From an uncultured Methylomirabilota bacterium (GTDB lineage Bacteria; Methylomirabilota; Methylomirabilia; Methylomirabilales; 2-02-FULL-66-22): 64,000 nt of DNA. The stretch covers positions 2,560,001 to 2,624,000 of the forward strand of contig CAWJSJ010000002.1 of the NCBI GenBank assembly GCA_963845565.1, given 5' to 3'. The position numbers and the translations under genes are program-made. Shown one piece after another: positions 1 to 64,000 of this stretch. Within the stretch, counting starts at the first letter, position 1; every line of letters starts with the position of its first letter. The notes under the pieces were generated by a model. It made no database searches, was not told the DNA's origin, and was given only the letters and a program-made list of their open reading frames with translations.

Positions 1-45
1 GGCGTCGCCGACGTGGGAGCGTGCGCCGCCGCCGCCGAGGGGGCC

Positions 46-441
46 ATGGAATCTGCGACGTCGATTCGGGTCCGGTATGCGGAAACCGATGCCATGGGCA
101 TCGTCCATCACGCGGTCTATCCCGTCTGGATGGAACTGGGCCGCTCCGATCTGTTACGACAGTTGGGGCAGAGCTATGCGGAATGGGAGAAGCGCGGGGT
201 GATGATGAGCGTGGCGGAACTCCGCGTGCGGTATCGGGCACCCGCCCGCTACGACGAACTCGTGGAAGTCCGCACCCGCCTGAAAGAAGCCGGACGCCGT
301 AAGGTGGTGTTTGCCTACCAGGTTGGGCGTGGGGAGACGCGGCTGGCAGAGGGGGAGAGCATCCACCTGGTGACCGGGCCCGACGGCCGCGCGCGGGTCA
401 TGCCGGAGGAGCTGCTCCGCCTGATCTCTCGCGCGTTGTGA
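46..441 (+). CDS. Acyl-CoA thioesterase, YbgC/FadM (4HBT) family
   Basis: RVRYAETDAMGIVHHAVY hot-dog thioesterase motif; GAGG before ATG at 46. Confidence 0.9.
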   Translation: MESATSIRVRYAETDAMGIVHHAVYPVWMELGRSDLLRQLGQSYAEWEKRGVMMSVAELRVRYRAPARYDELVEVRTRLKEAGRRKVVFAYQVGRGETRLAEGESIHLVTGPDGRARVMPEELLRLISRAL

Positions 442-448
442 ACGGCGA

Positions 449-513
449 GAACCGCATAAGGAGCCGTAAGGAAATTGCAGACAATAGACAAGTTATTTCG
501 TAACGGCTCCTAA
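449..513 (-). repeat. Repeat family A, truncated copy (first hairpin only)
   Basis: GCATAAGGAGCCGTAAGGAAAT...ATTTCGTAACGGCTCCTAA matches the other six copies. Confidence 0.85.
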
Positions 514-902
514 CGGAAGGCTTCGTCGACCGGCACGCGCCAGCCGGTCACCAGGCGGTTGGTTTCGCTTGCCATTCCGACCACCGCCAGCAGTTCGCCC
601 CGCATCGCCTCGGTCATCCCGCGCTTGGTCGCCGCCGCGGTGTGAGAGGCGATACAGTATTCGCAGTTGTGGGCAACGCTGACGGCGAGGTAGAGCATCT
701 CTTTGGTCAGGGGATCGAGCGCGCCGGGCGCCATGACCTCTTTGAGGCTCTCCCAGGTGCGCTTCAACGTCCGCGGGTCGTGGGCCAGGACCTTCCAGAA
801 ATTGTTGACGTCCGGGAGGTTGCGGGTTCGCTTGATGTCGTCGAAGACGGCGCGCACTTCCGGCCCGGCGTCGGCGTACTCGATCAGGTGTCCGTCACTC
901 AT
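510..902 (-). CDS. Carboxymuconolactone decarboxylase / AhpD family protein
   Basis: LDPLTKEMLYLAVSVAHNCEYCIASH (CxxC...H) motif. Confidence 0.9.
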   Translation of the reverse strand: MSDGHLIEYADAGPEVRAVFDDIKRTRNLPDVNNFWKVLAHDPRTLKRTWESLKEVMAPGALDPLTKEMLYLAVSVAHNCEYCIASHTAAATKRGMTEAMRGELLAVVGMASETNRLVTGWRVPVDEAFR

Positions 903-968
903 GGGGTCTCCTTTCGCGGCGTGCGGCTCGGCGCGGTCAGCGGGAGCGGAAGCGGGCGGCGGACCGTG

Positions 969-1445
969 TCACGGGTCAGCCGCCGGGGAAAGCGTGGTGA
1001 CCGCGAACTCGACGTCGGGTCGGCCGCGCGTCAACTCGGCCAGGAAGCCTTCCAGGAAGGCTCGGCGAATCTTCTCGGGCGGCTCCTTCGGGAAGAGCCG
1101 AAAGGGAAGGTCCAGGGCGATCTGGGTGCAGCGGAGATCGAGGATGGTCTGCGCGGTCTGATACGACAAGCGATAGAGGGCCGTCATGGAGAATTCAGCG
1201 CGTTCCCCGAGGCCGACCACCAGGACGCGCTCGGCCTTGACCTTGTGATGGGGCCGGAGGAGGACGCTGCTGTCTCGCTCCCCGGTGAATTTTCCCCGGG
1301 CGCGCAGGCGCGACACGGGGCTCAGCAGGATCCAGTCGAGGCGCCCCAGCCGTCCTTGCGGGGCAGGCTCGTCCTTCGGATCGAACAGGACAAGCACTTC
1401 GGTCCGGATGTCCTCCAGGCGTTCGTCGGTGGTCGGGATGTCCAT
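969..1445 (-). CDS. Peptidase M17 N-terminal-domain-like protein
   Basis: GKFTGERDSSVLL...RVLVVGLGE pattern; starts 1 nt after the nusB stop. Confidence 0.7.
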   Translation of the reverse strand: MDIPTTDERLEDIRTEVLVLFDPKDEPAPQGRLGRLDWILLSPVSRLRARGKFTGERDSSVLLRPHHKVKAERVLVVGLGERAEFSMTALYRLSYQTAQTILDLRCTQIALDLPFRLFPKEPPEKIRRAFLEGFLAELTRGRPDVEFAVTTLSPAADP

Positions 1446-1446
1446 C

Positions 1447-1872
1447 TCAGGCGGGGGAATGCGGCTGGGGATGGAGGTGGAGGCGGATCTGGTCCAGGAT
1501 CCCGTTCACGAACGCGCTCGACTCCTCGCTGCCGTACAACTTCGCCAACTCGATCGCCTCGTTGATGGCCACGCGCTCGGGAATATCGTCGCGATAGAGT
1601 AATTCGTAGGCCGCCAGCCGCAGGATGTTCCGCTCCACGGGCGCGATGCGGGCCAGGCTCCAGTGGGCGGCGTTCGCCTGGATGACCTCGTCAAGCTCCG
1701 CCGTCTTCTCGGCGGTCCCGCGCACCAGCGCCTCGGCAAACGCGCTCACCTCCGGCGGCACCACGCGATCCCGCCAGAATTCCCGCAACACCAGCCCGAG
1801 ATCGGTCGGCCGGAAATCCAGCTCGTACAGCACCATCAGCGCGAGCTCCCGCGCCTTGCGTCGTTTGCCCAT
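1447..1872 (-). CDS. nusB: Transcription antitermination factor NusB
   Basis: RRKARELAL, VAINEAIELAKLYG, FVNGILD motifs; follows ribH. Confidence 0.97.
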   Translation of the reverse strand: MGKRRKARELALMVLYELDFRPTDLGLVLREFWRDRVVPPEVSAFAEALVRGTAEKTAELDEVIQANAAHWSLARIAPVERNILRLAAYELLYRDDIPERVAINEAIELAKLYGSEESSAFVNGILDQIRLHLHPQPHSPA

Positions 1873-1874
1873 GG

Positions 1875-1964
1875 TTCAGCTTTCAGCGGTCAGCGTTCAG
1901 CGGTCAGCGGGAAGCGTCAGCGGTTATCCGGGGCTGATAGCAGACCGCTGAACGCTGCGTGCTG
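1875..1964. repeat. Inverted arrays of 7-nt tandem units (TTCAGCG/GTCAGCG ... GCTGAAC)
   Basis: Five to seven TCAGC-core heptamers followed by complementary GCTGA-core heptamers between ribH and nusB. Confidence 0.75.
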
Positions 1965-1968
1965 TTCG

Positions 1969-2436
1969 TCACTTCAATTCCCGAAGCAGATTGGCCATCT
2001 CGATAGCCGAGCAGGCGGCGTCAAAGCCCTTGTTGCCCGCCTTGGTGCCGGCGCGCTCCACGGCTTGCTCGATCGAATCGGTGGTCAGCACCCCGAACAG
2101 GACCGGCACCCCCGTTTCCAGACCGACCATGGCCACGCCCTTGGCGACTTCACCGGCGATATACTCGAAGTGCGGCGTGGCGCCGCGGATGACCGTTCCC
2201 AGGCAGATGACCGCATCGTACTGGTGCGAGGCCGCCATCTTCTTGGCGATCAGCGGGATCTCGTAGGATCCGGGCACCCGCGCCACCGTGATTCTGTCCT
2301 CGTCGGCGCCGTGGCGTCGCAACGCGTCCAGCGCCCCGTCGAGCAGACGTGCGGTGATGAACTCGTTGAACCGGCTTGCCACGATGCCGAAGGCGAATCC
2401 CTTGGCGGTCAGGTTTCCTTCCAACATTCGCGCCAT
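1969..2436 (-). CDS. ribH: 6,7-dimethyl-8-ribityllumazine synthase
   Basis: [28 protein letters not shown] motifs. Confidence 0.98.
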
Positions 2437-2467
2437 CTGCGCTCTCCTTCCCCGGCGGGGGGCGTCG

Positions 2468-2573
2468 TTAGGAGCCGTTACGAAATAACCTATACATCTC
2501 TTTCTATTTCGTTACGGCTCCTTATGCCGTTTCGGAATGTCTCCGCTCAACCTATTCTTTGACAACGGCTTAG
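2468..2573 (+). repeat. Repeat family A, full copy (106 bp)
   Basis: TTAGGAGCCGTTACGAAAT...ATTTCGTTACGGCTCCTTATGCCGTT...AACGGCTTAG. Confidence 0.95.
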
Positions 2574-3970
2574 CGACTCGGTTTCTTCCGGGCGGCAGGG
2601 ACCGCCGCGGTCGCGGCCTGGCGGCGCCCGCGAGGCGACCGCGCGGGCAAGATGAGGTGGCCCAGCTTTTCGCGCTTGGTGGTGAGATACCCCAGATTCA
2701 TGGCCGTCGGCGGGATGACCAGGGGGAGCCGTTCCACGACCTCCAGACCATACCCCTCCAGGCCCACGATCTTCCGCGGGTTGTTGGTCATGAGGCGGAG
2801 CTTGGAGATCCCCAGATCCACGAGAATCTGGGCGCCGACGCCGTAATCCCGAAGATCGGGTTTGAAGCCGAGCTGCTCGTTCGCCTCGACCGTGTCGAAC
2901 CCCTGGTCCTGCAACTCGTAGGCCCGGAGCTTATTGGCGAGGCCGATGCCGCGTCCCTCCTGGCGGATGTAGAGGAGGACGCCGCGCCCCTCCTCGGCGA
3001 TCCGTGCCAGGGCGCGGTCCAGTTGGGCACCGCAATCGCAGCGGAGCGAACCGAGTGCGTCGCCGGTCAGACACTCGGAGTGCACGCGGACCAGCGTCGG
3101 CTCGCCGGGCCGCACCTCGCCCCGGATGAGGGCCAGATGATGCTTCTGATCCACCTGACTGTGGTACAGGATCGTCCGGAAGGCGCCGTGCCGGGTGGGC
3201 AACTCGGTGGTGGCCACGCGGGTCACGAACTTCTCCCGCTTCATCCGGTAGTCGATCAGGTCCTTGATGGTGATCATCAAGAGCCCGTGCCGTCGGGAGA
3301 AGCGGTGCAGTTCCGGCACGCGCGCCATGCTGCCGTCCGGGTTCATGATCTCGCAGATCACGCCCGCCGGATAGAGGCCCGCCAGGCGCGCCAGATCCAC
3401 GGCGGCTTCCGTCTGGCCGGCGCGAGTCAACACCCCGCCCTCCCGCGCCCGGAGCGGAAACGTGTGCCCCGGCCGGGCGAGATCCTCGGGCCGCGTGTTC
3501 GGGTCCAGGATGGTCTTGATCGTGACCGCGCGGTCGTGGGCGGAGATACCCGTGCTGACCTCGCGCTTGGCTTCCACCGAGACCGCGAAGGCGGTCTCGA
3601 AGGCGGAGGTGTTCTCCGAGACCATGGCCGGGATCTTGAGCTGATCCAGCCGCTCGCCGATGATCGGCAAGCAGATCAACCCTCGCCCGTGGGCGGCCAT
3701 GAAATTGACCGCGGCCGCGGTGACTTTCTCGGCCGCCATGGTCAAGTCGCCCTCGTTCTCCCGGTCCTCGTCGTCCACCACGATGACGAGCTTGCCGTTG
3801 CGGATGTCCCGGATGGCATCCTCGATCCGGGCGAACCGCAAGGCAGCCCCATGCCGGGCGCCCTCGGGGGCGCGTCGGGTCTTGGCGGCTGGTACCCCCC
3901 GTCGCGGCTGGGCCGCGGCGCGGCCGGCAGCGGGAACGGCGACGTTGGAGGCGCGTCGTGCAACGCTCAT
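2570..3970 (-). CDS. ribBA: Bifunctional DHBP synthase / GTP cyclohydrolase II
   Basis: [47 protein letters not shown] at 3970 overlaps the ribE stop (start could be further downstream). Confidence 0.96.
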
Positions 3971-4617
3971 GCGAACCCGTACTCCTTTAACACGGTCAAG
4001 GTCACGTCGCCCGCGCCCGGCGCCATCCCCCGCCCGGCGGCGAGGCGCGCTACGTACTTCCCGATGAGATCCGTCTCCAGGTTCAACTGGGCGCCCACCT
4101 GCTTCTCCGCGAGCGTGGTGCCCTGAAGCGTGTACGGGATCACGGCCACGTCGAAGTGGAGGCCCGCCAGGGCGGCCACCGTCAAGCTGATGCCGTCCAC
4201 CGCGACGGACCCCTTGGAGACCAAGAAGGACGCGAGTGACTCCGGAAACCGGATGCGGTACACCGCTCCTTCCCCCTGCGGGGTCCGTCCGACCAGCCGG
4301 CCCACGCCATCCACGTGGCCGCTCACCAGGTGGCCGCCCACCCGGTCGCCCAGCCGAAGCGGACGCTCCAGGTTGACGCGGGTCCCGACGCGCAACGCTC
4401 CGAGGGTGGTGCGGGCGAGCGTCTCGGCCGACAGGTCGCACGCCATCGCCGTGCCCGCCACCGCGGTGACCGTCAGGCACGCCCCTTCCACGGCGAGACT
4501 ATCCCCTGGCCGAGTCGCCTGGGCAATGGGTGCCGCGGCGATCTCGACGCGAGCGCCCGTCGAGTGGCGGGTGAGCTGGCGGATGGTGCCGATGGCTTCG
4601 ATGATTCCCGTGAACAC
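3967..4617 (-). CDS. ribE: Riboflavin synthase alpha chain
   Basis: MFTGII N-terminus, [16 protein letters not shown]. Confidence 0.97.
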
Positions 4618-4649
4618 GACTGCCCGCAGTCTGTCGAGCGCCGGCGCTG

Positions 4650-4756
4650 TTAGGAGCCGTTACGAAATAGGTTGTCCATATTTTGAAATTTCGTTACGGC
4701 TCCTTATGCCGTTCCCGAAATTTCTCCGCTCAAGTTATTCTTTGGCAACGGCTTAG
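4650..4756 (+). repeat. Repeat family A, full copy (107 bp)
   Basis: Same conserved arms as 2468-2573; TTAG at both ends. Confidence 0.95.
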
Positions 4757-5883
4757 CGCAGATAGCCCTCGATCAAAATGTCCTCGCCGAACCGCTCGAG
4801 GCGCACGTTTCGCAACCGCGTGGCCTGCCGGAGCGTCTCGATGCCGTCGCCGCCGACGGCGGTGGGGGTGGACGTTCCCCCGATCAGGATGGGCGCCAGA
4901 AAGAGCAGGAGCTTGTCCACCACGCCCTCCTGCAGGGCGGAGGCGTTGATCTCGGCCCCGCCCTCGACCATCACCGACAGGAATCCCATCTTTCCCAGCG
5001 CTTCCATCAGGCGCGCCAGCGACACACGCCGAGGACTTTCCGGCACCGCCAGCACCTGCACGCCTTCCCGCTCCAAGGCGTCGAGCCGAGCGCGCGGCGC
5101 CATCTCGGACACGGCGAGGATCGTCGGGGCGGTCGAGGCCCGGTTGATCACCTGGGCTCGCAAGGGTAAGCGCGCGAGATTATCCACGATCACCCGCGTC
5201 GGGTCCCGCTGATCGGATGTCCCCAGGCGCGTGGTGAGCATCGGGTCGTCCCGCAGGATCGTGCCGATGCCGACCAGGACGGCATCCACTTCGTTCCGGA
5301 TGTGATGGACGTGCTGGCGGGCGCTCTCTCCGGTGATCCAGCGGGAGTCGCCCGTCCGCGTCGCGATCTTGCCGTCCAGACTGGCGGCAGCCTTCAAGAT
5401 GACAAAAGGCCGCCCGGTGCGGACAAACGTGAAGAACGCTTCGTTGAGCCGGGTGGCGTCCTCCGCCAACACGCCGACATCGACGGTCACGCCCGCCGCG
5501 CGCAGTGCCGCGAATCCCTTCCCACTGACCGCGGGGTTGGGGTCCTCGCAGGGGGCGACCACCCGGGCGACCTCCGCTTTGATGATCCGATCCACGCACG
5601 GCGGCGTCCGCCCGAAGTGGCAGCAGGGCTCCAGGGTGACATAGAGCGTGGCGCCGGCCGCGTCGGATTCCGCCTCGCGAAGCGCCTCGAGTTCCGCGTG
5701 GCCGGAGCCGGCGAAGGAATGGAATCCTTCGCCGACGACGGTCCCGTCTTTCACCAGGACCGCACCCACCATCGGGTTGGGACTGGTCCGCCCCCGTGCG
5801 CGCGCCGCAAGTTCTAGCGCGCGCCGCATATACGTCCGATCCGCCTCGGACGGGTCGGTTATGTTCGCGCAACTTTGCGTCAT
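4753..5883 (-). CDS. ribD: Bifunctional pyrimidine deaminase/reductase RibD
   Basis: PNPMVGAV, HAE, TLEPCCHFGRTPPC, SLDGKIAT, VEGG; start chosen just downstream of the predicted promoter. Confidence 0.96.
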   Translation of the reverse strand: MTQSCANITDPSEADRTYMRRALELAARARGRTSPNPMVGAVLVKDGTVVGEGFHSFAGSGHAELEALREAESDAAGATLYVTLEPCCHFGRTPPCVDRIIKAEVARVVAPCEDPNPAVSGKGFAALRAAGVTVDVGVLAEDATRLNEAFFTFVRTGRPFVILKAAASLDGKIATRTGDSRWITGESARQHVHHIRNEVDAVLVGIGTILRDDPMLTTRLGTSDQRDPTRVIVDNLARLPLRAQVINRASTAPTILAVSEMAPRARLDALEREGVQVLAVPESPRRVSLARLMEALGKMGFLSVMVEGGAEINASALQEGVVDKLLLFLAPILIGGTSTPTAVGGDGIETLRQATRLRNVRLERFGEDILIEGYLR

Positions 5884-5902
5884 ATAACGATTTCCGCGGA
5901 GG

Positions 5903-5931
5903 AAGGTAACACTGTGCCGGGGAGGTGTCAA
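5903..5931 (-). promoter_or_regulatory. Putative sigma70 promoter of the rib operon
   Basis: TTGACA-17 nt-TACCTT on the minus strand. Confidence 0.6.
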
Positions 5932-6109
5932 GGCGAAAGCCCCCGCGCGACGCGCCGCGCGTCGCGGGCCTGGAGTCTGAGAGGCGAGACGATAGTGGGA
6001 CATGCAGAGCAGGCGGGTTTGGGGGTACGGTGGAACCCGCACGTCGAGAGCCATCGAAAGAAACGGCAAGAACGAGTGGAGTGCCGCCTCGGCTGCACGG
6101 CACAATCTC

Positions 6110-6360
6110 TGTGACCGCAGAGGACATCACCGAACACAAGCGGGCAGAAGAGGAATTGAAGAGGCACCGGGAGCACCTGGGGGGATGATCGCGAAGCGGC
6201 GGATGCTGCTCAATCCGTTGAAGGTCCGTTACGCCGATGCGGCGGTCTTCATGGACATTGCGTCGGTCATCAACTCGTACGAGCTGGCGGGCGATGTCAG
6301 CCTCAAGAACCAGTACGGTCCGCCTGGAGCCGGTAACACCTGGGTCGCCCTGGGAGTTAG
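6110..6360 (+). pseudogene. Gene debris: PAS/PAC linker fragment next to a fragment of a second hypothetical gene
   Basis: EDITEHKRAEEELKRHREHL is a typical PAC-coiled-coil linker; the next frame gives MLLNPLKVRYADAAVFMDIASVINSYEL; neither is a complete gene. Confidence 0.5.
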
Positions 6361-6510
6361 GCAACTGAGTAACTGGGGGGATCGGGCGATTGGGAACCCG
6401 AGGAGCGAGAACGGCGAATGCAGGTGCGGGTTGTACCGAGTTGCCGAGTCACCGGTCCTTCGCGGCCGTGGCGTCTTTGCGAGAGTCGGCTCTTGGAACA
6501 GCACGCGGCG

Positions 6511-6945
6511 TCAGGCTACCAGAGGATTCCTCACCGTCAAGTCGGGAAACCGACCGAAATCCCGGTCGGCGGTCCAGAGTTCTTGGACGCCGTGAAATCG
6601 ACAGAGGGCTGCTATCCGGGCATCGTGCACGCGGGCTCCTGCGGTGCGCGCTGTCGAAAGGGTCTCGCGGAGCATGGGCCAGTAACCATCCGCCTCTGAC
6701 AAAAACATAAGGTTCGGCGCCTCCATCCACGCATCAATTTGTTCGAGGGCAGCCGATAGAGGAGTCGGTGGAGCGTAGATTCTTGGATGCGTCGTGATGG
6801 CGAGGAATTCGTGGAGGCAGGGCCACGGGATCGCCCAGGATGATCGGCTCTCCGCCAATTCCGCGATACGCGCAAAGGCGGCATCATGCCAGGGGGAATC
6901 CTCACGGTGGGCGTAGACCAAGAGGTTGGTGTCAACGGCGATCAT
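6511..6945 (-). CDS. vapC: VapC-family PIN-domain toxin
   Basis: MIAVDTNLLVYAH, HDARIAALC, TADRDF. Confidence 0.92.
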   Translation of the reverse strand: MIAVDTNLLVYAHREDSPWHDAAFARIAELAESRSSWAIPWPCLHEFLAITTHPRIYAPPTPLSAALEQIDAWMEAPNLMFLSEADGYWPMLRETLSTARTAGARVHDARIAALCRFHGVQELWTADRDFGRFPDLTVRNPLVA

Positions 6946-7187
6946 CCACCCCGCCCCTCATACGCCGCGTCGCGGATCTGATCCCAAGACGCTCCTTCCA
7001 ATGCGGGCTGCATGCCGGTTCCTTTGAAGGTTGCTTTCCGCAACCGAAACCCCACGGCCCGCTTTCGCTCGGCGAGGGTTCGCCGAAGTCCCTCTTCGAC
7101 CAGGGCCCGAACGGTGGTCCCCTCACGCGAAGCGAGGCGCTTGGCTTCTTCCAAGAGTGAATCTGGAATCTCTACGGTGGTCTTCAT
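6942..7187 (-). CDS. vapB: VapB-family antitoxin (DUF2191-like)
   Basis: MKTTVEIPDSLLEEAKRLA...TVRALVEEGLR; 4-nt overlap with the toxin gene. Confidence 0.88.
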   Translation of the reverse strand: MKTTVEIPDSLLEEAKRLASREGTTVRALVEEGLRRTLAERKRAVGFRLRKATFKGTGMQPALEGASWDQIRDAAYEGRGG

Positions 7188-7189
7188 AC

Positions 7190-7225
7190 ATACATATGTA
7201 TCGCATATGATGTAGAGGTGTCAAG
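7190..7225 (-). promoter_or_regulatory. Putative vapBC promoter and palindromic operator
   Basis: Perfect palindrome ATACATATGTAT (7190-7201), second CATATG (7204-7209), TTGACA on the minus strand near 7220-7225. Confidence 0.55.
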
Positions 7226-7403
7226 TCAAGAACAAAGAAACTGCCTGAAGGTCGACTGTGGTGCGCATCGTCTCCTCCCAGGTATCATCGTCTGTCTGTA
7301 CTGATGCATGATGCGAATACATCAATAATCAGGCGTCAAAAGAGTGAAGAGACCCAGCCTCGGCGTGCGTGGCGAGAGAACTGCGGCGTTTGGATTCGGT
7401 AGA

Positions 7404-8339
7404 CTAGGAGAACAGCGCGGCGGCGAATTCCTGTGGGTTGAACGGTTGGAGGTCTTCGGCGGACTCGCCGACGCCCACGAAGCGGACCGGAACGCCGAGG
7501 TCGCTGGCGATGGCGACGACGGCGCCGCCCTTGGCGGTGCCGTCCAGCTTGGTGACGACGATCCCGGAGAGCGTGACGGCCTGGTGAAACTCCCGCGCCT
7601 GCGCCACGGCGTTGAGGCCCGTGGTGGCATCCAACACCAGCAGGGTCTCGTGGGGGGCGCCGGGGATGGCCCGGGCGATGATCCGGTGGATCTTCTTCAG
7701 CTCCTCCATGAGGTTGCTCTTGGTGTGAAGCCGGCCCGCCGTGTCCACCAGGAGCCGATCAACCTTCCGCGCGGCGGCCGCCTTGCAGGCGTCGAAGACG
7801 ACGGCCGAGGGGTCGGCGCCCGGCTGGTGGGCGATGACATCCGCCCCGATGCGCTTGCCCCAGATCTGCAGTTGTTCGATCGCTGCCGCGCGGAAGGTGT
7901 CGCCGGCGGCCAGCAAGACCGTCTCTCCCGCGTCGCGGTACCGTTTGGCCAGCTTGGCGATGGTGGTGGTCTTGCCGGACCCGTTGGTGCCGACAAAGAG
8001 CGTCACCCGGGGCGGTGCGGCGGGCTGCGGGGAGTCGGGTTGCGGGACGACGAGCAGTTCCGCGACGCGGGCGGCCAGGACGGCTCGAATGGTGTCGACG
8101 CTGGTCGTCCCCTGGCGGCGGAGGGTGCTCCTGGCGGCCTCCATGACGGACCGGGTGGCGGCGGGGCCCAGATCGGAGGCGAGCAGCGCTTCCTCGAGTT
8201 CGTCCAGCGTGGCGTCGTCGACGGGCGCACCGGTGAAGACCGCCTCGATCTTCTCGACCAGACTGTCTCGCGTCTTGCGCAACCCATCCCGGAGGCGCGC
8301 AAAGAAGCCGGAGCGTTCCGGAGGGACCTCGGAGGGCAT
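7404..8339 (-). CDS. ftsY: Signal recognition particle receptor FtsY
   Basis: [38 protein letters not shown]. Confidence 0.98.
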
Positions 8340-11300
8340 CTAGGCGGCCGCCTTCATCCGGACGGACATCACCTTGGAGACGCCCTCTTCTTCCATGGTG
8401 ATCCCGTACAAGATGTCGGCCGATTCCATGGTCCGCTTGTTGTGGGTGACGGCGATGAACTGCGACTGCTGCGACATCTCGCGGAGCAGCCCGACGAAGC
8501 GTTCCACGTTGGCGTCATCCAGCGGCGCGTCCACTTCGTCCAGGACGCAGAAGGGGCTGGGTCGGACGGCGAAGAGCGCCAGGAGGAGCGAGAGCGCTGC
8601 CAGGGCGCGCTCGCCGCCCGAGAGCAGGGAGAGCACCGTCGGCCGTTTCCCGGGGAATCGGACCAGCATCTCCACGCCCGGTTCCTCGTCAACCGGCGTC
8701 GCGTCGTCGCCGTCGGCCTTCAGTGGCTCGACCAGCTTGAGCTGCGCGCTCCCTCCCCCGATCAGCCGGCGCCAGAAGTGATCGAACTGCTGGTTGACGG
8801 CCTCGAGGGTGGAAAGGAACAGCGCCTGGATCGTCTTGTTGATCTCGCCGATCGCCTGGCGGAGCGAGGCCACGGACCGTGTGAGATCCTCGGCCTGAGT
8901 GGTCAAGAACTCGTACCGCTGGCAGAGAGCCTGGTATTCCTCCAGGGCGCCGAGATTGGCGGGTCCCAGCTCGGCGAGCTTGGTCCGCAGCTCCTCCAGT
9001 TCCGCCCGGGCCGCCTCGGCGTCCGTCACGACGGCGGCGAACCGCTCGCGGAGCTCCGCGGTGCCAAGACCGTGATTCTCCGCCAAGTCCTGTTCCAGCA
9101 AGGTGATGGTCGCCTTCAGCTCGCTCCGCCGGGTCTCCAGGGCCGCCACCTCGGCGGCCAGCTCGGTCTCCTCGCGCCGCTTGGTTCGCAACGCCTCCTC
9201 GAGGGTGGCGATGGCCTCTTGGCCGGTGGCCCGAGCCTCCTGCGCGCCGAGCAAGGCGGCCTGCCGTTCCTCTTCGTCGCGGTGGAGCACGGTCAGGCGT
9301 GCCTGCAGCTCGCCGCGCTCCGCTTCCCGGCCGGCGCGCCGAGCCCCGAGCTCCTCGACCTCCCGGATGAGGTGGGCCACCTGGTCTTCGCCCGCCTGCA
9401 GTTCCTGCCGCATGCGGAGCAGATCCCGCAGCGTTTCGTCGCGGCGGGCGGCGCGAGACGCCAGGGTGACGCGCTGGTCGTTCATGTGCGACGCCGCGTC
9501 CTCGCGTTGCTCGCGCAGCTCGGTGACTTCGCGCTCCCGGCCCACGATCCCGGCGTGGAGCTCGGCGACGCGGGTCTCCCCCTCGGCGAGGGTAGCCCGC
9601 AGGCCGTTCGTCTCGCGTTCGATCCGGGCGAGATCCGCCTCCACCGTCTGCAGTTCGATCCCGAAGAGCTCGAGCTGTTGGCTGAGTCGCCGCTCCTCGG
9701 CGCGGCGCGCGGCCAAGTCCTTTTCGATCGCCAGCAGGTCCAGCTCCGCTTGCCGCTCGGCCATGGCGGCCGTCTCGACGGCGCGCTCGGCATGGGCCAC
9801 GTCGTCCGACACGATGGCCAGGGCTTCGCGCAGACCCGAGAGGCCGACCTCGCTGATGGCCAGGGCCTCCTCCAGTTCGCGCAGCTCGCGCCGCTGTGCC
9901 AAGAGTCCCTGCGGAGCCGGGGTGCCGCCGACGAGCGTGCCGCGGTGCGTGAGCACCTCGCCGGCGAGGGTCGCCAGGGTGAAGGGGCCGGTGAGTTCCC
10001 GGGCGACGGCCAGCGCGGTGTCCAGGTCGTTCACGATCACGGCGTCCGCCAGGAGGTGGATCAACCAGGGCTGGGTGCCTTCGGGCGACTTGAGGAGATC
10101 CAGCGCCATCCCCTCGACGCGGCCCAGCAATTCCTTGGGCAGCTCGGCGAGCCGGGCCGCGAGATCCTCTCGGAAGGTGTGGCCCCAGGTCCCGTCACCC
10201 GTCGGCATGGGTCCCACCAGCGTGGCCCGCCCCAGACCTGCGCGGAAGAGGTGCGCGAGGGCCTCGTGCGCCTCGGCCCAGGTCTGGACCCGCACGCCCT
10301 GGAGATGGGTCCCGAGGATCGCCTCCAGGGCCTTCTCGTGCCGGGGTGCGGTTTCCAGCACCTCGGCCAGGGGGCCCAAGATCCCGCGGACGCGGCGATC
10401 CCGACCCGCCTGGAGAAGCAGCTTGTTGCCCTCCGAGAAATCGGCGAACTCCAGCCGGAGCTCACGCAGGGAGCCCAGCCGGCCCCGTTGGCGCTCCACA
10501 TCCGCGACGAGTCCGGCGATCTCGGCTTCCAGATGACGGCGGGCCTCGCGCGCGCGCGCGGCCTCGAGCTGCGCCGCCTCGCGATCCGCCAGGGCGCGGT
10601 GCTGGCGCTCGGTCGTCTCGTGCCGACGGGTCTCCTCGGCGGTGGAGGATGCCTCGGCCCCTTCGCGCTGACTGGCGGCCTCCGCCTGCTGCAGTCGCAG
10701 CCGCTCGGCCTGCGCGGTCATCTGGCGGTTACGCTCCAGCAGTGTGGCCAGCTCGTTTCGCTTGAGGGACAGCTGGCCCGATTGATGGGTCGCCTGGTGG
10801 CGGAGTTGATCGAGGCCGGCCACGGCCGCGGCGAGGATGCGCTCGGTTTCCCGGAGCGCCAGCCCCTGCTCCTCGAGCGCGTGCTCGAGGGCCGCCACCT
10901 CGCGCTCCTGCTCGGCGACGGCCGTGGAGCCCGTCTCGATGGCGGCGATCAGGCGCTGGGCCGTCTCTCCCAGCGCGGTCAGGGTCGCCTGCATCTCCGC
11001 CGTGCGCCGGTCGGCGTCTTCGATCTGCTGGCCGAGATTCCGGAGCTCGGCTTCGTCATGGTCGATGTGGCTTCGGACACGGAAGAGCGCCTCCTGCGCG
11101 AGGGTGACGGCCTGCTCTTCGCCCAGGGCCTGCAAGCGGCGCTCTTCGAGCGACGCCTCGGTCGACCCGATCCCGGCTCGAACGCCGGTCAAGATTTGCT
11201 GCGCCGGTCCCAGCCGTCCGAGCAGCGCCTGGAACTCCTCCCACAGCGCCGCGTGCTCCTTGAATCTGAGGAAGAGCTTGAGTTCCGTGGCGCGGACATC

Positions 11301-11954
11301 CAGCTGCTTGTAGCGCTCGGCCTTGTTGGCCTGCCGCTTCAGCGAATTCCGCTGACGCTCGACCTCGGCGATCACGTCCCGGATGCGGAGGAGGTTCTGT
11401 TCGGTCGCCTCGAGCTTGCTTCCCGCCGCCCGTCGCTTGGTCTTGTACTTCATGATGCCCGCGGCCTCCTCGATGAGGACGCGGCGGTCCGCGGGACGGG
11501 CGTTGACGACGTTGCCGATGCTGCCTTGCTCGATCAGGGCGTAGGGCTCGCCCGCCAGGCCCGTGTCGATGAACAAGTCCGTGATGTCGCGCAGGCGGCA
11601 GGGGACCTTGTTGAGCAGATACTCGCTTTCTCCGGACCGGTAGAGGCGGCGGGTCACGTTCACTTCTTCGTATTCGGTCGGAAGGGCGTCGCCGGCCCGC
11701 GTGAAGGTCAGCGAGACTTCGGCCAAGCCGAGCGGTTTGCGCCGGCCGTTTCCCGCGAAGATGAGATCGTCCATCCGGTCGCCGCGCAAGAGCTTGGCGC
11801 TCTGTTCCCCCAGTGCCCAGCGGATGGCATCGGAGACGTTGCTCTTTCCGCACCCGTTGGGCCCGACGACGACGGTGACCCCGGGCTCGAACGACAGGTC
11901 GACCTTGTCTGCGAATGACTTAAAGCCGAACAGGGAAATCTTCGTGAGATGCAT
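8340..11954 (-). CDS. smc: Chromosome segregation protein SMC
   Basis: [14 protein letters not shown] Walker A, long coiled coils and hinge, [14 protein letters not shown]. Confidence 0.98.
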
Positions 11955-12017
11955 ATCGAGACATCCACCTTTGGATTGGGAGTTCACCGGGTAGAGAAAC
12001 CCCTCGAATCGGCACGA

Positions 12018-12047
12018 ACGCTATCACGGCGCGGAACGCGGTGTCAA
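12018..12047 (-). promoter_or_regulatory. Putative sigma70 promoter of smc-ftsY
   Basis: TTGACA-18 nt-TAGCGT on the minus strand. Confidence 0.5.
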
Positions 12048-12088
12048 GCCGGAAAAGTACAATCTTTAGGGGTCGGATCCCCGAGGTG

Positions 12089-12817
12089 CTACGAGATGTT
12101 GTGGCCGCTCTCCTGAGGTTCTCCAAGCAGTTCCAGGGCCAACCGGGCGGCGTGCTGCTCGGCGGCCTGCCGGTTGCCGCCCTCCGCCTCCACCCGAACC
12201 TCCCCCTGGGGGCCCTGGACCGTGAGGGCGACTCGGAATGTTGGTTGGTGGGACGGACCCCGCCGTTCGATGAGCCGGTAGGAGGGGAGTTTCCCCTGAG
12301 CGGCCAGGGTTCGCATCTGCAGCGACGACTTGGCGTCGACGACGGGGAGTGGGGCGATCCCGGCAGCCGGGGCGGTGACCCGCACGGCCAGGGCGCACAC
12401 GGCCTCGAACCCTCCGTCCTCCACGACGGCACCCAGGACCGCCTCCAAGAGCTCGGCCAGGACGCGCTGGCTCGGTCCGTCGGGTGCGAGACTCGGGATC
12501 GGCAGGCCCAACCGTCGGGCCAGACGGGCCAGACCGGCCCGGCTGGACCAGGCGGACCGAACGCGCGTGAGATCGCCCGGCGCGGCCTGGGGGTGGGACC
12601 GAAAGACCGCCAGGGCCACGGCGAAATTCCACGCCGCGTCCCCCAGGAACTCGAGCCGCTGACGCGCCGCCGCGACCGCCGGCGTGAGCGGCTGCTTCAG
12701 CGCGCTGAGGGCAAGCGCGAGCAGGGCCGGCTCTCGAAATCGATACCCCAGCGATTCCTGGAGCGGCGCGAGGCATTCCTCGGCAGCCACGCACGGTTCG
12801 GAATCCACACGATCCAT
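12089..12817 (-). CDS. rnc: Ribonuclease III (divergent)
   Basis: QRLEFLGDA signature, LAELLEAVLGA, C-terminal dsRBD (DAKSSLQ...GPSHQPTF...AEQHAA); upstream of smc. Confidence 0.88.
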   Translation of the reverse strand: MDRVDSEPCVAAEECLAPLQESLGYRFREPALLALALSALKQPLTPAVAAARQRLEFLGDAAWNFAVALAVFRSHPQAAPGDLTRVRSAWSSRAGLARLARRLGLPIPSLAPDGPSQRVLAELLEAVLGAVVEDGGFEAVCALAVRVTAPAAGIAPLPVVDAKSSLQMRTLAAQGKLPSYRLIERRGPSHQPTFRVALTVQGPQGEVRVEAEGGNRQAAEQHAARLALELLGEPQESGHNIS

Positions 12818-12861
12818 TCCGCCTCCACAGGAGGCCGCACGGTATGGGGCGAGCCGATGGT

Positions 12862-13140
12862 TCAGGCGATCGCGTCGGAGGTCGGATTCGAGTCCAGACG
12901 CCGTTGCAGCGCCAGGACGTCGCCGCCGATCTCTTCCGCGAGTCGGTAGAACGGCCCGATGTCCTCGACGTCCAGCGACGCGTTCCGCCCGAACTGCTGC
13001 AGGCCGAACAGGCCGAACTCCAGCAGCTTGAGTTTCTGGAGAATGGGTTCCAGCGCATCCGGACACAAGGGCGAGATGGCCGCAGGCTGGGACGGGGCGA
13101 GGGCGGGACCCGGTTCCTGTCCTGCCGATTTCGTATTCAT
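12862..13140 (-). CDS. Hypothetical protein
   Basis: Protein-like helical composition (LEPILQKLKLLEFGLFGLQQF), same strand as rnc; no family recognised. Confidence 0.45.
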   Translation of the reverse strand: MNTKSAGQEPGPALAPSQPAAISPLCPDALEPILQKLKLLEFGLFGLQQFGRNASLDVEDIGPFYRLAEEIGGDVLALQRRLDSNPTSDAIA

Positions 13141-13351
13141 GCGGGAAGGTCCTTTCGACGGCGCGCGCCGCGCCGAGTCTGCACCGAAGATGCGAGCCTC
13201 GCGTCCCTGGGTTACGCGGGGTGCGTCCAGCATACACCGAGACGGCGTGTTTGCGCCATCCCGTCTTCGCCGTCACGTCCGTCACGTGATGCCGTGTGTC
13301 CTCCCCGTGTCCGCGCCGCGCGCCGCCGATGGCCGGCGGGGGACAAAACCC

Positions 13352-13381
13352 TTGACAGGGTTTGGGTTAGCCTTCTAGACT
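13352..13381 (+). promoter_or_regulatory. Putative sigma70 promoter of trxA (possibly trxA-trp)
   Basis: TTGACA-18 nt-TAGACT, then GGAGGT RBS before ATG 13412. Confidence 0.65.
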
Positions 13382-13411
13382 CCGCCCGTTTCCTCGTGGT
13401 GCGGAGGTGAT

Positions 13412-13747
13412 ATGGCAAATCCTGAGATCCTGACGCTGACCGACGCCAATTTCGACGCGCAAGCCAAGGCCAACCCCAACCTCCTCGTGGACTTCTGGGC
13501 GGAATGGTGCGGACCGTGCCGCGCGATCGCGCCGGTGCTGGATGAGTTGGCGGGGGAGTACAAAGGACGGCTGGCCGTGGGCAAGGTGAACGTGGACGAG
13601 AACCGCCAAGTGGCGGCGCGCTTCGGCATCCGGAGCATCCCCACCATGCTGCTGCTGCGCGACGGGGTCCGCGCGGAGCAAATCGTGGGGGCCCACCCCA
13701 AGGCCACGATCAAGTCCAAGCTGGATCAATTCTTGAGCGCCAAGTGA
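13412..13747 (+). CDS. trxA: Thioredoxin
   Basis: DFWAEWCGPC, IRSIPT. Confidence 0.97.
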   Translation: MANPEILTLTDANFDAQAKANPNLLVDFWAEWCGPCRAIAPVLDELAGEYKGRLAVGKVNVDENRQVAARFGIRSIPTMLLLRDGVRAEQIVGAHPKATIKSKLDQFLSAK

Positions 13748-13763
13748 GCGATCGGCGGCGTCC

Positions 13764-13910
13764 ATGATTCGCACCCTGCACACCTGCCCAGGTCTCATCC
13801 CGTCTCATCGCTGGTGACCCTCAGCCTGCGGTTCGGCTGTCTTCGGTCGTGTCTACTCCCCTGTCGAACCGTCGACTCCCGCAGATGATCCACCCTGCGG
13901 GGTCGGCGCC
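13764..13910 (+). promoter_or_regulatory. Candidate trp attenuator: leader peptide MIRTLHTCPGLIPSHRW (13764-13817) plus alternative hairpins
   Basis: Short ORF ending TGG-TGA directly upstream of trpE; mutually exclusive stems downstream. Confidence 0.5.
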
Positions 13911-13937
13911 AACCGCCAACCTGGACGAGGCGGCATC

Positions 13938-15425
13938 GTGTACACCCCAAGCTTGGAGCAGTTTCGTCAACTCGCGACGCAGGGCAATCTGATTCCCGTG
14001 GCTCGGCAGATCCTGGCGGACATGGAGACGCCCGTCTCCGCATTCCGCAAGATCGACAGCGGCAACTACGCGTTCCTCCTGGAGAGCGTGGAAGGCGGAG
14101 AGCAGTGGGGGCGGTACAGTTTTCTGGGGAGCAATCCCAGCCTGGTCGCGCGGGTGCACGGGTCGCGGGTCGAGATCCTGCGTGGGGAAGGCCGCGAGGT
14201 CTTGGCGGGCGTCCACGACCCCTTCACGGCCTTGCGGTCGCTCTTGAAGGACTACCGTCCCGTGACGGTCCCGGGTCTCCCCCGTTTCACGGGAGGGCTG
14301 GTCGGCTACCTCGGGTATGACGCCGTGCGCCATCTGGAGCGGCTTCCCAGCACGGCACGCACGGACCTCGACCTGCCGGACGCGCTCTTCCTCCTGACCG
14401 ACACGCTGCTGATCTTCGACAACGTGACGCACCGGATCACGGTGGTGTCGAACGCGTTCGTGCGCGAGACGAGCGGATCCGGGATCGAACAGGCCTACCG
14501 GGAATCGCAGCAGAAGATCGACGCCATCGTCGCCTCCCTGCGGCGCCCGGTCGGCGCCCCGGCCGGTGTTGCGGGACCGTCTGCGGCCGGGGAGCCCGTC
14601 TCGACCTTCACCCGGCCGGCCTTTTGCGATGCGGTGAGACAGGCCAAGGCCTACATCGAGGCGGGCGATATCATCCAGGCGGTGCTCTCGCAGCGACTGG
14701 CGGTTCGGACGGGCGCCGACCCCTTCGACGTCTACCGGGCTCTCCGCGTCGTGAATCCGTCCCCGTACATGTACTACCTGCGGCTGGGGGACCTCAAGAT
14801 CGTCGGCAGTTCGCCCGAGATGCTGGTCCGGCTGGAGGGCGAGCGCATCGATCTCCGGCCCATCGCCGGCACGCGACCCCGCGGGGCGACGGAGGACGAG
14901 GACCGAAGACTGGCCGAGGAGTTGCTCGCCGATCCGAAGGAGCGCGCCGAGCACATCATGCTGGTGGACCTGGGCCGAAACGACGTGGGAAAGGTCGCAC
15001 AAACCGGCAGCGTGACGGTGCCGGCCCTGATGACGGTGGAGCGATATTCGCACGTCATGCACCTCGTCTCCCACGTGCGGGGACTGGTGGAGCCCGGCCG
15101 GAGCGCCTTCGACGTCCTCGGTGCCTGCTTTCCCGCCGGGACCGTCACCGGCGCGCCCAAGGTCCGCGCCATGGAGATCGTGGAGGAACTGGAGCCGGTC
15201 CGTCGCGGTCCCTACGCGGGGGCGGTGGGTTACGTGAGCTTCACCGGCAACCTGGACACCTGTATCACCATCCGGACGATCCTTTTCTGGCGCGGGCTGG
15301 CCATGATCCAGGCGGGGGCGGGGATCGTGGCGGACTCCGACCCGGAACGGGAATACGACGAGACGATGAACAAGGCGCGCGGCATGCGGCGTGCGATCGA
15401 GTTGGCGGAGACGGGGCTGGACTAA
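13938..15425 (+). CDS. trpE: Anthranilate synthase component I
   Basis: LLESVEGGEQWGRYS, NPSPYM, KERAEHIMLVDLGRND, FPAGTVTGAPK. Confidence 0.97.
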   Translation: MYTPSLEQFRQLATQGNLIPVARQILADMETPVSAFRKIDSGNYAFLLESVEGGEQWGRYSFLGSNPSLVARVHGSRVEILRGEGREVLAGVHDPFTALRSLLKDYRPVTVPGLPRFTGGLVGYLGYDAVRHLERLPSTARTDLDLPDALFLLTDTLLIFDNVTHRITVVSNAFVRETSGSGIEQAYRESQQKIDAIVASLRRPVGAPAGVAGPSAAGEPVSTFTRPAFCDAVRQAKAYIEAGDIIQAVLSQRLAVRTGADPFDVYRALRVVNPSPYMYYLRLGDLKIVGSSPEMLVRLEGERIDLRPIAGTRPRGATEDEDRRLAEELLADPKERAEHIMLVDLGRNDVGKVAQTGSVTVPALMTVERYSHVMHLVSHVRGLVEPGRSAFDVLGACFPAGTVTGAPKVRAMEIVEELEPVRRGPYAGAVGYVSFTGNLDTCITIRTILFWRGLAMIQAGAGIVADSDPEREYDETMNKARGMRRAIELAETGLD

Positions 15426-15433
15426 CGGAAGAA

Positions 15434-15525
15434 CAGTTCGGCAGTTCGATAGTTCGGAGGTTCGTTAGTTCGTGCCACGGTACTGCCGAACCGCCGAACC
15501 GTCGAACCGTCGAACTACCGCACCG
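15434..15525. repeat. Inverted arrays of 8-nt tandem units (NNGTTCGN x5 ... NCGAACNN x4-5)
   Basis: CAGTTCGG CAGTTCGA TAGTTCGG AGGTTCGT TAGTTCGT then CCGAACCG CCGAACCG TCGAACCG TCGAACTA. Confidence 0.8.
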
Positions 15526-15534
15526 AGGTGTCTC

Positions 15535-16122
15535 ATGCTGCTCGTCATCGACAACTACGATTCGTTCACGTATAACCTCGTCCAGTACCTCCGGGAGCTG
15601 GGCGCGGAGGTGGCGGTGCATCGGAACGACCGCATCACCCTCGACGAGATCCGGGTCCTGCAGCCGGAACAGATTGTCCTCTCGCCCGGGCCCTGTTCGC
15701 CCGCGGAGGCGGGGATCTGCTGCGACATCATTCGCGCGTTCGGCGCCAGCCTGCCGCTCCTCGGGGTCTGTCTCGGCCACCAGTGCATCGGGGCCGCGTA
15801 CGGCGGGCGGATCGTCCGGGCCGCCCGGCTGATGCATGGCAAGACCTCGCCGATCCGCCACGACGGCCTGGGGGTGTTCCGGGGGCTCCCCAACCCCTTC
15901 GACGCGACCCGCTACCACTCGCTGCTCATCGAGCGGGAGACGCTGCCCGACTGTTTAACGGTGTCGGCGGAGACGGCCGAAGGGGAGATCATGGGCGTGC
16001 GTCACCGCGCGCACCCAGTGTGCGGGGTGCAATTCCACCCCGAGTCCATCCTGACGCCGGCAGGGAAGGGGCTCTTGGCGAATTTTCTGGAGCGCCCCTC
16101 GGCCGCGGAGGCACGCCGATGA
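15535..16122 (+). CDS. trpG: Anthranilate synthase component II (glutamine amidotransferase)
   Basis: [28 protein letters not shown]. Confidence 0.96.
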
Positions 16123-17162
16123 TCGTCGAGGCGATTCACAAGGTCGTGGACCGGATAGATCTGACCCGGGACGAGGCGTTTGCCGTCATGGACGCCATCA
16201 TGTCCGGCCACGCGACGGATGCCCAGATCGCCGCGTTTCTGGTGGCGCTGCGGATGAAGGGAGAGACCGTCGAGGAGTTGATCGGGTTCGCGCGCGTGAT
16301 GCGGGATAAGGTCTCTCCGGTCAAGACCCGAGCCCGGGTGCAGACGTCGCTGTCGGGGACCGACCGGGAGATGCTGGTGGACACCTGCGGGACCGGGGGT
16401 GATGCGACCGGGACCTTCAACGTCTCCACGGCGACCGCCTTTGTGGTGGCGGGCGCGGGAGTCCCGGTGGCGAAGCACGGCAACCGGTCGGTGAGCAGCC
16501 TGTGCGGCAGCGCGGACGTCGTGGAGGCTCTCGGCGTGCGGCTGGACCTGCCCCCCGAGCGGGTGGGACGGTGTGTGGACGAGATCGGGATCGGATTCTG
16601 CTATGCGCCGCTGCTCCACAGGGCCATGAAGTTCGTCATGCTCGCGCGCCGGGAGATCCGTATCCGCACGGTCTTCAACATCCTCGGGCCCTTGACCAAC
16701 CCGGCCCGCGCGATGGCACAGGTTATCGGGGTGTACGACGGCGCCCTGGCGCCGGTGATGGCCCAGGTCCTCAAGGAGCTCGGGGCGGTCCGCGCCTTCG
16801 TGGTGCACGGGGAGGACGGGCTGGACGAGCTGTCGATCACCGGGCCGAGCCAGGTCGCGGAACTGCACGAGGGCCAGATCCACTGCTACACGGTCCGCCC
16901 CGAAGATTTTGGCTTGTCCCGGGCGGCCATGGCCGACCTGCAGGGCGGGAGCGCGGCGGACAATGCGGAGATCATCCGCCGGATCCTGTCGGGGGAGCGC
17001 GGCCCCAAGCGCGACATCGTGCTCCTGAACGCGGGGGCCGCCATCGCCGCTGGCGGCCGGGCAGCGAACATCGCCGAGGGGATCGCACTGGCCGGGGAGG
17101 CCATCGACAGCGGCGCGGCCCGGGAGCGGCTGGAGCGGCTGATCGAATACTGCCGACACTGA
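16119..17162 (+). CDS. trpD: Anthranilate phosphoribosyltransferase
   Basis: [28 protein letters not shown]. Confidence 0.97.
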
Positions 17163-17204
17163 GGACGACGCGCCGGGACCGACCCGACGCGGGATCGGCA
17201 TCGC

Positions 17205-18011
17205 ATGAGCATCCTGGAGACCATTCTCAGCCGGACGCGGTCCGACCTGGCGGACCGGCGCGTGCGCGTGCCGCTCGCCGAGATCCAGGCCCGGTGCCGG
17301 GACCGCGCCCCCGCGCGGGATTTCCGCCGCGCGGTGCGACGGGAGGCGGGACAGGACACGCGTCGCCGGGGTGCCCTGCGCGTCATTGCCGAGATCAAAC
17401 AGGCCTCTCCGTCGCGCGGCGTGATCCGGCCCGGGTTCGATCCGGTCGCCCTGGCGCGGGCCTATGGTGCGGCCGGCGCGCAGGCGATCTCCGTGCTGAC
17501 CGACGCCCCGTTCTTTCAGGGGAGCCTGGACCACCTCGCCGCCGTGCGTGACGCCGTCGAGGTGCCGCTGCTCCGCAAGGACTTTCACGTGGACCCCTAC
17601 CAGGTCTGGGAGGCGCGGGCGGCCGGGGCGGATGCGGTCCTGCTGATCGTGGCGGCGCTGCCGGCCGGGCAGCTCCAGGACCTGCTGGGACTCAGCCGCG
17701 AGCTGGGCCTCGGGGTCCTGGTCGAGGTCCACACCTGGCCGGAGTTGGACGTCGCGATGGCGTCCGGCGCGGATCTGATCGGGATCAACAACCGGGACCT
17801 GCAGCGGTTCGTCGTCTCGCTGGAGACGACGTTCGCGCTCCTCCCGCTGGTGCCGGCCGCGACCGTCCTGGTGAGCGAGAGCGGCATCACCGAGCCCGCG
17901 CAGGTCGCCCGGCTGACTGCCGCCGGGGCGGACGCCATCCTGGTCGGCGAGGGTCTGCTGCGTCATCCCGATGTGGGCGAGGCGCTCCGGCGGCTCCGCG
18001 ACACGCCATGA
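17205..18011 (+). CDS. trpC: Indole-3-glycerol phosphate synthase
   Basis: IAEIKQASPSRG, ISVLTD, LRKDF, GINNRDL, SESGI. Confidence 0.97.
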   Translation: MSILETILSRTRSDLADRRVRVPLAEIQARCRDRAPARDFRRAVRREAGQDTRRRGALRVIAEIKQASPSRGVIRPGFDPVALARAYGAAGAQAISVLTDAPFFQGSLDHLAAVRDAVEVPLLRKDFHVDPYQVWEARAAGADAVLLIVAALPAGQLQDLLGLSRELGLGVLVEVHTWPELDVAMASGADLIGINNRDLQRFVVSLETTFALLPLVPAATVLVSESGITEPAQVARLTAAGADAILVGEGLLRHPDVGEALRRLRDTP

Positions 18012-18628
18012 CGCGCGTCAAGATCTGCGGCATCACCTCCCCCGAGGACGCCGCCGCCGCCGTCGAGGCCGGGGCGGATGCGGTGGGATTGGTCTTCGTC
18101 CCCGGGACCCCGCGCGTCGTAACGCCGGAGCGCGCAGCGCTCATCGTCGAGCGGCTCCCCCCCTTGGTGGCGACGGTGGGGGTCTTCGTGGATCGGCCAT
18201 TAGCGGAGGTATGCCGAATCGTCGCGCTGCTGCGGCTCAGTGCGGTCCAGCTGCACGGCCACGAGGACGAGGCATTCAGCCGCGGCGTGCCCGTCCCCGT
18301 GATCCGGGCGCTGCGGGTGCGGGACGCGGCCAGCCTGCAGCCGCTGGCCGGCTACCCGGCCCACGCGTTCCTGCTGGACGCGTACGTCGAGGGGCAGCCG
18401 GGCGGGACGGGGCGGGCCATTCCATGGGGGTTGGCGCTGGAGGCCAAGGGGACGCGGCCCATCATCCTCTCGGGGGGGCTGCGCCCCGAGACGGTGGCCG
18501 AGGCCGTCCGGTTCGTCCGCCCCTACGGCGTCGACGTGAGCAGCGGTGTCGAGCATTCCCCCGGACGGAAGGATCACCGGAAAGTGAGGGAGTTCATTGT
18601 CAACGTCCGCCAAGCCGATCTCGGTTGA
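18008..18628 (+). CDS. trpF: Phosphoribosylanthranilate isomerase
   Basis: [26 protein letters not shown]. Confidence 0.97.
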
Positions 18629-19841
18629 CCGGTCCGACAGCTCACCCCCCGACGCCCTCGGCCACTTCGGGCCCTACGGCGGGCGCTACGTGCCCGAGAC
18701 CCTCATGGCCGCGCTGGAGGCGCTGACGGCGGGGTACGAGGCTGCCCGGACGGATCCGCAGTTCCAGGAAGAGCTCGCGTCGACGCTCCGCCATTACGTG
18801 GGACGCCCCACGCCGCTCTACTTCGCCCGTCGCCTGAGCGAGCGGCTCGGCGGCCCCCGGATCTACCTGAAGCGCGAGGACCTCTGTCACACCGGCGCCC
18901 ACAAGATCAATAACACCGTGGGACAGATCCTCCTGGCGCGACGCCTCGGCAAGGCGCGGGTGATCGCCGAGACGGGGGCGGGGCAGCATGGGGTGGCGAC
19001 GGCCACCGTGGCGGCGCTCCTCGGACTCCGGTGCGAGGTCTATATGGGCACCGAGGACATGCGGCGCCAGGCCCTCAACGTGGTCCGGATGCGCCTGCTG
19101 GGGGCCACGGTCACGGGGGTGGATTCCGGCAGCCGCACCCTGAAGGACGCCATCAACGAGGCCATGCGCGACTGGGTCACCAACGTGGACACCACGCACT
19201 ACGTGCTGGGCTCCGTGCTCGGGGCGGACCCCTACCCCCGCATGGTGCGAGACTTCCAGGCCATCATCGGAGACGAGGCACGCCGCCAGATCCTGGAAGC
19301 CGAAGGGCGGCTGCCGGATTGCCTGGTGGCCTGCGTGGGCGGCGGAAGCAACTCCATCGGGCTGTTCTTCCGGTTCCTCGGCGATGCGGGGGTGCGCATG
19401 ATCGGCGTCGAGGCGGGCGGACTGGGGATCGCATCGGGCCGGCATGCGGCGCGTTTTGCGGAGAAGACCGTGGGCATCCTCCACGGGACGCGCAGCTACC
19501 TGCTCCAGGATCCGGACGGGCAGATCCGGGTCACGCACTCCATCTCGGCCGGGCTGGACTACTCCGGCGTGGGGCCCGAACACGCCTATCACCACGACGC
19601 GGGCCGCATCGAGTACACGGCGGTGACGGACGCGGAGGCGCTGGCGGGATTCCGGCTCCTCTGCGAGACGGAAGGGATCATTCCGGCCCTGGAATCGGCT
19701 CACGCGGTCGCCCACCTGACGACGATGGCGCGGGAGTTCTCGCCCCGCCAGGTGGTCGTTCTCAACCTGTCCGGGCGCGGCGACAAGGACGTCGAGGTAG
19801 CCGCCGCCGCGCTTGGCCTCGGCGCGGGAGGTGCCGCGTGA
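18597..19841 (+). CDS. trpB: Tryptophan synthase beta chain
   Basis: [39 protein letters not shown]; exact start uncertain. Confidence 0.97.
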
Positions 19842-20638
19842 ATCGCAACCGGATCGATCAAGTGTTCGCCCGGCTGAAGGCCCAGGGCCGGAAAGGCCTG
19901 ATTCCGTTCTTGGCGGCCGGCGATCCGTCGCTGGACGTCACGGAGGCCTTGGTCGGCGAGTTCGAGGCGCGCGGCGCGGATATCGTGGAGCTCGGCGTGC
20001 CGTTCTCTGATCCCCTGGCGGACGGTGTCGTGAACCAGCGGGCCTATCAGCGCGCGCTGCACGCCGGGATCAGCCTTCCCCGGATTCTCGAGTCCGTGTC
20101 GCGGATCCGCGCGCGCTCGGACATCCCCATTGTTCTCATGAGCTACATCAACCCCATTCACCGGTACGGGCTGCAACGATTCCCCTCGGCGGCGCGCGAC
20201 GCGGGCGTGGACGGCTTGATCGTGTCGGACTGTCCGCCGGAGGAGATGGGCGAACTGCACGTCGCCCTGACCGGAGCCGGGGTCCATCCGATCCTCCTGA
20301 TCGCCCCGACCAGCCCGGCCCGGCGAATTTCCTTGATTAGCGGGAAAAGCGCCGGATATATTTACTATGTATCGCTGCGCGGGGTGACGGGCCCACGCGA
20401 TCGCTTGCCGGAGGACTTGGCGGTCGGGGTCGGCCGAGTTCGGGTGCTGACGAAGGTTCCCTTGGCCGTTGGCTTCGGTATCTCGACCCCCGAACAGGCG
20501 CGTGCCGTCGCCGAGTTGGCCGACGCGGTGATCGTCGGGTCGGCACTGGTAGCCACCGTCGAGCGGTCGCTGGGCGCGCCCGATCTGGTGGCCCGCGCGG
20601 GCGAGTTCGTGGGGCGCCTCCGGTCGGCGATCGGATGA
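19838..20638 (+). CDS. trpA: Tryptophan synthase alpha chain
   Basis: [36 protein letters not shown] overlaps the trpB stop. Confidence 0.96.
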
Positions 20639-20835
20639 CGGGTCGCGCCGCCGCCTCCCGACTCCCCCCTTACACCAGGCGTCAGCGTCCAGCCAGACCG
20701 CATTCCTGAGTCGTCACAGCCTGGGGTGATCGCCCCGCGTGTACTCCATACGTCGATCTGTCTGCCCGGCGGTGCACCGAGGCGTCCAGGCGCCCCCGGA
20801 CATCGCGACGCAGAAGCCGAGGTGAGGCGCGCGTC

Positions 20836-21351
20836 ATGATCGGACATCTCCGCGGTCGACGGCGGGCGGGAGGCGAGGCGCGTGGATGCCGCGGCGTCAC
20901 CATCGTGGACCTGATCACGATCGGCGTCGTGCTGGCGATCCTGGCGGCGTTTGCCATCCCCGGGTTCAGCCCGGTGGTGCTGCAGTACCGATTGCGCGGT
21001 GCGGCGTGGCAGGTGGCGGGGGACCTGCGGCTGGCCCGCCAACGCGCGGTGACACTCAAGCAGCGGTTCCGGGTGTGTGCCACGAGTTGCGGAATCGCGG
21101 TCCCGGCGGGGGCGTACAGCGTCGAGCGCGACCAGGGAGCGCCGTCGAGCCCCCAGTGGGTCAGCGAGACCGGCGTCGCGACACGCCTTCCCCGGGACGT
21201 GACCGTGAGCGGCGCGGACACGCCGATCTTTGCGGCGAACGGGATGGCCAGCGGCGGCACGTTCACGCTCTCGAATCTCCGGGGGACGTATCAGATCAAG
21301 GTGGCGTCGACGGGGCGTGTCCGCGTGTGCGAGGGGACATGCGCACCGTGA
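20836..21351 (+). CDS. FimT/GspH-like minor pilin
   Basis: Class III signal RG|VTIVDLITIGVVLAILAAFAIP; DLRLARQRAV; C-terminal STGRVR. Confidence 0.85.
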   Translation: MIGHLRGRRRAGGEARGCRGVTIVDLITIGVVLAILAAFAIPGFSPVVLQYRLRGAAWQVAGDLRLARQRAVTLKQRFRVCATSCGIAVPAGAYSVERDQGAPSSPQWVSETGVATRLPRDVTVSGADTPIFAANGMASGGTFTLSNLRGTYQIKVASTGRVRVCEGTCAP

Positions 21352-21920
21352 GGACGCGCGGCCGGCCCGGCCCAGCGGGATTGACGCTGATCGAGTTCCT
21401 CTTTGCCACCTCGGTGATCGCCTTCGTCGGCCTCGGCGTCGCGGGGATGTTTCCGACCGCCTTTCGCTCGGTCCTGGTGGGCGGGCAGATCACGAAGGCC
21501 GCGACCCTGGCCCGATCCATGGCGGAGATGGTCCAGATGGAGCCCTTCGAGACGCTCGCCTGGACGCCGTCGGCGGGAACCCAGTACGCCGGGATCCACG
21601 CCTTCGACACGCGCAGCACATCCCAGGTGCCTCCCAATAGCGCGTGCCCGCCGTCCCTGGGCACGACCTACGACGGACGCAATTCGTACAACAAGCGCAA
21701 GTGGCGGTGCGACATGGAGGGGGAGGGCGCCCAGACCAGCGGGAAGGGTCTGCCGGGCGGATACGGGATCGTGTCCGTGGCCTGCGTCAACCCGGACGGC
21801 ACGGTGAACGGTACAACGCCGTGCCCGACCGACCTGCGGCGGATCGCCATCGAGGTGCGCTGGGACCGTGAGGGGTCGCGCGTCGTGAATGTGGTCACCC
21901 ATGTGCTCCGACCGCAATGA
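21339..21920 (+). CDS. PilV-like minor pilin
   Basis: AG|LTLIEFLFATSVIAFVGLGV prepilin motif; C-terminal LRRIAIEVRW. Confidence 0.8.
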   Translation: MRTVRTRGRPGPAGLTLIEFLFATSVIAFVGLGVAGMFPTAFRSVLVGGQITKAATLARSMAEMVQMEPFETLAWTPSAGTQYAGIHAFDTRSTSQVPPNSACPPSLGTTYDGRNSYNKRKWRCDMEGEGAQTSGKGLPGGYGIVSVACVNPDGTVNGTTPCPTDLRRIAIEVRWDREGSRVVNVVTHVLRPQ

Positions 21921-22617
21921 CCGGAGGCTCCGGCGGGGCGACCGCGGGGTCACGCTGCTGGAGGTCCTCATCAGCACCGCCCTGTTTGCCTTCGTCATGG
22001 GCGGCGTGTACCTGCTCTACACCACCATGCTCGGGACGATGAATCGCGGGGAGCTCGCCGCCGATATCCAGCAGAACGCCCGCGTGGGGCTCGGCCGGAT
22101 GGTGCAGGAGATCCAGATGGCCGGCTATGATCCCAGTGGGGCGATCCCGCAGGTCGCCCTGGATCCGAAGGACGCCATCCGGGCGGCGAGTCCGTCCTGC
22201 TTCTCCTTCGTGGCGTACCAGTGGAGCCCGTTGTCCGGTCCGCCGACCGAGGTGAGCTACCAGATTACCTACGATCTCTCCGGGACGACGCTGCGCCGAC
22301 GGGCCGGCGCGTGGGATGCGATCGCGCTGGCATTCGCGGCGGGCGGGGGCGCGCAGCCGCTGGCGGAGAACGTGGATCGACTCGAGTTCACGTACTACGA
22401 CCAGCATGGGCAGACGATCGGCGCGTTACCGTGGGCTTCCACTCATCGGTGCCCGCCGGTGCCCGGGGCGTCGGCGCAGACACTGCCGCAGCTCGACTTC
22501 AAGCAGTTGCGACTGGTGCGGCGTGTCGGCATCACGCTGCGCACACGGGACACGCGGCCGGGCGTGTCGTCCGAATTCTTCACGTTGAGCGCCGATGTGC
22601 ACCTGCGGAATCGCTAG
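21901..22617 (+). CDS. PilW-like minor pilin
   Basis: RG|VTLLEVLIS; QQNARVGLGRMVQEIQMAGY; LAENVDRLEFTYYD; VHLRN. Confidence 0.85.
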   Translation: MCSDRNDRRLRRGDRGVTLLEVLISTALFAFVMGGVYLLYTTMLGTMNRGELAADIQQNARVGLGRMVQEIQMAGYDPSGAIPQVALDPKDAIRAASPSCFSFVAYQWSPLSGPPTEVSYQITYDLSGTTLRRRAGAWDAIALAFAAGGGAQPLAENVDRLEFTYYDQHGQTIGALPWASTHRCPPVPGASAQTLPQLDFKQLRLVRRVGITLRTRDTRPGVSSEFFTLSADVHLRNR

Positions 22618-23809
22618 ACAACCTCGCGGCGCCGCCCTGGTCATCGCCATGATGGTGATGGCGGTGCTGCTCTTGGCGGGCACGACGTTCCTGACGATCT
22701 CGTCCACCGAGAGCCAGATCGCGTGGAACGAGCGGGCGGCCACCCAGGCGTTCCTGGTGGCGGAGGCGGCGCTGGCCCGGGCGGCCGCCCGGTTGAGCGT
22801 CAATCCGTCCTACAGCGGGGAAACGAACATCGCCCTCTCGGGCGGGACGGCGAGCATCACGGTGACCGCGGCCGCGCAGCAGCTGTGTGCGACCAATGTC
22901 GGGCGAGACATCACGACGACCGGGCGCGTGACGGTGCAAGGCGGACCGGCCCAGGCCCAACTCCGCGCGACAGTGGACAAGGTGGCATACCCGATGCGCT
23001 GGGCGGCCTATTCCGCGGTGCGAAACGGTGTCGTCGGCTGGATCAACGATCCGGTCCTCGGAGTCCCGGTCGATCGCACCGACAAAGAAGTCTGGTTGCG
23101 AGAGGGCGGCGCCACCGACAGCTTCCATTCGAGCGTCGGACCGTACGATCCCACCGCCAACCGGGCGGATGGAGGGGGTCTTGGCTCCAATGGGGACGTA
23201 TGGCTGAATCCGAACGTGAGAATTCGAGGGGACATCAAGGCCGGGGACACGCTGGTCGTGGAATCGGGGGCGAGCGTCACCGGGGTCAGAGGCCAAGGGG
23301 TGTACACCGAGGGATTTCCCACCGTCACGCCGGCCACGGCGCCGACAACGAGTCTCACCGTGGCGGCAAATGGGACGCAGAACCTCACCGCCGGTGTCTA
23401 CGGCTTCACGACCATGACCCTCGGCGACGACAGCACACTCACGACCAGCGGCGGAATCGTGACCGTTTACGTTGCCGGGCCCGTCGTGGTGGGGAACCGG
23501 GTGACCCTGGGCACGCATCCGGCCACCAACCTTCGCCTCATCGTCAAGAGTGACGGCGGCGACTCGGACTTCACCTCCTTCAAGACCGGAGAGGACTTCA
23601 CGCTGCACGGGAGTCTCTACGGCAGGAATACGGACGTGTTTCTGGGGGATCGCGCCACCATCTTTGGGGCGGTCGTCTCCCGGACGATCGCCGTGGGGTC
23701 GTCGTCGAATCTGCACTACGACGAAGCGATTTCCAGCCAACCGCTGTGCACGGGGCCGAGCGGGAAATACGGGATGCTCCGAGGCACCTGGCGTGAGGTG
23801 ATCCCGTGA
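22595..23809 (+). CDS. PilX-like minor pilin with large beta-rich C-terminal domain
   Basis: RG|AALVIAMMVMAVLLL without Glu5; AFLVAEAAL; ends TWREVIP. Confidence 0.82.
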   Translation: MCTCGIARQPRGAALVIAMMVMAVLLLAGTTFLTISSTESQIAWNERAATQAFLVAEAALARAAARLSVNPSYSGETNIALSGGTASITVTAAAQQLCATNVGRDITTTGRVTVQGGPAQAQLRATVDKVAYPMRWAAYSAVRNGVVGWINDPVLGVPVDRTDKEVWLREGGATDSFHSSVGPYDPTANRADGGGLGSNGDVWLNPNVRIRGDIKAGDTLVVESGASVTGVRGQGVYTEGFPTVTPATAPTTSLTVAANGTQNLTAGVYGFTTMTLGDDSTLTTSGGIVTVYVAGPVVVGNRVTLGTHPATNLRLIVKSDGGDSDFTSFKTGEDFTLHGSLYGRNTDVFLGDRATIFGAVVSRTIAVGSSSNLHYDEAISSQPLCTGPSGKYGMLRGTWREVIP

Positions 23810-23896
23810 CGATTGCCCCCGGTCCGGCGCGATTTCCACGCGAAGCGGGTTCCGTTCATCCGAAACGGGTCCGCCACCGTCGGCCGGCGCATGAGG

Positions 23897-23912
23897 TGGC
23901 ATAGTCCATGCA
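23897..23912 (+). promoter_or_regulatory. Possible sigma54 (-24/-12) site
   Basis: TGGCATAGTCCATGCA, GG-N10-GC spacing. Confidence 0.35.
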
Positions 23913-24180
23913 TTTTTTGCGGGAGTTGCAACGGATCGCTTTGAGGGTGCCTGAGGTTCGATGCGAAACAGACATGGACTGCAGCCTTTCGGGACGGCAT
24001 CAGAGCCGCGGAAAAACCTGCAGATCGGCGCGGACCTCAGGACAGGAATTGCCTCTTTTGTCGGATTCTTTTGCCGCCGAGAGCGGAGTGAGTTGATGCG
24101 GAAATGGCACGGCGGCACTGAAAGAATGACAGGCGGGACCCGGAATGGCTCCCTGGGACCTTGGACTGGACGAGGCAATC

Positions 24181-24224
24181 TAAAAAAAGTTTTTCTTGAC
24201 AAATCAACATGTTGTCGGTAAATG
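24181..24224 (+). promoter_or_regulatory. Putative sigma70 promoter of pilMNOPQ with UP-like tract and spacer palindrome
   Basis: A/T tract, TTGACA (24196-24201), CAACATGTTG palindrome (24205-24214), TAAATG at 17-nt spacing. Confidence 0.55.
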
Positions 24225-24279
24225 GCAGCGTATCTGATAAGGCAGCGAACGTAACTGTCCCATAGAAAAGGACGCAACC

Positions 24280-25341
24280 ATGTTTGGCCTTGGGCGGAGT
24301 ACGAATGCGGTTGGCCTGGACATCGGTGCCAGCTCCGTCAAAGCGGTGCAGATCAAACGGAGCCGGGGGGCGAACGAGTTGGTTCGACTGGGCGTGGCCC
24401 CGCTTCATCCGGAGACTATTGTTGACGGCGTCATCATGGACTCCGGAACGGTCATCTCGGCGATCCAACAGATTTTCACCGAGAACCAGATCAAGACCAA
24501 GGATGTGGTCGTGGCCGTGTCGGGCCACTCGGTGATCGTCAAAAAAGTCCGGATCACCAAGATGAAACCCGAGGAGCTGGAAGAGGCGATTCCCTTCGAG
24601 GCCGAGCAATACGTGCCCTACGCCATCGAGGACGTCAACCTGGATTTCCAGGTCTTGGGGAACACTGATCCCGGTTCGCCCGACATGGACGTCCTGTTGG
24701 TGGCGGTGAAGAAGGACATCATCAACGACTACCTGTCCATCATCTCGACGGCGGGTCTCAATGCCGTGGTGGTGGACGTCGATGCGTTCGCACTCGAGAA
24801 CGCCTTCGAGCTGTCCTACGAGCTGGATCGGGATCAAGTAGTCGGCCTGGTCAATCTGGGCGCCGCGGTGATGAACATCAACATCCTGCAGGGCGGATTC
24901 TCGGAGTTTACCCGGGATTCCCCGCTTGGCGGCAACCGGTACACGGAGTCGATTCAAAAGATGCTCGGGCTGAGCTACGAGCAGGCGGAAATGCTGAAGC
25001 TCGGGGGGGACGTTGACGGGCGAACGTTCCAGGATGCGCAGCCGGCCATCGACATGGTCAACGCCGAGGTGGCGGGCGAGATCCGGCGTTCCTTCGACTT
25101 CTTCCGGTCCTCGTCGCACAGCGACACGATTCATCGGGTCATCCTGAGCGGCGGGTGCGCGAGGCTCCCCGGCTTGGTGGAGTACCTCTCGGAGAATCTC
25201 GAGATCTCCTTCGAGGTCGCCAATCCGTTGCGCAAGATCAAGGCCGATCCGAAGAAATTCAACCCCGAGCAACTCGAGATGATCGCTCCCCAGTTGGCGG
25301 TCAGCGTGGGGTTGGCCCTCCGGCAGGCTGGAGACAAGTAA
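24280..25341 (+). CDS. pilM: Type IV pilus assembly protein PilM
   Basis: VGLDIGASSVK actin-like motif, EAEQYVPY, LSGGCA, AVSVGLALR. Confidence 0.97.
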   Translation: MFGLGRSTNAVGLDIGASSVKAVQIKRSRGANELVRLGVAPLHPETIVDGVIMDSGTVISAIQQIFTENQIKTKDVVVAVSGHSVIVKKVRITKMKPEELEEAIPFEAEQYVPYAIEDVNLDFQVLGNTDPGSPDMDVLLVAVKKDIINDYLSIISTAGLNAVVVDVDAFALENAFELSYELDRDQVVGLVNLGAAVMNINILQGGFSEFTRDSPLGGNRYTESIQKMLGLSYEQAEMLKLGGDVDGRTFQDAQPAIDMVNAEVAGEIRRSFDFFRSSSHSDTIHRVILSGGCARLPGLVEYLSENLEISFEVANPLRKIKADPKKFNPEQLEMIAPQLAVSVGLALRQAGDK

Positions 25342-25342
25342 C

Positions 25343-25891
25343 ATGATCAAGATCAATCTCCTCCCGCGCGAAGAGCGGAAACGGCGCACCCAGGTCAGTC
25401 CTGCCGTCCTGTTGGGAGTCCTGGGCGCGGTGGTCGTCGTCCTGGCGATGGGGTACGGGTGGTACTGGTTGAACGGCGAAGTGAATCGGCTCCAGTCGGA
25501 CATCCAGGCGACCCAGGCCGAGCTGAGGCGCTTCGAGGAGCTGGCCAAGCAGGTGGACAAGTTCCAGGCAGAGAAGAAACGCCTCGAAGAGAAGATCAAG
25601 GTCATCGAGACGCTGGTGGTGGCTCAGGGCGGCCCGGTCCGGCTGCTGGACGAGGTGAGTAAAGCCCTGCCGAACGAGGTCTGGTTGACGACCTTCAACC
25701 GGGTGGGCAAGCGGCTGGAGATCGGGGGGATCGCCTTCTCCAACTTCAGCGTGGCCAATTTCATGACCAACCTGGGGGCGTCCGCGCTGATTGCGAACGT
25801 TGACCTGGTCGTGTCGGAGAAGGCCGTGGTGGAGCAGGTTCCCGTGGAGCGGTTCAACATCACGATGGACGTCAAAGACGGCAAGGGCTAG
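25343..25891 (+). CDS. pilN: Type IV pilus assembly protein PilN
   Basis: MIKINLLP motif, TM helix, coiled coil, LPNEVWLT. Confidence 0.95.
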   Translation: MIKINLLPREERKRRTQVSPAVLLGVLGAVVVVLAMGYGWYWLNGEVNRLQSDIQATQAELRRFEELAKQVDKFQAEKKRLEEKIKVIETLVVAQGGPVRLLDEVSKALPNEVWLTTFNRVGKRLEIGGIAFSNFSVANFMTNLGASALIANVDLVVSEKAVVEQVPVERFNITMDVKDGKG

Positions 25892-25904
25892 ACCGGAGGG
25901 AACC

Positions 25905-26513
25905 ATGGCCCTCGATTTCAAGAGCTACTTCGGCAACATTCCCAGGAGACAGCTCTATCTCCTGATCGGCGTCGTGGGGGGCGGCATCCTGGCGGCATAT
26001 GCCTATTTCCTCATAATGCCGCTCTGGGAAGAAAAGGGCAAACACGAAGCCGCGCTCCAGAAGCTGCAAGCCGACCTGCAGCAGAAGCAGCTCATCGCGG
26101 CCAATCGGCCCAAACTGGAAGCGGAGATCAAGGCACTGGAGAAGCAACTGGCAGACGCCTTGGTTCGGTTGCCGGAAGAGAAAGACATTCCCAAGTTGTT
26201 GACCCAAGTGAACACGCTGGGTCAGCAGAACGGGCTCGATTTCCTCCTCTTCCGCCCGACCGCGCCGGTCAAGAAGGGGTTCTATGCCGAGGTGCCCATC
26301 GAGATGCGCGTTGAGGCGACCTACCATACCCTGGGCAGTTTCCTGGACCGGGTGAGCAAGCTCGAGCGCATCGTGAACGTCTCGGATATCAAGATCGCTC
26401 CCTTGGCGGCGAGCCAGGTTCAGCGCAGCGGCCGAAGCGTCGTGGCCGAGCTGAAGGCGACGACGTTCACGTTCCTGGAGAAGGGAGGGTCTGCCAGTGC
26501 GCCCGCGAAATAG
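25905..26513 (+). CDS. pilO: Type IV pilus assembly protein PilO
   Basis: LPEEKDIPKLL, FYAEVPI, YHTLGSFLDRVSKLERIV. Confidence 0.95.
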   Translation: MALDFKSYFGNIPRRQLYLLIGVVGGGILAAYAYFLIMPLWEEKGKHEAALQKLQADLQQKQLIAANRPKLEAEIKALEKQLADALVRLPEEKDIPKLLTQVNTLGQQNGLDFLLFRPTAPVKKGFYAEVPIEMRVEATYHTLGSFLDRVSKLERIVNVSDIKIAPLAASQVQRSGRSVVAELKATTFTFLEKGGSASAPAK

Positions 26514-27012
26514 ACAGACCGTCCTCGGTGTGTTCGCCCTGCTGGTGCTGGTCGGCGTGAGCGTCAGCGGATGCTCGGACAGCGGCACCCCCAGCGTACC
26601 AGGTCCGTCACGTCCGGCCCCGGCAGCGGCCGCCAAGCCTGCGGCACCCGCGCCGCCCCCGGCACCCGCGCCGCCCCCCTTCAGCTACGAGGCCAAAGGG
26701 CGTCGCGACCCCTTCCGTCCTTTGATCGCGCCGCGAACCGAGGTGGTTCGCACCCGTCCCAAGACCGGGCTGGCGGCGCTGGAACCCAAGGAACTGAAGC
26801 TGACCGGAATCATTTGGGGTGGGCGTGGTTTTTACGCGCTGGTGGAGGCGCCCAACGGGGCAGGGTATGTCGTTCGCGTGAATGATGTGGTTGGGGAGAA
26901 CGCTCGCGTGGCCAAGATCACGTCGGATGTGGTGACCTTCGAGGAGCGGATGGGTCCTGTGCCGCAGTCTCAGGCACGTCTCGTCGAGCTTCGGCTCAGG
27001 AAGGAGGAATAG
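26497..27012 (+). CDS. pilP: Type IV pilus lipoprotein PilP
   Basis: Lipobox VSGC, RRDPFRP, LKLTGIIW, ALVEAPNG. Confidence 0.92.
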   Translation: MRPRNRQTVLGVFALLVLVGVSVSGCSDSGTPSVPGPSRPAPAAAAKPAAPAPPPAPAPPPFSYEAKGRRDPFRPLIAPRTEVVRTRPKTGLAALEPKELKLTGIIWGGRGFYALVEAPNGAGYVVRVNDVVGENARVAKITSDVVTFEERMGPVPQSQARLVELRLRKEE

Positions 27013-27015
27013 GGC

Positions 27016-29628
27016 ATGGACGTGCGGTTGCCCGCTGTTCTGCTCTGGCGCGGCCCTGTCCTCGCGGCAGCGGCTTGGATGCTGACGGCCTGCGCTACCG
27101 AGATGGGGGAATTGCAACCACCGCCGGCGACCCCCGTGGTCGCCGCACCCGCACCGGCCGCACCGGCTCCGGTCGCCCTGCCGGCGCCGCCGCCGCCCAT
27201 GGTGGCCAGCCCGCCGCCTCCGCCGCCGGCCCCCGTGCCGGCGCCTGCCCTGCCCGCACCGGCTCCGGTCGCCCTGCCGGCGCCGCCGCCGCCCATGGTG
27301 GCCAGCCCGCCGCCTCCGCCGCCGGCCCCCCCGCCGGCGCCGATTGCCGCACCCGCACCGCCGCCGGCCCCAGCGCGCGGGGCCATCGAAGTGACGGGAG
27401 TCGAGGTGCAGGAGTCCGGACCGACCGGCGTCGTGGTGCTGGTAAGCGGCGACGGACCGATTTCAACGTACGAGTCCTTCGCGCTGCCCGACCCACCGCG
27501 GCTGGTCGTGGATATTCCCAACGCGGTGCATGCCATTTCGCAGCCGATTTCCGCCCGGCCCCCGCTGGTGTCGGCCGTCCGGTCCTCGCAGTATCGGGAG
27601 CGGCCGGTGCAGATCGTGCGGATTGTGATGGATCTCCGCTCGGCGCTTCCGTACCGTATCGTGACGGCGCAGAATCAATTGCGGGTCGATCTGGGCGGCG
27701 CGGCGGAAGGCACGGCCGCAGCCCCCGCCCCGGAAACGAAGGCGACGCCGGTTGTGGCTGCGCCGCCCGTGGCGCCGGCCAAGGCCGCGCCGGTCGCGAC
27801 GACGGCCCCGAGTGTCCCCCGGGCTGCCGGGAAGGTGACGCGGGTTGACGTGCAGAGCGTCCGAGGCCGACAGCAGATCGCGATCCGCACCAGCGGCCCG
27901 GTGACGTACGCGGTCGCGGAGAACACGAATCCCCTCGGCATTGCCGTGGACGTGAACGGTGCGATGATCGAGCCGGCGGCGGCCCGAACCGTCGACCTGG
28001 GGCAGGTCAGTTCGCCCATCAGTCGGCTACGGGCCTCGCAATATCAGACCGACCCCGCCCCGACAGTCCGTGTCGTGGCGGATCTGCGCGGACCGGCGCG
28101 ATATGACGTCCGGCAGACACCGTCCGCCATCGTCGTCGATTTCCTGAATCCCGCGCGACCGGCCAGCGCCCCCGCGCCGGCGCCTGTGCCGATGCCCGCC
28201 CCCGTCGTGGTGGCGCAAGCCGCCCCGCCGGCCGCACCTGCGGTTGCCACCCCGCCGATGCCCGCCCCCGTCGTGGTGGCGCAAGCCGCCCCGCCGGCCG
28301 CACCGGGCACGGGCAGGCTGTCGATGGATTTCCGGGATGCGGACATCAATAACCTGCTCCGCATCATCGCGGAAGTGAGCGGCATGAACGTCGTAGCCGG
28401 CGGCGATGTCACGGGAAAGGTGACCGTGCGGCTGGTGAACGTCGAGTGGCAGCAGGCCTTGGACGTCATCCTGCGGATCAACGGGATGGGGTACGAGATC
28501 GACGGCAACATCATCCGCGTCGCTCCGCAAGCCAAGCTGGCGGCCGAACAGCGTTCCCGGGAAGAAGCGCGGGCCCGGGAGCAGAAAGCCAAGGAGGATG
28601 CCCTCAAGGCGGAACGGGAGCAGAAGCGAGAGCAGGTCCAACTGGAACCGCTGAAGGATGAGGTCATCGCGGTCAACTACGCCAAGGCCGCCGATGTCGT
28701 CAAGAACCTCGACCGCCTCAAGACGCCCGGGCGCCCGGACGCCAGCCTGGTGGTGGACGACCGGACGAACAAGCTGATCCTCCGGGAGACGCCGGCGACT
28801 CTGGTGCGGATGAAAGATCTGTTGCGGGAATTGGACCGGGCGACCCCGCAGGTCCTGATCGAGGCTCGTCTGGTGGAAGCGACCCGGAACTTCGCGCAGA
28901 GCCTCGGCGTCGAGTGGGGATTCAACGCGAACATGACGATGTCCAGCCTTCAGAGCCCTCAGCCGGTCAGCCTCTTCACGTCGCCGGTGGGAACGCCTCT
29001 CGCCATTCCGGCGGCGACCGGGGCCATCCCGCTCGCGATTTCCATGCCGGCCACGTCGCCGACGGCCTCCGTCGGGCTCATCGCCAACAGCCTCTTCAGT
29101 AACCGGCTGGCCCTGGGCGCGCGAATCTCGGCGGGCGAGAGCGAGAACAAGGTCCGCACCCTGTCCTCGCCCAAGGTCGCCACCATGGATAACCAGGAAG
29201 CCGAGATCAAGCAAGGGCAGCAGGTTCCCTACACGACGATCGACAGCTCCGGACGCACCGTGGTGGCGTACACGGACGCCTACATTCGGCTCAAGGTGAC
29301 GCCGCACATCACCAACGACAAACGCATCTCGATGAAGGTGGAGGCGGAGCGGTCCTTCCCGGGGGATCGGATCGACTACGCCGGGGGCTTCTCGTTCCCG
29401 ATCAACACCCGCAAGGCCACCACCAACGTCCTGGTCTCCAACGGCTCGACCATCGTGATCGGCGGGTTGCTCCAGTCCGACGAGCGCTGGTCGGAGTCGC
29501 GGATTCCGTGGATCAGCAAAGTCCCGGTTCTGGGATCGCTGTTCAAGAGCACCTCCATCGGCCCCGAAGGGAAGATCGAATTGCTGATCTTCCTGACGCC
29601 GACCATTCTGGAAGAGCCCAAGATCTGA
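27016..29628 (+). CDS. pilQ: Type IV pilus secretin PilQ (lipoprotein-type, AMIN domains)
   Basis: LTAC lipobox, AMIN-like PPRLVVDI, SMDFRDADI, QVLIEARLVE, IPWISKVPVLGSLFK, ELLIFLTPTI. Confidence 0.96.
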   Translation: MDVRLPAVLLWRGPVLAAAAWMLTACATEMGELQPPPATPVVAAPAPAAPAPVALPAPPPPMVASPPPPPPAPVPAPALPAPAPVALPAPPPPMVASPPPPPPAPPPAPIAAPAPPPAPARGAIEVTGVEVQESGPTGVVVLVSGDGPISTYESFALPDPPRLVVDIPNAVHAISQPISARPPLVSAVRSSQYRERPVQIVRIVMDLRSALPYRIVTAQNQLRVDLGGAAEGTAAAPAPETKATPVVAAPPVAPAKAAPVATTAPSVPRAAGKVTRVDVQSVRGRQQIAIRTSGPVTYAVAENTNPLGIAVDVNGAMIEPAAARTVDLGQVSSPISRLRASQYQTDPAPTVRVVADLRGPARYDVRQTPSAIVVDFLNPARPASAPAPAPVPMPAPVVVAQAAPPAAPAVATPPMPAPVVVAQAAPPAAPGTGRLSMDFRDADINNLLRIIAEVSGMNVVAGGDVTGKVTVRLVNVEWQQALDVILRINGMGYEIDGNIIRVAPQAKLAAEQRSREEARAREQKAKEDALKAEREQKREQVQLEPLKDEVIAVNYAKAADVVKNLDRLKTPGRPDASLVVDDRTNKLILRETPATLVRMKDLLRELDRATPQVLIEARLVEATRNFAQSLGVEWGFNANMTMSSLQSPQPVSLFTSPVGTPLAIPAATGAIPLAISMPATSPTASVGLIANSLFSNRLALGARISAGESENKVRTLSSPKVATMDNQEAEIKQGQQVPYTTIDSSGRTVVAYTDAYIRLKVTPHITNDKRISMKVEAERSFPGDRIDYAGGFSFPINTRKATTNVLVSNGSTIVIGGLLQSDERWSESRIPWISKVPVLGSLFKSTSIGPEGKIELLIFLTPTILEEPKI
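27160..27330 (+). repeat. In-frame ~75-bp direct duplication in pilQ (APAPVALPAPPPPMVASPPPPPPAP x2)
   Basis: Identical segments starting at 27160 and 27256. Confidence 0.9.
28189..28304 (+). repeat. In-frame ~50-bp direct duplication in pilQ (PMPAPVVVAQAAPPAAP x2)
   Basis: Identical segments 66 nt apart. Confidence 0.9.
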
Positions 29629-29661
29629 GCGAACGGCAGTCTCACGTTCGGAACGGTTTCC

Positions 29662-29696
29662 GGGAAAACGCACCCCATGGGTGCGTTTTCCCTTTT
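29662..29696 (+). terminator. Intrinsic terminator after pilQ
   Basis: GGGAAAACGCACCC-CAT-GGGTGCGTTTTCCC perfect 14-bp stem followed by TTTT. Confidence 0.85.
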
Positions 29697-29779
29697 GGGC
29701 CGCAACCCGGCGGGGTATGATCCGAGTCACGGCGACTGCCGGATGACGCGGCGCCACGACGCTGAGAACTGAGGGAGAT

Positions 29780-30970
29780 ATGCTACGGTACTTGACGGCC
29801 GGCGAATCCCACGGGCCGGGACTGGTCGCGATCCTGGAAGGGATGCCGTCCCAGGTGCCCGTGGACGCCGCTGACATCAACGTGGACTTGACCCGCCGGA
29901 TGGGCGGGTACGGCCGTGGCGGCCGCATGAAGATCGAGAAAGACGCGGTGCGGATCCTGGGAGGCGTTCGGCACGGGAGGACGCTCGGCAGCCCCATCAG
30001 TCTTCTGATCGAGAATCGCGACTGGGAGAACTGGCAGGAGACCATGGCCGTCGACGCGTCGCCCCCCCCGGGCTCCCCGGGGCGGCCGCCGATGACACGA
30101 CCTCGCCCCGGCCACGCCGACCTCGCCGGCGGCCTCAAGTATGACCACCGGGACCTGCGCAACGTCCTGGAGCGGGCCTCGGCCCGGGAGACGGCGATTC
30201 GGGTGGCCGTGGGGGGTGTGTGCAAGTGTCTGTTGCGTGCATTCGGGGTGCGGGTTCTCGGCCACGTGGTCGAGATGGGCGGGGTACGGGCCGCCACCGA
30301 GGGACTGTCCGTCGACGAGATCGCGGAGCAGGCGGACGCCTCGCCCGTGCGGTGTGCGGACCCCATGGCGACCCGGGAGATCATGGCCAAGGTGGATGAG
30401 GCCCAGGCGCGCGGGACGTCGGTCGGCGGGGTGTTCGAGGTGCTGGCGCTGGGCGTCCCCGTGGGTCTGGGGACGCACGTGCATTGGGACCTCCGGCTGG
30501 ACGGGCGACTGGCGCAAGCCCTCATGAGCATCCAGGCGATCAAGGGGGTGGAGATCGGGCCGGCGTTTGAGGTGGCCCGTCGGTTCGGATGCGACGTGCA
30601 GGACGAGATCTACTATCGGACGCCGGACGAAGACGCCCCCGGCCGTTCGGGGTATTTCCGAAAGACGAACTTTGCCGGGGGACTCGAGGGCGGCGTGACC
30701 ACCGGCCAACCCATTGTCGTGCGGGCCGCCATGAAGCCGATCTCGACGCAGTACCAGCCGCTGACGTCCGTGGATATCGTCACCAAGGAGGCGAGTCGGG
30801 CGGGTGTGGAGCGGACCGATATTACCGCGGTGCCGGCCGCCGCGGTGGTGGGAGAGGCCGTGGTGGCCTTCGAGATCGCCCGCGCCTTGCAGGAAAAGTG
30901 CGGCGGGGACAGCCTGGCGGAGATGCGCCGAAACTTCGACGCCTACGTGGCCTACCTCCGCACCGCCTGA
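29780..30970 (+). CDS. aroC: Chorismate synthase
   Basis: TAGESHG, PRPGHADL, ERASARET, AMKPIST. Confidence 0.98.
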   Translation: MLRYLTAGESHGPGLVAILEGMPSQVPVDAADINVDLTRRMGGYGRGGRMKIEKDAVRILGGVRHGRTLGSPISLLIENRDWENWQETMAVDASPPPGSPGRPPMTRPRPGHADLAGGLKYDHRDLRNVLERASARETAIRVAVGGVCKCLLRAFGVRVLGHVVEMGGVRAATEGLSVDEIAEQADASPVRCADPMATREIMAKVDEAQARGTSVGGVFEVLALGVPVGLGTHVHWDLRLDGRLAQALMSIQAIKGVEIGPAFEVARRFGCDVQDEIYYRTPDEDAPGRSGYFRKTNFAGGLEGGVTTGQPIVVRAAMKPISTQYQPLTSVDIVTKEASRAGVERTDITAVPAAAVVGEAVVAFEIARALQEKCGGDSLAEMRRNFDAYVAYLRTA

Positions 30971-31078
30971 GCGATACCGGCGCGACGCCTTCCCGGCCTG
31001 CGGCAGGGGGCTCGCGTGCTCGCCGGAAATCACCCAGCCAAGCGCGATCGCCGCGTTTTCCGGGAGCCGGGGGGATCC

Positions 31079-32860
31079 ATGGGTCGTCGGACCGGCGTCG
31101 GGCTGCTCCTCCTCGCAGCGCCGTGCTATCTCTGGGGATTGGGCGCTATCGGATTCCAGGACCCCGACGAAGGGATGTACGCCGAGATCGCGCGCGAGAT
31201 GCTGGCCAGCCGGGACTGGGTCGTGCCCACCTTCAACGGCGTGCCCTACATCGAGAAACCGCCCCTCACGTACTGGCTGACCGCGGGCAGCCTGGCCGTC
31301 CTGGGACCGTCGGAGTTCGCCGCGCGGCTCTGGAAAGTTCTGCCGATGCTCGCCACCGTGGCCCTCACCGGTGCGCTGGGCGCGCGCCTCTTTTCCCGGC
31401 GGACGGGCCTCATGGGGGCCGGCGTCCTGGCGACGACCCTGGGGACGTTCCTCTTCAGCCGCCTTGCCCAAATGGATCCGCTCCTCCTCCTCTGCATCAC
31501 GGCGTCCGCGTACGGGATCGTCCGTGCGGGTGATGCGGGGCCGGACCGGCGAGGGGTCCCCGACTTGTGGTGGTGGGGGGGAGTCGCCGGCGGGGTGATG
31601 AGCAAGGGGTTGCCCGGCCTGGTGTTTCCGCTGGGTCTCCTCACGCTCTGGGCGCTCGTCAGCCGGGATAGCGGCGTGTGGCGCCGGGTCTGGACCCTGC
31701 GGGGGGTGGTCGGCGCCGCCCTCCTCGCTCTGCCGTGGCACCTCTTGGCCGCCCGGCGGGTGCCGGGTTTCGTGCAATTCTACCTGGTCGATAACCAGCT
31801 CCTGCGTTTTCTCGGTGAGCGGGCGTATGCGGAAGACGGGCGATCGCTCGGAACGGCGGCGTTTCTCGGCGTGACGGCCTGCGCGCTGCTCCCCTGGGCT
31901 CCCTATCTGGCCGCCGCGGTGTGCAGGGCCGTCGGGGCCGGGGTGCGCGACCCGCGGTGGCGGTTCCTGCTGGGCTGGATCGCCGTGGTGATCGGGTTCT
32001 TCACGGTCTCCTCCTTCAAGCTGGAATACTACGCGTTACCGGCGTTTCCGGCCATCGCGATGGTGGTGGCGGCGCTCTTCGATCAGGCAAGCGATCGGGA
32101 AGCGCTCGGCCGGCCGGAGGACGGGGCGGGCCGCTCCGCGGGATACCGGGCACTTCTGGTGTGGACGCGCATCTCCCTGGGAGGGGGGATGCTCTACTGC
32201 CTGGGGATGGCTGTTGTGTGGTGGGGAGGGTGGCTCACGCCGGCCGCGATCATCCGCGGCCTGTCGTTCTGGTCAACGAATTACCGGATCATCCTGGACC
32301 ACGGCCTGCCGCTGCCTCCCGTGATTCCCGGGCTCTTTGGCGGCGTGCTGCTGGTCGGGGGTCTCCTGTGGGTGGCGGGCTTCGGCGTGGCGGCCTGGTG
32401 CCTCGCACATGGGCGCGTGCAGGCCGGCATGGCGGCCGTCGGGAGCGTTGGGCTGGGACTGTGTCTCCTCGCCGGTGCGGTGCTGCGTGACGTGGGGCCG
32501 CATCACTCTCTGAAGCCGCTGGCCGACCACGTGAACGCCGTGCACCGGCCGGGGGATGTGCTGATCCATGAACGTGGGCTGGAAAAAGGGGGCGGGCTGC
32601 TGTTCTACACCCAGCGTCCGGTGTTGATCTTGAACGGGCGACGGGGCGACCTGGAGTTCGGCTCCACGTTGCCGGAGGCGGAGGGGCGATTCATCGACAC
32701 CCCCCGATTTCACGAGATCTGGGACGGGGAGACGCGGGCGTTCCTGGTGACGGATCTTCCCCCCTCGCAGAGTGCGATCTCCCGGAGGTCGTCGGCGGCG
32801 CCGATCCTGGTGGCCGCGACGGGGACGCGGTGGCTGTACGCCAACCGAGCGGTGCACTGA
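31079..32860 (+). CDS. ArnT/PMT-like (GT-C fold) membrane glycosyltransferase
   Basis: DPDEGMYAEIAREM...DWVVPTFNGVPYIEKPPLTYW, MSKGLPG, FKLEYYALP; many TM helices. Confidence 0.92.
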   Translation: MGRRTGVGLLLLAAPCYLWGLGAIGFQDPDEGMYAEIAREMLASRDWVVPTFNGVPYIEKPPLTYWLTAGSLAVLGPSEFAARLWKVLPMLATVALTGALGARLFSRRTGLMGAGVLATTLGTFLFSRLAQMDPLLLLCITASAYGIVRAGDAGPDRRGVPDLWWWGGVAGGVMSKGLPGLVFPLGLLTLWALVSRDSGVWRRVWTLRGVVGAALLALPWHLLAARRVPGFVQFYLVDNQLLRFLGERAYAEDGRSLGTAAFLGVTACALLPWAPYLAAAVCRAVGAGVRDPRWRFLLGWIAVVIGFFTVSSFKLEYYALPAFPAIAMVVAALFDQASDREALGRPEDGAGRSAGYRALLVWTRISLGGGMLYCLGMAVVWWGGWLTPAAIIRGLSFWSTNYRIILDHGLPLPPVIPGLFGGVLLVGGLLWVAGFGVAAWCLAHGRVQAGMAAVGSVGLGLCLLAGAVLRDVGPHHSLKPLADHVNAVHRPGDVLIHERGLEKGGGLLFYTQRPVLILNGRRGDLEFGSTLPEAEGRFIDTPRFHEIWDGETRAFLVTDLPPSQSAISRRSSAAPILVAATGTRWLYANRAVH

Positions 32861-32864
32861 CCCC

Positions 32865-34193
32865 ATGATCCCTTTGGCCCCTGCGGTGAATACGCTGGCG
32901 ATGCGGGTGGGGCGGGTGGCACCCGCCAGCCTGCTCTGGCTGATCCGCCACTTTCCGGCGGGGGCGATGGACGGCCTTCGTCGGACCGCGCTGCGTCGGA
33001 CGGTTCGACTGGCCGGGCGGCGCTCCCGCTTCTATCGGGACAAGTTCGCCGCCCTGCACATCGACCCCGAACGCGTCCGGGACCTGGCCGACCTCCGCGA
33101 CTGCGAGACGACGCCCGAGGAGTGTCGCGCGGCTCCGCCCGACGCGCTGCTCTGCGGCCGGCCCGACCTCGTCGTCGAGAGCTCCGGGACCTCCGGGCGC
33201 GTGACGCGCCTGTATCTGTCGCACGCCGAGCTGGAATACTACGCGCGGCAAGGGGTGATCCTGCTCGCCATGATGGGGGCCGGGCCGGCGGATCGGATCC
33301 TCGGGGCCTTCGAATACGCCTGGGGGCTGGGGGGGATCTACACGCAGCGGATCGGCGCCCACAGCGGACTCTTCGGTGTCTTCCCGGGCCTGGTGGACCC
33401 CGCGGAGGCGATCGAGCGTTTACCGGAGTACCGGTTCACCATCGTGATGGGCGACCCGTTCTGGATCGCGCGCTTCACCGAGATCGCCATGGCCCGCGGC
33501 GTGCGGGCGCCCATGACGGGGTTCGTCTCCGCCGCGGAGCGGATGACGGAACGGCTGCGCGGGCTGATCGAGGACTACTGGAAGGCCCCCGTGTACATGA
33601 CCTACGCCAGCACGGAGCTGGGGGCCAGTCTGGGCGCGGAATGTGCGGAGAAGACCGGGTATCATCTGCACGAGTACGATTACGCCGTCGAGATCTTGAA
33701 CCCCGACGCCGACGGTTTCGGGGAAGTGGCGTTCACCACGCTCACGCGGTCGGTGATGCCGCTGATCCGATACCGGACAGGTGATGTGGCGCGACTGATC
33801 CCCGGGCGGTGTCCGTGCGGTCTGCCGTTTCGGCGGCTGTCCGCCATCCGGGGTCGCAACGACGAGTTGTTGGCGTGCGTGTGGGGCAACGTCCATCCCG
33901 GGTTATTCGAAGACCTGCTTCGGGGGGTTGAGGGGATCGGAGACGAGTGGCAGGTGGCGCTCCGGCAACCGGGCCTGCGACCGGTGTTCGAGTTCCGTCT
34001 CGAATCCGCGGCCGGTCCCGCCACCCCGGCGGCCGCCGAGGCGCGGATTCGGGCCAATCTCGCCGAACAGCATCCCCCCCTCTGGGCCAAGACCGAGCAG
34101 CACCTGTGCGACATCAGGGTGTCTCTGGTGCCTCCCGGAAGTCTCCGGATGGGGCGGAAGATCCGCCGGCTGGTGGACGAGCGGGGCGAATGA
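32865..34193 (+). CDS. Phenylacetate-CoA ligase (PaaK)-like adenylate-forming enzyme
   Basis: ESSGTSG P-loop, YASTE, MPLIRYRTGD, IRGRND, KIRRLVDER. Confidence 0.9.
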   Translation: MIPLAPAVNTLAMRVGRVAPASLLWLIRHFPAGAMDGLRRTALRRTVRLAGRRSRFYRDKFAALHIDPERVRDLADLRDCETTPEECRAAPPDALLCGRPDLVVESSGTSGRVTRLYLSHAELEYYARQGVILLAMMGAGPADRILGAFEYAWGLGGIYTQRIGAHSGLFGVFPGLVDPAEAIERLPEYRFTIVMGDPFWIARFTEIAMARGVRAPMTGFVSAAERMTERLRGLIEDYWKAPVYMTYASTELGASLGAECAEKTGYHLHEYDYAVEILNPDADGFGEVAFTTLTRSVMPLIRYRTGDVARLIPGRCPCGLPFRRLSAIRGRNDELLACVWGNVHPGLFEDLLRGVEGIGDEWQVALRQPGLRPVFEFRLESAAGPATPAAAEARIRANLAEQHPPLWAKTEQHLCDIRVSLVPPGSLRMGRKIRRLVDERGE

Positions 34194-34335
34194 CCCCAAT
34201 GACCAGTGGCGGCGCCGAAATTCGATGGACTTCCGGCGGAGAGTGCCATATATTCGACAGGTTGAATGCTTTTTGACTCCCGCCACGCATGAGGCGGAAA
34301 CTTGCGGGGTGCCTGCGGCTCCGCCGGAGGTGTGG

Positions 34336-35103
34336 ATGCGTCGTTCGTGGATTCTCGGTCTGCTGCTGGTGTGGTCGCTGGTGTGGGCAGGTGGTGCTCT
34401 GGCGGCAGATGTGCCCGCTGGAGAGCTCCTGCGCCTGCTTGACGCCGCCGACAAGCATTACGCGCAGGTTCACGACTACACGTCGGTCATGGTCGGTCGC
34501 GAGCGTGTGAAGGACCGGCTCCTGCCGACAGAGCAGGTGCTGCTCAAGTTCCAGCGGACGTTCAAGGTGTACATGCGCTGGCTGGATGGGCCCAGCAAGG
34601 GTCGGGAGGGCCTGTACGTGTCCGGGGCGCATGACAACAAGTTCCTGGTGTACGAGCCCAGCGGATTTCAGCAGTTGTTCACCGCGGCCCTGGAGCCGAC
34701 CGACGCCCGCGTGATGGAGAAGAGTCGCCACCCGGTGACCGATGTCGGGATCGGCCGGCTGCTGGAGATCGTCGGCGACAACGCCCGCCGGGCTGCGCGA
34801 AACGGGGTGTTGCGCGTCGTGGATCGGGGAACCGGCGAGGTGGGCGGGCGGCGGGTTCGTCAAGTGGAGGGGTTCCTCCCGAAAGATCCCGGAGCGGGGT
34901 ACTACGCCTACCGGGTACAGCTCTCGTTCGACGAGGCGAGCCGACTGCTCATTCGGGCCGTCGTCTACGACTGGAGCGACCAACTCGTCGAGGATTTCAG
35001 CTACACCGAGCTCCGCATCAACCCCGGCCTCACAGGGCTCGACTTTGATCCCAGCAACAAGGAGTATGGTTTCTCCATCTGGCGGATCCAGATCTCGGGC
35101 TAA
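34336..35103 (+). CDS. Exported DUF1571-like protein (LolA-like lipid-carrier fold inferred)
   Basis: Signal peptide; VHDYTS..GRERV, FKVYMRWL.GPSKGRE.LYV.G, SRHPVTDVGIGRL, EDFSY.EL.INPGL...DFDP.N.EY.F. Confidence 0.8.
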   Translation: MRRSWILGLLLVWSLVWAGGALAADVPAGELLRLLDAADKHYAQVHDYTSVMVGRERVKDRLLPTEQVLLKFQRTFKVYMRWLDGPSKGREGLYVSGAHDNKFLVYEPSGFQQLFTAALEPTDARVMEKSRHPVTDVGIGRLLEIVGDNARRAARNGVLRVVDRGTGEVGGRRVRQVEGFLPKDPGAGYYAYRVQLSFDEASRLLIRAVVYDWSDQLVEDFSYTELRINPGLTGLDFDPSNKEYGFSIWRIQISG

Positions 35104-35206
35104 GCCGTTGTCAAGGAATAACTTGACCGGAGAAATTTCGGGAACGGCATAAGGAGCCGTAACGAAATCACCAAAAATGGACAAGTTATTTCGTAACGGC
35201 TCCTAA
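35100..35206 (-). repeat. Repeat family A, full copy (107 bp, reverse orientation)
   Basis: CTAAGCCGTTGTCAAG...GGCATAAGGAGCCGTAACGAAAT...ATTTCGTAACGGCTCCTAA. Confidence 0.95.
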
Positions 35207-35357
35207 TCGGAGCACGGCTCCCGTTTCCGGGAGCGTGGCGGCGCTCATTCCGGGCCGGGTTCCTCCTCCGCGGCAGTGGGCTCCCTCCGGTCGTTCCTCG
35301 AGTCTCCCGTATGCCGATCGCGCGACGAAACCGGAGCCGAACGACGGATGTCTGGTC

Positions 35358-35861
35358 ATGCGCTATCGCTTCGTGGACCGCATCTTGGAAATCGACGCGC
35401 ACGGCGTCGGGACCATCACGACCTCGAAGGCGTTCGCGCGGTCCGAGGAGTTCTTCGACGGCACCTTCCGTCGGCACGACGAGGTGCCGTCGTCGCTGGT
35501 GCTGGAAGCCATGGCCGCCGCAGGATCGTTTCTCCTCACGGTCAAGAGTCGGTATCAGGTGCACGCCCTGCTGCTGAAGGTGAACCGGGCGGCGTTTCCG
35601 CGCCCCGTGCGCGCCGGCGACCAGCTGATCGTGCGATGCAGCCTGGCGGGTTTTCAGGGCGACTGGGACCGGCCGGATGCATCGGGCGCAGTGTTCGGCG
35701 TGGCCGAGGTGCATGCCGCATGCACGATCGGCGCGGACCCGGCGGCGGACGCCGCGCTACTGTTCGTCGGCCTTCCGCTGTCCCGCACGCTGGGCGCACG
35801 GCGGGAACAGGTGCTGGCCGGCATGTTGGAACTGCTGGGCTACGTGGATACGCGTCCGTGA
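35358..35861 (+). CDS. FabZ-like hot-dog protein lacking the catalytic His
   Basis: MRYRFVDRI, EEFFDGTF (GHF replaced), VPSSLVLEAMA, FPRPVRAGDQL. Confidence 0.85.
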   Translation: MRYRFVDRILEIDAHGVGTITTSKAFARSEEFFDGTFRRHDEVPSSLVLEAMAAAGSFLLTVKSRYQVHALLLKVNRAAFPRPVRAGDQLIVRCSLAGFQGDWDRPDASGAVFGVAEVHAACTIGADPAADAALLFVGLPLSRTLGARREQVLAGMLELLGYVDTRP

Positions 35862-35910
35862 TGGCGCCACGGTGCGGCGCACCAGGGGTGTGGCAAGGGG
35901 TCGGTCCCGT

Positions 35911-37197
35911 ATGAACAGGCGCGCGGTCATCACCGGCGTCGGTGTGGTCTCTCCGCTGGGGATCGGTTCGCAGGCGCACTGGGACGGACTGGTGTCCGGG
36001 CGCTCGGCCGTGGCCCGGGTGGATCGGCTGACCCGGCTCGGCTTTCCAGTGGACGTCGGCGCGGACGTCCCGGGCCAGACCGTGGCGGCGTGCGTGCCGC
36101 GCGTGCCCAAGAAGCAGGTCAAGCTCTTCAATCGCGCCACCACGTTCGCCATGGCCGCCGCCTCGCTGGCCGCCGCGGACGCCGGGATCACCGCCCCGGT
36201 GCCCGATCCGGTCCGGGCGGGCGTGATCCTGGCGACCCTCTTCATTCCCTATCCCATCCAGAGCGTCCTTCCGCTGCTGCCGAACGCCGAGGCGACCGAT
36301 ACCCGCCACCGTGTGGATCTCGGAAAGGCGATGCGGGAGTGCCTGGGTGGCGTGAATCCCCTGGATCTGTCCCTGAAGATCGTTCCTAACCTGACGGCGG
36401 GACACCTCGCCATCCATTTCGGTCTGCGCGGGGCGTGTCGTACGGTCGCCGACGGGTGGACCGGCGGCTTGACGGCCATTGCCCAGGCGGCGACCGCCAT
36501 CCGCGAGGGCGAGTTGGACCTGGCGTTCTGCGGCGGGGCGGAGTGTCCGCTGGAGGAACTGGTGTTCGCCGACCTCTGCTCCACGGAGCTCTTGTCGCCG
36601 CCCGCCACCCCTCCCGAGCGGACCTGTCGCCCGTTCGGCCTGGGCCGGCAGGGCACGGTCGTCGGCGAAGGTGCGGCGATCCTGGTCCTGGAGGCGGAGG
36701 AGCACGCGATGCGCCGCGGCGCCGCGGTCCGCGCCGTCTGTGCCGGGTTCGGCGCAGCCAGCGCCGACGCCTCCCCGGCCGGCGCCCGGGACAGCCTTCC
36801 GCGCGCCCTGCGTGCGGCGCTGGCGGAGAGCCGGCGCGACGCCCCGGACCTCGTGTCCCTGCATGGCGATGGGAGCGTGCCGGGCGACCTCGGCGAGGCG
36901 ATGGCATGGCAGATACTCGCGGCCGAGACCGGGGGCTGGCCGGCCCTGTACGCCAGCAAGGGCGCCCACGGAAATCTGGTCTCCGCCGCCGGTCCGCTGG
37001 AGGCGGCGGGCATGCTGTTGGCATTGGAGCAGGAGACGGTTCCGCCCAGCCGGAACTGCCGACCAGCCGATCCGGCGTGCGGTCTTCCCCTGGCGGCGGA
37101 TGGCCCGCGCGCCGTCCCGGGGATGCGTACCGGTGTGGTCAGTGCCCTGGGCGCGTTCGGGGAAGCCGCCTGTCTGGTGTTGACGCGCGGCGTGTGA
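35911..37197 (+). CDS. FabF-like ketosynthase homologue lacking the catalytic Cys (CLF-like)
   Basis: [18 protein letters not shown]...GEGA; ADGWTGG in place of TAC; KGAHGN in place of KSMIGH. Confidence 0.88.
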
Positions 37198-37240
37198 GCG
37201 AAATCCCGGGGGCACCCGCGCCCCCCCGGCGGGAGGCACG

Positions 37241-37987
37241 ATGCAGGTCGATCTGCGCGGAAAAGCCGCGGTCGTGACCGGGGGATCACGGGGCATCGGG
37301 GCGGCGATCAGTCGGTCCCTGGCCGCCGCGGGGGCGTCGGTGCTGATCACGTTCCGTCAGGACGAGACGGCGGCGCGCGCGGTCGTGGAGCAGATCCGTG
37401 CGGCCGGCGGTACCGCCGCCTGCCGGCAGGCGGATGTGTGCGATCGCGACGCGACCGCGGCGGCGATCGACGAGATGGCGTGTCGCGCCGGGCGCCTGGA
37501 TATCCTGGTGAATAACGCCGGGATCGTGCGGGACGCCCTGGTACCCGAAATGGCCGAGGCCGACTGGCACGCCGTGATCGAGACCAACCTCTCGGGCGTG
37601 TTCACCTCCTCGCGAGCCGCGGTGCCATACATGCTCCGACGGAAATGGGGCCGGATCATCAACATCAGTTCCGTCGGCGCCTGGCGGGGACATCGGGGCC
37701 AGGGGAACTACGCCGCCTCCAAGGCGGCGGTCAACGCGCTGACGCGGGTGATGGCGACGGAGTTCGGGCCGAGGGGCATTACCGTCAACGCGGTGGCGCC
37801 GGGGTTGATCGAGACGGACATGAGCCGCGCCCTCCTGCCGTTCGCCGAGGAGGCCATCCGCGAGCGCATCCCGCTCCGTCGGGTCGGCCGCCCCGAGGAC
37901 GTGGCGCCCCTGGTGGTGTTCCTGGCCTCGGACGCGGCAGCGTATATCACCGGGCAGGTGTTCCCGGTGGACGGCGGTCTGCTCTAG
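37241..37987 (+). CDS. fabG: 3-oxoacyl-ACP reductase
   Basis: [35 protein letters not shown]. Confidence 0.9.
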
Positions 37988-38112
37988 CAGGCTGCTGAAA
38001 AAGGGCCATCTGCTGCGTTGGCCGGCCTCGGCACTCGCTGCGGCGTACCTCCAGTACGCCTCGCTCGGCCGTCGGCCCGCCGCCTGGCATCTGGGCCTTT
38101 TTGAGCAGCCTG
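37988..38112 (+). mobile_element. Repeat family B, MITE-like element with terminal inverted repeats
   Basis: CAGGCTGCTGAAAAAGG...CCTTTTTGAGCAGCCTG; homologous to 41521-41663. Confidence 0.8.
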
Positions 38113-38151
38113 AGCGACGTGGGTATTTCAGCATGTCGGACGGGGGAAGCG

Positions 38152-38766
38152 ATGATTGAGTCGTCGGTGGACCAGAAACGCGAGTGGAGTCGGCCCGAGG
38201 TCGAGGCGGCCCTGCGGAAGATCCTGGCAGAGTCTCTGGACGTCCCGGAGGCCGCGGTGACCCCGGCGGCCTCCGTGGTCCGGGAGCTGGGTGCGGAGTC
38301 GATCGACTTTCTCGACATCGGCTTCGAGATCCAGCAAACGCTGGGCGTCGATCTGCAGACCGCGGAGATCCGCACGCGGATCATGGCCTGGACGGCGCTG
38401 ATCCACCAGGCGCTGGCGGAGATCCTGCACCGGCGATACGACGTGACGGTCACGGCCGACACGTTGCGGGCGCAGGAGGCCGGCGGACTGGTGAAGATCG
38501 TGGAGCAGTTGCAGTCCGCCACGGGCCTCGCCGCCGGTCCCGGGGCGGCGGACGAACTGGGACGCGCGTTGCTGGACCGGCTGGTGAGCGAATTCGCGGC
38601 GCTGGGCTTCGGCGTCAGCGACGCGGACCGGCAGGGCCTGCTGGCGCTCATGCGCACCGACCTCAGTGCCCGCCGGCTGCGAGAGCGCACGCTGGACCTC
38701 CTGACCGTCGGCGCGCTGGTGGATTTCATCTGCGCCAAGCTCGGCACGCGCCTGCGCGCCGCCTGA
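38152..38766 (+). CDS. Acyl carrier protein with a large internal insertion (204 aa)
   Basis: ELGAESIDFLDI phosphopantetheine-site motif; terminal DLLTVGALVDFI helix IV separated by ~110 extra residues. Confidence 0.85.
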   Translation: MIESSVDQKREWSRPEVEAALRKILAESLDVPEAAVTPAASVVRELGAESIDFLDIGFEIQQTLGVDLQTAEIRTRIMAWTALIHQALAEILHRRYDVTVTADTLRAQEAGGLVKIVEQLQSATGLAAGPGAADELGRALLDRLVSEFAALGFGVSDADRQGLLALMRTDLSARRLRERTLDLLTVGALVDFICAKLGTRLRAA

Positions 38767-38789
38767 ACCGGACCGAAGGGAACCGCCCC

Positions 38790-39308
38790 ATGCGTTTTCT
38801 GTTCGTGGATCGAATCGTCCGACTGACGCCGGGGAAGGAGGTCGTCGTCCGGAAGAACGTCAGCAACAGCGAGGACTTCTTCGCCGACCACTTCGAGGGA
38901 CGGCCGGTCATGCCCGGCTGTCTGATCCTGGAGACCTGCGATCAGGCGGCCCGCCTGCTGCTGGCGGCGTCGGCGGCATTCGCCTGCCTCCCCAGTCTGA
39001 CCGAGATCGCGAACGCCAAGATGCAGCACTTCGTCCAGCCCGGCGACCTGCTGGAGGTCCACGTGGTCCTGGCCCGGCAGACGGCGGACGCGGCGGAGGT
39101 GCGGGCCTCGGCCTCGGTCGGGGAGCGGACGGTGGCGCGCATGTCGTTCGGCTATCGCTTGCGTCCCGCGGCCTCGGACACGCAAACGGCGCGCGCCTGC
39201 CTGCGCCTGCGTGAGTTCTACGAGGTGCTCACCACGGACCTCGCGACGTTGGCCGCCGATCCGCGGCCAGCCGCGGAACCTCCGGCCGGGACGGTGCGCG
39301 ATGCTTGA
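38790..39308 (+). CDS. fabZ: 3-hydroxyacyl-ACP dehydratase, FabZ family
   Basis: FLFVDRI, KNVSNSEDFFADHFEGRPVMPGCLILE (His and Glu present), FVQPGD. Confidence 0.88.
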   Translation: MRFLFVDRIVRLTPGKEVVVRKNVSNSEDFFADHFEGRPVMPGCLILETCDQAARLLLAASAAFACLPSLTEIANAKMQHFVQPGDLLEVHVVLARQTADAAEVRASASVGERTVARMSFGYRLRPAASDTQTARACLRLREFYEVLTTDLATLAADPRPAAEPPAGTVRDA

Positions 39309-40050
39309 GGGGCAGACGGCGGTGGTGACGGGCGCCGGCCGCGGCATCGGCCGCGCCATCGCGGTGCGGCTGGCCGCGGCGGGTGCGAACGTGGTGGTCA
39401 ATTACTACCTCAACCGCGAGGCGGCGGAGCAGGCGGCAGCGGCGATCCGATCGTGCGGAGTGCAGGCGCACGTCGTCCAGGCGGACATGAAAGACCCCGA
39501 CCAGATCCGGCGGCTGTTCGACGAGGTGGGCGCGCGGTTTGGCGGGCTGGATATCCTGGTCAGCAACGCCGCCTCGGGCGTCTTTCGGCCCGCGGGAGAG
39601 CTGACCCCCAAGCACTGGGACTGGATGATGCACACCCACCCCCGGGCGTTCCTGCTCTGCGCGCAGGCGGCGGTGCCGTTGATGCAGGGCCGGCGGGGCC
39701 GCATGGTGGCGGTGAGCAGCCTCGGGTCGCAGCGGACGATCCCCAACTACGCGGGCATGGGGGCGGCCAAGGGGGCGCTGGAGTCGCTGACACGGTACCT
39801 GGCGGTCGAGTACGGGCCCCTCGGGATCGCCGTCAACGCGGTCTCCGGCGGCGCCGTGGCCACCGACTCCTGGCGGGAACTGGCCGAGATGGAGACGGTG
39901 CTCGACGAGATCGGCCGCCGAACGCCGGCGGGCCGGATCGCCGAGCCCACGGACATCGCCGAGGCGGTGTTGTTTCTGTGCAGTCCCCAGGCCGGGATGA
40001 TCCGCGGCCAGGTCCTGGTCGTGGACGGGGGCTATTCCCTCACGCTCTAA
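39301..40050 (+). CDS. fabL: FabL-type enoyl-ACP reductase (SDR)
   Basis: SNAASGVFRP...HWDW, SSLGS, Y-x6-K (YAGMGAAK), LTRYLAVE, NAVSGG; characteristic of Bacillus FabL. Confidence 0.82.
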   Translation: MLEGQTAVVTGAGRGIGRAIAVRLAAAGANVVVNYYLNREAAEQAAAAIRSCGVQAHVVQADMKDPDQIRRLFDEVGARFGGLDILVSNAASGVFRPAGELTPKHWDWMMHTHPRAFLLCAQAAVPLMQGRRGRMVAVSSLGSQRTIPNYAGMGAAKGALESLTRYLAVEYGPLGIAVNAVSGGAVATDSWRELAEMETVLDEIGRRTPAGRIAEPTDIAEAVLFLCSPQAGMIRGQVLVVDGGYSLTL

Positions 40051-40151
40051 GCCGTCGTCATGGAGTGGCTTGACCGGAGGAATTTCGGAAACGGCATGGG
40101 GAGCCGTTGCGAAATCAACAAACGGCCAAGTTGTTTCGTGACGGCTCCTAA
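40047..40151 (-). repeat. Repeat family A, diverged copy (105 bp, reverse orientation)
   Basis: CTAAGCCGTCGTCA...GGCATGGGGAGCCGTTGCGAAAT...GTTTCGTGACGGCTCCTAA. Confidence 0.9.
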
Positions 40152-40167
40152 CCGGGTCGGGGACGGG

Positions 40168-41460
40168 ATGGCGGACACGCGTGTCGCGGTGACCGGAATG
40201 GGCGTGCTCACCCCGATCGGGATCGGGGTGGAACCGTTCTGGGCGTCCCTCCTGGCCGGCCGGTCGGGGATCGCCCCCATCGAGCATTTCGACGCCTCGG
40301 GTCTCCCGGCGCGGATCGCGGGGTACGTCCGGGACCGCGCCGCGCTGGAGGCGTGGGGCCGGCGCCTGGGGGTTCCGTCGGCCGAGCCTCGGTCGCTCCT
40401 CTTCGCCTTGGCGGCGGGGCAGGAAGCCTACGAGGCCTCCGGCTGGCAGGCCGCGCTGGGCGGGGAGCGGGTCGGCGTCCTGTTCGGCTCCTACGGCGAC
40501 AAGATCGACATCGAGCGGATGGCCGAGGCGGCCTACCGGTCCCGGCACGACGGCGCGCCGGACATCGTGCCCTCCGCTTTTTTCCCGCGGTACTGTCGCG
40601 ATTTTCGGGGCCGCCAGCTCCACCGGCTGCTGCCGCAGTACGCGACCGTCCGGCTGGCCCGCATGTATCACGCGACGGGCCCCGTGTGCACCATCCAGAC
40701 GGCCTGCACCAGTTCCGCCCAAGCCATCGGCGAGGCATACCGGTCGATCCGCCGGGGGACGCTGGACCGGGCGATCTGCGGAGGGGCCGAATGCATCGTG
40801 TCGCCCAGCCAGATGCTGATGTTCTCGATCCTGGGGGCCCTGTCCACCCGCAACGAGGATCCGGCGCGGGCCAGCCGCCCCTTCGACGAAGCCCGGGACG
40901 GGTTCGTCCTGGCCGAGGGCGGCGCCGTGCTGACGCTGGAGCGACTGGACCTCGCGCGGCAGCGGGGCGCGCCCATCCTGTGCGAGCTGGCGGGGTACGG
41001 AACGGCCTGTGACGCCTATCGCCTGACCGACGAGGATCCCGAGGGGCGAGGCGCCATCCTGGCCATGGAGCGGGCCGTGACCGACGCCGGGATGACGCCG
41101 GGGGAGGTGGATTACATCAATGCCCACGGGACCTCCACCCAGATGAACGATCGGGTGGAGACGCTGGCCATCAAGACACTCTTCGGTCCGCGCGCCTACC
41201 GGGTGCCGGTCAGTTCCATCAAGTCGATGATCGGCCATGCCGTCTCGGCCGCCGGGGCGATCGAGGCGGTGGCCTGCATCCTGGCGTTGCGGGATCAGAT
41301 CCTCCCGCCCACCATCAACCAGGCGTGTCCCGACCTCCAGTGCGACCTCGACTACGTGCCGAACGTGGCGCGACCCGCGCGCCTGGACGTGGCGTTGTCG
41401 AACTCGTTCGGGTTCGGGGGGCACAACGACTGTCTGGTGTTCCGGCGGCTCCACGAGTAG
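40168..41460 (+). CDS. fabF: Beta-ketoacyl-ACP synthase II (active FabF type)
   Basis: QTACTSS (Cys), NAHGTST (His), KSMIGHA (His), SNSFGFGGHN. Confidence 0.93.
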   Translation: MADTRVAVTGMGVLTPIGIGVEPFWASLLAGRSGIAPIEHFDASGLPARIAGYVRDRAALEAWGRRLGVPSAEPRSLLFALAAGQEAYEASGWQAALGGERVGVLFGSYGDKIDIERMAEAAYRSRHDGAPDIVPSAFFPRYCRDFRGRQLHRLLPQYATVRLARMYHATGPVCTIQTACTSSAQAIGEAYRSIRRGTLDRAICGGAECIVSPSQMLMFSILGALSTRNEDPARASRPFDEARDGFVLAEGGAVLTLERLDLARQRGAPILCELAGYGTACDAYRLTDEDPEGRGAILAMERAVTDAGMTPGEVDYINAHGTSTQMNDRVETLAIKTLFGPRAYRVPVSSIKSMIGHAVSAAGAIEAVACILALRDQILPPTINQACPDLQCDLDYVPNVARPARLDVALSNSFGFGGHNDCLVFRRLHE

Positions 41461-41520
41461 CCCGCGCTCGGCACCGCGGAGGACCCTCCGTCTTAGGATG
41501 CTGGAAGACCCGTTTGTGCC

Positions 41521-41663
41521 CAGGCCGCTCAAAAAGGTCCAGATGCCAGGCGGCGCGCAAAGGGCGGGGCACCCAGCGCAGCTGGGTCCAGGCGTACTCC
41601 AGGTACGCTGCAGCGAACGCCCGAGCGCTCCAACGCCGCAGATGGGCCTTTTTCAGCAGCCTG
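41521..41663 (-). mobile_element. Repeat family B, MITE-like element (second copy)
   Basis: CAGGCCGCTCAAAAAGG...CCTTTTTCAGCAGCCTG; internal GGCGTAC...GTACGC shared with the first copy. Confidence 0.8.
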
Positions 41664-42002
41664 TCAGGTCGGCTCCTCGCGGCCGATCTCGGCGTCCAGG
41701 ATCTCCTGCGCCCGCGCCGCGTCCGCGGCGGGAACCAGCACCCACCAGGAACCGGAACGCCCCAGGACGGCATGGAGGATGCCGTCGGTCCCACGGATCG
41801 TGCAGGGGATTCCCTGCGTGCCGAGCAGGCCGGCCACGATGTCCGCGGAGGGCCGGTCGCCCGTCTCGAACACCGGCGTGTCGGGCATGACCGTCCGCGC
41901 CGGCGCGAAGAGTTCCAGCCCGACATGGCACACGGGGCAGGTGGTGGTGCCCCAGGGGTATTCCCGCCGGCAGCGGGGACACTGACCGTTCCGTGGCGGC
42001 AT
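41664..42002 (-). CDS. Zinc-ribbon plus DUF2007-like (putative signal-transducing) protein
   Basis: CPRCRREY...CPVCHVGL; ADIVAGLLGTQGIPC...VLVPAADAARAQEIL. Confidence 0.75.
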   Translation of the reverse strand: MPPRNGQCPRCRREYPWGTTTCPVCHVGLELFAPARTVMPDTPVFETGDRPSADIVAGLLGTQGIPCTIRGTDGILHAVLGRSGSWWVLVPAADAARAQEILDAEIGREEPT

Positions 42003-42009
42003 GGCGTCC

Positions 42010-42420
42010 TCAGCGGGGCCAGATGTCGGCGTCGGCCAGCTCCAGCAGGTTTCCGTCCGGATCCCGGAAGTAGAAGGAGCGGCCCACCGGCCAGGTGATC
42101 TCCTTCTGGATGGTCACCTGATGGTCCAGGACGCGCTGTTTCCATGCCTCGTACTCGGCCGGCGCGACGGTGAAGCAGACGTGGATCTCGCCGTCCGCCC
42201 CGTGGGGGGGAAGGTGCTCCGAGCGGCGGGTGCGCGCGGCGTGGAAGAGGAGCAGGACGCCGGTCCCGACGCGGAAGAAGACGTGCCGGTCGGCCTCCTT
42301 GCCGATCAGCTTGAGGGCCATCACCTCGCGGTAGAAGCGCTCCGCCCGGTCGAGATCGGCCACGTAGAGGACGGTTTCGAGAATGCCCGTGATGCGCGGG
42401 GGGTCGTCAGCAGGACACAC
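42010..42420 (-). CDS. VOC/glyoxalase family protein
   Basis: ILETVLYVADLDRAERFY, PPHGADG.IHVCF, SFYFRDPDGNLLEL. Confidence 0.9.
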   Translation of the reverse strand: MCPADDPPRITGILETVLYVADLDRAERFYREVMALKLIGKEADRHVFFRVGTGVLLLFHAARTRRSEHLPPHGADGEIHVCFTVAPAEYEAWKQRVLDHQVTIQKEITWPVGRSFYFRDPDGNLLELADADIWPR

Positions 42421-42440
42421 GGTTTCCTCCAGTCTCTCGG

Positions 42441-42731
42441 TCAGCCACGCACGGCAAAGCCGGTCAGGCCTTGGGCCTCCTCCCAGACGACGTCGACGGC
42501 GGTGACGTCGGAGGCGGGGGAGCCCCGGTGACACCACCGGATCATCGCCTCGAGGGCCTCCGGTGCGCCCTCGAAGACGGCTTCCACGCGGCCGTCGGGG
42601 GCGTTCCGGATCCAGCCGGCCACCTTCCGGAACGCCGCCTCGTCCTCGGCGTAGGCTCGGAAATAGACCCCCTGGACCCGTCCCGACACCCAGACGTGCG
42701 CGCGCAGCGTCGGGCCGGTCCTTCGGCGCAT
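42441..42731 (-). CDS. acyP: Acylphosphatase
   Basis: VSGRVQGVYFR, GWIRNAPDGRVEAVFEG. Confidence 0.93.
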   Translation of the reverse strand: MRRRTGPTLRAHVWVSGRVQGVYFRAYAEDEAAFRKVAGWIRNAPDGRVEAVFEGAPEALEAMIRWCHRGSPASDVTAVDVVWEEAQGLTGFAVRG

Positions 42732-43774
42732 CAGGTGCCCGCCCACCCGCCGTCCAGGCGACGGTCCAGCGCCCGGCAGTAGCCGCCCAGCCCGGCGTTG
42801 GACCAGACGAGCGCGGCGGAGCAGCAGAGCACCCCGTACACGGCGGCGCGCGGGATCTTGACGGTGACCGCAGGGTCGAGCAGGGTCTCGGCGTGCCGGA
42901 TGCGCTCGAGAGTCCGGAGGCCGATCAGCATCGGCCAGGCGCAGGCCAGGCGCAACCGCATCTCGGACCGGGGGATGGCGCGGGTGTATTCCCAGGCCTC
43001 GCGAAAGCCGTCTCGCGCCGAGGCCGCCAGGTCGTCGAGCACGGGGCGCACCCGCTGCGCGGCCGCCGGATCGAGCAGGTCGGCGGGCGCGAGCCCGCAG
43101 GCCGCCAGGAGCTGGCGGGGCAGATAGCACCGCCCGATCCGGAGGTCTTGGGCCACATCGCGGAGGACGTTCGTCATCTGCAGGGCCTGTCCGAAGCGCA
43201 CGCCCCGAGCGCGCATGACGTCCGGATTCCATCGGGCGCAGCCGGGCAGGTGCGCCATGGCCATCTCGGTCCAGAATTCCCCCACGCAGCCCGCGGCGTA
43301 ATAGGTGTAGCGGTCGAGATCGGCTCGGGACTCCAGGGCGGCGAGTCCCGCCGCATCCTCACCGGGGAAGGTGGTGAGATCGGCCTGCATTCCCTCGATG
43401 AGCAGCCCGAGGACGCGGCGGATGCGCGCCCGGTCGTCAGCCGGCAGCGCCGCCAGGGCGGCGAGGCACGCCGGGAGGCGGAGCAGGAGCTCGCGCTCTG
43501 CCGGGATGCGCTGCGGGCCGGACAGGGCGCCGGCGATCTCCGCCAGATCGGGGGAGGCCGGATCGTCCAGCGCGTTCCGTAAGCGCTCGAGCGCGCGCAA
43601 GCGAGCGGCGCGCGGCACCAGGCGGGTGTCGGCGATGGTGTCAGCCGCCCGTGCCAGCAGATAGGCGAGACCCAACGGCCCGCGGAGCGACCGCGGGAGG
43701 ACGCCGAGGCTCAAGGCGAACGATCGGCTGACCTGCGGCAGGATGCGCGACAACGGTTCGGGGATGGTGTCCAC
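42731..43774 (-). CDS. Squalene/phytoene synthase family protein
   Basis: VSRSFALSL, AYLLARAADTIAD, YTYYAAGCVGEFW, ALQMTNVLRDVAQD. Confidence 0.9.
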   Translation of the reverse strand: MDTIPEPLSRILPQVSRSFALSLGVLPRSLRGPLGLAYLLARAADTIADTRLVPRAARLRALERLRNALDDPASPDLAEIAGALSGPQRIPAERELLLRLPACLAALAALPADDRARIRRVLGLLIEGMQADLTTFPGEDAAGLAALESRADLDRYTYYAAGCVGEFWTEMAMAHLPGCARWNPDVMRARGVRFGQALQMTNVLRDVAQDLRIGRCYLPRQLLAACGLAPADLLDPAAAQRVRPVLDDLAASARDGFREAWEYTRAIPRSEMRLRLACAWPMLIGLRTLERIRHAETLLDPAVTVKIPRAAVYGVLCCSAALVWSNAGLGGYCRALDRRLDGGWAGT

Positions 43775-43959
43775 GTTTCTCCTCGAGTGGGCGGCCCGGT
43801 GACCCACGCCGCAGAGCATAGCACACCGGACCGGACCGCCGAAACGCCTTTGGCGCGGCTGCCGCGCCGCGGTTGCCTTTCGGGGGTTTCCCTCGTAGAA
43901 TCGCTTGCGGTCGGGGGTCGCCTTGCCCCGGCCTCCCCGTCTGCCGAAAGGAGCCACCC

Positions 43960-45804
43960 GTGAGCGACCAGACTGCTGCCGCGGCCGGCGTCCGGTGGGA
44001 TTTGAGCGACCTGTTCGCCTCCCACGACGACCCGGCCATCCAGGACGCCTTCGCGACCTGCCGGGCCCGCGCCGAGCGGTTCGGCGAGCGGTATCGCGGG
44101 ACCATCCGCGTCCCCGGCGGCCCCGCGCCGGACCACCTCCTGGGGGCGATCCTGGAGATCGAACGGATCCAGGCAGACCTGGAGCGCGTCGGCGCCTTCG
44201 CCGGTCTCCTGTACGCGTCGGACACCAGCCGGCCGGAGTTCCGGGACCTGCGGGAGCGGGTCGAGCACCACCTGACGGAGATCGGGAACCTGGTGCTCTT
44301 CTTCGAGCTGGAATGGCTGGAGGTCCCGGACGACGCGGCCGCGCCGCTGCTCGACCACCCCGCCCTGGCCGGCTATCGACACTTTCTCCGGCAGGCGCGG
44401 CAGATGCGCCCGCACACCCTGTCGGAGCCGGAGGAGCGCCTCCTGAACGAGCGGGACAATACCGGCCCGCGCGCCTTCGGCCGCCTGTTCACGGAGCTGA
44501 CCAGCAGCCTGGCGTTCCCCTTCCGGCGCGACGGCCGGGAGGAGCGGCTCACGCTGAGCGAGATCCTGGCGCTGTCCCACGAGGCGGACCGCGACCTCCG
44601 GCGGCGCGCGCACGAGACGCTCTTCGAGGTCCTGGAGCGGAACGCGCTGGTCCTGACCTTCGTGTACGACACGCTGGTGCAGGACCACCTGACGATCGAC
44701 CGCCTGCGACGATTCCCGCACCCCATGGCGACCCGCCATCTCGCCAACGAGATCGACGCCGAGGCGGTGGAACGGATGCTGGCCGTGACCGAGCGGAATT
44801 TCGGCGAGGCGCAGCGCTACTTCCGCGTCAAGGCGACGCTGCTGGATCTCCCGCGGCTGGCCCTGTACGACCAGTACGCGCCGATCGGCGCCGAGCTGCC
44901 GCGGGCCACCTTCGATCGTGCCCGGCAGCTGGTCCTGGACGCCTTCGAGGCCTTCTCGCCCGCCTTTGCCGCGGCGGCGCGCCAGTTCTTCGAGCGGCGC
45001 TGGATCGACGCCGAGCTGCGGCCGGGCAAGCAGGACGGCGCGTTCTGCGCCTCGCCGTCACCGCTCCTGCACCCCTACGTGCTGTGCAATCACACCGGCA
45101 ATCTGCGGGACGTGATGACGCTGGCCCACGAACTGGGCCACGGCGTGCACGGGTGGCTGGCCCGGGCCCAGACGCTGCTCAATTACGACACCCCGCTGAC
45201 CACCGCGGAAACCGCCTCGGTCTTCGGGGAGTTCCTGGTCTTCGACCATTTACTCTCGTCCGAGTCGGATCCCCGCGTGCAACTCGCGCTGCTCTGCGGC
45301 AAGATCGAGGACACCTGCGCCACGGTCTATCGTCAGGCGGTGCTCACGCGATTCGAGCAGGCCGTCTTCGCCCGCCGCCCGACCGGCCGGTTCACGGCGG
45401 ATGCGGTCTGCCGCCTCTGGCTGGACGCCAACCGGCCCTACTACGGGGACGCGGTGGAGTCCACCGAGGCCTACCGCTGGGGATGGTCGTACATCCCGCA
45501 CTTCATCCACTCCCGCTTCTACTGCTACAGCTACGTCTTCGGGGAGCTCCTGGTCCTGTCCCTCTACCGGCGCTACAAGGAGGAGGGGGCCGCCTTCGTG
45601 CCGAAGTACCTGGGCCTGCTGGAGGCGGGCGGCTCGGATTCGCCGGAGGCGCTGCTCCGGCCGCTGGGCGTGGACTTCCACGATCCGGCCTTCTGGCAGA
45701 AGGGGTTCGACGAGATCCGCGCGCTGGTGGATCGGGCCGAGGCGCTGGCGGCCTCGCTGTCCCCACCGCCGTCCGTGGCCGACCGGCGGCCGACCGCCGG
45801 GTGA
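43960..45804 (+). CDS. pepF: Oligoendopeptidase F (peptidase M3B)
   Basis: WDLSDLF, KQDGAFC, TLAHELGHGVH, AETASVFGE, IPHF...FYCYSY. Confidence 0.93.
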   Translation: MSDQTAAAAGVRWDLSDLFASHDDPAIQDAFATCRARAERFGERYRGTIRVPGGPAPDHLLGAILEIERIQADLERVGAFAGLLYASDTSRPEFRDLRERVEHHLTEIGNLVLFFELEWLEVPDDAAAPLLDHPALAGYRHFLRQARQMRPHTLSEPEERLLNERDNTGPRAFGRLFTELTSSLAFPFRRDGREERLTLSEILALSHEADRDLRRRAHETLFEVLERNALVLTFVYDTLVQDHLTIDRLRRFPHPMATRHLANEIDAEAVERMLAVTERNFGEAQRYFRVKATLLDLPRLALYDQYAPIGAELPRATFDRARQLVLDAFEAFSPAFAAAARQFFERRWIDAELRPGKQDGAFCASPSPLLHPYVLCNHTGNLRDVMTLAHELGHGVHGWLARAQTLLNYDTPLTTAETASVFGEFLVFDHLLSSESDPRVQLALLCGKIEDTCATVYRQAVLTRFEQAVFARRPTGRFTADAVCRLWLDANRPYYGDAVESTEAYRWGWSYIPHFIHSRFYCYSYVFGELLVLSLYRRYKEEGAAFVPKYLGLLEAGGSDSPEALLRPLGVDFHDPAFWQKGFDEIRALVDRAEALAASLSPPPSVADRRPTAG

Positions 45805-45808
45805 GGGC

Positions 45809-46571
45809 ATGCGGCTCTTTGACGCCCACGCCCATCTGGCCGCGCCGGAATTCGCCGAGGATCTCCCCGCGGTGCTGGCGCGCGCCGACGCGGCCGGCGT
45901 AGCCGGGATCGTCACGGTCGGGGAGACGCTGGCCGACGCGGAGCGCATCCTCGATCTCGCCCGCCGGCACCCGATGATCAAGCCGGCCGCCGGCCTGTAC
46001 CCGACGGTGCTGGATCGCGAGGCGGCCTCCGCGGTCATCGCCTTCGCCCGGCAGAACGCGGACCGGCTGGTGGCGCTGGGCGAGGTCGGGCTGGACCGCT
46101 GGGCGGTCAAGACGGAGGCGGAGTGGCGGGTGCAGGAGGCGATCCTGGAGGAGTTCGTCGCACTGTCCGACGAGCTCGCCCTGCCGCTCAACGTCCACTC
46201 CCGGTCGGCCGGGCGGCACGCCATCGCCTTCCTGACGTCGCGCAACGCGCGGCGGGTTCTCCTGCACGCCTTTGACGGGAAGGCGGCGACCGCCGCCGCC
46301 GGCGTGGACGCGGGCTACAGCTTCTCGATCCCGCCCTCCGTGGTGCGGTCGCCGCAGAAGCAGAAGCTCGTGCGATACCTTCCGCTGGATTGCCTCCTGC
46401 TGGAGACCGACTCGCCCGTCCTGGGGCCCGAACCCGGCGGTCCGGAACGAACCGGCCAACCTCGCCATCGCCTGCCGGGCGGTGGCGGACCTCAAGGGGG
46501 TGTCCGTCGACACGGTCGCCCGGGCCACCACGGACAACGCCCGGCGCCTCTTTCCCCGCGCCTTTCGGTGA
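45809..46571 (+). CDS. tatD: TatD family hydrolase; +1 frameshift near 46439
   Basis: DAHAH, GEVGLD, VHSR, LLETDSP in one frame; RNEPAN...TTDNARRLF in the next; span = 3n+1. Confidence 0.88.
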
Positions 46572-46668
46572 CGGACCGGATACCAGCGCAGTACGGTGCC
46601 TGCCCGATGCGGTGCTGGAGGCAGGGGTCGGCGTGGGGCCAGCAGGGTGCGGATGCGAGCCCCAAAAA

Positions 46669-46704
46669 CCGATGACCGGACGGCAGGGACCGTCCGGTCA
46701 TCGG
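46669..46704. terminator. Hairpin between convergent tatD and ABC ATPase genes
   Basis: CCGATGACCGGACGG-CAGGGA-CCGTCCGGTCATCGG perfect 15-bp stem; upstream A-run gives a U-tail on the minus strand. Confidence 0.75.
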
Positions 46705-46731
46705 GATGGACAACAACGCGGCGGATACGGC

Positions 46732-47826
<1,095 letters not shown>

Positions 47827-48129
47827 GGTCTTCGCACGCCTCCTCTGCCGCCTGCTCCGTTAGCTGGATGCCTCGCGAGCCCCACCCGGGTCGACGTCCC
47901 TGCGCACTGTTTGGGGCCCTGAGGCGTGAACCACGGGACCCGGGTCAATGGCGGACATTCTATGTGCGCTCGACCGGCAAACACAAGCGAAATCTCGGCC
48001 CGATCGGCAGTGCCGACACCTTCCGACGTGCCTGCGCCCCGTCGGGCGCTCGACCGCTGAGCGCTGACCGCTGATCGCTCGCTCTACTTCTGCTTGACCG
48101 GGCGTCGGCATTGGGACAGAATACGCGCC

Positions 48130-49752
<1,623 letters not shown>

Positions 49753-49818
49753 CGAACGCGAGGGCGGACGGCAGCGCCGCGACGGCGGAATGATCGTGGG
49801 GAGAGGGGAGACATCAGC

Positions 49819-50320
49819 GTGGCAACAAGCCAGGTCGTGGAGCGATTGAAGGAGCAGCTCGCGCTGCTCGAACGGGAGTTGCGCGTGGAGTTGCCCGAGC
49901 GGATCCGGATCGCCCGGGAGCTGGGTGACATCCGCGAGAACGGAGAGTTCGAGGTTGCCAAGGATCGCCAGGGGTTTGTCCACGCGCGGGTCGGACAGCT
50001 GCAGCGGCGGATCGCCGAGCTGTCCAGCGATCGATCTCTCGCGGGTGCCCAAGGATCGGGTGGCGTTCGGCTCCACCGTGCACCTGACGGAGGAGGAGAC
50101 CGGCGAGGAGCGGACCTATCGCCTGGTCGCCTCGGAAGAGGTCGACACCGCGAAGGGGTGGATCTCGCCCGGCTCGCCGGTCGGCCAGTCGTTGATCGGC
50201 AAGCGGGAGGGGGACACGGTGGTGGTCCGGACGCCCGGCGGAACCCGGCGGTGCGAGATCACGCGGTTGCAGACACTGCACGACGAACTCGAGGAAGAAG
50301 CGGGGGCCAAGGATGGATAG
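49819..50320 (+). CDS. greA: Transcription elongation factor GreA; +1 frameshift near 50029
   Basis: ARELGDIRENGEFEVAK in frame 1; VAFGSTV...ISPGSPVGQSLIGK in frame 2; span = 3n+1. Confidence 0.9.
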
Positions 50321-50879
50321 GCAGGCGACATGGGCGCTCCTCACCGAGTACACGCAGAACGAGAGTCTGCTCAAGCACGCCCTGGCGGTTGAAGCGGCCA
50401 TGCGGGCCTGCGCGGGGAAGTTCGGGGGCGATCCGGACGAGTGGGGGGTGGTGGGTCTGATTCACGATTTCGATTACGAGCGGTACCCGAGCGCCGAGGC
50501 CGGCCACGCCATCAAGGGCCCCGTGATCCTGCGCGAGAAGGGCTACCCCGAACACGTGGTGCGGGCCGTCCAGTCCCACGCCGACTACTCCGGGGTGTCG
50601 CGCGAGACCCCCATGGAGAAGGCGCTCTTCGCCTGCGACGAGCTCTGCGGCTTCATCACCGCGGCGGCCCTGGTGCGGCCCACCAAGAGCGTCCTGGACC
50701 TGGAGGCCTCCTCGGTCCGGAAGCGGATGAAGGACAAGGCCTTCGCGCGGCAGGTGAGCCGCGAGGACATCGTCAAGGGCGCCGAGGCGCTCGGGGTGGA
50801 TCTCAACGAGCACATCGCCTTCGTCATCCAGGCGATGCGGGGCGCCGCCGACGCGCTCGGGTTGCGCGGGACGCTCTGA
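50313..50879 (+). CDS. HD-superfamily (HDIG-like) hydrolase
   Basis: LLKHALAVEAAM, GLIHDFDYE, LFACDELCGFI, KDKAFARQVSR. Confidence 0.9.
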   Translation: MDRQATWALLTEYTQNESLLKHALAVEAAMRACAGKFGGDPDEWGVVGLIHDFDYERYPSAEAGHAIKGPVILREKGYPEHVVRAVQSHADYSGVSRETPMEKALFACDELCGFITAAALVRPTKSVLDLEASSVRKRMKDKAFARQVSREDIVKGAEALGVDLNEHIAFVIQAMRGAADALGLRGTL

Positions 50880-50881
50880 AC

Positions 50882-51036
50882 GAGCAAAGCGCATGGCGCA
50901 AAGCGCTGGACGCAGAGTGCCAAGCGCAGAGCGCAAAGCGCCGAACGACGAAGTGCAAGCAGAGAGGCGGCAGCGCGCGTCGATCTGGCGCTCTGCACTT
51001 TGCGCCATGCGCCATGCGCCAGGCCCTTTGCGCTAT
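50882..51036. repeat. Inverted arrays of 7-nt tandem units (GCGCAAA/GCGCATG/GCGCAGA ... TGCGCCA/TTTGCGC)
   Basis: Heptamer runs on either side of a ~40-nt spacer, complementary to each other. Confidence 0.75.
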
Positions 51037-51058
51037 GACCCCCCGGCCGCTTTTGGGC

Positions 51059-51088
51059 TTGACAAACCGGGTCGGACCGGGCGATACT
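51059..51088 (+). promoter_or_regulatory. Putative sigma70 promoter of the tRNA pair
   Basis: TTGACA-18 nt-GATACT followed by a GC-rich discriminator. Confidence 0.6.
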
Positions 51089-51141
51089 CCGCCCCGTCCA
51101 AAGGCAAAGACGTGGCCTTTGGACTTTCTTTTCCGCTGCGT

Positions 51142-51215
51142 TGCGGGGTCGTCTAACGGTAGGACAGCAGACTCTGGATCTGCCTATTGGGGTTCGAATC
51201 CCTGCCCCGCAGCCA
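51142..51215 (+). tRNA. tRNA-Gln(CTG)
   Basis: Acceptor TGCGGGG/CCCCGCA-G-CCA; anticodon arm GCAGA-CT-CTG-GA-TCTGC; GGTTCGAATCC T-arm. Confidence 0.96.
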
Positions 51216-51232
51216 ACAAGTGAATAAAGCTT

Positions 51233-51310
51233 GGCCCTATCGTCTAGCCCGGCCTAGGACGCGGCCCTCTCAAGGCTGAAACTCGGGTTCGAATCCCGAT
51301 AGGGCCACCA
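51233..51310 (+). tRNA. tRNA-Glu(CTC)
   Basis: Acceptor GGCCCTA/TAGGGCC-A-CCA; anticodon arm CGGCC-CT-CTC-AA-GGCTG; GGGTTCGAATCCC. Confidence 0.96.
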
Positions 51311-51314
51311 AGCA

Positions 51315-51351
51315 GAAACGCGAGGTTACGACAACCTCGCGTTTCGTTTTT
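51315..51351 (+). terminator. Intrinsic terminator after the tRNAs
   Basis: GAAACGCGAGGTT-ACGAC-AACCTCGCGTTTC stem followed by GTTTTT. Confidence 0.85.
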
Positions 51352-51402
51352 GCCCGTTTCCTATGCCCAGGTGTCAAAAAAGGTGTCTATCGAGCGCCCC
51401 CC

Positions 51403-51630
51403 TCAGCCTGGCTGGCGGACCCGTTCGCCTGAAGCGCCGGACGGACCCCGACGGCGGCGGCGAGAACCCGGTCGGCAAGGTGGCTGTACCGCAGCAGGCT
51501 TTCGGTGTCCATGGAGTGCCAGGGATTCGGCGAGTTCGCGGGACTTGCGGAACATCAGGGTGAACCGTTCTTGTGTCGTCAGGCTGCGCAGGAAAGCCAC
51601 CTCGAACTCCAGTTCCCGCTGCGGTGTCAA
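51403..51630 (-). CDS. Small hypothetical protein, possibly a truncated TA-associated gene
   Basis: RELEFEVAFLRSLTTQERFTLMFRKSRELAE is protein-like; weak TTG start and low-complexity tail. Confidence 0.4.
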   Translation of the reverse strand: MTPQRELEFEVAFLRSLTTQERFTLMFRKSRELAESLALHGHRKPAAVQPPCRPGSRRRRRGPSGASGERVRQPG

Positions 51631-51665
51631 TCAAGCGCACACACAAACGTCCCGGTGGGAACGCT

Positions 51666-52067
51666 CTATCCCAGTTCGAGGAACGCGGCGGGCGTGACGA
51701 TCTGGGTCGCCCCGATGGACCGGAGCGGCAGCAAGTGCTCCTTGTCGCCCGTCACGAGATAATCCGCGCGTGCCGCCACGGCGCACTCCAGGATGCGGTT
51801 GTCGTCGTCCTTGGCGACCACCAGGGCGATCCGTTCCGTGGGTTCGACGAGGGTCGCCATGCGCCGGATGACCGCCACCCGCTCGTCGGTCTGCCGCTTG
51901 GTGAAGCGGAACTTATCGCGCAGGATGCGTTCGAACTCGGCCAGGATGAACGGGGATAGGAAGAGTTCCACCTCACCTCGGCGGACGCGCTGAAGGACCT
52001 GATCCGGTTTGCTGCCCGGGAAGGCGAGGGCAGAGATCAGGACGTTGGTGTCCAGGACCGCGCGCAT
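51666..52067 (-). CDS. PIN-domain putative toxin
   Basis: MRAVLDTNVLISAL, DDDNRILECAV, YLVTGDKEHLL. Confidence 0.92.
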   Translation of the reverse strand: MRAVLDTNVLISALAFPGSKPDQVLQRVRRGEVELFLSPFILAEFERILRDKFRFTKRQTDERVAVIRRMATLVEPTERIALVVAKDDDNRILECAVAARADYLVTGDKEHLLPLRSIGATQIVTPAAFLELG

Positions 52068-52073
52068 GGCGGG

Positions 52074-52310
52074 CTACTTCCGTCCGGCATGGACGAGACG
52101 GGTCACATCCTCCTCGTTCCGCAGGCCGAGGACCTCGGCGCGGGCAGCCGTTTCGCGCTGGAGCTTCCGCCAGCGGCGCTCCTCGATATACATCCGCAGC
52201 GCTTCGCGGACCAGCTCGCTCTTCGTCCGGTCCTCTTCCTTCGCGGTGCGCTCCGCTTCCCGAAGCAAGTTCGGGGGCAGCGATACGGTCCAGGTCTGTG
52301 TCGTCCGCAT
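52074..52310 (-). CDS. CopG/ribbon-helix-helix antitoxin
   Basis: TVSLPPNLLREAERTAKEEDRTKSELVREALR. Confidence 0.9.
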   Translation of the reverse strand: MRTTQTWTVSLPPNLLREAERTAKEEDRTKSELVREALRMYIEERRWRKLQRETAARAEVLGLRNEEDVTRLVHAGRK

Positions 52311-52334
52311 GGCACGAACCTCCTATGGACGAAT

Positions 52335-52373
52335 CTTACTTAGTAAGGTAGCCGGATCTTCCGACGTTGTCAA
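52335..52373 (-). promoter_or_regulatory. Promoter and palindromic operator of the RHH-PIN pair
   Basis: TTGACA-17 nt-TACCTT on the minus strand, overlapped by the palindrome CTTACT-T-AGTAAG (52335-52347). Confidence 0.65.
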
Positions 52374-52844
52374 GACGCCCCCCGCGTCTTGTTCTCTGTC
52401 CGCGTTCGCCTCACCTCTCCCGCCTCACTGTCCACGTGCGTACAGTGTCACCAGGGGAATCGCGAACCGAAGGTCATGCGCAATACACGCCCCGACCCCG
52501 TTGCGATGGGCACCTTTCTTCGGATCGGGGCTAATTACCCCGAGCACTCCTACACGTTGTCAACCGGCCTCGCTCGCCTGCCCCCAATCCTGAGTCCCGG
52601 CCCGTGCCCACGGACCATCGTCCGCGGATCGGAATTGCCACCCTGCGCGGGCACTGGTAGACTCCGCCTTGAAATCGCTCGTGCGGAGGGGAAGAGGTGA
52701 GTGTGGCCGCCCCGATAGCGTGCTCGCGATTGCCCGCTGTCATCCCCGGGAGGTGTGGTCGAGGTGAAAAGGAGAGCACGGATGAGATTAGGCAGCAAGA
52801 AGCCGTCGGTGGGGGGCGCGAGCGGCGGTGTAGTGGGCAACCGT

Positions 52845-53069
52845 ATGCATGAATTCCAGGTGGTCATGGAGCAAGACGAGGCCGGGTTCTTTGTAGCGGA
52901 ATGTCCCGCTCTCAAGGCCTGCTATACGCAAGGCCGAACGTACGAAGAAGCCATCAAGAACATACGCGATGTGATCGCGCTTTGTCTCGCCGACCTGAAG
53001 GCGCGAGGGGCTGACATTCCCCGCCAGGCGGAGATCATCGGAGTGAAGCGTATCGAGGTTGCGGCGTGA
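52845..53069 (+). CDS. hicB: HicB-family antitoxin (short form)
   Basis: VVMEQDEAGFFVAECPALKACYTQGRTYEEAIKNIRDVI. Confidence 0.9.
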   Translation: MHEFQVVMEQDEAGFFVAECPALKACYTQGRTYEEAIKNIRDVIALCLADLKARGADIPRQAEIIGVKRIEVAA

Positions 53070-53200
53070 CGCCTGCGGGCGCTCCCATGGTCAAGCCCCG
53101 CGAGCTCGTGCGCGCACTGGAGCGCATGGGCTTTCGCCTGCTCCGGAAGATTCTCCGCGACGTTGAGGTGGATTGGGAGAACCTCAAAAAGTGGCTCTGA
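53066..53200 (+). pseudogene. hicA: HicA toxin with an internal in-frame deletion
   Basis: VTPAGAPMVKPRELVRALERMGFRLLRKILRDVEVDWENLKKWL*: both HicA termini are present, the central GSH region is missing. Confidence 0.75.
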
Positions 53201-53392
53201 CGGGAGCCGCTGTCCTGCCCTTCCAACGCTTTCGCACATACCGCCCATTGCCACAGCGCCTCGCGGTTTCGCGCTGATTCTCGCGTGTCGGCCCCTCGTG
53301 CCCCCGACCGCTCCTATCCGCGTCGTGATCACAGCGATCCAGAATCCGCCCCTTGCTTGCCAAGGCCACTCAACCTCCCGCCTTGCGCTCTG

Positions 53393-53720
53393 CCATCCGT
53401 CCTCCGTCCTCCGTCCTCCGTCCCTCTGATCGCTGTCGTCTGCCTGCCGGCCGCCTGCAAAGTGACCCCAGATGTCACACCCCCATGCCATCCTCTCGCC
53501 ATCGACCGGTTCTGGTCTCCTGTTCTCTTTCGCTGACCGCTGAGCGCTGAGCACTCCTTGACCTCTGGCCCTAGAAAGGAGGCTCCCCACGTCGGAACCC
53601 GCGTCGTCCTGTCGCCCAATTGCCCAGTCGCCAATCCGCCCAGTCGCCGAATCGACCAGTTGACTACCCGACCCGTTCGTCTACTGCCCACTGCCCACTG
53701 CCAGCTGCCCCCTGCCTGCT
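53393..53720. repeat. Cluster of short-period tandem arrays (CCTCCGT, CGCTGAN, 8-mer CAGTCGCC-like, CTGCCCA)
   Basis: Four separate runs at about 53393-53424, 53531-53553, 53611-53665 and 53683-53718. Confidence 0.7.
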
Positions 53721-53948
53721 GGTCATCCGTACTGCAAGAGGTTGCGGCAGCCACCGATTCCAAGATCCAGACCGCCCGCCGGCGACTCAAGGAGATGCTC
53801 CACGATCTCCAGGATCGGGGGTTCGACAAGATATGATGTTGAGAGGCAGGTGGTCGATGCTAGCCGGGAGTGGAACACCAGAACGCGGAAATCGCTCGGC
53901 ACATGGAAACGAAGCAGGGGTGGTCCCGGAATCGCGACCGCGCGATGG

Positions 53949-54054
53949 TTAGGAGCCGTTACGAAAAAACCTATACATCTCTTTCTATTTCGTTACGGCT
54001 CCTTATGCCGTTTCGGAATGTCTCCGCTCAACTTATTTTGTGACAACGGCTTAG
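53949..54054 (+). repeat. Repeat family A, full copy (106 bp)
   Basis: About 4 differences from the copy at 2468-2573. Confidence 0.95.
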
Positions 54055-54338
54055 GCAGTGGTCGTGGAGACGGATGAGGGAATGCTGCTCGGGGCGGCCG
54101 GCGGCGGTCCGCCCCAAATCAAGACATCCGGGCAGAGATCGGCACCATTTTCCCAGACCACCGTTCCACCCTCGGCGCGCACGTCGCGGAATTTCTGGGG
54201 TGACTGGAGGAGTTCGTCAAAGATCGGCCCACGCAGGAGGGGGCGGACGTCCCGCTCGACAACCGTATCATTGGTCAGGTGAAGGCGGAGGCGGAAGCCA
54301 TCGAGCGGTTCAACGGCGCGGATGCGGACCATGCTCAT
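54051..54338 (-). CDS. DUF2442 domain protein (putative TA component)
   Basis: IRAVEPLDGFRLRLHL...GPIFDELL...GTVVWENGADLCPDVL. Confidence 0.88.
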   Translation of the reverse strand: MSMVRIRAVEPLDGFRLRLHLTNDTVVERDVRPLLRGPIFDELLQSPQKFRDVRAEGGTVVWENGADLCPDVLIWGGPPPAAPSSIPSSVSTTTA

Positions 54339-54350
54339 GCACGTCCCTCG

Positions 54351-54611
54351 CTATTCCAAGGGCGAAATCGGTTGCGGCGAGCGACCCCCCTGGGCCATCT
54401 GCCAGGCACCCCGAAGCTCATCGCGATGGAGCACAGCCCATTCCAGCACGAGTGCCAGGGCCCGACGTGGGAACTCGCCACGGTAGATCTCCAGAGATTC
54501 GATGAGAATCAACGCCTCCGCTCCCGAGTACTCCGCATGAAAGTGCGGCGGTTGATGATCATTATAGAACATCTTGATCACGATGCCAAAGAACCTGCAG
54601 ATCTCCGGCAT
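54351..54611 (-). CDS. DUF4160 domain protein (putative TA component)
   Basis: MPEICRFFGIVIKMFYNDHQPPHFHAEY...LVLEWA.LHRDEL...ISPLE. Confidence 0.9.
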   Translation of the reverse strand: MPEICRFFGIVIKMFYNDHQPPHFHAEYSGAEALILIESLEIYRGEFPRRALALVLEWAVLHRDELRGAWQMAQGGRSPQPISPLE

Positions 54612-55335
54612 GCAACCCCCCCAGGAACCTCCGCGCTTCTTGTGGAATCGCAGAATGTAAAGACGATTGAGCCTCACCATAGCATGTGACTGGGGAGTAC
54701 GGCAATCCGGACCTTCAGAGGTTACCCTGTTCATCTGTTCTTGACGGGGACGTTTCGACGCCACGTTGATCGCTGATCGCTAACACTTGGTAACGGCGAC
54801 GCCTCGGGCCCCGTATGGTTCCAACGCGGTCCACGGAAGTAGCCGGGTACTTCCTCACGGCACCATGGGCACGGTGGCTTTGCGACTCGCGTACCGAAAC
54901 CCGATCCACAGGCAGGTGGCCGTTGGTCCCCCGCGAGAGGCGGCGCCTTCCGCTCTTACCGCCGAACGGACGTGATCGTGATCGAGTAGGGGAGGCACAC
55001 CGCCGGGGAGAAGCGGAGAAGCTTTCGAAGCAACAGGAGAAATAAGCAGAATGCAATGCACCAAAAACGTCGCCGACACTTCAGAGTCACCGGAACACCT
55101 CCAGTACGGCCCCGGGCTCTACGGGCATGAACAGCGTTCCGTGGGCCCACAGGCGGCTCCCGGCTGGCTGGCGAAAGTAAGCGGAGCGAACAGTAGGAGG
55201 ACGATGGAGTGGGATGGGAGGAGAGGGGCGTCGCGGATGGGTGCGATGAGCGCCGCGAACCGGCGGCGGGGTGGCCAAGGAGTGGTCGAGGACCCGCGGG
55301 CGGTGGACGGCGCGAGGCGGGCCGGGCGGGTCGCG

Positions 55336-55485
55336 ATGCCACGCCTGCCGCGGCGCCACGTCCCCGGGGGCACGGTCCACGTGGTCGGCCGGTGCCATAA
55401 CCGCGACTGCTGCGTCACGACGCCGGCCGATTGCCTCCTGCTGATCGCGCCGCGCGCCGCCGGAACCGATCGCGTATACCGGTAG
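55336..55485 (+). pseudogene. N-terminal remnant of a REP-associated tyrosine (Y1/HUH) transposase
   Basis: MPRLPRRHVPGGTVHVVGRCHNR...TPAD matches the MPRxxRxxxPGxxxHVxxRxNNR start of RAYT-like proteins; ends before the HUH motif. Confidence 0.65.
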
Positions 55486-55541
55486 AACACAACGTCGAAC
55501 GCAGTGCGTTTGGGACCGCCAACCGTGCGTGCCGGCCGCCG

Positions 55542-55790
55542 TCAGTCCCGCGGCGCCCGGTCTCGGGGGCGCGCCACCACGTACTCTCGAAGTTGGGGAT
55601 CCTCCGCCGGGGTGGGCAGGTGGCGCCGGTCTCCGTTCCGCCGGTCCGGCGCCAGCCGGTGGTCGCGCCGTCGGCGCTGCCCATACCGGCGGTCGCGGAC
55701 CAGTTGCACCGTGGCGCACGACCTGACCGTGCGGACCAACGCCTGCCACACGTCCTCTCGGTCTCGGGCCACAATGATCAGGGCGCGCAC
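55542..55790 (-). CDS. Small hypothetical protein with repeated DRR/QRR motifs
   Basis: LIIVARDREDVWQAL...VQLVRDRRYGQRRR...PDRRNGDRR. Confidence 0.5.
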   Translation of the reverse strand: MRALIIVARDREDVWQALVRTVRSCATVQLVRDRRYGQRRRRDHRLAPDRRNGDRRHLPTPAEDPQLREYVVARPRDRAPRD

Positions 55791-56950
55791 CGTATGCGGT
55801 GTGGCATGGACGGGGTCTGAGTTGCGCCGAGTTGCCAATCCCAATTCCCAAATCCCGCGCAAGGTGGCGGTGATGGTAATGCCATGGCAACGTCTGTGGC
55901 GAGGGATAACGGGAGACGCGTGGAGGGACGGCGCGCCATTTTCTTTGACCGCGGCGGAAGCCCAAGGTTGCCGGAGTTGCTTGCGACGTGCGACGCGCTG
56001 GCGTGGGCCTCGCCGACCGCCTCGCGTGGCGTTGCCCCCTGGACCGATAATCATAACGTAGGTCCGGGAACATCGCCTGTCAAGGAGTAAATGACTCTCC
56101 TTTCAATCCGTGGGTGGGAGAGTCGGGGATCAGCACCCGCGCGTGGACGGCCAATCTCAGAACGCCTTTCAACGGAAACTCCAATTAGGACGTTAGGTTG
56201 TGACTAATGAGGATAAAATCGGCCTCATTTTTATCTTGCATTCCTCCCCTGGACGGGGTAGGTTGGCCGTGCCCCGGAACAGGGGCGAAACCGTCGCATG
56301 GGTGAGGATCCCGGCCGGAGGCCGGCGGCCTTACCAGGAGGGGGCGTATGAGACGACGGAGGCCAACCGCGACCGGGAAATGGAGCCCGAACAATACCGG
56401 TTCCGCGGCGGAGCGGGGGCCGCCCTCAGCCCGACACCTCACGGCGCTCGGCGGCAGGGTGCAAACATCTCGCACTCGCCGCGGGCGTTGTCTGGCAACC
56501 CCGGCCTGATCCTTCCTAGCGTCGGCCGGGCGGTAATCTCATGGGCGTGTCGGCCCAGCACTCCGACCCACCCACGATAACCGGTTTGACGGGCGGGGCC
56601 ACCATTCGCGGCCTCGCCCGATTTCTTTTGCGGGAGGCGATGGCCCGTGGAAGGTCGAGATCAGGGGGTAATCCGATGAGGCTGAGGGGGCGAGGCCACT
56701 CGGAAAAAGGGTACCTACCGGACAGCGTTTAAGGTCTAACCGGTTGATTGCGCAAAGGGGCGGGTGTTATTCCTTGGCGGCCCCGCCGGGTGGCGCAGGG
56801 CGTCATGGCGCGCTGGACGGTCCAGCACACTGCAGGTAGGGGAGGGGAGTGACATGGTTCGCGGCGGGCGCTGCGGTTCGCGCGGTTCTCCGAGGCGCGA
56901 GCGGGCCGCGTAGGGCAATCGGCGCCACGCGTGCAGGCGACCCGTCCGGC

Positions 56951-59243
56951 CTACTTCCCGAACAGACCCTTGATGACCTGATCGAGTCCGCCCCCTTTCT
57001 TGGGGGCCTCCGGCACTGCCGCCGGGGGCGGCCCCGCCCCGTGCCGGCGCCGGCGCCTTCCCGAGGGCGGTCGCGCAGGGAGTGGGATCCGCCGTGGAGC
57101 CGCCGGTCAAGCTCTGCGCCAGCGCCGAGAGCTTCCCCCCGGCGAGGCCGGCGCCGACGGAGAGCGCCGTCTTGGCGGCCTGCGCCTCGTCGATCCCGAC
57201 CGTCGGCTCGGCCAGGGTGCCCCGCACCCGCATCAGCTTCGCCAGCTCACCCGCCCCGATGCCGGCACTGTCCCGGGGGTTCGGGCGCAGCGAGAAGTCG
57301 ATGGTCTCGGTCTTGAGATTTGCCGTGCCGCTGCTGACCACCGTCATCTTGGACGTCTCGAAGGCGATGCCTCGGTCCGTCGTCGCCATCCCGTCCTTGA
57401 CCGCGAACTTGATCACCCCACACTTGAGGTCCGTTTGCGGGTCCGTCTTGCGGAACGGGTTGACCTTCTCCACCACCTGCTTGAGCAGGTCCGCCCCGAG
57501 GAAATCGACGAACTTGTTGTTGATCTTTCCCTCGCCCAGGACCAGCACGAGATCGCCGTTCAGCCCGGCCATCACCTCCCGCACCGACCCGCCGCCGCCC
57601 CGCACGTCGATCGCCAGGTCGGTCTTGGCCCCGCTGACCAGATCGGGATTCCCCGTCTGCTGCATCACCTGGCCGAGATCGACCCCCTTCGCATCGAGCT
57701 TGGTCGCCAGAGCGGCCGTCTTTCCCGAGGAGGCATCCAGCGCCAGGCGGCCGCCGATGGCGCCGCTCCCGACCCGGCCGCTGAACGGCTGGATGTCGAG
57801 TCGCCCGCCGGCAAGCACGAGGCGGACCACCAGGGCCTCGATGGGCATCTTGTTCGGCAGGACCAGCCGGTCGATCTTCACGTCGAGATCGGCATCCGCG
57901 GCCTTGAGGGACTCCAGGGGCAAGGGATCGGCGGTGAACATCCGCCGGTCCTTGGACGGCCCGGCGGGCGTCGGCGCCGCCGCGGGTTTGGCCTGCGCCC
58001 GACCATCCGCCGGAAACAGCTCGGAGAGGTCCAGGAGCGGAGAGGCGAGCTGTGCCCGCACCTTCGGCCGCGGGGCGCCGACCGAGATGGCCCCGCTTCC
58101 AGCCAGCGTGCTCTTGCCGACGCTGGCCTTCAACTCCTCGAACGCGTACGCGCCCTGGGCATCCTTCACGCGCGTCGTCACGCTGAGCGGCGGCAGCGCA
58201 GGCGTCTCGACGCCGAAGGCCTTGGCCGCCGACTTGAGGTCCTTGGATTCGACCGTCACGGCGACGCTGATCCCCTTCGCGTTCAGGGCGTCCTTCACCG
58301 CACCGGTGGCCTTGATGAGGAGCTGCTCCGCCTTGCCCACGCTGGCATCGATCCCGGACACGGACAGGGCCTTGGGCGACCCGCTGACCAGCGCTGCCAG
58401 CGCAAACGGTCCGATGGGCGGCACCTGCTGCCCCGCGAATTTGGCCACCTCGGCAAGCTCAGCCCCCTTGGCCGCCACCTTCAGGTTCAGCCCCTCGGCC
58501 TCCATGGGCTTGGCGACGCTGCCGTCCACCTCCACGGTGGCCCCGCCGGCCTTGAGGGTGAGCTTCAGCGGATACGGCCTGGACGGCGTCTGTAGCTCGG
58601 CCAGAGCCCCCGCGGTGCCGGACAGCGTGAACGCCTTCCCGTTATAGGCAGCCGCCAGGTCGAACGTGACCGGGCTGGTGAGTTCCTTGGCCTCGACATC
58701 CAGACGGTCCAGGGCCAGGGTGGTCGTCTGCTTGGTCTTGCCGTCGCGATAGGCGAGCGTGCCCTTCTCGATGCGCACCTTCTGCACTGCCACGGGGGGG
58801 AGGGCGGTCTTCTCTCCCGTTGGCTGTTTTGGCGATGGCGCGGCAGCGGGCGCTCCGAACACCCAGTTTCCCGTCCCCTTGGCATCCGTCTCCAGCAGGA
58901 TGTCGGGTTGGACCAGAATCAGACGCGTGATCTGGATCTGTCGGAAGATCAGGGGAAGCAAGGCCACCTCCACCTCGAACTGGCCGAGCTTGAGCATCTC
59001 GGGCCGGGATCCCCACGGGGCGTTCGCCAAGGAGACGTCCTTGACGACCACCGCCGGGGAGAGGCCGATCTGGAGATCCAGGTTTCCCCGGATCGTGAGC
59101 TCCCGCCCCGTCGCGGCCTTGGCCTGCTCCGCGATGAGCGGCTTGTACTTATTGACATCGATCGATTTGACGACCACCACGGCGGCAACGACCAGGATGA
59201 CGATCAGGCCGACGACGCCCAGCAGCACGGTCTTGAGACGCAT
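56951..59243 (-). CDS. AsmA family protein; +1 frameshift near 57030-57050
   Basis: N-terminal TM then DVNKYKPLIAEQAKAATGRELTIRG, LANAPWG, GNW; the shifted frame gives a typical end GLDQVIKGLFGK* at 56951; span = 3n+1. Confidence 0.88.
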
Positions 59244-59554
59244 GACGCACCCTCCTTCACCTTCACCTCATCGGCCCGGCACGGGGTCATCGGCGCGGCT
59301 GTTTGCGGCCCGCGCACCAGAGACCTCGCCGCTCCTCCGGATTACCACGGCGCGCACCGGGCCGACTCCGGCATCGGTGGAGACGCTCCGGGATTTCAGT
59401 TTTACAGGTACTCCACGTGTGCGCACTGGTCAAGCGGAAAGGGGGAGGGAGCTCGGTGCGTGCGGATGCTCGGGGACTCGCCGGTGGACGGCTGGCCCCG
59501 CGGGAGCCAGCCGGCAGGAGGCAGCAAGGGGCGAGCAGGCGACGGAGCGCCCGG

Positions 59555-60313
59555 TCAGCCCCGGCCCACGAAAGGCATCTTGGTCGCCATGACGGTCAGG
59601 GAGAGAATGTTGGTGTCCAGCGGCAGGCTGGCCATGTGGACCACGGCGTTGGCGACGTGCTCCGCCTCGATCATCGGCTCCGGCGCGGTGGTTCCATTCG
59701 CCTGCAGGACGCCCTTGGCGAGCCTGGCAGACAAGGGGGTCATGGCGTTGCCGATGTCGACCTGGCCGCAGGCGATGTCGTATTTTCGCCCATCCAGGGC
59801 GATCGACTTGGTGAGGCCCGTGATGGCGTGCTTGGTGGCGGTGTAGGGCGCCGAATTGGGGCGCGGCACGTGCGCGGAGACGGAGCCGTTGTTGATGATG
59901 CGCCCGCCGCGCGGGTCCTGATCTTTCATGATCCTGAAGGCCTCCCGGGCGCACAAGAAGGCGCCGGTGAGGTTGGTGTCCACCACGGTCTTCCACTGCT
60001 CGACGGTGAGTTCCTCGAATAGCAGGCCGGGCACGTTGGTGCCGGCGTTGTTGAAGAGCACGTCGAGGCGGCCGAAGGCGTCCTTGGTGCGTGCGAAGAG
60101 CGCCCGGACCGACTCCGGATCGCTCACGTCGGTGGGAACCGCCAGGGCCCGGCTGGCCGCCGGCCCCGCCTCCGCCACGACCTGCGCGAGCGGCTCCTGA
60201 CGGCGACCGGCGAGCACGACCCGATACCCGTCCCGGAGCAGCGCGAGTGCCGTCGCCCGGCCGACGCCGGTCCCCGCGCCCGTGACGATGGCGACCTTGG
60301 TATGCTGGCTCAT
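59555..60313 (-). CDS. Short-chain dehydrogenase/reductase
   Basis: [42 protein letters not shown]. Confidence 0.93.
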
Positions 60314-60519
60314 TCTCTGGCCTCCTCCGGTGTCTGGCGGTTCTTGGTTTGACGCGGGCGGCCGGCTCATCCGCCGTGTGTGCTTGGCCGCGCCCCGCGG
60401 TGTCCGGCGTACGCCCGGTCACGGGTCGGGTCAGGGTACTGGCGCGCCTGTGGCCAGTCAAGGGGAAAGGCAGGGAAGCGGTTGTTTTCGGGCCGAAATC
60501 TGGTATGCAGAGATCGGTC

Positions 60520-61048
60520 TTCACGCCTTGATTGCGTGGGCCATGAATGGATTCGTCGATAGCGCCGCATTTCTGGACTCGCTTAAGGCGACCAATCTGA
60601 GCCTGGCGGGGAACCCCTGCCACGAGGAGGAGCTGGAAATCGCCAAGAAGGTAGGCTCGATTTCATCATCAATACGGTCCTGAACCGGCGCCTGGAGATC
60701 GTGGACGTCTTCTCGGGCCACTTGGTCCAGGCCGACCAGCAGGCGGTCGAGCTGCTCCGCCGCATCGTGGCCATCCCCGTGGACCGGGAATTCGACGTCG
60801 TCCTCACGCACGGCGGGTACGTCGGGTTCAACCACTACCAAGTCGCCAAGGTGGCCGTGAACGCCCTCCCGGTCGTCAAGGAGCACGGAATCATCGTCCT
60901 CGCCGCCTGCGAGCGGGACGAGGACCCGATTGGGCCGCCCGAATACAAGACACGGCTCCACCTGCTCAAACTGCAGGGGCCTGATCGATACCTGGAAACC
61001 CTCCGCAGCCCGACGTGGCGCTTCACGAAGGATCAGTGGGAGCCACGG
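60520..61048 (+). pseudogene. Internal fragment of a LarA (lactate racemase)-family gene, frameshifted near 60657
   Basis: LAGNPCHEE..E.AKKVG / DFIINTVLN...NHYQVAK...GIIVLAA...DQWE; both termini missing. Confidence 0.65.
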
Positions 61049-61055
61049 ATGATTC

Positions 61056-62372
61056 CTACAGCAGGTCCGCCGCCATCTCGGCCAGCTCCGACCGCTCGCC
61101 CTTGACCAGTTCGACGTGCGCCGCGATCGCCCGGTCCTTGAACTTCGAGATGATGTGGGTGAAACCGCTGGAGGCGAAGTCGAGGTACGGGGTGTCGATC
61201 TGGCTGAGATCCCCGGTGAAGACGATCTTGGCCCCTGGCCCGACCCGGGTCAGGATGGTCTTCGCTTCGAGCGGGGTCAGATTCTGCGCTTCGTCGATGA
61301 CGATGAACTGGCCCGCCAGGCTCCGCCCGCGGATGTAGCTCAGCGCCTCCACCTCGATCATCCCGCCCCGCATCAGATCGGCCGGCCGCTGGCCGCCGTT
61401 GCCGCCCAGATCGCCGAGCATGTCCAGGGCATCGTGGATCGGCTGCATCCACGGGTCGAGCTTTTCGTTGAGCGTGCCGGGAAGAAACCCCAGTTCCTTG
61501 CCGACCGGGATGGTCGGGCGGGCGATCACGAGCCGGCGAAAGTCCCGGCTGCGCGCCACCTGGTGCAGCCCGGCGGCAACGGCCAGGAGCGTCTTCCCCG
61601 TCCCCGCCTTGCCGGAAAGCGTGACCAGCCGGATATGCTCGGCCAAGAGGGCGTCCAGCGCGTAGCGCTGCTCGCGGTTCTGCGGGCGGATGCCCCAGAT
61701 GGGATCGGGATCGCGCAACGGGATGAGATGGTCGGAGGTGGCATCGACCCGGGCGAGAAGGCTTTGTTTCGGATTCGCGGTGCTGGTAACCGTGCAATAC
61801 TCGTTCGGTTGGCGGGGGCCGTCGCCGTTGAGGGGGAGGCTGCGGGTGGCCCGGAACGCGGCAAACGTATCCGGGGACACCGTCAACTCGAAGGTCCCGG
61901 GATAGAGATCGCCCGGCCGGACGTGATCCGTCTCGTAATCTTCCGCGCACAGTCCCACGGCGTCGGCCTTGATCCGGAGATTGATGTCCTTGGTCACGAG
62001 CACGGTGGGGGTTGTCGGATTGTTCGCCTGCATCTCCCGGGTCAGATCCACCAGACGCGTATCGACGCTGTTGTCGCCCCCGATCCGCGGCAGGCCGCCC
62101 TCGCGGGACGGCAGGAGGACCTGGAGGCGGCCACCGTTGGGCAGCGGCACCCCCTCGCTGAGCCGCCCCTGGCTCCGGAAGCCGTCGAGCAGCCGGGAAA
62201 CCGCCCGAGCGTGGGCGCCGCGATCGCTGGATTCCCGCTTGAACTTATCGATCTCCTCCAGGACCTCGATCGGGATGATGACCGTATTATCCTGGAAGTC
62301 GAGCAGGGAGTAGGGATTGTGCACGAGCACGTTGGTGTCCAGGATGTAATACTTGGACCGATTCGGCGTCAT
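61056..62372 (-). CDS. PIN-PhoH fusion (PhoH2/YlaK-type)
   Basis: YILDTNVLVH, TKDINLRIKA, GKAGTGKT, GFLPG, YIRGRS, IDEAQN, GERSELA. Confidence 0.95.
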   Translation of the reverse strand: MTPNRSKYYILDTNVLVHNPYSLLDFQDNTVIIPIEVLEEIDKFKRESSDRGAHARAVSRLLDGFRSQGRLSEGVPLPNGGRLQVLLPSREGGLPRIGGDNSVDTRLVDLTREMQANNPTTPTVLVTKDINLRIKADAVGLCAEDYETDHVRPGDLYPGTFELTVSPDTFAAFRATRSLPLNGDGPRQPNEYCTVTSTANPKQSLLARVDATSDHLIPLRDPDPIWGIRPQNREQRYALDALLAEHIRLVTLSGKAGTGKTLLAVAAGLHQVARSRDFRRLVIARPTIPVGKELGFLPGTLNEKLDPWMQPIHDALDMLGDLGGNGGQRPADLMRGGMIEVEALSYIRGRSLAGQFIVIDEAQNLTPLEAKTILTRVGPGAKIVFTGDLSQIDTPYLDFASSGFTHIISKFKDRAIAAHVELVKGERSELAEMAADLL

Positions 62373-62778
62373 CTGGATCCTCCGTATCGGGCAAGCCAGG
62401 ACCGAGTGCGCGTCTGGCGGAGCCGACTGCCGCCGAGTGTGCGGCACAGGGAATGGAGACGCGAAAGCACCAGGCGGAAGGGGAGGGGCGCGGGTCTACC
62501 GGGAAGACGGGTCGGGCGAAGGATGGTGCGTTGTATCAAGGCCGATCGCATGCCTCCCTGCGACATAAGAATCATCACTGGAGCCGCACGTTACAGTACA
62601 ATCCGAGCCGCGTCAACATGATGAGAGGGAAAAATTATATCGGGAAACGACGCGCCGGTTACCTGTGCCAGAACTCGGGGCGTACTATCCGTCCGTCAGG
62701 GACTGCCCCGGTGGGGGGATGCAAGTGTTGCTGCAGCCCGGCCCACCCGCCTGCCAGCCAAAGACAACGACCAGGCCG

Positions 62779-64000
62779 CTACCACTCGTCCCGGCGCTCC
62801 GCTGGCGTTCCATCGCGCGTTGCGGCCCGCAGGAAGAAGGGCGCATGGTTCGACGTGAACACCGGGGGATTGCGCGCGAGGATGGCTTTGATGGCGGGGT
62901 CGGCGTTGAACTCGTCCGCCACGAAGGCCCGGACCACGTCCCGGTTCCAGCCGCGGGGGTGGGCGAACTCGCGATAGAGGGAGAGGTCTCCCGGGTAGAA
63001 GGCGCGGGTCGCCAGGCGGGGCGCCTCGGCGCTCGCCGCGGGCAGGTTGAAGAGGGCGACGTTGAGGAAGGCAATTCGGTCCGCGTGCGCGGCGACGAAG
63101 TCCCGCGTCCGGCGGGCGGCGTCGCGGGTCTCCGCCGGTGTGCCGAAGAGGACGTAGAGGAAGACGCCGATCCCCACCCCCGCGAGATTCCGGAGGGCGT
63201 GGTCGATCTGGTCGAGGCGGGTGCCCTTCCCGAGGGCGTCGAGGACCTGCTGATCGGCGGACTCGAGGCCAAGCTGCAGCATGACGCATCCCGAGGCGGC
63301 GAGGCGCCGACAGAAGTCCGGATCGGTCAGGAGCGGAGAAAAACGGGCGAACCCGTACCAGGCGACACCGGGCGGCGCGTCCGCCAGTCCGCGAAGGTAG
63401 AGCGGGGCGATCTCGGTATCCGTGAAATGGAGGAGGCCGGGCGCGTGGCGTGCGACGAGGGCGCCGACCTCCTGCGCCGCGACGGCAACGCGGGTTCCCA
63501 CGTAGCGGCTGGCCTCCGCGGTCTCGGGGCAGAAACTGCAGCGCTTCCAGGGGCACCCGGTCGAGAAGTTGTAGGGCAGTATGCGCGTTGGGGCAAGATA
63601 ATCGAGGGAGGCGAGATCGTCGAAGTCGGGCGGAGCGGTCGCGGCGGCGCGCGGGGCGCCGAGGAGGGCGAGGATCGCCTCCTCGCCCCGCCCGGGCAGG
63701 AGGGCGTCGACCAGGCCGCCGAAGCGCTCGGTCGCGGCAAGCCGTCCCTGCCCGACCCAGGAGGTGATGAGGCCGCCCCCGAGCAGCACGGAGAGATCCG
63801 GGCGGACCGTCTTCAGGAAGCCGATGATGGCAAAGGCGCAGAGGGCTTGACTCAGGTAGTTGACGGAGAGACCGACGGCGCGCGCCGGGAAGGCGGCCAG
63901 CGCGTCGAGGATGCGTGCCTGGAAGCGCGGGAAGAAGACGTTGTCCCGGTAGGCGGCGGCGGCGTCGAGCAGATCGGCGCGCCGCAGCGGCGACCGTCGC
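62779..64000 (-). CDS. B12-binding-domain radical SAM protein (5' end outside the window)
   Basis: Frame open to the window edge; VGLSVNYLSQ...LLGGG, GCPWKRCSFC (CxxxCxxC), LQLGLES, KGT, LFGTPAET. Confidence 0.88.
   Translation of the reverse strand, partial: RRSPLRRADLLDAAAAYRDNVFFPRFQARILDALAAFPARAVGLSVNYLSQALCAFAIIGFLKTVRPDLSVLLGGGLITSWVGQGRLAATERFGGLVDALLPGRGEEAILALLGAPRAAATAPPDFDDLASLDYLAPTRILPYNFSTGCPWKRCSFCPETAEASRYVGTRVAVAAQEVGALVARHAPGLLHFTDTEIAPLYLRGLADAPPGVAWYGFARFSPLLTDPDFCRRLAASGCVMLQLGLESADQQVLDALGKGTRLDQIDHALRNLAGVGIGVFLYVLFGTPAETRDAARRTRDFVAAHADRIAFLNVALFNLPAASAEAPRLATRAFYPGDLSLYREFAHPRGWNRDVVRAFVADEFNADPAIKAILARNPPVFTSNHAPFFLRAATRDGTPAERRDEW

Follow-up and report, generated by a model that had tools for sequence, protein, structure and literature searches.

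Aryl polyene (ape) clusters combine an adenylating loader (ApeH), a ketosynthase with its chain-length factor (KS/CLF), a ketoreductase and a heterodimeric dehydratase with one active site (ApeI/ApeP), and have no FabD. They lead to an amino-sugar glycolipid, in the available text of the reports a galactosamine-containing membrane lipid (PMC8041823; bioRxiv 2020.12.19.423268). The rhizobial cluster acpXL-fabZXL-fabF2XL-fabF1XL-adhA2XL-lpxXL uses two FabFs and supplies C28-type chains for lipid A, according to the accessible sections of PMC11901934. Anammox Cluster I contains amxACP, amxFabZ and amxFabF2/amxFabFmut, i.e. a KS together with a triad-mutated KS (bioRxiv 2026.05.19.726425). Among the Kuenenia/Desulfotalea FASII clusters, the second anammox cluster carries a PaaK-like ligase, named 'phenylacetyl-CoA ligase' in the accessible part of PMC2649909. 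In a further system the ACP receives 2-oxoglutarate from AmcH, and a dimer of a KS and its partner carries out the cyclisation (PMC10698177, in the text available). We found no published description of the module reported here in a search that left most subscription papers and all bioRxiv supplements outside its scope. The available text of the literature on Rokubacteria and ladderane did not describe the cluster either, and no paper was found that treats ArnT/Ara4N together with a fabF/ACP cluster.

The window, the whole analysed stretch of 64,000 nucleotides from an uncultured Methylomirabilota bacterium, contains aroC (29780-30970, plus strand) followed by ten open reading frames, all on the plus strand and all real genes. 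Coordinates and domain matches thus confirmed the ten co-oriented genes proposed in a sequence-only reading of this DNA. As that reading stated, FabD and FabH are absent from the ten genes. The absence of a PPTase, also claimed there, is local only: of 44 homologous loci, 19 have an AcpS in the interval from DUF1571/SLBB to FabZ*, and in this window the gap between the DUF1571 gene and FabZ* contains a dispersed repeat. No radical SAM or desaturase gene was found among the ten genes. A separate housekeeping locus, plsX-fabH-fabD-fabG-acpP-fabF, is present about 33 kb upstream in the same genome (G000, C2:2,552-2,558 kb), just outside the window. Hence these are not the genome's only fab genes, and the module KS does not branch with housekeeping FASII (see below). 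With a dedicated ACP, ketoreductase and dehydratase all within the cluster, as in highly reducing type II PKS/FAS systems, the module is, by its gene content, a second, specialised, non-housekeeping and fully reducing type II FAS/PKS. The adjacency of aroC as a hint of an aromatic starter was rejected: only 4 of 44 loci have aroC as a neighbour, behind a pilM-Q block, and it does not occur in the loci of Rokubacteriales or Binatia type. Contig sets from four RNA libraries match the stretch patchily, some pieces being near-identical; DNA carry-over is possible, the depth peaks fall on dispersed repeats, and this coverage was set aside as evidence of expression.

The FabF-like KS (40168..41460, +) is active by residue pattern (Cys180-His320-His357). 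Its clade of 39 rows stands apart from housekeeping FabF with a FastTree support of 0.956, and Cys-His-His was seen in 37 rows, the remaining two being truncated. The chain-length-factor-like KS* (35911..37197, +) is full length, has Trp-His-Asn at the triad positions and belongs to a clade of its own (40 rows, FastTree support 1.0) in which no row has Cys-His-His. The proposed KS/CLF-like pair of an active KS and a triad-less partner was thereby borne out, and by analogy to amxFabF the two probably form a heterodimer. The dehydratases show a related division. FabZ (38790..39308, +; PRK00006, 89 bits) is active by residue pattern with His in 48/48 and Glu in 46/48 rows. The hotdog subunit FabZ* (35358..35861, +; PF07977) has kept Glu in 36/36 rows and lost the catalytic His, its position being occupied by Pro (21), Thr (10), His (3, possibly cross-hits) or other residues (2). 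From this pattern we infer that FabZ* is the partner of FabZ in a one-site heterodimer. The FabG-type ketoreductase (37241..37987, +; TIGR01830, 289 bits) has Tyr and Lys in 51/51 and Ser in 49/51 rows. In the FabL-like enoyl reductase (39301..40050, +), which scored 312 bits against PRK08063, just below the cut-off of 328, Ser/Tyr/Lys are invariant across 46-47 rows.

The ACP (38152..38766, +; PF00550) has 204 amino acids. Its core (Ser50) is interrupted by a helical insertion of about 115 residues, which consists of degenerate repeats of the ACP helix-loop-helix unit. The Ser is kept in 54/54 ACP rows. Comparisons of ACP segments by hhalign scored 18.7-26.0 against shuffled maxima of 8.8-12.7, while a fourth putative repeat (residues 134-170) gave no clear excess with 11.0-13.6 against 9.7-11.9. 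In the predicted model (pLDDT 89) known ACP folds align over about 84 residues spread over positions 13-204; the anammox ACP 7auf was the top structural match of the core (Z 10.6), tied with canonical ACPs. A whole-protein structure search returned matches to the core only. An Atlas search with residues 66-186 yielded a best score of 0.83, a lead only. Ten distant full-length relatives have 189-208 amino acids and 22-30% identity. The motif AESIDFLDI was confirmed in the ACP, but did not hold up as an anammox-type mark. The same DFLDI occurs in 2kw2, a 'specialized acyl carrier protein' of R. palustris and the second-best match by sequence in the PDB, and the motif also retrieves Planctomycetota ACPs; of the 84 sequence matches, the best 60 did not include 7auf. 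We take 2kw2 to be AcpXL. A carrier that has grown to twice the size through tandem copies of its helices would allow a direct test of long-chain sheltering by carriers.

The PaaK-fold adenylating ligase (32865..34193, +; 442 amino acids; weak PF14535 match) reached 169 bits with the DVU_1553-family model (cut-off 300) and 111 bits with PaaK (cut-off 646). Its best PDB matches are PaaK-type ligases (4r1l, 128 bits); 6siw and 6wuq, presumably amide- or ester-forming PaaK-fold enzymes, were matched as well. The P-loop, Y247/E251, D307, R331, K432 and three Cys are invariant in 30-34 rows. The substrate pocket is altered, with Gly154 replacing the pocket Phe of PaaK. In all full-length rows the first 35 or so residues are basic and hydrophobic; membrane anchoring of the N-terminus was not supported, the hydrophobic moment being unremarkable (≤0.62). 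The ligase was present in all 19 loci whose sequence extends 5 kb or more upstream of FabZ*. By analogy to described loaders, it may load a non-standard starter onto the ACP.

The DUF1571 protein (34336..35103, +; PF07608, E 2e-39) is an optional member with an N-terminal hydrophobic segment at residues 6-24. Foldseek with its predicted model (pLDDT 90.6) retrieved RseB (E 2e-9) and LolA, LppX and LprG (E 2e-8 to 3e-6), and comparison with 4mxt gave a VIA Z of 14.9 at an rmsd of 3.6 over 182 aligned residues. The protein thus combines an open beta-barrel of LolA type and its helical lid with an export segment. The model indicates a lipid-carrier fold with putative lipid binding; of the earlier claim that DUF1571 traffics the product, the fold stood up and the role itself is a conjecture from it. 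The gene was seen in 12/19 loci, and 6 of 15 genomes with DUF1571 were without the ACP. The term DUF1571 was not found in a full-text literature search; the family gains a fold and a genomic setting here. Capsule-export genes are frequent around the module in relatives: SLBB in 12/19 loci, with Wzi, Wzz, UpxY and inositol-phosphate synthase recurring nearby. Surface-polysaccharide islands gather envelope genes regardless of pathway, which weakens the argument from linkage.

The ArnT-like GT-C glycosyltransferase (GT; 31079..32860, +; 593 amino acids; PF02366/PF13231) is 24% identical to E. coli ArnT over 565 residues including the periplasmic domain (E 2e-28). It scored 165.8 bits with the NCBIfam ArnT model and did not pass the equivalog cut-off of 567. 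The GT-C fold and the ArnT catalytic motifs extend over the full length; D30/E31, E59/K60, D133, K176, R243 and Y318 are conserved in 15 rows. It is a predicted glycosyltransferase with linkage to arn genes, and Ara4N transfer from undecaprenyl phosphate to lipid A is putative. Because GT-C enzymes move sugars and not acyl chains, the GT itself would not attach the acyl chain; of the earlier proposal that it attaches the product to a membrane acceptor or modifies it there, the attachment was not supported. The 25 module-linked GTs formed one clade (FastTree support 96) after removal of two long branches, with the arn-adjacent GTs of module-less genomes outside; an IQ-TREE run with the long branches kept left three module-linked groups unjoined. 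Rows for these trees were picked by likeness to the focal GT and did not include GTs of the lower-GC Binatia-type loci. The top GT tier comprised 18 genomes with at least 313 bits (next score 279), of which 16 have the ACP and a 17th has the module KS pair.

An aminoarabinose-type ArnC/ArnA/ArnD block directly after the KS was newly seen here: of the 31 loci with 1 kb or more of downstream sequence, 23 have arnC no further than 1.5 kb behind the KS. In the fullest operon (G138) identities to E. coli ArnB/C/A/A/D were 40% for DegT-B, 49% for ArnC, 40% for the formyltransferase, 29% for the dehydrogenase and 37% for ArnD. In the Rokubacteriales-type family f9 ArnD occurs in 15/90 genomes; of these, 12 also carry the ACP and 2 others carry module genes. 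In the window's genome ArnC-, ArnD-, formyltransferase-, dehydrogenase- and DegT-B-like genes lie elsewhere. ArnE/F was not found among the recurrent neighbour families of the module. The arn block is not confined to genomes with the module: of the 10 genomes in the window's family, 9 have ArnD and 4 the ACP, and in G015 SLBB is directly followed by arnC with no fab genes between. ArnD was not found in 7 of 23 ACP-positive genomes; two of them, G025 and G090, both 95% complete, have only an ArnC-like GT2 (42-44%). The ArnB/C/A/D-type and capsule-export genes in relatives are the best clue to the donor of the GT, and because they accompany the module, the donor is probably a polyprenyl-phosphate amino sugar.

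The order FabZ*-KS*-FabG-ACP-FabZ-FabL-KS is kept in most of the 44 genome loci, from Methylomirabilales, Rokubacteriales and Binatia-type bacteria, and also in metagenome loci. Gene calls were poor in the lower-GC Binatia-type loci, so these were mapped by tblastn. The long ACP is present in 23 of 151 genomes of the phylum and a ligase orthologue in 17, 16 of which carry the ACP; such counts over related genomes are not independent. The carriers are several uncultured soil and sediment bacteria. The GT is adjacent to the module in only 9/19 loci. Still, the ligase, GT-C and DUF1571 genes accompany the fab genes, at the frequencies given above, in distant lineages, and this is no peculiarity of this genome.

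Taken together, the module very probably feeds some envelope lipid. Our preferred, still tentative reading, to which we give somewhat less than an even chance, is that it makes a long saturated chain of an amino-sugar-bearing envelope glycolipid. The PaaK-fold ligase, with its conserved motifs, would adenylate a carboxylic-acid primer and load it on the enlarged ACP, as ApeH and AmcH suggest; the primer would not be phenylacetate, and a fatty or other non-aromatic acid is our guess. AcpS and FabD would be supplied from elsewhere in the genome. By their residue patterns, a KS/KS* heterodimer would extend the chain, FabG reduce it, a heterodimer of FabZ and FabZ*, sharing a single composite active site, dehydrate it and the FabL-like enzyme saturate it. 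If AcpXL is a guide, the chain would be long and sheltered by the repeat-expanded ACP. An enzyme outside the cluster would then move it to a membrane glycolipid precursor. This step is a gap in the scheme: no thioesterase, acyltransferase or chain-release enzyme was identified in the cluster, and no LpxL-type acyltransferase among the 17 recurrent neighbour families scanned, whereas a paralogous cluster of G000 contains one. In the periplasm the GT-C enzyme, given its arn linkage, would add a sugar carried on polyprenyl phosphate; in most lineages this would presumably be an aminoarabinose-type sugar made by ArnA/B/C/D-like enzymes. The LolA-fold DUF1571 protein, in relatives together with SLBB/Wzi capsule machinery, would bring the product to the cell surface. 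The starter, the length of the chain and the acceptor are all conjectural. The product is probably an undescribed outer-envelope glycolipid and not a ladderane, and as acceptor we favor a free-standing glycolipid, which may serve to anchor a surface polysaccharide, rather than lipid A.

Lipid A is the usual acceptor of ArnT. LpxC was found in 146/151 genomes, so this acceptor is available everywhere, and the idea that module-bearing genomes have no lipid A was rejected. It is accordingly possible, if rather doubtful, that two lipid A remodelling systems lie side by side: an AcpXL-like module, whose very-long chain an unlinked LpxL- or LpxJ-type enzyme puts on lipid A, and a GT-C enzyme that is the lineage's ArnT and adds amino-pentose to a lipid A phosphate, the acceptor being common without a common intermediate. 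The DFLDI string shared with 2kw2 and the two FabFs of the C28-type layout (PMC11901934, as far as available) agree with this. G000 has a lipid A gene block, its gene names recognised by eye, and two LpxL-family (PF03279) genes. The 10 genomes of the window's family with a GT match each contain exactly one GT of this broad group, of the focal or the arn-adjacent type, as if these were interchangeable ArnTs. However, no LpxL-type gene is a recurrent neighbour, and both LpxL genes of G000 (C2:1,673 kb and C1:463 kb) belong to other specialised clusters, one of which (FabL, 189-aa ACP, KS, two FabZ, AcpS, KS*, LpxL) fits the AcpXL role better. Scores with PRK06508 (ACP, 34; cut-off 83), PRK06501 (KS, 351; 629) and PRK06519 (KS*, 69; 320), which we take to be the XL families, were far below the cut-offs, and both the invariant ligase and the LolA-fold carrier are left unexplained. 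In another reading, unlikely in our estimate, the ligase acts last: once ArnD has acted, it would join the finished fatty acid to the free amine of the amino sugar on polyprenyl phosphate, and the ArnT-like enzyme would deliver the N-acylated sugar to lipid A or another acceptor, including a capsule anchor. The chain would be added periplasmically in place of an acyltransferase, which explains the missing acyltransferase and the constant ligase as well as the arnC-A-A-D block fused behind the KS and the dedicated GT clade. The pocket unlike PaaK, the basic and hydrophobic first residues and the matches to 6siw and 6wuq are consistent with it. Yet it requires the fatty acid in free form and no thioesterase was found in the cluster, two near-complete module genomes are without ArnD, the N-terminus of the ligase has an unremarkable hydrophobic moment, and we know of no case in which an ArnT moves an acylated sugar. 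If true, it would be a new periplasmic-face way of adding lipid chains and lead to an undescribed glycolipid.

The product might also be no lipid, but a small acyl unit (short cyclic, aryl-alkyl or amino acid; cf. cispentacin, coronafacate) built from an unusual primer, aminated by DegT aminotransferases beside the ligase and decorating a surface polysaccharide. We consider this improbable. The Amc loading and cyclisation serve as precedent in the text available (PMC10698177), KS and FabZ gave sub-threshold scores with AmcF (241; cut-off 325) and AmcE (46; cut-off 140), and several loci have one or two DegT genes ahead of the ligase. On the other hand, the window's operon has no DegT gene, the KS scored 430 bits with canonical FabF against 241 with AmcF, and a full set of ketoreductase, dehydratase and enoyl reductase, the full-length KS*, the enlarged ACP and the lipid-carrier fold also speak against it. 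A ladderane or ladderane-precursor pathway appears very improbable. The KS with a triad-mutated partner is shared with Cluster I (bioRxiv 2026.05.19.726425), amxACP is the tied top structural match of the ACP core, and in one homologous locus a radical SAM/DUF4070 gene is inserted. Nevertheless, no radical SAM or phytoene-dehydrogenase-like gene was found in the window or the 17 recurrent neighbour families, and the enoyl reductase is conserved. Both KS and KS* scored higher with canonical FabFs than with the 9s5h chains (KS: 346 bits against 282 for 9s5h_B). The earlier verdict against a ladderane is therefore upheld, whereas the anammox framing as closest comparison is not. A 'ladderane-like' FabF pair need not mean a ladderane product.

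Compared with Cluster I, the module shares a KS/CLF-like, probably heterodimeric FabF pair and a dedicated ACP and FabZ, and with the second anammox cluster a PaaK-like ligase, but has no B12 radical SAM or phytoene-dehydrogenase homologue and possesses an enoyl reductase. Planctomycetota clusters (FabZ-ACP-FabZ*-KS*-KS, ACP of about 130 residues) have the same motif, an insertion-type ACP, KS/KS* and two FabZ; their KS and KS* form separate clades, and their mapped loci contain no ligase, GT-C, DUF1571 or arn genes. ArnB-, ArnC-, split ArnA-, ArnD- and ArnT-like proteins with 24-50% identity to E. coli recall arnBCADT, here fused to a fatty-acid module, with a GT far below the ArnT cut-off and ArnE/F missing from the recurrent neighbours. 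In the style of the rhizobial cluster, as the accessible part of PMC11901934 presents it, the module has a DFLDI ACP with an insertion after helix II, two FabF paralogues, FabZ and a likely outer-membrane role. It differs in having no LpxXL or AdhA2XL, an ACP twice as long as AcpXL, and its own FabG, FabL, second FabZ, ligase, GT-C and carrier. By residue pattern it has the adenylating loader, KS/CLF and heterodimeric dehydratase of the ape clusters, with a ketoreductase and without FabD, as in the available text (PMC8041823; bioRxiv 2020.12.19.423268). Unlike these it has an enoyl reductase, pointing to a saturated product, a single 204-aa ACP instead of two small ACPs, a GT-C instead of the GT2/acyltransferase and a link to arn-type genes; no MMPL exporter or acyltransferase was found in the window or among recurrent neighbours. 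The envelope chemistry of uncultured Rokubacteriales and related Methylomirabilota is readable little except from genes, and this compact set of seven fab genes, ligase, GT-C, carrier and arn block is open to expression and assay. We regard the aryl-polyene-lipid and rhizobial AcpXL clusters as closer analogues than the ladderane clusters. After aryl-polyene lipids and the very-long-chain lipid A of rhizobia, the module is probably a third case of an envelope supplied by a type II system of KS/CLF type.

Re-examination confirmed the positions and family assignments that the sequence-only reading had given for the ten forward-strand genes at 31079..41460 of the window, which encode a GT-C glycosyltransferase (GT), a ligase, a DUF1571 protein, FabZ*, KS*, FabG, an ACP, FabZ, FabL and KS, the asterisks marking partner subunits with altered catalytic residues. 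The genome (5.36 Mb in 6 contigs) also carries the separate housekeeping locus which that reading had expected, plsX-fabH-fabD-fabG-acpP-fabF, about 33 kb upstream of the module, and three more specialised KS clusters. Thus the module is not the housekeeping set. Two families of short intergenic repeats lie within the operon, one at 35100-35235 and 40047-40167, the other at 37988-38112 and 41518-41663. One family has terminal inverted repeats, and each is present in about 160-190 near-full-length copies in the genome; the acpS site of relatives is taken up by such a repeat in the window. Downstream, a squalene/phytoene-synthase-family gene (PF00494; 42731-43957, reverse strand) keeps its position in close relatives only and lies outside the module in other lineages.

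Linkage of the accessory genes to the fab genes was surveyed across 44 genome loci that carry the long, 204-aa type of ACP, after removal of duplicates and of locus L096, whose cluster is of a different type. The recurrent order was [GT][INO1/DegT] ligase [DUF1571][SLBB/Wzi][AcpS] FabZ* KS* FabG ACP FabZ FabL KS, and it spanned Methylomirabilales, Rokubacteriales and Binatia-type records. The proposed co-occurrence of GT, ligase and DUF1571 with the fab genes held elsewhere: with at least 5 kb of upstream sequence (19 loci), the ligase was found in 19/19, DUF1571 and SLBB in 12/19 each and GT in 9/19. Among 151 sampled genomes of the phylum, each at least 80% complete, 23 had the long ACP (ACP-positive) and 17 a ligase orthologue, 16 of these being ACP-positive, counts taken over related genomes and not independent trials. 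The seven ACP-positive genomes lacking the ligase are assemblies of 300-610 contigs. DUF1571 occurred in 15 of the 151, nine of them ACP-positive and the remaining ones in unrelated contexts. Sixteen of the 18 best GT matches came from ACP-positive genomes and one from a further genome with the KS pair. In a tree without two long branches, 25 such GTs joined with a support of 96, separate from other ArnT-like groups (22 came from ACP-positive genomes; of the other three source genomes, one had module KSs, one had just the ligase and one had neither); a run retaining the two branches did not resolve this join.

Several loci held additional genes. A radical SAM/DUF4070 gene between ligase and DUF1571 was seen in one homologous locus (L131:6252-7814) and could be a chain modifier in that lineage, whose KS genes group with Rokubacteriales though the record is titled Elusimicrobia. 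Module-type GTs located away from fab genes have an extra cis-prenyltransferase (PF01255; L127:3784-4563) and Wzi-like genes nearby, with look-alikes in L126, L157 and L165, hinting at a dedicated polyprenyl carrier. Upstream of the ligase, some lineages have inositol-phosphate synthase (INO1), a DegT aminotransferase (top PDB match 8gyh, 248 bits) and a geranylgeranyl-reductase-family oxidoreductase (GGR; L148:4790-7199 and 9260-10426), which could supply an aminocyclitol head group.

Behind KS, arnC of an aminoarabinose-type gene block followed within 1.5 kb in 23 of the 31 loci whose downstream sequence extended for 1 kb or more, usually accompanied by a formyltransferase, a dehydrogenase and ArnD. 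The fullest operon, in genome G138, ran GGR, GT, INO1, two DegT, ligase, DUF1571, SLBB and AcpS, then the seven fab genes, then arnC, formyltransferase, dehydrogenase and arnD; its arn-type proteins were 29-49% identical to E. coli ArnB/C/A/D. ArnD was present in 15 of 90 genomes of a Rokubacteriales-type family: 12 had the long ACP, two more had module genes, and in the last the locus was truncated by a contig end and the module KS was not found. The genome holding the window has arn-type genes dispersed through it, and a search of it gave no match for INO1, GGR or Wzi. Within its family, six module-less genomes had arn genes, and GT, where found, came from another clade. ArnD was not found in 7 of 23 ACP-positive genomes, two of them 95% complete. 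Because arn genes occur without the module and some ACP-positive genomes yielded no ArnD, the module seems to require a GT-C with a variable donor sugar, and the arn pathway seems independent of the module. In most Rokubacteriales loci arnD is followed by a conserved 170-aa protein, for which neither Pfam nor NCBIfam gave a match, and by a TPR protein of CpoB-like type (L147:8535-9050 and 7723-8532).

A FastTree phylogeny built on 116 KS-type proteins encoded in the retrieved loci placed the last and the fifth gene of the module in two clades, both separate from housekeeping FabF and Planctomycetota pairs. The KS clade (39 rows) had Cys-His-His in 37, two being truncated, while the triad was found in 0/40 of the KS* clade. 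The suggestion of a KS/CLF-like pair is thereby upheld at the level of catalytic residues. The anammox FabF heterodimer, described as demonstrated KS/CLF (bioRxiv 2026.05.19.726425), likewise combines an active KS with a triad-less partner. Both sequences scored higher with ordinary FabFs than with the chains of 9s5h, which we infer from its two chain types to be the anammox dimer. FabZ had His in 48/48 and Glu in 46/48 rows; FabZ* had Glu in 36/36 and His in 3 only. FabZ-type His and Glu are contributed by different subunits, and the residue pattern is the one expected of a heterodimer with one site. The FabZ active site is described as lying at the dimer interface, built from His and Glu (PMC10139942). 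Comparable heterodimers are reported in ApeI/ApeP (PMC8041823) and in HadAB/HadBD, where the non-catalytic subunit houses the long chain (PMC10949391). Because FabG and the FabL-like reductase have intact catalytic residues, the product should be saturated.

The predicted structure of the 204-aa ACP (pLDDT 89) matched ACP folds over about 84 residues dispersed across positions 13-204, indicating an ACP interrupted after helix II by about 115 extra residues. Profile-profile comparison over 35 homologues with shuffled controls showed that the insertion repeats the helix-loop-helix unit native to the ACP. Mutual scores of segments 48-82, 80-112 and 108-140 were 18.7-26.0, and the shuffled controls peaked at 8.8-12.7; for a fourth segment this test was not significant. 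The family is small: at E 1e-30 it had 27 members among 1.84 billion representatives. The sequence-only reading had taken the DFLDI-containing motif of the ACP, together with paired FabF homologues, an extra FabZ and a PaaK-like ligase, as typical of proposed anammox ladderane clusters and related ones. Because DFLDI also occurs in the R. palustris specialised ACP and in ~130-aa Planctomycetota ACPs, it marks insertion-type specialised ACPs and not anammox clusters. By analogy with AcpXL, the size of the ACP may point to a very long chain.

The ligase retains the full set of adenylation motifs, and its nearest structures are PaaK-type. Because Gly replaces the PaaK pocket Phe and the protein stays under every family cut-off, phenylacetate is an unlikely substrate. 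ApeH (PMC8041823) and AmcH (PMC10698177), adenylating enzymes of PaaK-like or related type, are described as ACP loaders in type II clusters; a late role was proposed for the anammox PaaK-like ligase by Rattray et al. (PMC2649909). DUF1571 has a signal-like N-terminus and a modelled fold like RseB, LolA, LppX and LprG, which fits a putative periplasmic lipid carrier; the fold alone leaves the cargo unspecified.

Neither the window nor the 17 recurrent neighbour families included a thioesterase or an acyltransferase, and the two LpxL-family genes of the genome are both in other clusters. We tentatively favor a separate amino-sugar glycolipid as the product. Lipid A synthesis is found nearly throughout the phylum, and two parallel modifications of lipid A are a possible, if doubtful, reading. 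Transfer of a sugar that is itself N-acylated appears unlikely, and a small acyl unit as the product is decidedly improbable. Ladderanes are hardly credible.

The genome's second specialised cluster (L002:12511-18973; contig C2, 1,667.5-1,674 kb) encodes a FabL-like protein, an ACP of 189 aa that carries a Cys-rich extension at its C-terminus, KS, FabZ, AcpS, FabZ, a KS lacking the triad and an acyltransferase of the LpxL family. This cluster appears to be an equivalent, outside rhizobia, of the acpXL-lpxXL very-long-chain cluster. In genome G009 (L035) such a cluster is fused with a KS*-FabZ-KS-FabG block, which is separate in the window's genome (L001:10573-14342). A large lipid cluster (contig C1, 461-492 kb; L263:9261-14001, L004 and L005:1-6778) holds several radical SAM and B12-radical SAM genes, LolA, MMPL, a PaaK-like ligase, KS paralogues, ACP, FabZ, methyltransferases, a phytoene-dehydrogenase-like oxidoreductase, GT2 and LpxL. 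It is more similar to the Kuenenia/Desulfotalea clusters than the module is. Planctomycetota have a widespread FabZ - ACP - FabZ* [- KS* - KS] cluster (L078-L116, several of L203-L256) with an ACP of ~130 aa bearing ESIDFLD.

In the literature searched, we found no published description of the module. As these systems are described, it operates like an aryl-polyene-lipid cluster plus an enoyl reductase (bioRxiv 2020.12.19.423268) or, alternatively, like an AcpXL cluster minus LpxXL (PMC11901934). Yet it departs from each of the aryl-polyene, AcpXL and anammox Cluster I systems in a defining feature of that system. The module is an undescribed, conserved combination of known enzyme classes, and its unusual component is the repeat-expanded ACP.
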